Source: Octopus vulgaris
Lineage: Eukaryota
Assembly (NCBI GenBank): GCA_951406725.2
Contig: OX597833.1
Coordinates: 59,396,001-59,460,000 of the forward strand
DNA: 64,000 nt
Reading direction: 5' to 3'
Shown here: piece after piece, positions 1 to 64,000 of the stretch
Position numbering within the stretch: position 1 is the stretch's first letter
How the letters are laid out: each line of letters opens with the position of its first letter
Notes under the pieces: generated by a model
Databases searched by the model: none
Told to the model about the DNA's origin: nothing
The model's input: only the letters and a program-made list of their open reading frames with translations
Position numbers and translations under genes: made by a program

Positions 1-211
1 ATGCCGAGCGAAATGCGTAGCCGTATTTTGTCTGTCGTTACGTTGTGAGTTCAAATTCCGCTGAGGTCGACTTTGCCTTTCATCCTTTCGAGGCCAATAA
101 ATTAAGTATCAGTTACGCACTGGGGTCGATGTAATCGACTTAATACCTATGTCTGTCCTTGTTTGTCCCCTCTGTGTTTAGCCCCTTGTGGGTAATAAAG
201 AAACAGGTATC
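1..211 (+). mobile_element. tRNA-derived SINE, family B (partial at window edge)
   Basis: B-box-like gagttcaaattcc, conserved core cctttcatcctttc...aattaagta; same body as the copies at 6601, 11363, 23765 and 59327. Confidence 0.85.
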
Positions 212-334
212 ATAAAAAAAGCACCCTGTACACTCCGTTGATGTTAGGAAAGAGATCCAACAGTGGAAACCATGCCAAAGCAGACAGTGGAACAGACTTC
301 CACATAAGCAACTGGACAAAATTTCAAACTGAAG

Positions 335-600
335 TCTGTGGGATAGAATGAACCAAACTCGCACCAATCAAGAAATTCTGGAAAGGATACAGGGATCTAA
401 GAAGACCTCAAAGCAGCATTGCAAAGTGAGTATTAGACTGGAAACCTGAAGGAAAGAGGAAAGATGGAGAACTTAAAGAAACCTGGAAAGTATGCATGGG
501 GAATGAAGTAAAAGCTATCAATCTCCCTTGTTCTGAAATGAAGGAGGTAGCCCAAGACCATGTTCACTGGCATGAAACAGTCATGCTCTTTTGGATGCAA
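335..600 (+). mobile_element. Degenerate RTE-clade LINE 3' fragment
   Basis: Translates to IAK*VLDWKPEGKRKDGELKETWK..., resembling the RTE ORF C-terminus (LDWxPxGKRxRGRPKxTW). Confidence 0.65.
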
Positions 601-1185
601 TGCAGACTAATTACATAAGGGATTTAGGATATTGGTTATTTGTTTTGTAAGCTAAACTTTAACCTTTCATCACCTGACACAAAGCCAGCTCCCTAAATAC
701 TATTCCACCCATATCAGTTAAGGGGTCCAGTCTTGTGAGTTACTTGGTGACCTCACTGGTGCTGGTGCCACATGAAAGGTACTCAGTACTCTTTGTTATG
801 TGGTTGACATTAGGAAAGGCATCCAGCTGTAGAAACCATCTAAAGCAGATGGTGGAGCTTGGCACAGTCCTCTCGATCACCAGCTCTTGTTGAACCATTG
901 AATCCATACCAGCATGGGAATCAAGCATCAAATAGTGATGAAGAGATTAGGCAGCACTTTGAGTGACCAAGCAACACTTTCCAGTGAGTGTAATGGTCAC
1001 TTGTTAATTAATTAAGGGGGACCTGGAAAAAGTGGCTTAAACAAAGTTTGATTAATTCTAGAACTGGACAGCCATCTCATGGCTGGGAGTTATTCCCTTT
1101 TTGTAGGTTTCCATGGTAACAACTAAGAAATTTACAAATTTCCTAAGATGTGGTTGTACTACGATATAAGTTGGCCTACACCATG

Positions 1186-1587
1186 TGTGTGTGTGTATCT
1201 ATGAATATGTGTGTTTATGTGTGAATGCATAGTGTGTGTGTGTGGAGAGAGAAAGAGTGAGAAAGAGATGGTCTTAGCAGAGAAACAGGGTTTTTTCATT
1301 AGAACTTATACATCACAGAGGTACTCATGTATGTATGTATGTAAGTATGTATATATGTATCTGTATGCTTGTATGTGTGTGTATGTGTGTATTTGTATGA
1401 ATGTATGTGTGTGTGTATATGTGAGTGTATGTATGTATCTGTATGTATATGCGTATCTGTATTTATGTGTCCATATGTATGTGTGTATTTGTAAGTATGT
1501 ATATATGCATACATACTTCACAGAGTATGTATATATGTATGCATGTATGTATGTACGTATATATGTATATATGTATGTATGTGTATA

Positions 1588-1623
<36 letters not shown>

Positions 1624-2390
1624 TGTATGTATGTATGTATGTATGTATGTATGTATGTATGTATGTACGTATATATGTATGTATGTATATATGTATGTAT
1701 GTATGTATGTACATATATATGTATGTATGTATGTATGTATGGGTGGATGGATGGATGGATGACTACTCATGCATATATGTGTGTATATAAATGCATGACT
1801 ATGTATGAATGTAATGTATATGGTGTATGTACGAATATATGTGTATATTTAATGCATGTGTATGTATGTATGTATATATGGACGCTGGAGGGATGTATTT
1901 GTTGTCTGTGTGTATGTATGTTTGTATGTACATATGGATGGATGGATGGGTGGATGTGCGTATGTACATTTGTATGTATTTATTAATTTATATACATATG
2001 CATATGTTGTTGTTGTGTGTATAGAAGCATACATGCATGTATATATGTGCACATATGTGTGCAAACATAGATGCAATTACATGAATGGATCTGTACATTT
2101 TGACATACATATGTGTACACGCATATATATATATATTTGGATGTCTACACATGTGTATACACTTAATACATGCTAAACAACTGAAGTGTTTTACATATGT
2201 ATATATATGTGTGTATGAATGTATGTGTGTATGTATGCATGTATGTATGCATGTATATATGTATGTATGTATGTGTGTGTGTGTATGCTGGTGTATATGT
2301 ATGTTCATATGTATGTATATGTACATACATACATGTGTCTATGTACACATTTATTTATTTATTTATTTATGCATACATACATGTATGTAG

Positions 2391-2432
<42 letters not shown>

Positions 2433-2446
2433 ATGTGTGCATGCGT
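1186..2446. repeat. Compound microsatellite (TATG)n/(TG)n/(TA)n/(GGAT)n
   Basis: Directly visible; the source of many spurious MYVC/HTYI ORFs. Confidence 0.97.
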
Positions 2447-3450
2447 GAATCCGTTTAATGTGTATTGCTGTGTTCAGAAAAGACCTACAAGTGTGCTTCT
2501 CACATTTCATGATTATAACAAGCCATTTATATTCCAACAGAAATGCCAAAATATGGAAGTGCCAATTTTCACAGACAGCTATTGTTAACTTATTCCAGTA
2601 ATAATAGAGGAGAAAATTAGAGTAAAAACCTGGACTTTCATAGATCAGTCTAGAAGTATTCCCATTATCTCCATTTACCTCTCTTTTACCTGAGAATTTT
2701 CCTTTGAGTTTGTTTTGTATTTCTAATAATTTATTTCTGGTTTATTTCACATATATCTTTCCATAATATTTCATTGTAAAGTTTGATGAGAAAATGTCTA
2801 GAATTAGACAAAATATATTCTTTGGTAATTACGTTATATCAAAGCAATGTATATTTTGTATCGTTAAATTTTATTTTGCTTGTCTCTCGTTTTTGTCTTT
2901 TCGCTTATTGTGAGCAACAGAATTATAACAGTTGACGACAAGTAAGAGCTGTCATCTTTACATCACACTGTCCCACCGTAATTACAATAAACCAACACTT
3001 CTAATGCAACCAGTTACCATCTCTGGCCTGCAGATGTAGCTCTGCCATCAATATCTCTCACCTCCACTGTCCCCGTATTTCAACAAGGAAAAGAACTGAA
3101 ATCAAATCATTAATTTTCAACTTAGAGCATTAGACATTGTGTCATTTCGCATTTTGATCCCCAAAATAAGGGCAGTGGCCCCTAGTTTTTGCTTGATGTT
3201 CTTGATATGATTGATGACTGATGACTGAAGGAAATATATGGAGGATACTGGTTGATGTAGAGGAGGATTGTAGGTAAATATTCTGGCTTTGTGTTGGGTG
3301 AAATGGCAATAGAGGAGAGGGTTGGGTAAATTGTGTTGGTGGAGTGGGGGAATACACTGTTAGTTGAAGAAAATTGGACCACTGGAGTCTTTTGTATTGC
3401 CCCTAGTATTTGACTGGTATTTAAATAATAATGAAATTATTGTATACAGT

Positions 3451-3840
3451 GGCGCAGGAGTGGCTGTGTGGTAAGTAGCTTGCTTACTAACCACATGGTT
3501 CCGGGTTCAGTCCCACTGCATGGCATCTTGGGCAAGTGTCTTCTACTATAGCCTCGGGTCAACCAAAGCCTTGTGAGTGGATTTGGTAGACGGAAACTGA
3601 AAGAAGCCCATCGTATATGTTTGTGTGTGTGTGTTTGTCCCCCTAGCATTGCTTGACAACCGATGCTGGTGTGTTTATGTCCCCGTTACTTAGTGGTTCG
3701 GCAAAAGAGACCGATAGAATAAGTACTGGGCTTACAAAAGAATAAGTCCCGGGGTCGAGTTGCTCGATTAAAGGTGGTGCTCCAGCATGGCCGCAGTCAA
3801 ATGACTGAAACAAGTAAAAAAGTAAAAGAGAGAGAGAAAG
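3451..3840 (+). mobile_element. tRNA-derived SINE, family A (full length)
   Basis: Head ggcgcaggagtggctgtgtggtaag with ggttcagtccc B-box, CORE-like cttgggcaagtgtctt, internal microsatellite, tail gactgaaacaagtaaaa(gag)n; agtg on both sides. It interrupts a sequence that is intact at ~6205-6250. Confidence 0.9.
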
Positions 3841-3971
3841 AGTGCCCAGGTGCACCACAATTTGATTGGCAGAAGGACAGAAATTTGGAGGAAAGTTTGT
3901 AAGTGATGGAACTGGCACAGAATCAGAAACATATAATGGAGATGTAGTAGATTAAATCAATTTATCATTGT

Positions 3972-4275
3972 CATCAACATCATCGTCGTTTAACGTCCCC
4001 TTTCCATGCTGGCATGGGTTGGACGATTTGACTGAGGTCTGGCGAACCAGATGGCTCCATCAGACTCCAATATGATCTGGCAGAGTTTCTACAGCTGGAT
4101 GCCCTTCCTAACGCCAACCACTCCGAGAGCATAGTGGGTGTTTTTTACGTGCCACCGGTGCGAGGGCCAGTCAGGCGATATTGGCAATGGCCATGCTCAA
4201 ATGGTGCTTTTTATGTGCCACCTGCCCAGGAGCCAGTCCAGCAGCACTGGCAACGACCTCGCTCGAATGTTTTTT
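3972..4275 (-). mobile_element. Non-autonomous retroelement with (GAT)n tail (family D)
   Basis: Shares ccatgctggcatgggttggac and ctggatgcccttcctaacgccaaccac with the copy at 37020-37335 and many older fragments. Confidence 0.8.
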
Positions 4276-4775
4276 CAATTATAATAGATAATAAAATCAC
4301 TAAGGTTGGGCACTCAGAGACATCATCTGCAATTTTAAAAAATCAAGTTAGTATTAAAATTTGATATAATGACCAGTATAATTTATTTTAAAATATTCAT
4401 ACCATGAGAAAAAGGCATTAGGTCAATGACTAATTATTATTTTCATAATTTCAGCAAGAATGGGAAATAACTCTACACATGTTTCAATATAATTAGACCT
4501 CTTCAGGAAAACATAAACTCTATCATATTTTCCAAAGTGATATGGGAATCTCTAAGTTACTGCTTAAAATAACAATTAACCTTGTTGTCTTTTCTCTACC
4601 AGATAATCATTTTTGATTAAATTTGTTAATTTAGCTATAATACGCACCACAGTACAGTGATACATGTCTCCTAGCAACCAGAGTGTTTGAAAGGTAAACT
4701 GATTCCGTGAAGAATGAGAATGTCTCCTGTTTTAGTTTAGTAAAGGACTGGTGCAACATGAAGTATTCTGCTCAA

Positions 4776-4848
4776 GAATGTATGTATGTTTGTATGTATG
4801 TATGTATGTATGTATTTATGTATGTATGTATGTATGTACGTATGCATG

Positions 4849-4882
<34 letters not shown>

Positions 4883-5150
4883 TGTATGTATGTATGCATG
4901 TATTGTATGTGTGTGTGTATGTGTATGTGTGTGTGTATGTTTGTGTGTCTGTATTTGACCCCCAACGTCGCTTGACAACCAATGCCGATATGTTTACATC
5001 CCCCGTAACTTAGCAGTTCAGCAAAAGAGACCGATAGAATAAGTACTAGGCTTATAAAGAATAAGTCCTGGGATTGGTTTGCTCGACGTAAGGCGGTGCT
5101 CCAGCATGGCCGCAGTCAAATGACTGAAACAAGTAAAAGAATAAAAGAAC
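4776..5150 (+). mobile_element. (TATG)n microsatellite followed by the 3' half of a family A SINE
   Basis: cttgacaacc...ccagcatggccgcagtcaaatgactgaaacaagtaaaaga matches family A. Confidence 0.85.
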
Positions 5151-5183
<33 letters not shown>

Positions 5184-5411
5184 AACATATATATATATGA
5201 ACGTAGACAAACAATACCTCAAACTGAGAGAAGAGTCAATAAATCATTGATGTTTGATATCTTTTAGAAGTCTAAAATATAGATGAAAATCTGCTCAATA
5301 TTGGTATTGGCAAGTCAGCGATGATGAAAGTCTTTAGAAAGCTCTATGAAGATGGAAATCAATAGTGTGAATCGTTTCCTCATAAGTAGTTACAGGGGGA
5401 ATGTTTACAGC

Positions 5412-6113
5412 TTAACTCTTTAGCATTCTGATTGCTCTGTCAAATATAATGCTTATTTATTCACATTGGTTTGAATTAATCATACGTTATCTTGTAGCTT
5501 CGAGATTTTGATGGTGTGATTATTATTTTTAGAATGACACTGTAGGATAGGTGTAATAGGTTAGATCTGGCCAATTTTACCATTAAAAAAGTAGAATAAA
5601 TGGGCTGAATGTAACCAGTTTAACACTTTCATTACCAACCCGGCTGAAACCGGCTCTGGCTCTAAGTACAAATGTCTTGTTTTCATAAGTTTTGAATTAA
5701 AATCTTCCACCAATCTTAGTCACAATTTAAGTTCCTAGAACTAGCTGAATGATAACTCAGTTATTTTACTAAATTCTTTGTTATATTTAAAATTCTTTGA
5801 AAGAAACATACAGCATCTCAAAATAAATACGGTAACAAATGACTTAAAATATATAATAGAGAAACAATTCTTAACCCTTTCGTTACCAACCCGCCTGAAA
5901 CCGCCTCTGGCTCAGTAGTACAAATGTCTTGTTTTCATAAGTTTTGAATTAAAATCTTCCACCAAACCTTAGTCACAATTTATGTACTTAACACTAGCAT
6001 AATGATAACTAAGTTATTTTACTAAATTCTTTGTTATATTTAAAGTAATTGAAAAGAAATACAGAGCATCTCAAAATAAATACAGTAACGAAAGGGTTAA
6101 ATGCTAAAGAGTA
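5412..6113. mobile_element. Nested TTAA-flanked (piggyBac-like) MITEs: outer element containing two tandem inner MITEs (~5620-5847, 5871-6100)
   Basis: Outer ends ttaactctttagcatt ... aatgctaaagagtaa. One inner copy has ends ttaaccctttcgttac ... gtaacgaaagggttaa. The outer family recurs uninterrupted at 14897 and 54176. Confidence 0.8.
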
Positions 6114-6204
6114 AAAGGATGATTTGTGTTTGTTTCTTTTCCATGAGTAGCAGTAAAGATGATAAGAGGCTAACAGGTGTAAAATAAAGTAAATGGCCTT
6201 ACTA

Positions 6205-6545
6205 TAATAATAATAATGAAATTATTGTATACAGTGCTCAGGTGTACCACGACTTGTCAGAAAGTGCATATAAAGCATATGCAGTAATGTACAAATGTCT
6301 GGGAAGTGAACAGTGTATGAGTCAGATACATGCTTGCGTGTGTATGGAGGGGAGAAAATCAGGTGTAGTGTTGGCGAATCTCAGAAAGCATGGAAGTTTT
6401 GAAGGATGCAGTGCTCCGACAACTTACAACTGATGCTGGCAGTTTGTTCCATGCTTCAGCAACTCTTGGTGTGAAAAAATGTTTTCGAAAGTCATGGGAG
6501 CTGTGCTGTTTTCTGACTTTGTAAACATGTCTACAGGTAAACATG
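6205..6545 (-). mobile_element. CR1/L2-type LINE 3' fragment
   Basis: HVYKVRKQHSSHDFRKHFFTPRVAEAWNKLPASVVSCRSTASFK matches the CR1 ORF2 C-terminal RxxFFxxRVxxxWNxLP motif; (TTA)n tail. Confidence 0.8.
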
Positions 6546-6600
6546 AAAACGAAACATCTCCATTGCTGCTAATCTCCAACAAGGATGTTTCTTTGCAAAG

Positions 6601-7020
6601 AGGCGGCGAGTTGGCAGAATCTTTAGCATGCCAGGCGAAATGCTTAATGGTATTTCATCTGCCGCTACATTCTGAGTTCAAATTCTGCCAAGGTCAACTT
6701 TACCTTTCATCCTTTCAGGGTCAATTAAATAAGTACCAGTTACGCACTGGGGTCGATATATTCGACTTAATCCATTTGTCTGTCCTTGTTTGTCCCCTCT
6801 GTGTTTAGCCCCTTGTGGGAAGTAAAGAAATAGGTATTTCGTCTGCCGCTACTTAATGAGTTCAAATTCCACCATGGTCGACTTTACCTTTCATCCTTTC
6901 GGGGTCGATTAAATAAGTACCAGCTACGCACTGGGGTCGATAAAATCGACTTAATCCGTTTGTCCGTCTTTGCTTGTCTTCTCTGTGTGAAGCCCCTTGT
7001 GGGCAGTAGAGAAATAAGAA
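6601..7020 (+). mobile_element. SINE family B, dimer (one head plus two bodies)
   Basis: Head ggcggcgagttggcagaa; the body repeats after gaaataggtatttcgtctg. Confidence 0.85.
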
Positions 7021-7658
7021 GAGAAGAAAAATTGTTGAAAGGAACGAGGCCAGACATAGCAACATGTAATGCTGCCGAAATAGTTGCAGTACCAACATTT
7101 ATGTATGCCATGGAATTGTATATGCCACAGATGTGAAGCTTTTCTAGATTAATTATAAACTTTAGCCATTGGGCAATTTATGGAGTGCTGGTATTTCTAA
7201 TAATTGTTATTAGAAATTTGAGCTTGAAGAGCTATGATATTTACAAGGAAAGAAATTGCTTCTGCAGGCACCGTATTTACCACAGAAGATAGAGAACATG
7301 ATACATAGGACACAATCGGCTAATTGTATCAATTGATCATCATTACTGCATTTGTTTGTGGATGCTAAAGTAACTTGGTAGTTAGAGGGCAGATGAGTTA
7401 AAAACTGATTAACTCTTTAATATTCAGATGACTCTGTCAAAAGTAATGCTAATTTATTTACATTGCCTTTGGAGATATACTGTGCTTGAGAAGACCTGAC
7501 AAGCCAAGTGAGACCATAGCCGTGGCCTATGCCAGTGGGTGTAACCAGCCCATTTATGAATACCCTTCATTCATTGGGCAATAAACTTCGCTTGTGAAGA
7601 CCTATTGAGGCTAGTGAAATAAAAATCAAAATCGCTGATGACCCTAGAATCGATCTAT

Positions 7659-7998
7659 TGCATTTCAATCTGTTTTAGGGTTAGGGTTAGGGTTAAGGGT
7701 GAGGGGAAGGGTATCTTTTTTTCTTCACAAATGTAAACAAGCCTAATCTGTTTCTTAAACGAGGGACATATTCATACGGTACAGAATGTTTTCACCTCAA
7801 TAGACGTCATTGATTGGTTGAAATTACAGAAATTGAAGAAGAAAAAAACAACAAATATCTTACAAACTATAGAATTTTCTCAATAAAGCCAAGAGAAAAA
7901 GATGTTTTATAAACACATTCTACCAGTATACGAAGTTTAAAAGTGTTTAGTTACGTGGAAATTATTTTTAAAAACTGCCGTTCAAACCGAAAAGATCC
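7659..7998. mobile_element. Partial MITE-like repeat with a short internal (TTAGGG)n run
   Basis: Ends in aaaactgccgttcaaaccgaaaagatcc; cgatctat occurs on both sides (7651-7658, 7998-8005); shares sequence with the mini-MITE at 8246. Confidence 0.55.
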
Positions 7999-8245
7999 GA
8001 TCTATGTACATTGGTTCTTTAAATATGCAGTGGGATCAGTAAAATTAATCATAATTTGATAAAATAACTAGGGTTTTGCTTTGGAGACCATTACAAAGTT
8101 ACAGGCACCACAGAAGCTGAACCTGGTTCACTATAAGTAGCTGACATTGTTATTTAGCCCAAAGTCAGCACTGATGAAATAGATTGATGATTAAAGGCGC
8201 TCCAACCATAACCCTTGCGTTATTTTTAGTATATAGGACTATATG

Positions 8246-8342
8246 GGATCTTTTCCTTTTGTATACGAAGTTTATAAAGTTTATAAAGTGTTTAGTTAAC
8301 TAGAAATTGTGTTGACATATGCCCTTCAAAAGGAAAAGATCC
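8246..8342. mobile_element. 97-bp mini-MITE
   Basis: 16-bp TIRs ggatcttttccttttg / caaaaggaaaagatcc; degenerate 8-bp flanks actatatg / acaatgtg. Confidence 0.7.
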
Positions 8343-8549
8343 ACAATGTGTTTATTTTTTCTCGGGATAACAGTTTATGATTACGGGAGATGTAGCTACT
8401 ATTTCTAGCAGAAAAAGCGACCATATGGAAGCTATCTCGTTGACTAGTCTTGTTATTTCGCGACAAGGAAATCTTGATTGAACAAACTAATGATCAAAAA
8501 CATTCTATTTGTGACCATTTTCCAGTCAACATGCAGTTTACTGTCGTAA

Positions 8550-8936
8550 GTGGAGGCGCAATGGCCCAGTGGTTAGGGCAGCGGACTCGCGGTCGTAGGA
8601 TCGCGGTTTCGATTCCCAGACCGGGTGTTGTGAGTGTTGTGAGCGAAAACACCTAAAAGCTTCACGAGGCTCCGGCAGGGGATGGTGGTGATCCCTGTTG
8701 TACTCTTTCACCACAACTTTCTCTCACTCTTACTTCCTGTTTCTGTTGTACCTGTATTTCAAGGGGCCGGCCTTCTCACTCTCTGTGTCACGCTGAATAT
8801 CCCCGAGAACTACGTTAAGGGTACACGTGTCTGTGGAGTGCTCAGCCACTTACACGTTAATTTCACGAGCAGGCTGTTCCGTTGATTCGGATCAACCGGA
8901 ACCCTCGTCGTCGTAACCGACGGAGTGCTTCCATCC
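8550..8936 (+). mobile_element. Young tRNA-derived SINE, family C
   Basis: A-box tggcccagtgg and B-box ggtttcgattccc; perfect 10-bp TSD actgtcgtaa (8540-8549, 8937-8946). Older relatives lie at ~25550, 58411 and 60818. Confidence 0.9.
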
Positions 8937-9320
8937 ACTGTCGTAAACAAGAGAAGGGGAATTGTTCTAAAAAAATATATAACGGGAGCAACGACGGACA
9001 ATTCACGTTCGCTACTAGTCCCACATTGTTCGCTAAGTTTCTTCTTCGGGACATCCATCTAATATGTGTAGATATTGTCATCGTTTGGGTCAACAAAACT
9101 GAGGAAATGGTCCCACAACAGCATGAGTACAGAAGTTTTCATGACCCACATACGAAGCCCACCGATCGGATATCAAACGTGTTCCTGGAAATATTCGATG
9201 ATTTATAACGGAACCAAAGTGTTTCGTGCATGCGATCGGGGACTGAGTTCTTTATACCCTTTTATCAAATGTTGATATATCACTGACATCACTTCCTGAG
9301 GGGTTTTTTTTTTAGGACAA

Positions 9321-10102
9321 CAAGCAGTATCGCCCGGCGTTGCTCGGGTTTGTTTCGACCCTTTAGAATAGGAATTTTTGAAAAGTAAAAATTTTGGGCA
9401 ATCTTTCGTCTCTAGTAGACCTTTCCGTCCATTTCCGTAAAAAAAATTTTTTTTTTACATATGGGCTTGCGGGAACTTTTGAAGTAATGAGAGCGAAAGA
9501 GACTAAGAGAAAGTGATTGTATGACGAGGGAAGTTCTTTTGAAGTTACCGTGCATGGGAGCATTGATGTACATGTGTGTGTGTGTGTGTTTGATGGGGTG
9601 TGGGAGACAGAAAGTATGTTGTGTAAGTGAAGTGCTTCTGTTAGTGTGTGTGAAGAGACAGAGAGAGTAATGTGTCTCTTTCGCTCTCATTACTTCAAAA
9701 GTTCCCGCAAGCCCATATGTAAAAAAAAAATTTTTTTACGGAAATCGACGGAAAGGTCTACTAGAGACGAAAGATCGCCAAATTTTGTATTATGTAGCTT
9801 GTTATTCTCTTTAAGTAAACATTTTTCTGGTTGAAATACACCGAGAAATGGCGACACAGTAGTAAAACAATCGTAAAAAATATGGATTTTCATAGAAAAA
9901 AAAGCCCCATTTTGATGTAAATAATTTTTGATGTTAACATGGTCTGATTTGAATTTTTTCTTCTACGGAAGGAAGAGCAAGCCTTCTTCTATCATACTCT
10001 CAATTTTGGTCAACTTGCATTGCAGGGTCTCGGAGGAGATAGTGTTAGTTGAAGGCTACCAAACCTGACATACACAGACAACTTCAGCTTTATATATAGA
10101 GA
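9321..10102 (-). mobile_element. Non-autonomous Helitron
   Basis: On the minus strand: A|TC-tctatatataaag 5' end, 3' hairpin cccgagcaacgccggg, then CTTG|T. Termini are shared with the element at 12252. Confidence 0.8.
9397..9779. mobile_element. MITE with ~107-bp TIRs and 8-bp TSD (Mutator/hAT-like), nested in the Helitron
   Basis: Near-perfect inverted repeats ~9397-9503 and ~9673-9779; TSD aaattttg at 9389-9396 and 9780-9787. Confidence 0.88.
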
Positions 10103-10290
10103 TTTACTATCATTTATACGCCAGTAAACTGCATGTTAACCGTTTTTCCTATATGCAAGGAACACGAGGCCACATTATTTAATGTGTCCCTTTCAAAGAC
10201 GTTGAGGAGAGATCTGAAGTAGATTTGGCTGCTATTTCTTGCATAGCGTGCATCTTTGAGTACGTGCATGAGTATATGTGCGTATGTAAA

Positions 10291-10403
10291 GTGTGTGTGT
10301 GTGTGTGTGCAAGCGCGTGCGTGCGAGCGCGTGCGTGCGTGCGAGCGCGTGCGTGCGTGCGAGCGCGTGCGTGCGTGCGTGCGTGCGTGCGCGTGCGTGC
10401 ACG
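10291..10403. repeat. (GT)n plus CpG-rich (GCGT)n/(GCGTGCGAGC)n repeat
   Basis: Directly visible; mostly alternating purine-pyrimidine. Confidence 0.9.
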
Positions 10404-11362
10404 TACGACTATTATGCAACAGAACCTTGCGTTGGGGTTCTCTCCAAATCACAAAGCGCAGGGGGTAAACTCCACTCCACGCATGCGCTCCAGTGGAACT
10501 TAGTGTCGTCTGCTTCACAGTTAAGTAAAAATGCCGGAGCGTAATTCATATGTCCAGAAGATTTACTGTTATTCAGCAATTAAATGGCAACAAAGAATAA
10601 TAGAAAAATGGGAGAATAGAATTGTTGAAGTGGTAAACGCGAAATATAATGATTTCTGAAATACTGAATGTCGTTGTATGTAAGTAAATTTTCCATATTA
10701 AATGTCGAAGACGATCTCAGAAGGAAGGTTTAGAAAATGGACGTTTCATGAAGAACTTTTTTTCCAGATATCAATAAGATTGGGAATGGCCATTTAATGA
10801 ATATTAAAACATACTGGAATGAAAACAACCATAAATTATTGATGAAGATTCAACGATATTTCTTGGAAACTCGACCCAGAAAAATGTCGGTTATCTTATT
10901 CGGATTAAAATGCACAAGTGTGTGTCGTCTTCTCCTCTCCCTTGGTTGACTTCATTTCCTCATAACTTTCAGAAAGATTAGTTTTCCAATAAAATTTTCC
11001 ACATATACTTTTCAGATGGTGTAGATTCCGATCATATCGGAATTTAATGAGAAAAAAAAAATGATATTCGCGCCTACATACTGACAGACATCACATAATT
11101 TTCCCAAAATTTCAAGATTCGCTTTGTCTATCAGTAAGTATGTGTGGGCCCACATCGTTCCCCTAACCCCATTAAATTCCGATATACCATATTTTTACGT
11201 GTATAAGGAATCCCTGGGGGGCTTAAAATTTGGATAAAAAGGTATGTTATTATACCCTTCTCTCTTGTAAGGGATTATAATATTATCCATGGATGGGAAA
11301 CTTCCATATATTTTTAACCTAAATTTTGACAAAAAAGGGTTCCTTATACCCGTTAAAATACG

Positions 11363-11949
11363 TATTTCTTTATTACCCTCAAGGGGCTAAACATAGAGGG
11401 GACAAACAAGGACAGACATAGGTATTAAGTCGATTACATCGACCTCAGTGCGTAAGTGGTACTTAATTTATCGACCCCGAAAGGATGAAAGGCAAAGTCG
11501 ACCTCGGCGGAATTTGAACTCACAACGTTGTGACAGACGAAATACCTTTTTCTTTATTACCCACAAGGGGCTAAACACAGAGGGGACAAACAAGGACAGA
11601 CATAGGTATTAAGTCGATTGCATCGACCCCAGTTCGTAACTGGTACTTAATTTATCGACCCCGAAAGGATGAAAAGCAAAGTCGACCTCGGCGGAATTTG
11701 AACTCACAACGTTGTGACAGACGAAATACCTATTTCTTTATTACCCTCAAGGGGCTAAACACAGAGGGGACAAACAAGGACAGACATAGGTATTAAGTCG
11801 ATTGCATCGACCCCAGTTCGTAACTGGTACTTAATTTATCGACCCCGAAAGGATGAAAGGCAAAGTCGACCTCGGCGGAATTTGAACTCACAACGTTGTG
11901 ACACGAAATACCGCTAAGCATTTCGCCCGGCGCGCTAGCGATTCTGCCA
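11363..11949 (-). mobile_element. SINE family B, trimer (three ~184-bp bodies, one head)
   Basis: Near-identical units at ~11363-11547, 11548-11730 and 11731-11911, then the head. Confidence 0.9.
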
Positions 11950-12251
11950 CGGTAATCGTAATCTACACCATCTGAAGGGTATTTGTAGAAAATATTTTTT
12001 CTGAAAGCTATGAGGAAACAAAATTGACAAGGGCACATTTGTGTAGATATGCTTATAACTCCATCTTTTCTTACTCCAGGAATTTACTCAAAGAACAACC
12101 ATAAATAATAACTATATTCAGAATTTCTATTTTATTAACCCTCACTCAGTTCAAACCGTTCGTTTTTTTTTTTGTTTTTTTTTTGCATACCTACAGAAGT
12201 CGACTTTGTTTCCTCATAACTTCCAGAAAGATGGATATTTTTTTAATGAAA

Positions 12252-12649
12252 TCTTTATATATAAAAGTCAAGTTGTGTGTCTGTCTCCTACGATTTAGAT
12301 TCCTAACTACTCCCACATTTTGCGGTGCAGTTTAACCAAAACCGGGTACCTTATAGTCGTGATTCATATAGAGCCCTTCTGGGTATTAGCGCGCGTCTAC
12401 GATGAGTCTACGATTTAAAAAACAATTTACCATCATTTTTTTCCATTTTAATCCATTTTTTCGCTATTATATAAGGGAAGTAACTCTCTAAAAATGTCTA
12501 CGATGAGTCAACGATTTAAAAAAAAATTTACCATCGTTTTTTTTCCATTTTTAATGTATTTGTTTGCTATTTTTTGGCTATAACTCTCTAAAAATGTTTA
12601 TATAGTTATTTCCCTTACAAACCCGAGCAACGCCGGGCGATACTGCTAG
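12252..12649 (+). mobile_element. Non-autonomous Helitron
   Basis: A|TCtttatatataaaag ... cccgagcaacgccggg hairpin ... CTAG|T, no TSD. Removing it restores the host repeat aatgaaa|ttttctataaata. Confidence 0.9.
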
Positions 12650-14265
12650 TTTTCTATAAATATGCTTCTGACGGTGTAGATTCCGATTATGTCAGAATTT
12701 GTGGTGGAAAATTTTCCGACCGTTAAGTGAGGAGTTTCGGAAAATTCACACGAGTAGGCTTTGTTTCCTCATATCTTTCAGAAAAATAGGTGTTCTTTTG
12801 ATGAAATTTTCTACAAATACCTTTCGGGGAGAGTATATTATGATTATATTGTAATTTAATATGAAAAAGAAAATTGATGGACTCATACATATTGATACGT
12901 CCCAATTTTTGATATTTTTTGTTTTCCGAAATTTGAAGCTTCATTTTTTTTTTTTTTTTCATGTTAAATTCTGATTAAATCGTGATCTATAAACTCTGAA
13001 AGATATTTGCAGATGATTTCATTAAAATATTACTCATTTTTCTGAAAGTTACGCGGAAACAACCAACACGTGTGAATTTTCCGAAACTCCCTCACCCCAC
13101 CCTTGGAGAACATTCTTTTTTTTTTCACCATAATTCCAATATAATCGAAATCTACACCATCTGAAGCGTACTTGTAGAAAAATTCAATAAAATATATCCA
13201 TTTTACTGGAAGTTATGAGGAAACAAAGTTGGTGGGGTACACTTGTGTAGTTATGCCATTTTTTTCTGTATCCATGTCCCATGATGTTCATACTCATTGT
13301 TTAGTTTGTTCCGGGGTTTTTTTTCTTTTTTTTTTTTGCTCTTCTGACATCTTGTCTTTATTTCAATTTAATACTCTGTGTCCATCATTTTATTACTTCC
13401 ATCTAAATGTGTTCGATGTTTTTGCATTTTAAGCTTGTTGTTCTTTGAACTTAATGTTTCAATATAAATCAATGTCAGAGCAACTTGTCTTTCTACCAAC
13501 GTTACTAAATGGAAGTCATAAGAATAAACAGCATGACTCCTTTCTTATTTTAGTCTTAATTCCATTCACGACACAGATCCATTTATAGAAATAGAGAACA
13601 ATTTCAGCGTTGTCATCAACTGTTATTATTTAGACCAGCCAATTTCTTTATCAGCCATGAGGTTGAGAAAAAGAGGGGACGATATGAGGACACACAAAAA
13701 CATTGGGGTCAGGGGATCGAATGAGACAAAACATATGTATAAACAATTAAAATATATACACTTAAATGAGAATGAGTGATTTACAAAAAATGAAGGGGAG
13801 GACGCGGTTGACCCCACAAAGCACATACTCACACTGAAGACTTTGCTTTGTCCTTTTTTTGTTCTCATTTAGACAAGTTCTTTCACTCGCAACATATTTG
13901 CTACAGACTTACATCTTTTACGAAACACACTTTGCCTTTGCGACAGACATTTCTTCTCCAGCCTTGATCCAATGGGTCCAAAGGTTATGCTATGCTTCAG
14001 TGTCTGCTTTAGCATGGTTTCTACAACTGGATGCCCTTCCTAATATGTGTGTGTGTGTGTGTGTGTGTTTGTGTGTTTTGGTACAATTTACATCCAATGT
14101 TCTCAAACTAGCATAGATATTATATGTTTGGGCATTTTCAAGTTATTAATCTGTTTCTTAAGTTAACATGGGCTCTTCTAAAAAAAATAGTCTATATGAA
14201 GCATTATTGTAACATAATTTGCTATGCTCTTTCTCTCAATGTACTTCTGTTTTGTTTTATTTCAG

Positions 14266-14436
14266 GTATTCACATCAGTTTTCGTGTTAGAGGCTCTTCT
14301 GAAGATTGTTGCATTTAATAAACAGTATTTCAAAAGTGGTTGGAATGTATTTGATTTGGTTGTTGTTGTTGCGAGCTTAATTGATTTAGGAGTGGAGGGG
14401 CTTAAAGGTGTATCTGTATTCCGGTCTTTTCGACTG
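14266..14436 (+). CDS. Voltage-gated sodium/cation channel alpha subunit (Nav2/DSC1-like), internal exon: domain II S2-S4
   Basis: Polypyrimidine tract plus tttcag acceptor; CTG|gtaagt donor; 171 nt, phase 0-0. Encodes VFTSVFVLEALLKIVAFNKQYFKSGWNVFDLVVVVASLIDLGVEGLKGVSVFRSFRL (S2 E..LK, S3 WNVFD, start of the S4 arginine repeat). Confidence 0.97.
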
Positions 14437-14896
14437 GTAAGTGTTATTTATTTTCTTCAAAATAAATCCCCAAAACATCTTAATGTTTAACCCTATATAA
14501 GATGACTGGTCTAGTACCTTCAGGATATCTTGACTTATCAGATTTTTTTTACAGAATTTTTTATTCTTTTTATATCACGCAATTCCTCAGTGATGAAACA
14601 TTATTGGGCTTTGTTGCCAAATAAAATAATCCTGAACCATTTGACAAACTAATGATATTTTATTCATTACATTAGTTTTAATGTTGATCCTTATTCTCTT
14701 CAGTTTAGCATATTATTATCTTTATGAATAGTTACAACCTCTTGAACTGTACAATACCTCCTGTATGATAGTGAATGGTTCATAAACAGTTTCATATGTA
14801 GATCACAGTCTCAAGCTTGTGGCAAGTTTGGGGCTAAATCAGTTTCCCATTTGTTTATTCCAAGCAGTGTCCCTGAAACATTTTCTATTGTAGATT

Positions 14897-15122
14897 TAAC
14901 CCTTTAGAATTCTGATTATTCTATCAAACATAATGCCTATTGATTCCCATTGATTTGAATTAATCATGCATTATCTCATATCTTCAAGATCTTGATGGTG
15001 TAATTACTTAATGTAGAATAACATTGTAAGGTAGGCGTGAGAGCCTGGATCTGGTCAGTTTGAACATAAAACAGATTAGCTATTTTGGCCGGATATGGCC
15101 AGTTTAAATACTAAAGGGCTAA
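14897..15122. mobile_element. piggyBac-like MITE
   Basis: ttaaccctttag ... ctaaagggctaa termini; same family as 5412 and 54176. Confidence 0.8.
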
Positions 15123-15932
15123 CACAAGTGGAATGAACTATATATTTTCTCTACACTTCATATTCTACTTATCAAACAAGTAAATCTAATTTAACAATAA
15201 CAAAATACTTGTTGATCATCTGACTAAATGAAGACGAGTATCAATCAATCAACTATATATTCTCGTTCTTACTAAGTCTAACAAAAATGAATTTTATAAA
15301 ATTCTGTGATTAATATATTAATCATTGGTGCAAGTTCATTTGTAAATAATATCATGTGAATAATTAGTAGAACAGCATCTGTATAATGTTTTAGAATCAA
15401 GTGATTGGACAAATTAAGATCTTTGCTGCAAATTAATGAGTCTCCCTCCTGGGCAATATTGCCATAATTTACAACTTGACTATCTCATTAGCGCAAGATA
15501 TAAAAACTTAAATCCTCCATCATTGTGACCTTAACATTCAATAGAATGTTATCGCATTGGTTCTTTCTTTAACTAATAAAAGACAGATCAGTCATTTGTT
15601 TAATACAAGAATGACTATCATTCTACATCATTGTTGGGAAAGTTTTGTTCAATGAAAAGTATTCAGAAAGGGGGAAATAGGATGTCCATAGAGACAAACA
15701 GAAGACTTAAACCATATTACATGATATATGAAAGGATAGGCATTTTTTTTATAAAACCAATCTAATGATCCAAATCTATAGTTCACTTATGAACTACATA
15801 ATCTAAATGCATTTCAGTATTATAACAGTGTTAATTAACGCCATTCCATTTCAATATCATGCAAATGAACTGTTAATAGAAGCAATAATTTCTTTGCAAT
15901 TATTTTGAATTGCTTTCTTTGATATATTTCAG

Positions 15933-16126
15933 CTACGCGTTTTCCGTTTAGCCCAGTCATGGACAACAATGAGGTTGCTGCTGTGTATAATTCTTAATAC
16001 ACTCGGCTCGTTGGGATATTTGACCATAATACTTATTATTATCATCTATATCTTTGCGGTTACGGGATTACAATTATTTCATACTGACTACACACCTGAC
16101 AAATTCAAAGGAGAACCTGTTCCCAG
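15933..16126 (+). CDS. Nav2-like channel exon: domain II S4 end, S4-S5 linker, S5 (missed by the ORF track)
   Basis: tttcag acceptor, CAG|gtaaat donor; 194 nt, phase 0-2. Encodes LRVFRLAQSWTTMRLLLCIILNTLGSLGYLTIILIIIIYIFAVTGLQLFHTDYTPDKFKGEPVP(R). AQSWTTM is Nav2-like; Nav1 channels have AKSWPTL. Confidence 0.97.
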
Positions 16127-17116
16127 GTAAATGGCAGTTTATTTCAACCTTGTACATAGTCAGTTTTAACTTATTTCCTTTTTAAGTTAATGCCTTTCTG
16201 AGACAAATATTTCTGTATATATGCTAAGCCAGTGAAGCAAAGCTGAAGCAATTCATTTTACTTTGTTCAAAGTTGGAATAACTGACTTGGGTTTTTTTTA
16301 TTGTTATCACAGTAAAATGTTTTCTTCTTATTAATTGTTGTAGAAAAAGAAGAGTTGTTATGATTGATCTAAGACAATTTACTTCCACAAAAAATAATGC
16401 AATGAAAAATAGATGGAAACAATTGAAGAGAAATCATTTTGAAAATCTATTCACTTAATGCCAGCATGGAAAAAATAAATATTTAAGCACAGAGACATTA
16501 GTGATGTTGGAGCTGGACAAGATATAATGATATATATATATATAACTCCAATGAATGGAGATGATGCTTTAAAGACATCCTAAACTGAGGAATGAGACAT
16601 TTCCTTTTACCTTTAAAAGTCCATTAAGAAAGAATTTGTAGGGAAGTGTACTTAACCTTAAACTATTTTACCAATAGTTTCTCTAGTAATCTGTTAATAT
16701 GAATTAATGTTTAAATCATATACATTTCTAAACATTTGATAACTTTAGCTCATTTTGCAGTAAAGGACCTGAAATAGCTGTTACCTGGTAGCAGGGTGTT
16801 CTAGAAATAGCAGCCAAATCTTTCCTTTTCTGGGGAATGGAGTCGTTTACGCATGGTTTTGATGTCACATTTGTTGAAAGTATACAAAATAACCTGGAAA
16901 AGGAAAAAAGACCCATGAAGCAAAATTCCATTGATGGGAAACTCAGTGTTTCCTAGAAAACTCCAAGATCCCCACCACCCCTTCCTCCTTTCTGTTCCAG
17001 AAGAAAGTGGCTTGCAGCAGATTTGGAGGTGAGATATGTTGAATGCACTTGAAAAAACCTGTGGAGAAAATTATTTCACACCGAAGTACGAACAGGTCCT
17101 TTACAAAATATTTACC

Positions 17117-17282
17117 CAAGATCGGGACAGGCATGTGAATAGAAGGATCAGTGAGACTGATAAAGCAAGAGCTGAGCATCTGGCAGAACAGAGGGAAAGA
17201 GACAGAAGCAGGAAAGATCAAGAATCGGATGCTTAGAGAGGTGAGCGTATGGCAAAACAGGGGGAAATAGACAAAAGCAGGA
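17117..17282 (+). pseudogene. Degenerate 23-aa-periodic (STPR-like) coding relic, probably Helitron-derived
   Basis: ETDKARAEHLAEQRERDRSRKDQ / ESDA*RGERMAKQGEIDKSRRHH / ELD: 23-residue period with an in-frame stop. Confidence 0.5.
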
Positions 17283-18880
17283 GACATCATGAATTGGATG
17301 TTCATGTGAATACAAACGGAATAAAACAAGTTTCATGCAAATCAGACCACAGGTTACCAAGTTACATTGTTTTTTTGGTGGGATGCCTTTATAAACAGCC
17401 AAACCAGCATGGGGGAAAATGCTTTGAAAGTAAGGCACCATTGAAATGTGAATACAAATTGAGTAACACAAGTTTCACGTAAATCAGACCATGGATTCCT
17501 GAAATACACAGTTTTTTAGGGTACCTTGAACTATTGGCGACCAAACAGGTTATGGGTAGTCTAGTATTCAATAAAATTACCTTACCCTGATCATAAAATG
17601 GTTTTAAATTCTCTCTGATTATTCTAATCTAAGATTAAGAAATAGATGTATTTAAACAGTTTACTGTTGGCTACCAGCATAACAAAAGACTGTTTTTACA
17701 AAAACCCATGTTTTGGGTTAAAATTTTGTGTAGCAAATTCAGTACCTTTTATATAAGGGAACTGATGTAAAGTTACATTCAGTGCCTCTAACAAACACTA
17801 TCACTGAAGAAATAATCAAGAGCAAAGATAGTAAAAATATCGATCAGGGGTGTAATTAATTTATGAAGAGCAAATTTCAATTTTGCTTCAGCGGTATTTC
17901 ATTGTAATTATAGAATACGTAGCCTCAAATTAAGGTAACAAGTGACAAACTTGTTTCCTGAACTAAAAAGAAATAGTTAAATTGATTTTTAAAATCTATT
18001 GTGTAGAAAAAATTGTTCAACTTCTTGTTCTATTATGAATTCATTAAAAAGAATGTATATACGTTTTCTGTTTATTTTTTACTTCATCAAATATTTTAAA
18101 ACAAAAATATAAAGCCAAACACAAAATGTTTAGATAAGCAGTAAATAACACTTTTGGAAGCTTTTCAATGGGAAGGAAAAAGTCACTTTTACAGAAGCAT
18201 TAAAATTCTGTATTTAGTTTTTATGTGACTTTTGATTTTTCATTGAAAGGAAAACAAGAAAAAAAAAAATTTGAAGAAAAGTCAAGTGTGTCGAAGACAG
18301 GTTTAAAATGGTATCTTCCACTAAGTTTAAAGTGTTATATCTCTTTTCTTGTTTAAACTTTTCTCTGTTCCATCAGATGTTTATCTGCCAGCAACAACCA
18401 ATATTTTGACTGTTTATTACAGCTGCTTTCTATAGAGCTCTTGATATGCACTATTAAACAAACCTCTCTTTATCCTTTTTGCCACTTTTCAAGAAATTTG
18501 AAACATTTCCAGATTTCTCTCCCGCAATTTCACATTCACATTTACCATACTCTCTCTCCTTTCTCCCTCCCTCCTCTCTCTCTCTCTCTCTCTAATTTTA
18601 TTTACTGTCCTTTTTTTCTGTAATTTTTTAAAAAGCAAACTTGAGAGTTTTTATGATTCCTCTATAAAGCCATATATCCACTAGATGATATATCTACAAA
18701 TCAATAGTATGTTTTTATATTTTTTTCACTCTAAAATCATAGCCAGAAGTGAATCTAACTTTTGATGTCATTTTCTTATTTGAATTATCTAAATGTAGTA
18801 TAAGAGCAAAATACTTAAATATATCTTTCTCTCATATGTGTGAGTGAGTGCGTGTGTGTGTATGTGTGAGATAGAGTGTA

Positions 18881-18956
18881 TGTACATGTGTATGTATGTG
18901 TGTTTATATATGCATGTGTGTATGTATATATATCTTATGCATATCATATGTACATA

Positions 18957-19015
<59 letters not shown>

Positions 19016-19711
19016 TTTACAAATATATATATCATATATGTATGCATGTGTATGTGTGGGGGTGTGAGTATTATGCCACATAAACAGAACCCAGTGCACC
19101 TTCTAAAATGTTTAGTTTAGGAAGTGCATCCAGCCGTAAAAACCATGCCAAAAAAGATGTTGAGACCTGTCATAGTCCTCTGGCTCACAGGCTCCTGTCA
19201 AACTCTCCAACCCATGCCAGCAAAGAAAACAGACATTAAATGACAAGGAGGAACTTACATATATAAGAATAAAACACTTTCGGTAGAATGCAGAATAGTA
19301 TGTTGGTAATGATAGTAAGCTTTGTTAGAAGGAATGAATAAATTATTCCTTAGTTTATTTATACACACGTACATAAAGTATTCAGCTCTTCCAAGGAAAT
19401 GAAATAGAATAAAATAAAATATTTACATCATTACATTTAAGAATTTGTCTGGCACTTAAACTTCCACTAGACATGCTCAAGCACTCGGCAAATTCTTAAA
19501 TGTAATGATGTGAATATTAGTTTTTATTCTATTACATTTCATTTCTATGGAAAATTTGAAGATTTTGTGTGCATCTGTATAAATAAACTAAGAAACAATT
19601 TCTTCATTTCTTCGGACTAAGCTTATCATTATTATTATTACTAAGATATAGTCCAAACATGCCAGCATGGAAGACAGACATTAAATGATGATAATAATGA
19701 TGATGATGATG

Positions 19712-19748
<37 letters not shown>

Positions 19749-19802
19749 GTGTATGTGTGTTGTATGTACATATATATATATGTGTGTGTTTGTGTATGTG
19801 TG

Positions 19803-19837
<35 letters not shown>

Positions 19838-19962
19838 TTGTATATGTGTGAGTGCGTATGTGTGTATGTGTGTGTATGTGTGTGTGTGTACATGTGTATG
19901 TATGTGTGTTTGTATATGCATGTGTGTATGTATATATATCTTATGCATATCATATGTACATA

Positions 19963-20021
<59 letters not shown>

Positions 20022-20742
20022 TTTACAAATATATATATCATATATGTATGCATGTGTATGTGTGGGGGTGTGAGTATTATGCCACATAAACAGAACCCAG
20101 TGCACCTTCTAAAATGTTTAGTTTAGGAAGTGCATCCAGCCGTAAAATCTCCTGCCAGCTCTCATTGTCCCATACATGCTTTCAATCTCTACCCACCCTC
20201 ACTGCTTGTTCTCCTGTCCCCATTCACTTCTATGCACCTTGTATCTTGAGGGTCTACCCTGACCACTATCTCTTTCCACTTCCACCCTGACTAAAACACT
20301 TTCGGTAGAATGCAGAATAGTATGTTGGTAATGATAGTAAGCTTTGTTAGAAGGAATGAATAAATTATTCCTTAGTTTATTTATACACACGTACATAAAG
20401 TATTCAGCTCTTCCAAGGAAATGAAATAGAATAAAATAAAATATTTACATCATTACATTTAAGAATTTGTCTGGCACTTAAACTTCCACTAGACATGCTC
20501 AAGCACTCGGCAAATTCTTAAATGTAATGATGTGAATATTAGTTTTTATTCTATTACATTTCATTTCTATGGAAAATTTGAAGATTTTGTGTGCATCTGT
20601 ATAAATAAACTAAGAAACTTTGTCTTCTGCTATTGCCACTGACCAACCCTGTGTATACATTATTATTATTACTAAGATATAGTCCAAACATGCCAGCATG
20701 GAAGACAGACATTAAATGATGATAATAATGATGATGATGATG

Positions 20743-20779
<37 letters not shown>

Positions 20780-20833
20780 GTGTATGTGTGTTGTATGTAC
20801 ATATATATATATGTGTGTGTTTGTGTATGTGTG

Positions 20834-20868
<35 letters not shown>

Positions 20869-20963
20869 TTGTATATGTGTGTGTGTGTATATATATATAT
20901 GTGTGTGTATGTGTGTGTGTGTTTGTGTATGTGTGTGTATATATGTGTGTTTGTGTGTGTGTG

Positions 20964-20994
<31 letters not shown>

Positions 20995-21319
20995 ATACAT
21001 GTGTATGTCTCCACCACTCCACACCTTCCTTTTCTAAACTATTAGTTACCTCCTTTCCCTACTCCCCAACTCATGTATCATTGATCACCTTTCAAACCTC
21101 TCTGATTTCTACAGTTGTCACCTACTCTTCCTTCTTTCTCTACTTTTCATCCCTCAACACTTATCCTTCATAACAATATTCCCCCTCTCGCTCATTCCCT
21201 ATCTCCTGCCAGCTCTCATTGTCCCATACATGCTTTCAATCTCTACCCACCCTCACTGCTTGTTCTCCTGTCCCCATTCACTTCTATGCACCTTGTATCT
21301 TGAGGGTCTACCCTGACCA
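18881..21319 (+). repeat. Patchwork local duplication (blocks A B C A D B C ... D) with microsatellites
   Basis: A 18881-19141 = 19887-20147; B 19270-19596 = 20292-20618; C ~19627-19850 = ~20658-20881; D 20147-20265 = 21201-21319. Confidence 0.9.
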
Positions 21320-22960
21320 AGGGTTTTTAGTTGAACAAATCAACCCCAAGACTTATTTTTTTAAAGCCTAGTCCTTATTCTATTAGTCTCCTTTGCTGAA
21401 CTGATAAGTTACATGAGCATAAGATCCCACATCCTGTAGCATAATGCTACCTTTTTCTCTTCCGTTTAGTTGAAAGGGATCTTAGTCTTACAGGTTGCAT
21501 GGTGACTTCAGTAGTCAAAGTCAGAGTGCATGGTTAGTGTTGAGAAGTGCATCCAGCCCATAGAAACCATGCCAAAACAGACATTCAAGCATAATGCGGT
21601 CTTCAGACCTGTCACCCCCTGTCAAACTGTCCAACTTATGCCAGTGTGGAACATGGACATTAAATGATGATCATGACATATACAGGGGCAAGCTTCACTG
21701 CATTATTAAGAAGTTTGCTTCACAACTGCATGGTTTCAAAGCTTTGGTTGGCCCAAGGCTGTAGTAGAAAATACTTGCCCAAGGTACTATGCAGTGGAAC
21801 TGAACCTGGAACCATGTAGATAGGAAGCAAGCTTCTTACCACACAACCACATGTGTGTATGTGTGTGTGTATGAATGTATGAAGGGGTGGTTGTGGGTGA
21901 GTTTCTATCTCCTTGTCTTGACATTACATGCTAACTGTAAACAAATTTCGCCCTCATACAAGTGTCTGTTACCTGTATAACATACCCAAACTAGAGGAAA
22001 ATATTAACTTGTTAGGAAGCAGGTGGGGTTGGCAACAGAGAAAGCATCTAGCAACAGAAAATCTGCCTTAATGAATCTGATCTATACAAACATTGGAGAT
22101 ATATATCATGTTGATGATGATGATGGCATTCTTTGCTACTTAATTATATACATATATAATAAACACTTATGATGCCTAGGTATGAATATGGATGTGCATT
22201 TTATATGTACATGAAGATGATTGTGACTTTATTCCATAAAAAAATATTAGTGAGAATACTCAGATATTAAATCTCTGTTTTAATTAGACATGCTATGTTA
22301 CACAAAGTGATGCTTCCATTCCATTATAAACATTTGGAATCTTGCCAAATGTGCTAAAGTTGAACATGTCTGAACCATTGTAGTATTATGATAATTAAAT
22401 GAAATCCATAAGAAAATTTCAGTAACAGTATCTTCATCAAAACTGCAAAGGATATTATTAGATTAATTTCATTGCTTCAGATATAACAGATTTCTTTTTA
22501 AAAGTTGTTTGAAACAATAGAAATGTAAATCTTTTCAGTTAATATTCCCTTGGAACATATGAGTTTATGTAAGATATTGGTTTTAATGATGCGATATCAG
22601 CTATTCAAGCCCTCTTACAGCTATTGTATTGACACTCTAAACCAAGTATATTACTCTAGTTGTTCGGTCTGACTAACACTCTCATTTCTTGATTGATTAG
22701 TTGTTATTGACACTAAAAATACGTGCTCCATTAAGTTATCTACAAATTTCTTGAACTCTACCTCAGAAGAAATATCTAGAATGCTGTCAGTAGAAAAGCA
22801 AAATTATCATAATTGTATCAATAAAAAATGCATTACCAATTTCTTGGCTATATAATCATATACTGTGGCATACATTTCAAAGATTGTTATTCGCAATTTA
22901 TTGTGCAGTTAGCATATTTCCTTTTATCACCAATTAACAGTCTGTTTTTTTTTATTTCAG

Positions 22961-23108
22961 ATGGAACTTTAATGATTTCCTCCATTCGTTTATGATGGTC
23001 TTTCGAATTTTATGTGGAGAATGGATCGAACCCATGTATGATTGTATGCGTGCTTGTAATGGTCTTTGTTTCCTTATCTTCATACCAGTTACCGTGTTTG
23101 GCAAAACA
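22961..23108 (+). CDS. Nav2-like channel exon: domain II pore loop and S6 start (missed by the ORF track)
   Basis: tttatttcag acceptor, ACA|gtaagt donor; 148 nt, phase 2-0. Encodes (R)WNFNDFLHSFMMVFRILCGEWIEPMYDCMRACNGLCFLIFIPVTVFGKT, with the domain II filter Glu in LCGEW; WIEP is typical of Nav2. Confidence 0.97.
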
Positions 23109-23764
23109 GTAAGTAACATAGATTTCTAACTGTCTATATTAAATGCATTTTAAATCCGACATTATTGTTGACTAAAATATAGATTAGTTGTTATTCTTGA
23201 ATTTATGCATATTTAGGTACCTTTTTTCTTTCTGCATACATCAATTAGATAGAAGCTTAACAAAAATTATAATGCAGGCAAAATATATGAATATGTTTGT
23301 CTTTGAGTACATATGAGTGTATACATTTGTACATCAATATATTTCTCAGTAAAGCTTGTTTTTCTTTCTTTTTTTTCTGCGTAGCCTTATAATGGTGTTG
23401 TATTTAAATCTTAAACTAAACAATATATACATTGTGAGGCTTTGGTATGGTTGTTGGTAGAATAAATGTAGCTATATCTAGAATGTAAAATAGACACAAT
23501 ATATATAGTTAAAGAAGAGATATACATGTTTGTGCATCCAGGCAATAGGAAGAAAGTATTCGATAAAAAAAATAGTTTTTAATTCAAAAAAATATTTTTT
23601 TATTCAGTAGAAAGAGACTTAAGGTTATATTGAGGATAATCCAAAAAATATTGTAGCATTGGATATTTTGTAGTTGTCTTTTTAATATTATGTTAATTAC
23701 TTGGAAAATGTACATGTACAAGCATGCATGCTCACCAGCTGCATGGAATTAGTCATATATATAT

Positions 23765-23996
23765 ATTTCTTTATTGCCCACAAGGGGCTAAACATAGAGG
23801 GGACAAACAAGGACAGACAAAGGAATTAAGTCGATTACATCAACCCCAGTGCGAAACTGGTACTTTATTTATCGACCCCTAAAGGATGAAAGGCAAAGTC
23901 TACCTCGGCGGAATTTGAACTCAGAACGTAACAGCAGACGAAATACAGCTACGCATTTCGCCCGGCGTGCTAACGTTTCTGCCAGCTCGCCACCTT
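23765..23996 (-). mobile_element. SINE family B, full length
   Basis: 15-bp TSD aattagtcatatata (23747-23761, 23999-24013). Confidence 0.9.
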
Positions 23997-26069
23997 AAAA
24001 TTAGTCATATATAGTCATGTGAAAGATATCTGTTGACTCCTTAAATTATGAATGACAAAAGTTTTTACTCTTCCAGAATGATGTTGATCAACTATGTCAT
24101 CAACAAGAATCAACACTCTTATGTTAAAAGATAATTCTGCAGAGATCTTTGATAAATTTATTATTCACCTTAAAAGACATGATAAATATAAATTGGATTT
24201 GTTTTTGTTAAGTCTGGAAGATAAAACAACTGGTTGCAATTCCCTGAAATTACAAAAGAGGAAGTGAAGATGACATGTATTATTCAAGAGTTAAAAATAT
24301 TGTATCTAAATTTGCAAGCAATAGAAATATACTCAGTTTATGAATAAGACTTTATTCCTTGAAACCACAGACTGGGTAGCCTGTTTGTCTTTTAAACAAA
24401 TATAGAAGTATTGTAATTTTCTTATATAGTTAATCTAACAGGCTTTTAGGCATGGCTTTTCCAAGTATTTGACAGGGAAACTAATTGAAAGGTGACTTTA
24501 CTGTGTTTCATAAAGCTAGGAAGACCTTTACATTGTAAGTTACCATTCCTACAGATTAAGTGGAAGAATCCACCAGCATTACTAACAATGGCCATAATTC
24601 TTTTGTTGTTGTTAATAAATCATCTTCAATTCAGACTAAAATTTGTTTTGGGGTAGGAATCTTGAATCTTGTGCAGCCATAGAGAATGTCTTGCTATTAA
24701 TAATGTCTTATTTTTAAGATTATTGAGCATTTTGCCAAGGTATTAGCAATGATGACCCCCCAAACACTTGACAGAAATTTCTTCCTAGCACAGTTAATGG
24801 CACCTTACTAAAAGAGGTAGTAAATTGTCTTTAGTTCATGAAGATATTGCCAAACCAGCTTTGTATGAAATCATATGCCAAAAAACATGTTCTATAAGTG
24901 GCAAAATTAGAAAACATTTATAAACATAGAATATTTGCTACTTTGTAAATTGAGTTTTATTTTCTCTGGAGTATCTTATTCTGCCATCTTGAAAATCTTT
25001 TCATTATCCCAATTTAAGTCATCAGATTGAATTTCAATCATGGTAAATTTCCATAGGTGTTTAAGTGAAATTTAATGTCATATTTAACACACCTTAAAAC
25101 CATTGAACAAGTCAATCAAAACAAACAAGATGATAAAACAATGTGATGAAGAAATCCTACTTGCTTCTGTGAATATTAAATCATTGCCTTCTAGTGTTTC
25201 AAAGATACAGCCACTCCAGAGTATAAAGTTTAACCTTACATATCATTCAGTGCTAGAAAAACATGATTTATCATAAAAAAGTTCAGCTATCAGAAACCAG
25301 CCCATTAATTGAAAAGATGGAGAAACATGATACAGTTTCAATTGTAATATTGAGAATGTCTGCCTATTTGATTGGTTACACCTCCAAATGATAATCAATA
25401 ACTGCTTCTTTTAGTTATATTTCATATTATTAATTGCTAGATTTTGTTTTACTTATGAATTACTAATATTTCTTCACATTTCTTCTTTGGCTATGTGTAG
25501 AACGTAGTATTGGATTTTCTATAATAACCTTATAATGTTACGTTAATCATGGAGGCGTATGACTTAGTGGTTAGAGTGTTGCACTCAAAATCATAAGATT
25601 GTGGTTTCGATTCCATGGCTGGGCAATACATTGCGTTCTTGAGCAGACCACTTCATTTCACTCAGTCAGCAAAATAAGTAAATCTGTGACAGGCCTGCAT
25701 AACTAAAGGTGGTGGTGGGTGAAGTGGGAAGAAATATATCCCCCATAGAATCCTAAAAATCAGCTTTATGAGCCTTTGGGTCAGAAAGGGCCGTTGATTT
25801 TCTTTTTTTTTTTTTTTTGTGTTTATAACTAACAATAGAATTGTGTAAAATCACTAGAATCTCATTTCAAATGCATATTCCATCATTTATTATAAAAGGC
25901 AGGCCAAACTGCTTTGTTAGTCAACAACTCTGAAATATATGTATGGATGGATTTTGATTCCTTTAAATTACAGATTACAATAGTGATAAAAATTGACTAT
26001 CTTTCTTTGCCTATATTCTACTCTTTTACAATCTGTTATCTACAGACTCATGTACCTTTGTTTTTCTAG

Positions 26070-26247
26070 CTTTTCTTTCTGTTCATCGGTTTGGTCCTGG
26101 GCGCCTTTGGTTCTGATAGTGTTGAACAAGAAGTTGAACCATCCAGTTTCGCATTAGCCTGGGAAAGGATAAGAGCTCTTTTAGACAAAAGGAAAGGAAA
26201 CATCTGTCCAACTGATGACAATCTTAGGGATGATGGTCAAGACGAAG
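26070..26247 (+). CDS. Nav2-like channel exon: domain II S6 end and start of the II-III cytoplasmic loop
   Basis: tttttctag acceptor, GAAG|gtatga donor; 178 nt, phase 0-1. Encodes LFFLFIGLVLGAFGSDSVEQEVEPSSFALAWERIRALLDKRKGNICPTDDNLRDDGQDE, in frame with the previous exon. Confidence 0.92.
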
Positions 26248-29200
26248 GTATGAAGTTGTTACAAAAAGTTCCTCTTCACTTGTTTAGTTTTACTGAAGTT
26301 TAATTCTAAACGCTTGATGCATGCTTCACGCACGATGCTCTTTTTCTTATATTTTTCTTCACAAATTTTTTCTTTTCTTCAAACAATGCATGATTTGTTA
26401 TATTTTGTTGTATCTTAAGTCTATGCATAACACTTCTTGCACACCAACACTGTCATTATAACTATTGACAACGACTACAAATGAAGACCAACGTAAGATT
26501 TTAAAAATCTAAAGGCACCATTACCACTTCTAGTGAGAAATGCAATCAAAATACATATTGTATTGTTTTCTTTTTTTATTTAAGTTTCTGTTTCAATTTT
26601 GCTTGTGATTTTGTATATATATTTAATAAACAGATCTGTTCAAACTTTCATGTGTTCCAACATGCACATTAGATTGCCAATATGTTTCTCTATGTAAACA
26701 AATGTTTCTGTTATATTTATTATAACCATTTCAAGAACACAGTTCTTGTTCAAGGTGCTTTTGCACTAAAATAGTGATAAAACATTTCTTTTTAATAAAT
26801 GCATATTTTGAAATAAAATTGAGAAACTCTAAAGTAAAATGGTGATAGCTGTTTCAAGCAGTGAAGGAATATCAGAAGTGAATACAAATGTCTGGCAGTC
26901 TAATTCCTATGAATCAACTTAGACTGAAAATATGGTTTTGCTACATTTCCAAAAGGCTTATCATTGGCTGTTTGTTTGTGCTTCTCTTAATATATTCAAA
27001 TATTTATTTTTCTACTCTCAATTCATTTGTTTTTATTTAATTTGAGACAATCGTCTCACTTTCACATTTAATTTGCTAAATATCTAACTTTGCTTCTCTT
27101 ATTTTATCTGCTCCCCATCCCTATCAGATAAAAGTCTCAGATACTGAAAGACATTTGTTGTCTCTGACATAAGATTCTGTCTAACAATCAATTGATGGAA
27201 AATTGTGTTAAAGCGCTTTATATATGTATATACTTATATGTATATTCCTGTTATCCATGCTCAAATATATCTCTAATAATGTATAAACAACTGGGATTGT
27301 GTACCAAAATACAATGTATTTATAGCTTTGTCTATGTAAGAGACTAACTGTAAAATATGACTAAACTAGAGTTTATCTGGAAGTGTATATATTTGAACTG
27401 TATTTGAGTATATGCCAGACATAGGTCAAAGAGGTTTTATTTCATGTGAGGTCTGTATGCTTGTAAAAGATTAGTAAGGACAGATATCCTCAGATTCAGT
27501 AAACAACTTCTTTTATGTATGTCCCAGTCATAAAACCAATTTATGCATAACATGAAATGCATACACCAATAACATAAACATATATGTGAGTATTGTATGT
27601 ATGCGTAAATAATTGTGTGAATGGCTTGGGGTCAAGATAACTTTCCTGCATGAGTTGGCTGTTCTTTTTGGAGCAGGTGATATAACCCTGTCTTGACCTG
27701 ACAGCAATAGAATAGCTACAACTGAAGTTGTATTTATGACCGAATATCTTTACATACGTTTATGCAAGTGTGGGATGGTTTTGTCATGCATATTTCTTAT
27801 GAAACTATTCTCTGAAATATTGATTCTAACATTTGCACTCAGACACAGAATTCTTGAGGAAGTGGAGAATATAGCAGATTCAATCAGCCCCACCAGACTG
27901 ATCACTTATTTTATCGACCCTAGAATTAAATACTGGGAAACAAAGCATGACTTCTAAATTTCTAGGATTCTATACAGTCAGCTTTGTCTCTGGAATACTC
28001 ATTAGCTTAATAAACTCCTTAAGTTTTATGTGTATGATATATTATCTACAATGCATGTATGCAGAGTAGAGAGAGGAGAATGGTTCAATGACTTCAGATT
28101 TTATAAATAGTATGATAATGAGGATAAAATTTAGTAGTGAATCTCTTCAAAATTATGTATACAAAGCTTATAACTTTAGCACCAACAAAATTAATATTGC
28201 CAAAATTCCAGTTTATAGCATAAACAAATAGTCATTTAGTATGGAAATAAGCTGATTAATTAGTTGCTTGGATTTACATTTTATAAATATTAATATTTTG
28301 GTATTTTTATTTACAATAATTTAATGGCAATTTTTGGTATTTTTCTTTGATATTATGGGAAATGTCTCATCTTTGTAGAATTTTATCAATATTGTTTTTG
28401 TTGTTGCTGTTGCTGGTGGTGGCGGTGGTGGTGGTGGTGGTGAGAATGGTGATGTTGCAGAAATGAGAGATTCATGTCTTATGTTAAGTTTCATTCATGT
28501 GGTGAGAGTTCAAATCACACCCACCAGGATTTATTCTGTTTTCCATCCCACTAATGACCAGTACAAACTCTTGTATTGGATTTATTTGAGTATAAACTTC
28601 TGCAAATATGTAACCATGGGTTGTTGTCATTAAGGTAGATTCTAATCGTTGTCACACATATCCCACAAGTTTGTTATTGTTAACACTAAACCATCCCCTT
28701 TATAGATTATAGTATACAAGACAACTATTAACCCTCCCTTTCACATATTTCCTGCCCTTTTTAAAACCTTAACTCATTTATACATAACTTTTATGTGTTA
28801 CAATAATTCATATATCCTGTTTCAGTGCACATGATAAGGTTTTATACAGAGGAGGTAGCTTTACCACAATCCTTACCACGATCAGTTAATGTTCTATTTA
28901 AATCATAAATTATTTGCATGTGTGAAAGAACTGGTTGTGTGAGGCAAATGTAAAATGATTCTGTGCCGTGTCAGTGAAAGTGGACTGTAAATATAGATGA
29001 TCTGCAATCTAGAAACAAAGAAAATAAAGTTCTGATATGAATGACATGTCCAGCTTCAATTTTGGGAGAGAATCTGAAATTGTTATCATTTGTTTCCTAC
29101 AGGTCAGAGAATCCAGAAATATGAGTGTAGGAAGAAAATAAAACATGAATGACTTGAAACGTGTTTTATTTACTTATTTTCTGCCCCTTTTTGAAACAGG

Positions 29201-29311
29201 GAATGAAGAGCTGATTAAAGTTCATTGTCCTGTATATTTGCATAATCTATGTTTGTTAATATATATATTTGTAGGGATGCTCAGTATTAAATAACATATT
29301 CATACCTATGA

Positions 29312-29356
<45 letters not shown>

Positions 29357-30169
29357 TACATAGACACACATAATGTTTGTTGCATGTGTATCATATTATT
29401 CGATATGTGTGGCTTAATAAGTTAACGTGTGCAAATTTTGGTATACAAGTGTGTACTAGTATGTATGTTTATGCGCATACAATTAGTGATGAGATTTCCA
29501 TATGGCAGTTGTGTATGCATTCTTTGGTATATATTTGCGTGCATGGGTGTTAATCGAACGTGATATTACATTTAGTTCAAATATTGTACACATGTGTATA
29601 TTTCGCTGTATGTCAGTACATGTATTGAATGTACAATCAGTTCTGATTGTAGAAGAATAAAAACTATATGTATAGCCTACCCTGCTGACCCCTCTTGTGC
29701 TGTTGTATATACTGCTGTGTTCTTTCTTGTGATATTTTGCATATCTTCTTCATTTTCCATTAACAATCTCAGAGCATTTTTGTCTTCTTGCTGCATCTAA
29801 TGCTACTGGCCTCATGCTCTCTGTTCCTCTGCTAACTGCCTCTCTTTCTGGCCAGTTTTCACACTAGCTTGCAACATATCCGCTCGTGTTTGCATCTGAA
29901 GCCATGTCATTTCTTGTTGCTTCTTGCTTTGCATTGTTTGGCAACTTTACACTCGCCTTTATATCATGATCTCATTGTCTTGGCTGGAACCTGCTTACAT
30001 GCTGTTTTTGCAGTGCACATATGTTTATAAATCGCAGCATATTTAGCTTCTTCACATCCTTCATGTGAACAGTGTATGAATTTATAGATGTAATCATGTA
30101 TGGGTATATTATATGTTGTAAGTCTATATACATCACACATACAGTCAGAATTAGATGAAAATTAACACT

Positions 30170-30205
<36 letters not shown>

Positions 30206-31268
30206 GAAATACCTCAAAAATATAAACCTCATCTAAAATCTAGAATATATTCAACAATTTTGAACACAGAGGTTCATACATCTAGAAAAATAGAAAGGTT
30301 TTCCTCACAGGAAAAATATTAACCAATACAGCCTTTGATATCCCTCACCCCACCCCCTAACTGAAAACATTTTGTCTAATAAACATTCTACTTCCTGTTC
30401 AAAACTTTAACTAAAAAAATTATCTCGTTAGGCAATATTAATATGATGCTGTTTCGGTTAGAAAACTATGATAACATTTTGCATGATTTGTCCAAAATGT
30501 TGGATTTTTCTGTCTATGATGAAAACTCGTTTTTATGGATAGTGATGATGATGATGATGTATTGTCTGCTATCATTGTTAGCTTGATATCAATATCAACA
30601 AATAAATTTTTAGGAATGTTTCTTTTATTATAGCATGATAATGTTCCTTTGTCCCACAACAGTGAAACTTATAAATGGTCATGCTACAATTTCTATATTT
30701 ATTCAGAAACAGTTTTCAAAAAATATTAAAATGTGTTAGTCATATCAGCCAGCTCTGTGCTTTAACACTGATATTTTGTTGTAAAGTGTTTGCTATAATT
30801 TCTGAAAATACAGCTCCATTTTGTAGCTTGTTTAATTTGTGTGATCGCAAGTGAGATTAACTTCAAGGACTTCTGGATTTAACCTCTGAACTCTAACTTT
30901 GATCTCCACCTTGGAACTTTAAATTGGATTGCTGCCTGGATTACATTGGATGTCTTTTTAATGCTTTTTAACTTACAGGACAATCTACCGACTATTTACA
31001 ATTTAGAGAATGCATCAATATGCTTGACATATTGATGCTTGGTATCAATAGGCTTGAAGAAACCTAAGCATTAGCTTCATTATCTACTCAACATAATCTG
31101 CTATTTTATCTTCAAGTTTGGCTATTTTCCTAATTCAAGTGAATTGGGTCAGAAGTAACAAACTTAGATTTACAAAAGTAAATGACACTTAGAGAAAGTG
31201 ATTACAAGTAGGTTAAAACAGTTCCTTTTTTATTTACAGTATCATTAATGCATGAAATATATATTAAA

Positions 31269-31270
<2 letters not shown>

Positions 31271-31352
<82 letters not shown>
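31271..31352. repeat. (TC)n microsatellite
   Basis: Directly visible. Confidence 0.97.
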
Positions 31353-31356
<4 letters not shown>

Positions 31357-31956
31357 ATTCCATTAATCATGTAACAATTAATGAATCTCAATTAAACTTA
31401 CAGCCTTGCCTTTTTAAAATGATATCCTGATAACATTATAACTGTGAACTGTTTCATTTTCAAATATTAAATATATTTGATTGTAAAACTTTTTTAATTT
31501 TTGTTAGGTAAAACATAAAAAGGTTTGTCACTTTGATAATGGTCATTTTTCTTATAATAGACACTCCTAGACATTCAAAATTGCATTGATACAACTTCTG
31601 GTATAGTTAATCCTCCTCAGGATTGACAATGACTTTCTGTTTGTGTTGACTTCATCTTGTCAATAATACAATATGTATCAATACTATTTCTTGTTCACTG
31701 ATAACTTTTTCATAGTTCTTTCAGAATCTTTGGTTCAATCTCTTTCAATTACAACTTTTACTCAATAGAACAAAATTTCAGTGATGTGCAGACATGGTTG
31801 CACAGTTAAGAAGTTTACTTCCCAACCACATGGTTTTGGGTTCTGTCCCACTGTGTTGCACCTTGGGCAAGTGTCTTCTACAATAACTCCAGGCCAATCA
31901 AAACCATGTGAGTGAACTTGGTAAATAGAAACTAAAAGAAACCCAACATATATATA

Positions 31957-32372
31957 GGCGCAGGAGTGGCTGTGTGGTAAGTAGCTTGCTAACCAACCAC
32001 ATGGTTCCGGGTTCAGTCCCACTGCATGGCATCTTGGGCAAGTGTCTTCTGCTATAGCCCCGGGCCGACCAATGCCTTGTGAGTGGATTTGGTAGACGGA
32101 AACTGAAAGAAGCCTGTCGTATATATGTATATATATATAAGTGTGTGTATATGTTTGTGTGTCTGTGTTTGTCCCCCTAGCATTGCTTGACAACCGATGC
32201 TGGTGTGTTTACGTCCCCGTCACTTAGCGGTTTGGCAAAAGAGACCGATAGGATAAGTACTGGGCTTAAAAAGAATAAGTCCCGGGGTCGATTTGCTCGA
32301 CTAAAGACAGTGCTCCAGCATGACCGCAGTCAAATGACTGAAACAAGTGAAAGAGTAAAAGAGAGTAAAGAG
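31957..32372 (+). mobile_element. SINE family A, full length, inserted in the (TA)n of an older related SINE (~31788-32640)
   Basis: Full head-to-tail match to 3451-3840; (ta)n on both sides. Confidence 0.9.
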
Positions 32373-32858
32373 TATATATATATATATGTTTATACATATG
32401 TGTGAGGGCATGTATGTTTGTGTCTCCTTGTTTTGAAATAATTTGATTGTTGTAAACAAATGTCATTCATTTCCAATACTCTGCAAAAATCTGTCTGGCC
32501 ATGGGAAAACATTATCTTGCTTGGAAACAAATAAGGACTGGTAAAAGGAACGGCATCCTGCTGTAGTCAATCTGCCTCACTAAACTTTGTCTAATCCACT
32601 CAAGCATTTGGAAAAATGGAGATTAAAATGATGATCATCATCAGTTATAATATTGTAGAGCCTTTCTAAACTACAAGCTATTTTCTTTGGTTAGTAAATT
32701 GTCTTCAATCCTTGTCACACTGTCAATATATCAATCTTTTCATCTTTCATAGCTGTCTGCTTCTATACCAGCCACCATTTCCAGTCTATATTCTCCATCT
32801 GACTTGACTTAGTTAACTTTATTCTCTTACGTTTATTTTTACAGATACTTGTTTAACT

Positions 32859-33262
32859 TACTCTCTTTACTTGTTTCAGTCATTTGACTGCGGCCATGCT
32901 GGAGCACTGCCTTTTAGTCGAGCAACTCGACCCCGGGACTTATTCTTTTGTAAGCCCAGTACTTATTCTATCGGTCTCTTTTGCCGAACCGCTAAGTAAC
33001 GGGGACATAAACACACCAGCATCGGTTGTCAAGCGATGCTAGGGGGGCCAAACACAGACACACAAACACACACACGCATATATATATATACATATATACG
33101 ACGGGCTTCTTTCAGTTTCCACCTACCAAATCCACTCACAAGGCTTTGGTCGGCCCGAGGCTATAGGTAGAAGACACTTGCCCAAAGTGCCACGCAGTGG
33201 GACTGAACCCGCAACGATGTGGTTGGTAAACAAGCTACTTACCACACAGCCACTCCTGCACC
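32859..33262 (-). mobile_element. SINE family A, full length
   Basis: Reverse complement of family A; taactt on both flanks. Confidence 0.9.
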
Positions 33263-35329
33263 TATAACTTCTTCATAATTTTAGAAACTTTTATTTCACA
33301 GGTTACATGCTGTGTCCTCGTTGACTGATTGATTTGTCTCGTCATTCTTTTATATTAATAAGATATAGGGAAAGGTATTTTTTTAGGTTTCTCAAAACAA
33401 AACAAGATATACCTCTATATATATATATATATACAACAATTGATCAGTACTGAGATAAATTCAACTAAATCAATGAATATGAATTGTGTTCCATTATAAT
33501 ACTTCACCACAACTGTTGCACATAATCTAATTGAATTCAAAATAGTGGCTTTCTCATCTCAGATATCTCAATCAGCTTTGCTGCATCATTACACAACATG
33601 ATGTTATATAAGACGATAGTTGTGTGACCAGTAGTTAGTTAACTGCATGTGATAGCTGCTCCTTAGTTCTTTAGAACAGTTATGACTATGTTAGAGCATT
33701 AATCAATGTATGGGTATAGTAGTTGCTTATGTGTGTAAGGTATATAGAAATAAAATTCACCTGCAAATAGTTTCCAAATTATGTAGTAACCTTAGCAACC
33801 ATATTGAATAGACACATGAAATAAGCTACATCACACTCACAGATCAAAGCAAGTTCTGTCCTATTTATCCATAAAAATCTGCAGAAGATGCCTAAGCAAT
33901 AATACAAAATGATTTTCTTTCTTTCATCATGTTTAGCATTTTCCTTTCAAATAAGGATTGAATTCCTCTCAAATGAAAAATATTTCTAAGCAACTACAAT
34001 ATCTGTGAATAATCTTCTAAAAAACCGTTCGTATAATTGCTATAAAAACAGATTTATTGGAAACCATTGAAATATTCCTGGCAAGTGACCCATATTTAAA
34101 TGATTTGAAATGTTGCACTGAAGACATGAGACTTAATACAGTCAACACATTACCAGCCTACAATATTCACTTCAATCTCCATTACTAAGATTTTGGTTCA
34201 CTACAATCATACACCAATCATATTGCAAATTCTGATATTTGCCTGAATCGCTGATGCAGATGTGTTTTCAACAACACATTTATGACTCCTTGAAATAATA
34301 ATAGGATCATATGGCAGGTGTGTGACTGAAGTTTTTTGAAAGGTTTTATAACTATATATCTCATAAATTGACCACTGAAGGAATGGAGCAGTGATGGACA
34401 AGAAATAAAAATGAAGAAAATTAAAAAAGGAAATATAAAAATAATACTCTGGCTGTGTGGTGTGAATTGTTCGTTAAGAACATATGGTAACTGTAAAGTA
34501 TGATGGGGAGAGAAGAAAAAGCTTATTAATAACCTTGGTATAGTTGGATCAGAGATCAAAAGGAAACTACTAGCAACCTCTCAGGAAAATATATTTCCTT
34601 CATTTTGTAGCATAACATATTCCTAGTAAATGTAATGGAGTTATTTACACCTCTATTTTTTTTATCACATACCAATATTCAATCATGATAAATGGAAAGA
34701 GAAATCTTTCAATTTTTCACCACATTGGTCAAATCAATGTCTCCTTATTGTGATCAACTCACCATTTAAGTTCAATCTCACCTTACTGCTGACATTTTTG
34801 TAAATTTTTAATTTACTACTGAACTGTTATAGTATATTTTTGGAACTTAACATTTGTTTCAACTTAGTACTTCAAACTCCAAACATTACAAAATACAAAG
34901 TTTATTTCTATACTTTTCACAAGCTTAATTCTATGTAATTTATGTACACATTCTACCTATGTGATGTAATATATTATATCTATGTTTGTATTTTTCTTAT
35001 TCTTGCTAAGTCAGGAGGAAGGAGCAGTGTCCATGGCCATCTTAGACCCTCCAAAACAGCAAACGTCATGGCATTAATGTTCCATTTAAATTGTTGTGGG
35101 GTCAACACCTACAGGAAAGACAGGGTCAGGGAAAAGATTTTAAAAGACTAATGCTCTTGGGTGGAAGGACTAGGCATACTGGTTAGTGTGGGTGGGGCAG
35201 TTGGATGTACCTGGAGTGAAGACATATAGAGAGTAAGTGGGTCAGCGATGGCTAATTGGAAGAGATATGAGACCAGTCAACTCCAATGATCAGAGGCCAT
35301 TAAAGTAATCATAGAAAAGACAGAGGAGA

Positions 35330-35620
35330 CAGCTTACCTGTGAACCTGAGGTTGGAGCATGTCTGTTTACGACTTAAGGTCAATCAGTCAAGTGACCCTT
35401 CTCGGTTGTACTCCAGAATATTTGTTTATTTAGCAGTAGCATTGTCCCAGATGTGGGAGCTGAGCTCCATCATGGGCCTTGTTTGAGCCTTATAGAGTGT
35501 CAACTGACATATTTTCTGACCCTAAAGAAAAGGGCTTTTCTTTGGGATTCAATCCTAACTATATTACAGATGTGGTTTTACTATGAGAAATCCTCAATGA
35601 TAGTAAGGTCCAGCATCTAG
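35330..35620 (-). mobile_element. Degenerate CR1/Jockey-type LINE fragment
   Basis: The minus strand reads LYKAQTRPMMELSSHIWDNATA (LYKxxVRPxMEYxxxxW motif). Confidence 0.6.
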
Positions 35621-35736
35621 AGTGCCCCTTCTCTTGTATTTATATTTATGTAATATGTAATGTATGTATGTAGTGCATCTATGTAATGCAGGTATGTAAT
35701 GTATATACATACATACATACATACAAAATATATATA

Positions 35737-35829
<93 letters not shown>

Positions 35830-35879
35830 TTCTGTTTCCTTAGTGACCTTAGTAGCAGAAGAGAACATTCTGAAAGTAT

Positions 35880-36390
35880 AGTAGCCAGGCTGAGAACAGA
35901 CGGGAGAAAGTTCAGAGACTAATTACTTCTGTATGTTAAAAAAGGCCTGTCTCTCAGAGCAAAAGATAGCTTGTATGGTGCTTGTATATGAACAATAATG
36001 CTACATGGCAGTGAGAGATGGACCCTGAATGTAGAGAATTTATTAAGACTAGAACGTAGTGAAGTGAACATGCTTTGCTCAGTGTGCAATATCAGTGTGG
36101 TCATGAATGATGAAATATAACTATATTGACAGAAAAACTGAGCATAAGCAGAATCAAATGTGTACAAGACAGAATACGGCATTGGTATGGGCATGTGATG
36201 AAAATTAATGAGAGCAAGTGCTTATCGTTTAGTGTGGATGGAACCTAGGAAGATGTTGGATACCTAGGAAGATGCTGACAAAAAAAACAGTGAAGGCTGA
36301 TCTCAGGATGTTGAGCCTCACAGAAGAGATAACAAAAGACTTGGATATTTGGTGATATGTGATGCCCAAGAAGACCTGCCATCACAGTGA
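35880..36390 (+). mobile_element. Degenerate RTE-clade LINE 3' fragment
   Basis: KGLSLRAKDSLYGACI*TIMLHGSERWTLNVENLLRLERSEVNML...WYGHVM, typical of the RTE post-RT region. Confidence 0.75.
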
Positions 36391-37019
36391 AACAGGTTCT
36401 AAAAGTATTATGTATATACACACCACTGTACCCTCATTCAGTTTGTCCCCACCACTTTATCTCCCAATCATTCATTTAAGTATTACATTATTCTTCTGCT
36501 GTAATTAAATGAGAGCAGATCTACATATTTCATCATCTTTCTGTGCTATTAGTTATCTCTTCCTCTCCTCTGTATCACTGCCTTTTGATATCCATCCCTC
36601 AATCGTTTCCCTGCCCCACTTCATATTTTCTATTGTTTACCCTTTCTGTGCAACCAGCTATCTCTCCTCCTACCCTGAACTGCTTCATATTGATACCCAT
36701 ACCTTATTCTTAACATTGTCTCATATCTACAATCAACTACCCTCCACCCTTGTTCACCACCCATATCTCTGACCTCTTCCACTTCTATCATTATATGTCT
36801 CTCATTCTCCCACTCTTGCCCTCTTTACTCACCCATCCCTGCCTGCCATAGCCCTATCTCTCATCTTTCCTCCTTTACCTACTGTTTTATTATTATTCTG
36901 CTACTCTTCATCCTTTCTCTAATGCCAGTCATCACCTCCTCACCCTTGAGTCACTTCTATTGATATCCATTCCTCATTCTTATCATCTTCCTTCAACTCA
37001 TATTTACCATCACCCCGAC

Positions 37020-37335
37020 TGCCTCCGTGCCAGTGGCACGTAAAAAGCACCATCCCATTGTGGCCGTTGCCAGCCTCTGTGCCGGTGGCATGTAAAAAGC
37101 ACCATCCGATCATGGCCGTTTGCCAGCCTAGTCTGGCACCTGTGCCAGTGGCACGTAAAAAGCACCCACTACACTCATGGAGTGGTTGGCATTAGGAAGG
37201 GCATCCAGCCATAGAAATATTGCCAGATCAGACTGGGCCTGGTGCAGCCTTCTGGCTTCCCAGATCCCAGTTGAACCGTCCAACCCATGCCAGCATGGAA
37301 AGTGGACGCTAAACGATGATGATGATGATGATGAT
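37020..37335 (+). mobile_element. Family D non-autonomous retroelement with internal gtgcc(a/g)gtggca(c/t)gtaaaaagcacc repeats and (GAT)n tail
   Basis: Three internal repeats at ~37027, 37079 and 37141; related to 3972-4275 and ~37695-37887. Confidence 0.8.
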
Positions 37336-37888
37336 ATTCCTCCACCCCTTCCTTCACCGTTCACTGCATTTACCCCTACATTCTTCTCTAACCATCCTTT
37401 ACTTACCTCACAGACTCTTTCAACCTTTACTCACCTGCTCTCCCTTCCTGATCTTCTCTCCTACATTCTCTTCTATTCACCTTCTTATCCCTTGAGGGCA
37501 CATTCTGACTCCTCACCGTTACCATCTTTATCTCCTTCAGTTACTTCACCCACACTTATACAATGTAAGGCAACCACATAACTCCTCTACACCAACAAAA
37601 CTGTTCTTGATCTTTCTTTCATTCTCTAACAAAGCCGCCTCCCATTCTGCTGTACCCCCACTCAGTTGAGGGGCTTTTTCGTGAGGATCTCACTTATAGT
37701 GGTGCCATGAAAAATACCCCAGTACAGTTTATAAAGTGGTTGGCATTAGGAAGGGCATCCAGCCACAGAAACCATGCCAATGGAGACATTGGAACACAAC
37801 ACATCTTCTGACTTGTCAGTTCATGTTGAACCAGCCAACCCATGCCAGCATAGCAGATGGATGTTAGAGGATGATGATGATGATGATA

Positions 37889-37942
<54 letters not shown>

Positions 37943-40074
37943 GAGTTCAAAAAGAGGACATTTTTTGAATGGTATTTTACTGATGGTTACAAACATTGTA
38001 TAACAATTTCTTTTGATGCCCCCACAGAATGCTTCTTAATTCATTCATGGTTGCTATCATAGGTCTAGGGCCATCACCTTTACTATATAATAGTATACCC
38101 CTATATTTATAGATGAAAAGCATCTCATCATAATACATCAGAGAATCATTCACAAAATTAATTAGTCATGTATCATGGACACAACTTTCCCTGATTCCAT
38201 GAACTAGATGTATCAAATCCCTTTCTTTTTTATTAGAACTGTTTCAATTTTCTGTATATTTATTTTTCTTTAAAAGCTGTTTGTGACAACTGTGACACAT
38301 GGTGCTGAAGAAGATGCAACCACCTGTGCAAGATTGGCAAAGTGAATGCAAAATTGTTAGTAATGGTGGAGGTTGAGAGACAATATATATATTTCTTATC
38401 GACTCCCACACACACATATCTGCAGTCAAGTCTACATCTACTGCATATTTGGAATTCTCTCATCTCCCCATCACACATTTCTCAATCATTTGTGCTGCCT
38501 GATACAGTACCTACCAGTATTCAATCTCGCTACCAATACCTTATCGTGAGGCCTGGGTATAAGGGAGTGCATTGGACCTGCCTCTACCACTACTCTCAAC
38601 TATTACCCTTTTGCTACTGTAATTCATTAATCATAACATTTATTCACCATGTTGACCACATTGTCTTGAGTACATATATTAGTGTAATAAAGATTCTTTA
38701 ATCTTACATTGTACAAGGTGACCTTCTTGTGCTGGTGCCATATTTAAGTGCACCCTACACACTTTGTGAGGTTGCTGGCAAATGTGCAGAAAAGCATAGA
38801 GTGAAGAAGACCTTTTAGCTTTATCATGTGAAAAACATGAAAACTTCATTAGTGTTGGTGCCATGATAAAACACACCTAACACATTCATATTTTTCCCAT
38901 CCAAATGATTTTGAAGACTGCAGAATAAATGATGATCAGATGGTGGATATGGTGCAAAAAGGTGCAAATTAACAGAGTAAGTATAGGGTTGAGAGGATCC
39001 TTTAGTTTTGTCTTATTAAGGACATAACAAACTCTAGAGCTGGTTCTATGATAAAATGCACCCAGAGTGTTTTGTAAAGTGATTAATGATAGGAAAGGTT
39101 GCAACTGCAGAAACCAAGCCTAAAGTACATGTGTGACATGGTCCTGTAATCTATCTAGGAGAGTAGTAACTCTTGATAAAAACTGACTTGGACTTTGACA
39201 ACCTGTCAAACCCATTCCTGTATAGAAACAGAATACAAAATTATGGTAATGATATGTATGAGATTCCATAATAGTTGGTATTTAATCTTCCAAACCCTTC
39301 TAAATATCCTTCACTACAGTGACACAACCTGGGTTTCATCAACCCTAGCTGAGTCACCTGGTGAGGGTGTTTGACATTGAAAGATCTGAAACACTTATGA
39401 CACCAGAAAACATTATTGATGATGTTCTTTAGGTGCATCACAAAATAATGTATAGTAAAACTATACCATCACATTAATTTAGTTATCTGGGGTTTTTTTT
39501 ATGTTTCCAGTTTTAAACATCTGAACTAATGGTCACTTTTACTATTTTTATTAATTTAAAACCTTAATGTATTGATGAGTGACTCTTTCACAAGTTGTAT
39601 CTTTGTGCAGCTCAGCTGTAACTCACTTACTTTCTTCACTCACACTTGTCTTCCAGAGTTTTACTATTCCATCTTTGATTCACCATGTCACTTAAATAGA
39701 ATGTGAATTCACAAGTCAATCATAAACTGGTCATATTACAACTTGATGTGTGAATGTTGTGTCTATTAGTTTCTTTATGTCTTCCTAACCAGGCAATTTT
39801 TGTTGCAGTGTTGCAGTGAGTATAAGAAATATTTTAGATTTCTTTTTGTTCATATTCTTTCGATCTTTTCACTGTTGTTTCTTTATTGTCATGAGGTTAT
39901 ATATTTCAAATTTTATTCTCTGATTTTTTGACTTTTCATTAATACTTCTGGTTAGCTTCATCAATCTCAGTTGAAATTCTAAATTTTGTTGTCCATTTAA
40001 AGAAATTTATGTGTAGTTTATTTATGTATCTGCATATATATGCCTATATACATACATACATACATACATTCATA

Positions 40075-41286
40075 TTGGGTCATCCCATAAATAATGTGGT
40101 TTTTTATACTTTTTTTTATTTTTCAAAATTAAGATAAACAAAGTTCTTTTTTAATCTAAAATATACTCTCTTTCATTTTCTACAATACCCTTCCCTCTAT
40201 CTGGTAGACTTGCAAGGCTCCTCTACCAACATTCACTTGTCTGTGACAAAAATTACTCCTCCAGTTCTGACCTCGTCTACAACATTCATATTTTTCCCAT
40301 CCAAATGATTTTGAAGACTGCAGAATAAATGATGATCAGATGGTGAATATGGTGGGTGGGGTATCGTTTTCCACTCAAACTGCTCCAGCCTTTGGAGTGT
40401 CATCCTCGCTGTATGTGGCTGAGCATTATCCTGACGGAAAGAACACCTTTCATCTTGAAACCAAAGATGATCACTTTTCTTCTAGTGCTGACTTAAGCTG
40501 CTCAAGCTGCCCACAGTAGATCTCCTTTGTTATCATTTGGTTTGGGTTTAAAAGTTCAAAGTGGACTAAACTTTTCATATCCCACCAAACAGATAACAAC
40601 ACCTTACATAGGTGAAGACCTTCAGTGCTTGACATTTTTATAGAGAACCCATTTCTTGTCACCAGTCACTTTTCAGTTCAAAAAGGTTCATTCATTAGAT
40701 GTGACAGCAAAGAAGAGCACATATTCACTCTCTGCATATTAGACTCAGAAAGTTTGTGAGGAACCCAATGACCCAATTTGCTGACTTTTCCAATGGCACA
40801 CAGGTGTCAATGAATGGTTGAATGACCAAATCCAAGCTTCTCTGCTAGTTCCTCAACTGTTACGATGGGATTTTGTTCCACCAGGGTTTGCAGGATATCT
40901 TCATTGAGCTCTACAGATCTTCAAGAATGAAGCTTGTCTTCTAGGCTGTAGCTTCCAGCTCAGAATTTCTGACTTACGCTTATTGTCTGATCCCCATATA
41001 TTGCATTAATATTCCTTGCATTTCCCCTTGCATTGTTGCTTTTATTGAACTCATGAAGCAAAATATGCTGAATATGCTCCTTTATCGCTTCCATTATAAC
41101 TTTGAAAAAAATAACTGTTAAAATCGAACTGCACTCTTCAAAACTTGTACTAAGAATAAGGACAAGGTAAAATTACTACCTGCTTTTATAGCAAGTTGAT
41201 GCAGGTAATCAGGTAGTTTATCCCATCACCCTCCAACTTTTAGCTTGTTCAATTGAAAAAAATGCATTATTTATGGGATGACCCAA
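40075..41286 (-). mobile_element. Full-length, inactivated mariner (Tc1/mariner) transposon
   Basis: TIRs ttgggtcatcccataaataatg / cattatttatgggatgacccaa and TA TSDs at 40073-74 and 41287-88. Broken transposase from ATG 41094 with WVPHKL, KVLLSVWWD and PHPPYSP--SDHHLF motifs. Confidence 0.93.
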
Positions 41287-43064
41287 TACATAAATACATG
41301 TGTAGATAGATAGGCAGATGTGTCTATATATATGGTAATTAAGAGCTCAATTGATATACATCATGTTATAACAAAACAATTTAACTTCAAACTGAAAAAT
41401 TACTCAATACTTTTTTGCAGAGTACATGTTTTTTAAACTTATACAAGAGATGTGACAATGACTTTGAGGTTTTAGTCTGCTAATAAGCATGTGTGTGTGT
41501 GTGTGCACACGCGCACATGTGTACGTGTGCTTGTGTGTGTGTAGTTAGAAGAGATGACTACGATTGTGTAGGCTTGTTTCCTAGGTTACTAAGACTGATG
41601 TAGTTGATATTTTCTGCTTGAGCTTCTGTTTATAAAAATCAGATCAGGTATTCCATAGGAGTTCAGTTTTGGGAAAGAAGTATTTTGTGCTAAGTTGGAA
41701 GGTGAGATACAAATACAGATACATTCTTAGAAATATAATGGAAGCAACATCAATTTGGAGTACACTGATCAGATAAAAGTCACCCAGTGCATGGACATTC
41801 AATATAACAATATAACTTATTTTTTTAACCGATGGAAACTCTATAAAACAGAAAATAGATATATAGTTGCAGTCACAGGCTTTGTTCTAAACATCAGGTT
41901 CATCTTCTCACAACATGCAAACTTCTTTAAATTCCTGAATTTTATTGTACAATTTTTGCCTACAGCAACCACTGCCAGTTCCCTCGGATTCTGCTTTTTC
42001 AATTACATTTTTTTTTTACAGAATCATTTACCATTGAACCTGGAAATGAGTTTGGGTTAGTTTGGAGAAGTGAGCTAAATATTAAAAACAACTGGAGGAA
42101 AATAGCTGTTTGAAAAACTTGATAAATTTTTTGTTTAATTTGTCCATGAATGTTGTTCTAAATACAATCGGGAATGTTAGAATTTTGGAAGATGGCTTAC
42201 CATTGTATCTAGCAAATGAATTTACAGCAGCTGCGAGATATTTTGAATCTTTAATCAAAATTTATAGCTCCCTTCTGTGAATGAGCAGATGAAAGAGGTT
42301 GCTGGTTGTGTATCCCTGTTCTTCACATACACAAAAAAAATACCACATAAAAATATATTCATGGTTAGTTATATGGATTTTTATTTGATGTGCATACACA
42401 TTAGCAATATAAAAATCTGCTCATAACATTATAATGTTAAATAGAGAAATCAAATGAAGGTAGTGATTTAATCTACTGCAGATTTTTTTATGAAATATTT
42501 AAACTGTTCTACAAAAGTAGATGCTGCTGATATTTTCTTGTTTCTATATTGTTCTATGAAATCATTGAAGTAATGTACAGTTCTTTGACCATAATTTGTG
42601 TGAAGAAAAATTGTTAATTATTGTTGCCAATAACAAAATTTATGAGCTTTTTTTCTCCTTTCTTTCTTTTTCTTTTGCTAAACTATATTGTATAATTTTC
42701 TGTGCTGTGTGAGTTCCTTTCCTGGAAACTCCCCATGTGATGTGCTATTGGCTCAAATGCTTTTCTCATTTCCTCGTAGATTTAATAAGTGGAATATAAA
42801 GTTGTACCACTTTCCATTAATTACACATTTTTCTTTCCTTCTTAACTAATTACAATGCTAGAGTAGACATATCGATGCTATTGTACTAGGTGAGTTTGAG
42901 TTCTCTGTCTCAATGAAACAGTTATTGTTATTTCTTTTGAAAGTTTACAAATTTTCTTTTTGCAATTTTGTAAATTAAAATAATCTCATGTGTCTTGTTC
43001 AAAAATGGTTAACAGTTATGTGATCTGTATTGATTTCTTTATTTGTTACTCCTTAAACAAGCAG

Positions 43065-45569
43065 CGGACCTAGATGTATTGCAGCGCAATGTCAACCATG
43101 CAAGCTCAATTCGAGAGGGCCAGTATGGTGATGTATCATTGTCTACAACAAAGGGCAAAAATGGGAAACAGGCAAACAGCAAATGTTTCAAACAGTCCAA
43201 AACTGGCAAACTGTATTATTCTCTACCAGATGTCGTGGCTATTACAAAGAAACATCAATCAGATATTGGAACCTCCCCGTCTATGCCCAACATAAGAAAC
43301 CTTGGAAAAGATAGATCCAGTTCTCTCCGAAGAAAGAGTTCCCAAGCCAGTACACAGTCACATGAAAAAAGATTAACAGGCTCATCAAAAAGTCTCGCAA
43401 CTTTCTCGATCAAGCGTCAAGTTGATGGGACTCTACAGCTGGAAAATGTCAGTAACAAGATTTCAGAACAATGTAAGGGTGAAAAGTCATTTTATTCAGT
43501 CCCAAATGTTGAAAAACTCGCAAGCGAGGTACAACAAGTGGGTGGGAAAGTAACGACTTCACTCGTTGACATTAGAAACAGTAAATTCTCGCTGTTGACT
43601 GATTTTCCCCGGTTTGATTCCAATCTGAATACAGATAAAACTGATCAAACACAAAGCAGTAAATGTGTGACCTTTTCTAAGTTTTCGACTGAGCAGGACA
43701 TCAAAAGTTCGTGGGCATCTCTTTCATCGGGGACAAAAGTACTCCCTAAAGCAACCTCTGTGGAACTGAAGCATGGTGTGCTGCCCAACTCACAAGTCTA
43801 CGTTCAGTGTACAAAAGATAAAAAATCCGTGCCAGAGAAGTGTGAAAAACTCTCCAATTCACTTCTTGACCAGATTACCGATTACTGGAAACCACCTGCT
43901 ATATTCAAACAGTTGTTCAACCCACCTATCTTTATAGAAAGTTCCACAGATCCTATACCCTTACAAGAAAACTGCAGGATTCCAAACCTACCTGAGATTG
44001 TTGAAAGTCTAAAGAAACCTCAACGCAAAAAATCTAAGAAATTAGGAAGCTCCTATGCCATTGTAGACCAAGCATTGAAGGACATGAAGTACAGGAATTT
44101 GTTGAACACTTATACTGATGAAGATCTTGCAGTCCTTCCTTCCCTTTCGAATCAGTCCGTACAAGGAGAAAGAACCTTACTTTCGTCTGTTGATGATGTT
44201 AATCTCAGCAACATGGAAAATATTTATGAAGAAACAACTATAACAAACACATATGGCACGCCCGTTGACCTTCTAGCAACCCAGCAAGAAAAATTCACAT
44301 TTCAACAGCCCTTTGGAAAGCCATCACAGCTGATAGTCGTTGAATGTCCCAAAAATGATTCTGTTTCTAATGTTGATTCCGGTCTCATTGTAGATCCATC
44401 TAGGTTCAACCAAGAAAAATCAAAATCTACCGATTTTCATATCAAATTTGATAGAGCTGAGAAAACACCCTCAGTATTTCGATCCCTTCCAACATCTTCT
44501 TTAAACAATAATTACAATGTACATGTAGACAACAGCCCAGATCCAGACCAACAACGGCGAATTTCTTTACCCCACTGCAACATCCGAGATGTGTCTGGGA
44601 CAAATGTGGATACTGACAGCAAAATTTTGCAGCAGCAACAATTATTACAGCAACATCTCCAAAGATATTTGGAGCCATCAAGCTCAGGCAGTATTGTTGA
44701 AGTAGCAAGTGATGAAGATCTCAAATCTAATGACAAATCACCTAATTTCCCTTATATTGATGTTGAAGCTACTGTTAGACAATCTTATGAAAATCAGAAT
44801 CAACCCCATCAACAGCCAAGGTTTTCGACAAGGTCTACATATTATGAGAGCTATGAAGAAGTGAAATACCTCACGTCACGGAAACTATCGTGCTTACCCC
44901 CCGTTTCAGAAGTTGAAAGTGATGAAATATCTACAGTGTCCGAAATAAGCAATTCTTCTACACAACAAACTACATCTGCCATCGATATGGTAAAACCCAC
45001 TTTGAAAATCTTTACCTCTGCTGAACCTCTGCCTACTACAAAAACGTCCAGAGAAGGATTGACAAAAAACATGTCCAGAAAGAAAATACATCAATCAACC
45101 AGAAGTATGTCAACTTTTTTGGCCGAAACAGCACCCAATAAATGCCCTCCAGCCTATTATGTCCGTAGTACTGGCAATCTGCAAAACAAGGCCACCTTTG
45201 CAGACGTTGTACTTGCTAGTACGAAAATGCTTCGTCATCAGAAACCAGGATTATCCTCAAGCTGTATTGATATGGGGATGGTTGTTAGTAATCGAATATA
45301 TGATCAGCAGAGAGAGTTTGGTGCACCTAAAACAGCCATTTCTTTATCAGATATGAAATACATTGGAAGCAGGACAAGTCAATCAAGCCCAAGTAATAGA
45401 TCAAATTCAATGGCTGATGTGGGTTCGGTGTGCAACAAGTTATCAAAAAGCGAAGGCAGAAGATATTCATATTCGATGTCAGATGTAAAGAATCTGAAGA
45501 ATTCAATGTCTGGAGGCAACAAGGGGTCAACCAAGTCGCTAAGTAGGATTGGCTCTGCCATCATGAAAG
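43065..45569 (+). CDS. Giant internal coding exon (~835 aa, Ser/Thr/Lys/Gln-rich, probably disordered), probably part of the channel II-III loop
   Basis: Stop-free 848-codon frame with non-repetitive composition in AT-rich DNA. AAG|gtaagc donor at 45569/45570 (phase 1). In-frame phase-1 acceptors give exon starts at 43062 (aag), 43065 (cag) or 43074 (tag), after a T-rich tract. Phase matches the phase-1 donor at 26247. Assignment to the channel is an inference. Confidence 0.75.
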
Positions 45570-47561
45570 GTAAGCCTTTTTTTGTATAATTTTAATCTTT
45601 TATTGAAAAAGTTGAAAGTTAATGATTCATTGTTAAAAATACAAACCCTTTTAGACCTCTCTATCTTTGATCTTTCTACTGTTATCTTAATGTTAAAAGC
45701 ACTTGACTACTTCACTGAATTAAGATTATAATAAAACTTTACTCCGTTTCCAATGTTCAATAAATTCTATTGATTATACACAGAACACTTGCTTTATTGT
45801 AAGTATTACAGCAATAGGAGGTGATATGTTGTATGTTGGCAAAATATTATTGGAATATTATTACTTTTTAATTATTTACATGTGCTTAAAATTACCTCCA
45901 TTCTCTTATTTAGTCTTCTCCCTCTCTTCTCTTTCTCTCTCTCTCTCTTTTACTCTGTTTATCTCTCTCTCTCTCTTTCACTCTTTCTCTCCCTCTTGTC
46001 CATCTTTAAGAAGGTAAAAGGAGTTTATAATTTCTACATAGTTTTTTTTTTTTTGCTTTTTCAGTTGGATTTGCATGTCAGCCTGAGAGATCTTTAAAAA
46101 TATGTATACCTATCTATCTATATCTATAATAAAAATACTCAGCTATGCATAAGTTACAAAGAACAAACAGTGGTTATGAGGGGTTGAGATAAATGATAAG
46201 GATGGTGATGATGATGATGACAATAGTAATAATAATAATAATAATAATAATAGTTTCTTGACACTAGGTCATAAATTTGTGGGTTGGGGGCTAGTTGATT
46301 AAATTGACCTTGGTACTTGATTTGTACTTTATCAACCCTGGAAGTATGAAAGGCAAAGTTAGCCTTGGTGGGATTTGAACTCAATAATGTAAAGAGCCAG
46401 AACAAATATCCCAAAATATTTTGCGTGACACACTAAAAATTCTGCCAATCCACCACCCTTAATAATATCTGCTAAGGCCGCAGAAATATTTTGATGAACA
46501 TACCTGGACACAATTTTTGTTTGCTTTTTTTTTAAATATTGATAGTGTAACTTGCAAATTGTGCTTTAGAACTATATTTATGTATGTATTTAATTCCATG
46601 TTAGACTCTTATTTCTCAATGCCATCATATATCAAAGTCTTCTACAGCTTGTAGATGAGAAACTGTTATGTTGCTATTTAAACTTTTTGTTTCAATCATC
46701 CGCATAGTTTTCCTAATATTCCTAGCTTGATGTTAGACAATAGCACAGATACAAAGCTACATAATAAAACCTAATCATTCCTCATGCTTTCACTTTGTAT
46801 TTTATGCAATGAAGGCATTGCTTCTCTTTGGAACTTGCTTCCTCTTTTAGAACTTACTTCCTCTTATCTTTTTGTACTACTTATATTTAACTAGAATTTT
46901 TGCCTCATAAAACCTAAAAGCATTTTTAGGTTATAGATCTGACTCTATCTTTTCTTTCATTGATAAATTATGTTGTTTTCTTTTAAAATCTCACTGTACA
47001 TTTTTAAAGTAATACTCCCAAACAACAATAAAAATAATTATTATAATTACATCAATCAATTCCATCTTTTGAATAGGAACGGGATTTTCAGTTCAGTCTT
47101 TATAAGTGTCGGTTAAGAGATCACTATTGTTCGCCATTCAATTTTTGCAATTTTTTCTGAGACATCTTATTTAATGGATTTTCAATTAATATTTTTTAAG
47201 TAAACTAAAATATAATTTTGCTTGACTCAAAATATCTAACCATTACAAGCTATTTATGCAGTTATAGGAATAGATTATACTTTAGCTTTTTCAAAATATC
47301 CCATTCTTAATTGTTACATTGTTAGGAATATATCATATTCCTACTACTGTAGAAAGTCCGATTTCATTTTAGTAATCTAGTTTATCAACCTACAAGATTT
47401 TACTGACTGGTATTTACTTGAGATAATAGACAAACCTTTTTCATATAATATAATCTATCTTTAGTGTTTGGCCAATACAAGGTAATCAGTGCTTGATGGT
47501 CTTCAATTATTCTCAAACAGTACACTTGAGAGTAAACACCTTGTCTCACCAAACTCTTCAC

Positions 47562-47623
<62 letters not shown>

Positions 47624-47953
47624 TGCACTTGGACATCAACCATATCAATGTCACTAATCTGGGAGGGCCTACAAAAATCATAGGTGTTTCTCCTCTATCT
47701 GTACTGATTAGTATTATTAATTTTTAAAAAATGAAAGAATGTCCACAAAATATATTCTTTTCAGCTACAGGCCACCATTTTGACTTATTTTGCTTAGTGT
47801 TATATTATAGTAAATTGGTCTCATTTATTCAAATTTTTTTTTTTTTAAGTTAAGGAAATAATTTAGTCTGTTCTTTATTTTCACATTTTTATGTAACCTC
47901 TTGCTTCCTCTATTCTCTAAGGAGTTTTTTTTTTCTTTCATTCAACCTTGTTC

Positions 47954-48076
47954 TCTTTTACTCTCTTTTACTCTTTTACTTGTTTCAGTCATTTGACTGC
48001 GGCCATGCTGGAGCACCGCCTTTAATCGAGCAATTCGATCCCGGGACTTATTCTTTTGTAAGCCCAGTACTTATTC
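47954..48076 (-). mobile_element. 5'-truncated family A SINE between ~240-bp direct repeats
   Basis: Only the 3' 123 bp of the SINE are present; flanks 47715-47953 and 48077-48324 are near-identical. Confidence 0.88.
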
Positions 48077-49987
48077 TATTAATTTTTAAAAAATGAAAGA
48101 ATTTCCACAAAATATATTCTTTTCAGCTACAGGCCACCTACATACCATTTTGACTTATTTTGCTTAGTGTTATATTATAGTAAATTGGTCTCATTTATTC
48201 AACTTTTTTTTTTAAGTTAAGGAAATAATTTAGTCTGTTCTTTATTTTCACATTTTTATGTAACCTCTTGCTTCCTCTATTCTCTAAGGAGTTTTTTTTT
48301 TTTTTCTTTCATTCAAACTTGTTCAGTAGTTTTTCTTTGCAAATTAACACATTCTTTATCATATTAACTAAGAAAGTCAGAATTTGTAGGAGTGAAAACT
48401 TTTACTAGCAAAAATAAGCAGATAATTTCAAATTTGTAGCATTATTTCATTTGTTTGCACATTTGTCATACTTTAATCAATAAATTAATGAAACCATCGT
48501 TTCATTAAGTCAAAATTTGCAAACACTTTCAACTTGAACATGATATGATATTTCAAAGAAAAGAAAAGCAAGTAAAACAAACCTTAATCATCAACATTGT
48601 TGTCTTTGTAGATGATGAAGGAAATAATGAGAATAAGGGTCACTTCATCAAATTTGTATAACAAAATATTCAAAAGTCATTTCTAGTATTTTCATTCGTA
48701 CTCATGAAACAATATAAGAAATAATATCACTGTGTCGTAGAAGGTAATAACAATGCAGATATAATTTTAATTATCAGTATTAACTACTACAAAGATATTG
48801 AAATGTTACTTTCAAAATATTTGATTAGTCTTGATATTTCAAGAGACACATATAAATTGTATGTCCATTCACAAGGATTTCACATGCCAACAGAATGGAC
48901 ATGGACATACAGTTTATATATCTTACTTTTCCTTTAAAGTCTTTGTAAAGGAGTTTTAACATAAAATATCAAGATTAATTAGATATTTCTAAAGTAACAT
49001 TTCAATATCTTAGCTATTGCTATTATCAATATTTAATATCATATCTACATTGTTATCACCCTCTATAACTCGTTAATTTTCTGCATATTCTGCAATGCTT
49101 CAAGCCAACTACAACATTCTTCTAAAAAAAGATATTAGTAATCATTGAACAAGTGTAGAACCTTTTATATTTTCTGTGTAATTGTGTTATGTAGGTTTTA
49201 GCTAATTTGTGTGGTGGTGACTATTTAGCGGTAGAGAACTCTTTTTTATATATATATATATTTAGGTTTCCTTTAGCAAAACAAAAAGATTTAACATAGT
49301 TGTGTTGTCCCATGTGTATAGAAAAACAATCTTCTAAATAGATTTCATAGAAATTTCTTTCTATTTCTATACATGGTTTCAACATTTTACATGGTTTGCA
49401 ATGTTTTCTATTAATATTATGAAAACTAATTTGACTATTTCTATTTTTATGACTGTTTTAAAGTACAGTATGCTGCTAATATCCTGAAGTTGGGTGACTT
49501 TGAACGAAGATTGTGAAATGTTTATTATGAACCCTACAAGTTGAAATGAATTGATAAATTCTTTAAAATGATTGGAGATAAGACAGAAATGGAAATAGTC
49601 AGAAAGTTTCATAATACCAAAACTGTATTGTTAGTAAAGTTGAGTAGCTTAGAGTAGAAGTCATGTCTATAATAGACGGTTGCTAGTAGAAATTAGTTAC
49701 TGAGACCTTTTGTAACAATCATACTATTGTGAAATATTTCAGTATAATTTGTTTTTGTCTTTACATCCAATACTGGAAGCCAATTACGATGGTGGCATAT
49801 TCATATAGACATATGACACAAGGGTGAGTTGAAAGCTTTTAATTTCCAAATGGGAAAATATGACACCAATATCAGAACTTCTATTCCAGTTAACACCTTT
49901 CATAAAACAGTTTTACCATTCCATGAATTATAACAATGCAACAATGTTTTTGTGTGTTTTTCTTCTTGCAACCAAACATCTGTATTT

Positions 49988-50100
<113 letters not shown>

Positions 50101-50627
50101 ATTATCATAGTTAAGTAATAGGCTGTATTAGCACCTGTGCAAGTAAGTCTGATCTTCACATGAAGTATCTAACAATAAATGCTATATAGTTTGACAAAAT
50201 CATTCAATCAATACCAAACCAAATTATATGTGATGTGAATTTAAAACTCTTCACCTAGGAATGGCAATATTTTTTTCTCACTTGTTAGTTTGTCAGTAAT
50301 TAGTGAACTCGTTAATACATTTAAATTCTCAACCACAAAGCCTCTATGTAATTATCAATTTAACAGACCGCTTGCATTCTCAGAGCAATGCGATTCCTGA
50401 TTGTTGGGTAAATATGGCACCGAAGTGCAATAAATGTATTTCAGTTCTACACAGTCATCTGTTGTTGTTGCTGCTGTTGTAATGGTGGCAGTGACGGTGG
50501 TTGTTCAGGTTCACTGGTTCAACCAGTAAAACAACTGACTGCTAATTAGCAGCTTGACAGTTTGTTTTCTTCATTATTACATCACATAATCTGAAATACT
50601 ATTAGAAATTCATACATAACACACACG

Positions 50628-50664
<37 letters not shown>

Positions 50665-50755
50665 ACACACACTCATGCACTCAACACTTATTCATATATG
50701 ACAATTCACAATATTCTTACATATACTAAAATTCATTTTCACACATGTACACACA

Positions 50756-50801
<46 letters not shown>

Positions 50802-53800
50802 TATGTATATTTATACATGTACAAGCGTGCGCTTGAGTGTATATGTGTGTGTGTGATTTATGAATGTATAATATGTATATATATTTATACACGCATATAT
50901 ATATGAATGTACATATGTAAGTATGTATCAGTATATATATGTATATGTTTATAAATATCAATGTATGTGTATATAGATATATATATATATTAAGTTAGAA
51001 AGAAAGTCCTGTCACATTTCAAGTTGGGTAAGAAATAAATGTTTTTTTCTGGTTTTAATTGATATATTTAATCATGATGATATTTCGCGTCATTATTGAT
51101 AACATAATCCCATCTATTTGGGAAATTATTGATCCCTCAGATGTAAAATTCTTAAGATTTTAAAGCAGATTTTTCACAATTAAAAAACTGTTTTCTCTCT
51201 AAATAATGTCGCAATGATCTGGAAAGATGATAGTCAGAGCAAAGTGAGAAGACTAAGGAGGATGAGACAAAACTTCTATATTTTGCTAATTCTCTTGCAG
51301 TTTGCTTTAGATTTTCCTCAACTATAGTTTTCAGAAGTTCTATACTGATAGAACATGGTCATCTAGATCAAGAGGTCTATGAGAGAAAAATTTCCTGAGT
51401 TAAACTCCCCAAACTATTTTCGGCATATCCCCAGACACTTAAAGCTTCACTTCCGTAGACAGAATGACTATTCCTTGTTGCTTCCATTGCTGAAGAGCCC
51501 TTTTTAAAATTCATACAGCATGCAATGTCTGATATGGATCTGATCTAAACTCATTTTTAAAGGGTAAAATCAATATGAATTTAACCACTATAGTATAAAG
51601 TAATCTGGTAAGAAAGAAAGAAAAAACATTAGAATGTAAAAATTTATGCTTATTTTATTGTAAGTATTGAGAAAGTACCCTCAGAGTGACCATGTCAAAA
51701 CAGGACAGAACTTTCTTTCTAATTTATATATGTGTATATGTGTGTGTGCGTGTGTGTGTATGATATTGGTTTCAAATTTTGACACAAGGCCAGCAATTTC
51801 AGGAAAGAGGATAAGTCAATTACATTGACCCCAGTGGTCAACTGGTACTTATTTTATCAATCCTGAAAGAGTGAAAGGCAAAGTCGACTTTATTAGAATT
51901 TGAACTCAGAGTGTAAAAGACAGACAAAATGCTGCTAAGCATTTTACCCAGTGTGCTAATGATTCTGCCAGCTCACCACCATATGTGTGTATAATATTTA
52001 TAATTGTTTTCATGCGGAGTTATCTATAAAAATAATTTAACATTAAACTGAAGGATCACTCAGTGGTTGCTGGAGATAGGGGGCGTGGTATGTTCAATAT
52101 GCACAAATTCAGAGTTTTCCTCTTAGTTACAAGTAGAAGAGATGGGAGTGTATAGAATGTATGTATGTATGTATTTGTGCATGTATGAGTGTATGTATGT
52201 ACATATGTATGTACATATGTGTGTACTTAATAACAGGTTAACTCAGCTGTTTGTACTCTGACTACTTCATTATCAGAACATTCTCCTCCATTCCTTCACT
52301 GATAATTAAATCAGTTAGGTAAAAGTCAAAATAATTTACCTTTCAGTATTTTTTTCAAAAATTCCTTTTTAATCAGATAGAAATAGTTGCTTTAGTTCAA
52401 AACTTGAAACTGTGTCTGTCGTAGATGTAAATAATATTTTGATTATATCGGTACTGCAGAGTCAGAGTTAAAATCCTGATGACTAGATTTTAATTTAAGT
52501 TTGAAATCTGTTCTCTTCATTTGGAAAGGCATAAATGTCACAAATTTCCATCTTTCTTGCCTTGAAAATGTATATTGCTTTCGTAAAGACAAAGAAAGCA
52601 ATATTTTGTTTTATAGAGTTTGTTTCTTATTGAAACTGAGATAGCTTAATGGGACAGATGTTTTCATAATGTAATTATAATACTTCTGTTATGAGATACA
52701 TCTAGACTCCAGTTAATGTAGTGGTGGTGGCAGTGATCATACTAATACAAATTATATTAGCTCTTAAAAAGAAAATGCTATATTACTTTGTATGTAACCA
52801 TTGATTTTTTATTATTATTATTATAAAAACTAATAGAATTTATTGTTTTATACAAGAAATGTTGACTCTATTCCCAGCTGACTGTTTTGTGTCAGTTTTC
52901 TGATATAGGCAAAATATCTCTGGCAACACTGGCGCTATGATTGTGGCTTCCTGTAAGTGCTAACTTAGTTAATGTGACCAGCATTAATTAATTAGCAACA
53001 CTATATTAAGGTGAACATTGTTGAACAAAGAAAGAATTTCACTTGCTGTTATATTTCAATGTACTGCAGGGTTTATCTTCTTTAACTGAAACACCTCATC
53101 TAAATATGGATGTAAAATAGAATGGTATAATCTTCCATTAAAGGCAAATAGTCTTTCTCGTAATCTTGAAAGATTAATTGCAAGGTCTTAAGGAAATGTA
53201 AAATATGGACACTTGTACTTTGAGGAAATAAAGAGGTATTAAGTAATGTAGACTTAAAGTTGAAGATTGAACTTAGAAAGTAAACTGAATCTTAGTTTCT
53301 AACAACTAATGCCTGATGTGTTGTTGAGGTTCAGTAACTGGCTATGGCTATTAAAACAAATTCGCTCGTGTCATCTTTAAGCACAATCAAAGCATTTTCC
53401 TTCATCTGTCTCTCTCTTTCTCTCTCACTCTCTCTCTCCTCTCTCTCTTTCTCTTACTCTCTCACACACACAATAATTACGTATTATATCTCCACAACAC
53501 CTCACTCACCCATGTGATGTTGACCTCACTGTGTAATACATCTACAGAACACAACCGAAATATCTTTAAATAAATAAAATCTTCGCAAACTATTGCTTCT
53601 CACTTTCTGCAAGCCAGTATTAGATGTATTGTAAATAGCAACAGGACATGATTAGGAAATTTTATATAGCCGCTGAGTGGCCTTCAAGACACAAGTGCAA
53701 ATGGTTTTTACTACATTGGCGTTGTAGTTATAGCCAGCAATTTGTTTTAGATGAGAAATGTGAGACTTGTATGAGCTGAGAAGAGCATAAAGAAGGTGTT

Positions 53801-54175
53801 CAACGGAGGAGAGTCAAATGTTTTACTGACAAAGGTGAAACATAGTTGCTAATAGTCAACCACTCGCAACCTTTACTAGGTGTGGTGTTGTGAAAGAAAA
53901 TAAATGTCAGATTATTGTACTACATTCTTTCTCATGAAGGTGTTGGAGCAGTAAGTTGAATCATTCATTCAGCTAATAATAATAATTTATTTTTTCTAAT
54001 TTCAAACCCTTTCTATAAAAAGACAGACCCTGGTACTTCAACAACGTTGAGCACAAAATGAGGATTTGAAACCAGAACAGTGAAGTACAGAACTCTGGAC
54101 ATTGAAAAACATCTAATGTCTGTTCTACTCTCTTAGGTTCTACCAAGTTCCACCACTACTTCCCCATTCCAATCT

Positions 54176-54402
54176 TAACCCTTTAGCATTCAGATTATTC
54201 TGTCAAATGTAAAGCTTATGTATTCACACCATGTAAAATTAATCTTGCATCATTTCATGGCTTTGAGATTTCAATGATGTGATTGTTTATTTTTAAAATG
54301 ACACAATAAGATAGCTATGAATGACCATATCTGACTAGTTTGAACATAAAATAGGTAGAATATCTTGGCCGGATAGGGCCGGTTTAAACACTAAAGGGTT
54401 AA
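54176..54402. mobile_element. piggyBac-like MITE
   Basis: ttaaccctttag ... ctaaagggttaa; TTAA on both sides. Confidence 0.85.
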
Positions 54403-54824
54403 TAATGATTAAAAACTTGTACTAACATAGAACAGTGGACAATACGATAAAAATGGGGTTTACTCGGATACAAGAGGAAGGAATATAGATTATTGAATAT
54501 CAACATGTTAATGATACTTACTTTCTTCAGGCCTCTTTATTGGGAATTTTTCAAACCTGTCTCTTTACTCTGATCTTCCTCTCTTCTTTTTTACATATTA
54601 TTAATTCCATAGAGTATCCTGATTTCAAATCCTGGTTATAGTGATTTCACTTTATAATAAATCTATCCTACACCCTATCCCAATCTATACATATATATAC
54701 AATCTATGTGATGTGGTGTTGAAGTAAAAGCAAGTTCCCAATAAAGTCGTTCTTAATTAAAGCCAACTATTTTATTTAATGATTTTACAATGAACTACAA
54801 GTGGCATCAGCATTACTCAGGGGG

Positions 54825-54826
<2 letters not shown>

Positions 54827-54878
<52 letters not shown>

Positions 54879-54904
54879 GCTTATATGCATATACATACAT
54901 ACAC

Positions 54905-54949
<45 letters not shown>

Positions 54950-54981
54950 TACATACATACATACATACATACATACATACA

Positions 54982-55012
<31 letters not shown>
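54827..55012. repeat. Compound (TA)n(CA)n(CATA)n microsatellite
   Basis: Directly visible. Confidence 0.95.
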
Positions 55013-55014
<2 letters not shown>

Positions 55015-56119
55015 TTCTATACTTCATAATGTTAGAAACGTAAATATATGAAGAAAAATATATCTCAGAGTGCGAACTCAATATATTGGGTATGTTTACT
55101 ATATCAAAAGCTGACAGTCTACTCAGAGTTTTACTTCAGGCTGGACTACTCAAGATACTGAGATTAGAGTAAGTTGTTTGCAGTTTATATGAAGGTATGT
55201 TGACCTTGGAAGCTTATGTAAGGGTAGTGAGATAAGTGTCTTCAAAAACTAATTTCAAAATGTAAGCATTACAATGGAAAGTTATTGTTAATGTGTGTGC
55301 AAGTATGAATGGGTCAGAACAATCCTTGGATTTAGTTGAACTTATTAGAGGAAGGAGGTTAAATCATTAAGATGACCTTTGTACTGGCTTGAGTGACATG
55401 ACTTAAATGATATTGTTACAGAGAGATTGATTTTGGTGATAGGTTATTCTTTTTCATTATTGTAGTTCAGAGGTCAAATTTCAGCAAATTGAAGGCTAGC
55501 TTTTATTGTGAATTGGATATGTACAGCCAAATATTTGCAAATATGTATTTATGGAAATACATACAAACACACAAAATATAAATATATTAATACATGTATT
55601 TATTCATATGTGCGCGCACACACACACACACACACATCAATTAAGCCCTGTCATTTGAACTAGTATAAAAGACATCCTAATAATTTAATCTATCGATAAT
55701 GATTTTAGTTAAATCTATTTATAATGCAAACATGTGTAGAGTTAACGATTATTCCAATCCATTCATACTTGCAAAGACCTTAACAATAAAATTCCATTAT
55801 AAATTCTACATCTTTAAATTAGTTTTCAATGTTATTTACCACCTCATCTCCGCATAAACCTCCAAGGTTAACACAGTGTTATATATAACCTGCAAACAAA
55901 TCATTCTATTCCATAGACATTGGACAACACAGCACAGGATGAAACTCTAAGTAAACTGTTAGTTTTTTATTTAATGAACAGATGTGTACGGGTATATCTA
56001 TGAAAATTCTTGAATCAAAGACAAAGGAAACCAAAAATCCGAAGACACTACATGAGTTAAAGATAACTGTAGATCATATAGTTATATTTTACATTTTATC
56101 ATTCGATCTATAAAATACA

Positions 56120-56162
56120 ACTATATATATACATATATATATATATAAATACAACTACGTAT

Positions 56163-56260
<98 letters not shown>

Positions 56261-56548
56261 GTTCATACATACATACATATATATATACACACATATATAT
56301 GTACACACACACAGACACATATATACACATACATACATTACATACATGCATTACATACATACATACAAACATATATAGATACATACATATATATACACAT
56401 ATATACACACATACACATATACACACATACATACATACATACAGACATACATTCATACATACAGACATACATACATACATACATACATACATACATACAT
56501 ACATAGATATATACATGCATGCATATACACACATATGCGCACACAGAT
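56120..56548. repeat. Compound (GATA)n(TA)n(CATA)n microsatellite
   Basis: Directly visible. Confidence 0.95.
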
Positions 56549-57518
56549 ACTATCTCAATTGAAGGAGTGAGGAATAGGGATAGATCTATGAAAAACAAAT
56601 TTTTTTCATAAATATTAAAAGCAAGAGAGAATAAATTTATTATGCAGACGAAAATTTGCTGTGTGACATTTATGTCATATAATGTTGTAAAACAAAGAAG
56701 CTAACTATTTTTCCCTCTTGTTCTCCAAGCACACATATTCATTAGAAGTGTATGTATATGTGTGTGTGTTTGTGCATGTGTGCCTTTGATATTAATGTCT
56801 TGGCTCAGTGTCTAAGTCTTGTAAGTATGTATGTTTGTAATTCCTCTGCATACATGCATTATTTTCTAAATGTCATTTATCCAGCAATATGGAAAAAAAT
56901 TGCTTAATGTATCTATCTAATCATAAACTATATTTTTCTATCATTGGGGTTCTTGAGTACAGAAATGCTGGAAATTATTTTAGGCAAAAGGGTTTGTCTG
57001 TAAGAGTACTTTAGGTAAACCATTCTATCATAACTATTTTTTTTCTAAAATCCAGTTACATACACACACAAACAGATTTTTGAATTTTAGTATTATACAG
57101 ATAAATGTCACAATTTCTCTTTTTGTTTCTACAAAGAACACAATTTAATCTCTCTATGCAAGAAATAGATATTTTTTCAGTTAATGATTATCCATTGATA
57201 AATCTTCTACGGTTTCAATATTTATAATATGATTAGTTTATTTTTTTATCCTTTCTCTTACTTGTTTCAGTCAGTGGACTGTGGCCATGCTACAGCACCA
57301 CCTTGAAAGGTTTAGTCAAACTAATCTACCCCAGTATTTATCTATTTAAAGTTTGGTACTCATTCTATTATTCTCTTTTGCTGAACTGCTAGGTTACAGA
57401 TACATAAATAAACTAACTGCAGTTGTCACATGGTGGTGGGCAACAAATAACACAAACACATGCACACATGCGCACACACACACATACACATGCTCATAGA
57501 TAGGTGTGTGTGTGTTAT

Positions 57519-57583
<65 letters not shown>

Positions 57584-58299
57584 TATATAATACAAATAAG
57601 AAAATGGATAAACAAATTTAGTTTGTTCATCAACTTACAGATATTATCCCATAGTGGGTTACACCTATAACCCCTATCTTACTTTGTATTATATATATAT
57701 ATATGATAGGTTACTTTCAGTTTCCATCGACCAATTCTACTTACAAGGTTTTGGTTGACACAGGGTTATAGTAAAAGACACTTACCCAGAGTAATGTACA
57801 GTGGGACTGAACCCAAACTACGTGGTTGAAAAGCAAGCTTCTTATCCCCACAGAACCACACCTACACCTTCAAGAAATAAAATTTCTTAAATGTTAATTG
57901 AACCAAAATAAACTTAAAATGCTAATTTGATTGATATTCTGATGTCAGCGGTTACAGAAGTAGCAACAGGAAATATTGTTAGTTATAAATATCACAATTA
58001 CTTCAACTTCTTACCTATAAATATGAGGTTTTTAAGTCTGTAGTCAGGTGATTGTTAAATAATTTACAAGTTCAACTTCACTCAAACCTCTTCAACTATT
58101 TATACTCAATTTATAACCTCACACAGCATGATATCACTGAGTGAAAAATAGCTAACCTAACCATTTCAATATGGTCAGTGTTAACAATGGGGTCCTACTC
58201 AGTATTACATGCAGATAGGAATCTTCAGAACTCAAATAATTATTATAAGATATATTTTAATTCATGCTGAATTTTGCTTTACATACTTTTTCATGTAGT

Positions 58300-58975
58300 A
58301 CACGTGTGTGTGTATGCTTGTGGTAACATTTACTCAGTGTATGTATGTATGTGTTAGTATTAAGTCAATGCATATATGTATGTGTTAGCATTCATCCAGT
58401 GAGTGTATGCTGAAGGCACATAGCTTAGTGGTTAGGATATTTAGCCAGGATCGTATAGTCATGAGTTCAATTCCTGGCAGCTTGTTGTGTCCTTGGACAA
58501 GACACTTTATTTCACATTGCTCCAGTCCACTCGGCTGGCAAAAATGAGTTGTATTTGTATTTCAAAGGGCCAACCTTGTTATACTCTGTCATACTGAATC
58601 TCCCTGAGAATTACATTAAGGGTACAGGTGTCTGTGGGGTGCTCAGCCACTTGTGCATTGATTTCACAAATAGGCTGTTCCACCAATTAGATCAGTTTAA
58701 ACACTCATCGTCATAACCAACAGAATGCCAGAGTGTGTGTGTTAGTATTTACTGGATGTGTGAATGTATGTGTTAGCAATTTATCAGTGGGTGTATTTTA
58801 ACTGACATCAGACTATGCTTTACATCCTTCTGTGTGTATGCATGTGTTAACATTCACCCATTGTGTGTATGCATGTATTAACATTCGCCCAGTGTATGTA
58901 CGTGTTAGAAGCCATTCGGTGTGTGTGTATGTGTTAGCATTATTCCATGTGTGTATGTATTAGCATTCACTCAGT
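58300..58975 (+). repeat. Degenerate ~28-30-bp minisatellite (gtgtgtatgtgttagcattcactca) interrupted by an old family C SINE (~58411-58730)
   Basis: Repeat units lie on both sides of the SINE. Confidence 0.7.
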
Positions 58976-59325
58976 GTCAGATACCGCCATAAAGTACATT
59001 ATTTGGGGCTAAGATAGATCTGGAGTCAAACAGTTTCTGGCTTAACAATCCATAATTTTGATGAGGTTTGGACTCTGCAATGTTCACAAACATTGAGTCC
59101 AAGTGAGCTAAAAAAAAGTTTCTTAGCATCAGAGGCAGTGTTGATATTCTGTAAAACTAAAACAAATACACTGTGATGTGAATAATTGATGTACAGTGGT
59201 GAAAAGAGGTACTCTTGTTAGAGGTTGGTCAAAAAGGAGGCCTTGGCAGAAAGTTGCTTGGTAATAATCAAAATATTGCTCCTAACAGATGAGATGACAA
59301 TGATCAACATCGAGGGGTACTATAT

Positions 59326-59540
59326 GGCGGCGAGCTGACGGAAATGTTAGCGCACTGGGCGAGGTGCTTGGTGGTATTTCATCTGTCATTATGTTCTGGG
59401 TTCGGGTTCCGCCGGGGTCGACTTTGCCTTTCATCCTTTCGGGGTCGATAAATAAAGTACCAGTTATGCACTTGGGTCGATGTAATCGACTTAATCCCTT
59501 TGTCTGTCCTTGTTTGTCCCCTCTATGTTTAGCCCCTTGC
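59326..59540 (+). mobile_element. SINE family B
   Basis: ggcggcgagctgacggaaatgttagc ... gtttagccccttg. Confidence 0.88.
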
Positions 59541-60224
59541 AATATATATTGCAGGTCTGTTAAACCAGTATAGGGAAAACAGGAATTGAAATGGCGATTT
59601 AAGTTGACAAATCTTTCATTAATGTAACAGCGACACAGAAGTGCTATGCTAAAACTTATTGATTCATCATCGACAGAACTCACAACTGTTGCAGACTAAT
59701 ACAACCCTGCTCGATAGAACAAGAAAACCTCAGCAACATAAAATGTGATTTGGTGTCTCTCTCAAAAATACATGCATATTTTCTCCTATTCACATTTATA
59801 TGCACATGCATATACACACCCATGCATACACTCATTCACACATACTTAGATTGATGCACATGTACCACAATCATACACAAATGCACATATCAATACTCGT
59901 ACAAAGAATAGTATACATATCCATATCAATACATATAAGTATGCACACTTTCTCATACACACAAAAATAGTTTGAAACGTTCTATCAGATATAAAGATAA
60001 CACAATATCAATAAGACTCCAGTAGGGTACCATTTGCTAGTATTACCACTGTTGGACATGACTAAAGTTAATGAAGATGCTGCAGCTTTTTCAAGTCAAG
60101 TTAACATGAAATTCTTCCTCTACTTTTTATCACTTCATTTATGCTAAGACAGGGAATCATTTTTCACACCAATGACAAATATTTTACTTTTTTTTTCAAT
60201 TTCTATGTTCTTAGAGGCAATTTC

Positions 60225-60575
60225 ATAGAGTTCATAATATTATGCAATTCATACAAATTTCAAAATTTCGTAGACATAATTCTATAAATAATACAGATTT
60301 AATATAGATATAATTATGTAATTCACATAGATTTCGTAGGTGGTATTTAGGAACTCAAACAAGTTTTACAAAAGAAATTTTGTAAATGATACAGATTTCA
60401 TATAGATGTAATTATGTAATTCACATAGATTCCAAAGATGCTGTTATGTAATTCATATAGATTCTGTAGAGGCTATTATGTAATTTGTGCAGATTCCATA
60501 GATGCTATTATGTAATTCATAAAGATTTCATAAAAAGTAATTATGTTATTCACATAGAAGTAATTATGAAATTTA
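60225..60575 (+). repeat. Degenerate ~32-bp minisatellite (atagattccatagatgctattatgtaattcat)
   Basis: About 8-10 imperfect units visible. Confidence 0.75.
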
Positions 60576-60684
60576 TATCATCAATTTCTTGAGACCTTAT
60601 CTGGTAATTTTTATTATTTTTATTACAAAACACAAAAATTGCAATAAGTATTAAGTCAATATCTTTGGGTTTTTCTGTTTCCTC

Positions 60685-64000
<3,316 letters not shown>

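Follow-up and report, generated by a model that had tools for sequence, protein, structure and literature searches.

The giant exon and its place in the Nav2 gene

The window analysed here, a 64,000-nucleotide stretch of the Octopus vulgaris genome (contig OX597833.1, positions 59,396,001 to 59,460,000), carries five exons of a Nav2 channel gene on its forward strand. Three of them encode domain II and match the protein P0003 exactly: 14266..14436 (171 nt, residues 463-519, with ag/gt ends), 15933..16126 (194 nt, residues 520-584), and 22961..23108 (148 nt, residues 584-633), the last being the pore exon with the E of the selectivity filter. The fourth exon (26070..26247, 178 nt) completes IIS6 and opens the II-III loop, and it ends in a phase-1 donor, AAG|gtatga. 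The assignment to Nav2 was based on the DEEA filter (D, E, E, and A across the four pore loops of P0003), the Pfam family PF00520 (Ion_trans) in four stretches, and the MFL motif in the III-IV linker. By similarity search, nearly all of the best listed matches after its own cluster (best 120 of 426) were named 'protein 60E'. The second Nav gene of the octopus, a Nav1-like gene on C11, is only ~45-55% identical to Nav2, and no comparable giant frame was found within the 60 kb of it that were examined. Insect Nav2 orthologues carry slow, Ca2+-permeable currents (PMC4969797), and Ca2+ permeability of the octopus channel is likely by analogy. Expression of cephalopod Nav2 in the brain was at levels like those of Nav1 (PMC7656900 supplement).

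The fifth exon (43062..45569, forward strand) is a genuine coding exon of Nav2. It is symmetric (phase 1-1) and adds 835-836 codons, or ~93 kDa, to the II-III loop. It lies within a stretch of 851 codons without a stop (43034-45589), while the remaining five frames contain 30-70 stops each across the exon; 835 stop-free codons would arise by chance at the local base composition with a probability of ~1e-23. Tandem acceptors at 43059..43073 offer starts at 43062, 43065, and 43074, all in the same phase, giving exon lengths of 2508, 2505, and 2496, each a multiple of three. The first two starts match deposited proteins, P0002 and P0004 being one residue longer than P0003 and P0005-P0007, and the start at 43074 was used in none of the six long octopod proteins. 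The phase-1 donor AAG|gtaagc (45567..45575) cuts at 45569, and read-through would reach a stop at 45587-45589. The upstream intron has 16,814 bases. The downstream exon (L002:7997-8058) begins with a phase-1 acceptor and lies beyond the window, 36,427 bases after the donor. Since the giant exon is in phase 1 at both ends, as are the donor before it and the acceptor after it, skipping it preserves the reading frame.

The initial annotation had described, from the letters alone, a stop-free frame of ~835 codons with phase-1 acceptors and a canonical donor, 16.8 kb after an exon ending in phase 1 at 26247, among neighbours of 148-194 nt, placed so that the II-III loop of Nav2 would stay in frame with or without it. 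Each of these points was borne out. The novelty it implied for the exon sequence was overstated, as this sequence is already contained in RefSeq and GenBank proteins.

Conservation in octopods and relation to insect loops

The giant exon was present in all six long deposited octopod Nav2 proteins, which come from five species (P0002-P0007; XP_014771226.1, CAI9737895.1, XP_036366885.1, QPI69429.1, QPI69430.1, and QPI69432.1). In all six it is spliced in frame between channel exons, and the protein continues to domain III. It should be noted that CAI9737895.1 matches the five exons of the window letter for letter and hence gives no independent support. For three of the six, GenBank records no genome contig, and these entries are thus probably derived from cDNA. 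Geffeney et al. 2019 (Toxicon) is the probable source of the QPI entries. A literature search found no paper that discusses the giant exon. The exon was 100% identical in P0003 and P0004 and 95.7-97.7% identical in O. bimaculoides, Abdopus, and Hapalochlaena, the split of the latter being put at ~59 My (PMC7656900). Stops in orthologous sequence, an abundance of which the initial annotation had named as grounds for refutation, were absent from these three, as were frameshifts.

Among 1.84 billion representatives, the only match to the exon was a distant homolog, P0128, which has 828 aa in a single open frame and is identical at 392 of 835 positions (about 50%). The 3' end of the exon and the read-through residues are identical between P0128 and octopus, and the most conserved block (43838..44137, residues 251-350) retains 40/50 and 37/50 identical positions in its two halves. 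Metagenome scans yielded no DNA encoding P0128. Domain I of squid and octopus differs at 25 of 334 residues (counted by eye), and scaling this divergence by the faster rate of the giant exon places P0128 at squid distance or beyond. The giant exon therefore probably predates the split of squid and octopus. Sites shared with P0128 were not significantly less variable among octopods than the others (22/392 versus 37/443, p = 0.14). A stricter search found the exon in a single copy in the octopus genome.

Insect Nav2 channels of the DSC1/BSC1 type (NaCP60E, CaV4) share with the octopus channel the DEEA filter, the MFL motif in the III-IV linker, and longer II-III linkers (PMC3805903, PMC4969797). 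DSC1 orthologues have alternative exons within this linker (PMC3805903), among them exons of 15 and 69 bp. We compared the giant exon with 118 insect II-III loops, after leaving out one of the 119 long non-octopod proteins in which the loop could not be delimited. A phmmer search gave no similarity (best E 0.088), so that the octopus insert is, at the level of sequence, unrelated to the DSC1 loops. The insect loops had a median of 271 residues; nine of the 118 reached 800, with a maximum of 966 (flies and mosquitoes), against 983 residues for the octopus loop. The earlier description of insect Nav2 loops as long and alternatively spliced thus stands for the longer linkers and the alternative exons, but most of the loops are short, and the implied novelty of the loop size in octopus was overstated. 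The octopus giant exon is a variant on the known theme of long, spliced Nav2 II-III loops. Giant-exon ankyrins (AnkG 480 kDa, Drosophila Ank2-L/XL) offer a possible parallel, in which one very long exon gives a giant isoform of a neuronal protein (PMC5135030). However, this is an analogy only, with no homology found, and the octopus exon is smaller (2.5 versus 7.8 kb).

The squid channel and the question of skipping

The squid (Loligo bleekeri) channel D14525 / BAA03398, an orthologue of octopus Nav2 by the domain I comparison, has 1,522 residues, of which 1,122 follow an anchor shared with the octopod proteins. After the same anchor, octopod proteins have 1,958-1,961 residues with the giant exon and 1,123-1,125 without it. 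The squid protein is therefore shorter by 836-839 residues, the length of the giant exon (835-836). The sequence comparison covered squid residues 1-400, and where the missing stretch lies is deduced from length. The initial annotation had described the squid channel as having a short II-III loop, with which the short total length agrees. On this evidence, it is reasonably probable that the giant exon is left out of some transcripts somewhere in coleoids. For octopus itself, we lean only slightly towards skipping, and the label 'cassette' is an interpretation that goes beyond the sequence itself.

The main competing explanation is that the exon is constitutive in octopus, which would make one long channel, and that the squid protein reflects a lineage difference, through exon loss or squid-only skipping. 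We consider this appreciably less likely than skipping, yet a serious contender. None of the six long octopod proteins represents a skipped form, the RefSeq names for O. bimaculoides and O. sinensis carry no isoform label, the donor is near consensus (AAG|gtaag), phase symmetry by itself is common by chance, and the squid lineage may simply be without the exon. Searches for a short cephalopod form also came back empty, with the octopod cluster as the only cephalopod entries among the best 120 of 426 near-length matches and no such form among 160 candidates of shorter length. However, the near-length search missed the known squid protein as well, which makes these blanks weak, and annotation and assembly tend to retain one long form. 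The agreement between the squid deficit and the exon length, together with the age of the exon suggested by P0128, also argues against a constitutive exon.

Two further readings concern the nature of the frame. The exon may sometimes be terminal: with the donor unused, the frame would run on to the stop at 45587-45589, and intronic polyadenylation would leave a shortened channel of two domains carrying a long tail. This would have a parallel in the two-domain truncated products reported for insect DSC1 orthologues (PMC3805903), and AATAAA occurs at 45730 and 45759. However, such hexamers are expected in an intron with ~70% AT, all six long proteins splice on to domain III, and the donor is conserved in P0128; P0008 and P0128 continue into intronic sequence, as expected of gene prediction on unspliced DNA. 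We regard a terminal exon as quite unlikely. That the frame is instead a nested gene of its own, the remnant of a transposon, or an artefact of annotation might be suspected where no Pfam family is found and the PDB and Atlas matches are without weight. This is already contradicted by six proteins, from five species, in which it is spliced in frame between channel exons. The single copy of the exon in the genome and the boundaries conserved in P0128 speak in the same direction, and we give this reading almost no credence.

Sequence motifs and a putative docking arm

The giant exon encodes 15% Ser and 71% disorder-promoting residues, with no hydrophobic segment. An AlphaFold model from three sequences had a mean pLDDT of 30.5, compatible with disorder but not informative for so shallow an input. 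No Pfam family was assigned to the giant exon or to P0128. The PDB gave no matches for the region of the acidic motif described below and only two chance matches for the conserved block (E 0.27 and 0.56), and the top scores in the ESM Atlas (0.81 and 0.79) are leads only.

The motif S-hydrophobic-x-D/N-hydrophobic occurs eight times in the octopus exon (0.17 expected; shuffle maximum 3) and six times in P0128 (0.14 expected), with the caveat that the pattern was drawn up after viewing the octopus sequence and that P0128 is a homolog rather than an independent sample. Unlike the octopus exon, none of the 118 insect loops contains it (3.8 expected in total). An N-terminal cluster (43220..43573) comprises four such motifs, at 43220, 43280, 43496, and 43559, which are predicted to serve in phosphorylation or binding; in P0128, three of the aligned sites fit the pattern, and the fourth retains S-L-x-D-I. 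A C-terminal cluster (45341..45487) has three motifs with D at the fourth position, at 45341, 45407, and 45473, all kept in P0128. The serine motif presumably resembles an AMPK/MARK-type kinase consensus.

At 44894..44926 lies a conserved acidic motif, L-x-P-V-x-E-hydrophobic-E-S-D-E, which fits the PP2A-B56 consensus and is also similar to the ankyrin anchor of chordates. The B56 consensus is [LMFI]xx[ILV]xE, and affinity rises when acidic residues occupy positions 7-9 (PMC10970375). It was matched at two aligned sites in octopus (P0001) and P0128, one of them followed by acidic residues. The other is the LxxIxE motif at 43988-44005, inside the most conserved block. The stricter acidic form was found in one of the 118 insect loops. 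However, motifs of the LxxIxE type are short and common (1.3-1.5 expected by chance), the count of four in P0128 was reached by 199 of 3,000 shuffles, and the acidic octopus site has V where I is preferred at position 4. Putative PP2A-B56 docking explains the acidic site at least as well as an ankyrin anchor.

The alternative is that the acidic motif is a convergent ankyrin anchor, by which a giant-ankyrin scaffold would hold the long isoform, and not the short one, clustered in a domain like the axon initial segment. The motif and the chordate anchor occupy the same loop and have a similar P-hydrophobic-A/S-x-x-E-S-D core, and the anchor likewise has its own exon in protochordates (PMC2597720). 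Against the Ciona 9-mer, octopus scored 26 (reached by 21 of 5,000 shuffles; next site 13) and P0128 scored 32 (0 of 5,000), compared with 23 for the best of the 118 insect loops; no anchor-like 9-mer above 20 was found in the three forward frames of L008-L010 of the Nav1-like gene. P0128 also agrees with the ankyrin-G consensus V/A-P-I/L-A-x-x-E-S/D-D (PMC6259924) at 6/7 positions (4 of 3,000 shuffles). Giant ankyrins exist in molluscs (PMC5135030), and the octopus ankyrin locus has long downstream frames. The survey that reported the anchor as absent from non-chordates (PMC2597720) included the squid protein of 1,522 residues, which apparently lacks the giant exon. However, octopus itself agrees at only 4/7 positions, which is at chance level (1,909 of 3,000 shuffles), and the conserved L before P and the E within the variable positions fit B56 and lie outside the ankyrin consensus. 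In addition, the chordate anchor belongs to the Nav1 clade and sits on a short exon at a fixed distance of 97 ± 3 residues from IIIS1 (PMC2597720), against 329 residues in octopus. An ankyrin anchor is therefore improbable. It is slightly less probable still that coleoids independently evolved such a motif on a giant optional exon of Nav2, with splicing deciding the clustering of a Ca2+-permeable channel, and that the rule restricting anchors to chordates overlooked it since the surveyed cephalopod Nav2 was the short form.

In the reading that we favour by a modest degree, this conserved, frame-preserving exon is a cassette with a docking-arm role. Inclusion would give a 269-kDa channel with a predicted disordered cytoplasmic arm, and skipping a channel ~93 kDa smaller, resembling the cloned squid form. 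The arm may act via short linear motifs rather than a fold, its two serine-motif clusters serving as predicted kinase or phospho-binding sites and its two LxxI/VxE motifs as predicted PP2A-B56 docking sites. Through splicing, the channel could then gain or lose trafficking, anchoring, or modulation controlled by phosphorylation, with the pore and inactivation gate left untouched.

A single exon, 35% of the protein, separates the squid clone from the octopod proteins in the databases, and functional work must choose the expressed form. If skipping occurs, a regulatory arm of 93 kDa is gained or lost through one choice of splicing. Binding of the acidic motif to PP2A-B56 would provide a direct handle on Nav2 channel regulation, and binding to ankyrin would require revision of II-III-loop anchoring as a chordate invention. 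In the octopus genome, both B56 genes are multi-exon, and the ankyrin exons examined encode one repeat each.

The giant exon and its channel gene

The frame scan of the window revealed a frame without stops at 43034-45589 on the forward strand (851 codons), in line with the frame of about 835 codons described in the initial annotation. Each of the remaining five frames contains 30-70 stops across the giant exon, and 835 open codons would be expected by chance with a probability of ~1e-23 given the base composition. With acceptors at 43062, 43065, and 43074 and a donor at 45569, the exon measures 2508, 2505, or 2496 nt, and all three versions are of phase 1-1. Phase 1 is also seen at the end of the upstream exon (26247) and at the start of the following exon, which lies outside the window 36,427 bases after the donor (7997-8058 of the downstream locus L002). 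The frame is therefore kept whether the giant exon is included or skipped, as had been claimed; the small size of the other channel exons in the window (171, 194, 148, and 178 nt) was also confirmed. We conclude that the giant exon is genuine, conserved, and annotated before. In the downstream intron (47900-48320), a stretch of ~200 bases is repeated ~380 bases on, which by eye is a local duplication.

The window exons are identical, letter for letter, to CAI9737895.1 of O. vulgaris, and ion-transport matches flank the window on both sides on the + strand of the same contig. The filter residues of this protein (D, E, E, A) and the MFL motif in its III-IV linker identify the gene, by sequence, as Nav2, which agrees with the earlier assignment. 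Work on honeybee CaV4 (PMC4969797, PMC10983803) supports Ca2+ permeability of DEEA channels; according to the Whitelaw 2020 supplement, cephalopod Nav2 has unknown function and brain expression similar to that of Nav1.

A second channel gene, Nav1-like, is located on contig C11, where no comparable giant frame was found in the 60 kb read; its introns (L007-L009) hold retroelement-like frames. Many Ion_trans matches on C4, C6, C8, C14, C15, C18, and C25 cover a whole domain per open frame and probably mark intron-poor potassium-channel genes. The terminal Nav2 exon measures ~1.1 kb (L005:1519-2607), and the C-terminus of CAI9737895.1 is unlike those of the other five octopod proteins, probably a gene-model difference. 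In the I-II loop (upstream locus L006), O. bimaculoides XP_014771226.1 is 15 residues longer after domain I than its octopod counterparts, and the squid entry is six residues longer, hinting at a small alternative segment; the domain I pore region of XP_014771226.1 is an apparent misprediction. The Abdopus protein has G where the domain III filter E is expected, which could reflect RNA editing or sequencing error.

Conservation, age, and skipping

A protein database search with the giant exon returned octopod Nav2 proteins, with 98% identity in XP_014771226.1. Of the seven members in the cluster of this protein, one is a Logan fragment and six are long channel proteins, which come from five species; all six long proteins contain the giant exon (first acceptor in two, second in four). 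No genome contig is recorded for the Abdopus protein and two Hapalochlaena proteins, which probably derive from cDNA. In O. bimaculoides, Abdopus, and Hapalochlaena, 95.7-97.7% of giant-exon residues are identical to CAI9737895.1, compared with 98.6-99.5% in the remainder of the protein; the Hapalochlaena/O. bimaculoides split is dated in PMC7656900 to ~59 My ago. Among octopods, the rate of change in the giant exon is 3-7 times that of the remaining protein. Directly after the giant exon (45569/L002:7997), the O. sinensis protein carries one additional Glu, for which a 3-nt microexon or a difference between species could account; the O. vulgaris acceptor at L002:7997 has no tandem site. Among the openly searchable titles and abstracts listed on cephalopod Nav2, octopus Nav2 transcriptomes, squid DSC1, Hapalochlaena channels, and cephalopod ankyrin/II-III, none mentioned the giant exon; subscription papers (e.g., the 1992 squid report and Geffeney 2019) may mention a long loop. 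The retrieved parts of PMC5295241 and PMC9698786 do not treat this II-III loop.

Among 1.84 billion representatives, the sole match to the giant exon was P0128, a distant homolog from an ENA contig (828 aa, 50% identical, E 3e-167). Stops in orthologous sequence had been raised as a possible refutation; P0128 reads as a single open frame. Its end coincides with the giant-exon end, and the first residues of its reading into the intron are the octopus ones, which points to a common donor. Identity is uneven (15 to 40 per 50-residue block), with a peak at residues 251-350.

The octopod II-III loop has 983 residues. Among 118 of 119 non-octopod Nav2 proteins, which include isoforms and kin and are thus not independent, the median was 271 residues, with nine of the 118 at 800 or more and a maximum of 966 among the matches listed. 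Insect DSC1 orthologues are reported to have longer II-III linkers with alternative exons in them (PMC3805903), as the initial annotation had stated. The giant exon showed no likeness to the 118 loops (best E 0.088), so the octopus and insect expansions look independent.

The squid channel BAA03398 (1,522 characters; Table S1 of Hill et al. 2008, PMC2597720 supplement), compared over its first 400 residues, differs from octopus domain I at 25 of 334 residues counted by eye, and is by sequence an orthologue of octopus Nav2. After a shared anchor it has 1,122 residues, versus 1,958-1,961 in the six octopod proteins and 1,123-1,125 in these minus the giant exon. By length, it is thus 836-839 residues short, against 835-836 for the giant exon, in keeping with the short squid II-III loop described in the initial annotation. 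The exon is either skipped in squid or absent from the lineage. At squid distance, scaling of the faster rate predicts a giant-exon identity of roughly 58-79%; P0128 lies below this, at 47-50%, suggesting that the exon probably goes back to the squid-octopus split or further, a point in favour of skipping. Against skipping, no short octopod protein was found in the octopod cluster, among the best 120 of 426 matches of a near-length search, or in a shorter-length search; the near-length search missed the known squid protein too. The giant exon is probably a cassette; we consider skipping somewhere in coleoids reasonably likely and skipping in octopus itself only slightly favoured, where the long form is probably the major one.

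Motifs of the insert and the acidic site

The giant-exon peptide contains 15% serine, 71% disorder-promoting residues, and no hydrophobic segments. It matched no Pfam family, and structure prediction from three sequences gave no confident model (pLDDT 30.5). Its conserved part looks like short motifs. The pattern S-[LMVI]-[PSAV]-[DN]-[VIML], composed after the octopus sequence had been seen, occurs eight times (0.17 expected; maximum of three in 5,000 shuffles), six times at aligned sites in P0128 (0.14 expected), and never in the 118 insect loops. We take it to resemble the C-terminal half of AMPK/MARK-type sites. Two aligned sites in octopus and P0128 match the PP2A-B56 consensus given in PMC10970375; its acidic form occurs in one of the 118 insect loops, and totals of these short B56-type motifs are only modestly above chance. 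The giant exon would probably serve as a motif-bearing regulatory arm.

The acidic site (44894-44926) resembles the chordate ankyrin anchor, which lies in the same loop and is reported in PMC2597720 to be missing from the Nav genes of all other invertebrates. That 2008 survey included the short squid protein, and this site was probably out of its reach. A convergent anchor, if true, would be much more surprising than a regulatory arm. Scores against the Ciona 9-mer (octopus 26, 21/5,000 shuffles; P0128 32, 0/5,000) exceed that of the best insect loop (23), P0128 agrees with six of the seven positions of the strict consensus in PMC6259924 (4/3,000 shuffles), giant ankyrins are known in molluscs (PMC5135030), and long frames lie downstream at the ankyrin locus of this genome. 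However, the octopus site agrees with only four of the seven positions of that consensus, which is the chance level, and lies 329 residues from the first segment of domain III, versus about 97 for the chordate anchor; by these measures it falls outside the anchor class. We regard a convergent ankyrin anchor as improbable and prefer predicted B56 docking, which accounts for more of the conserved residues.

The ankyrin-locus frames, at ~156.70-156.72 Mb of C4 (L038:5901-9998 with L039:2-1039; L040:2747-10000), follow a canonical ankyrin ZU5 exon (L017). Two span 1,366 and 346 codons and a third at least 2,418, running past the locus end; they are likely giant-ankyrin exons.
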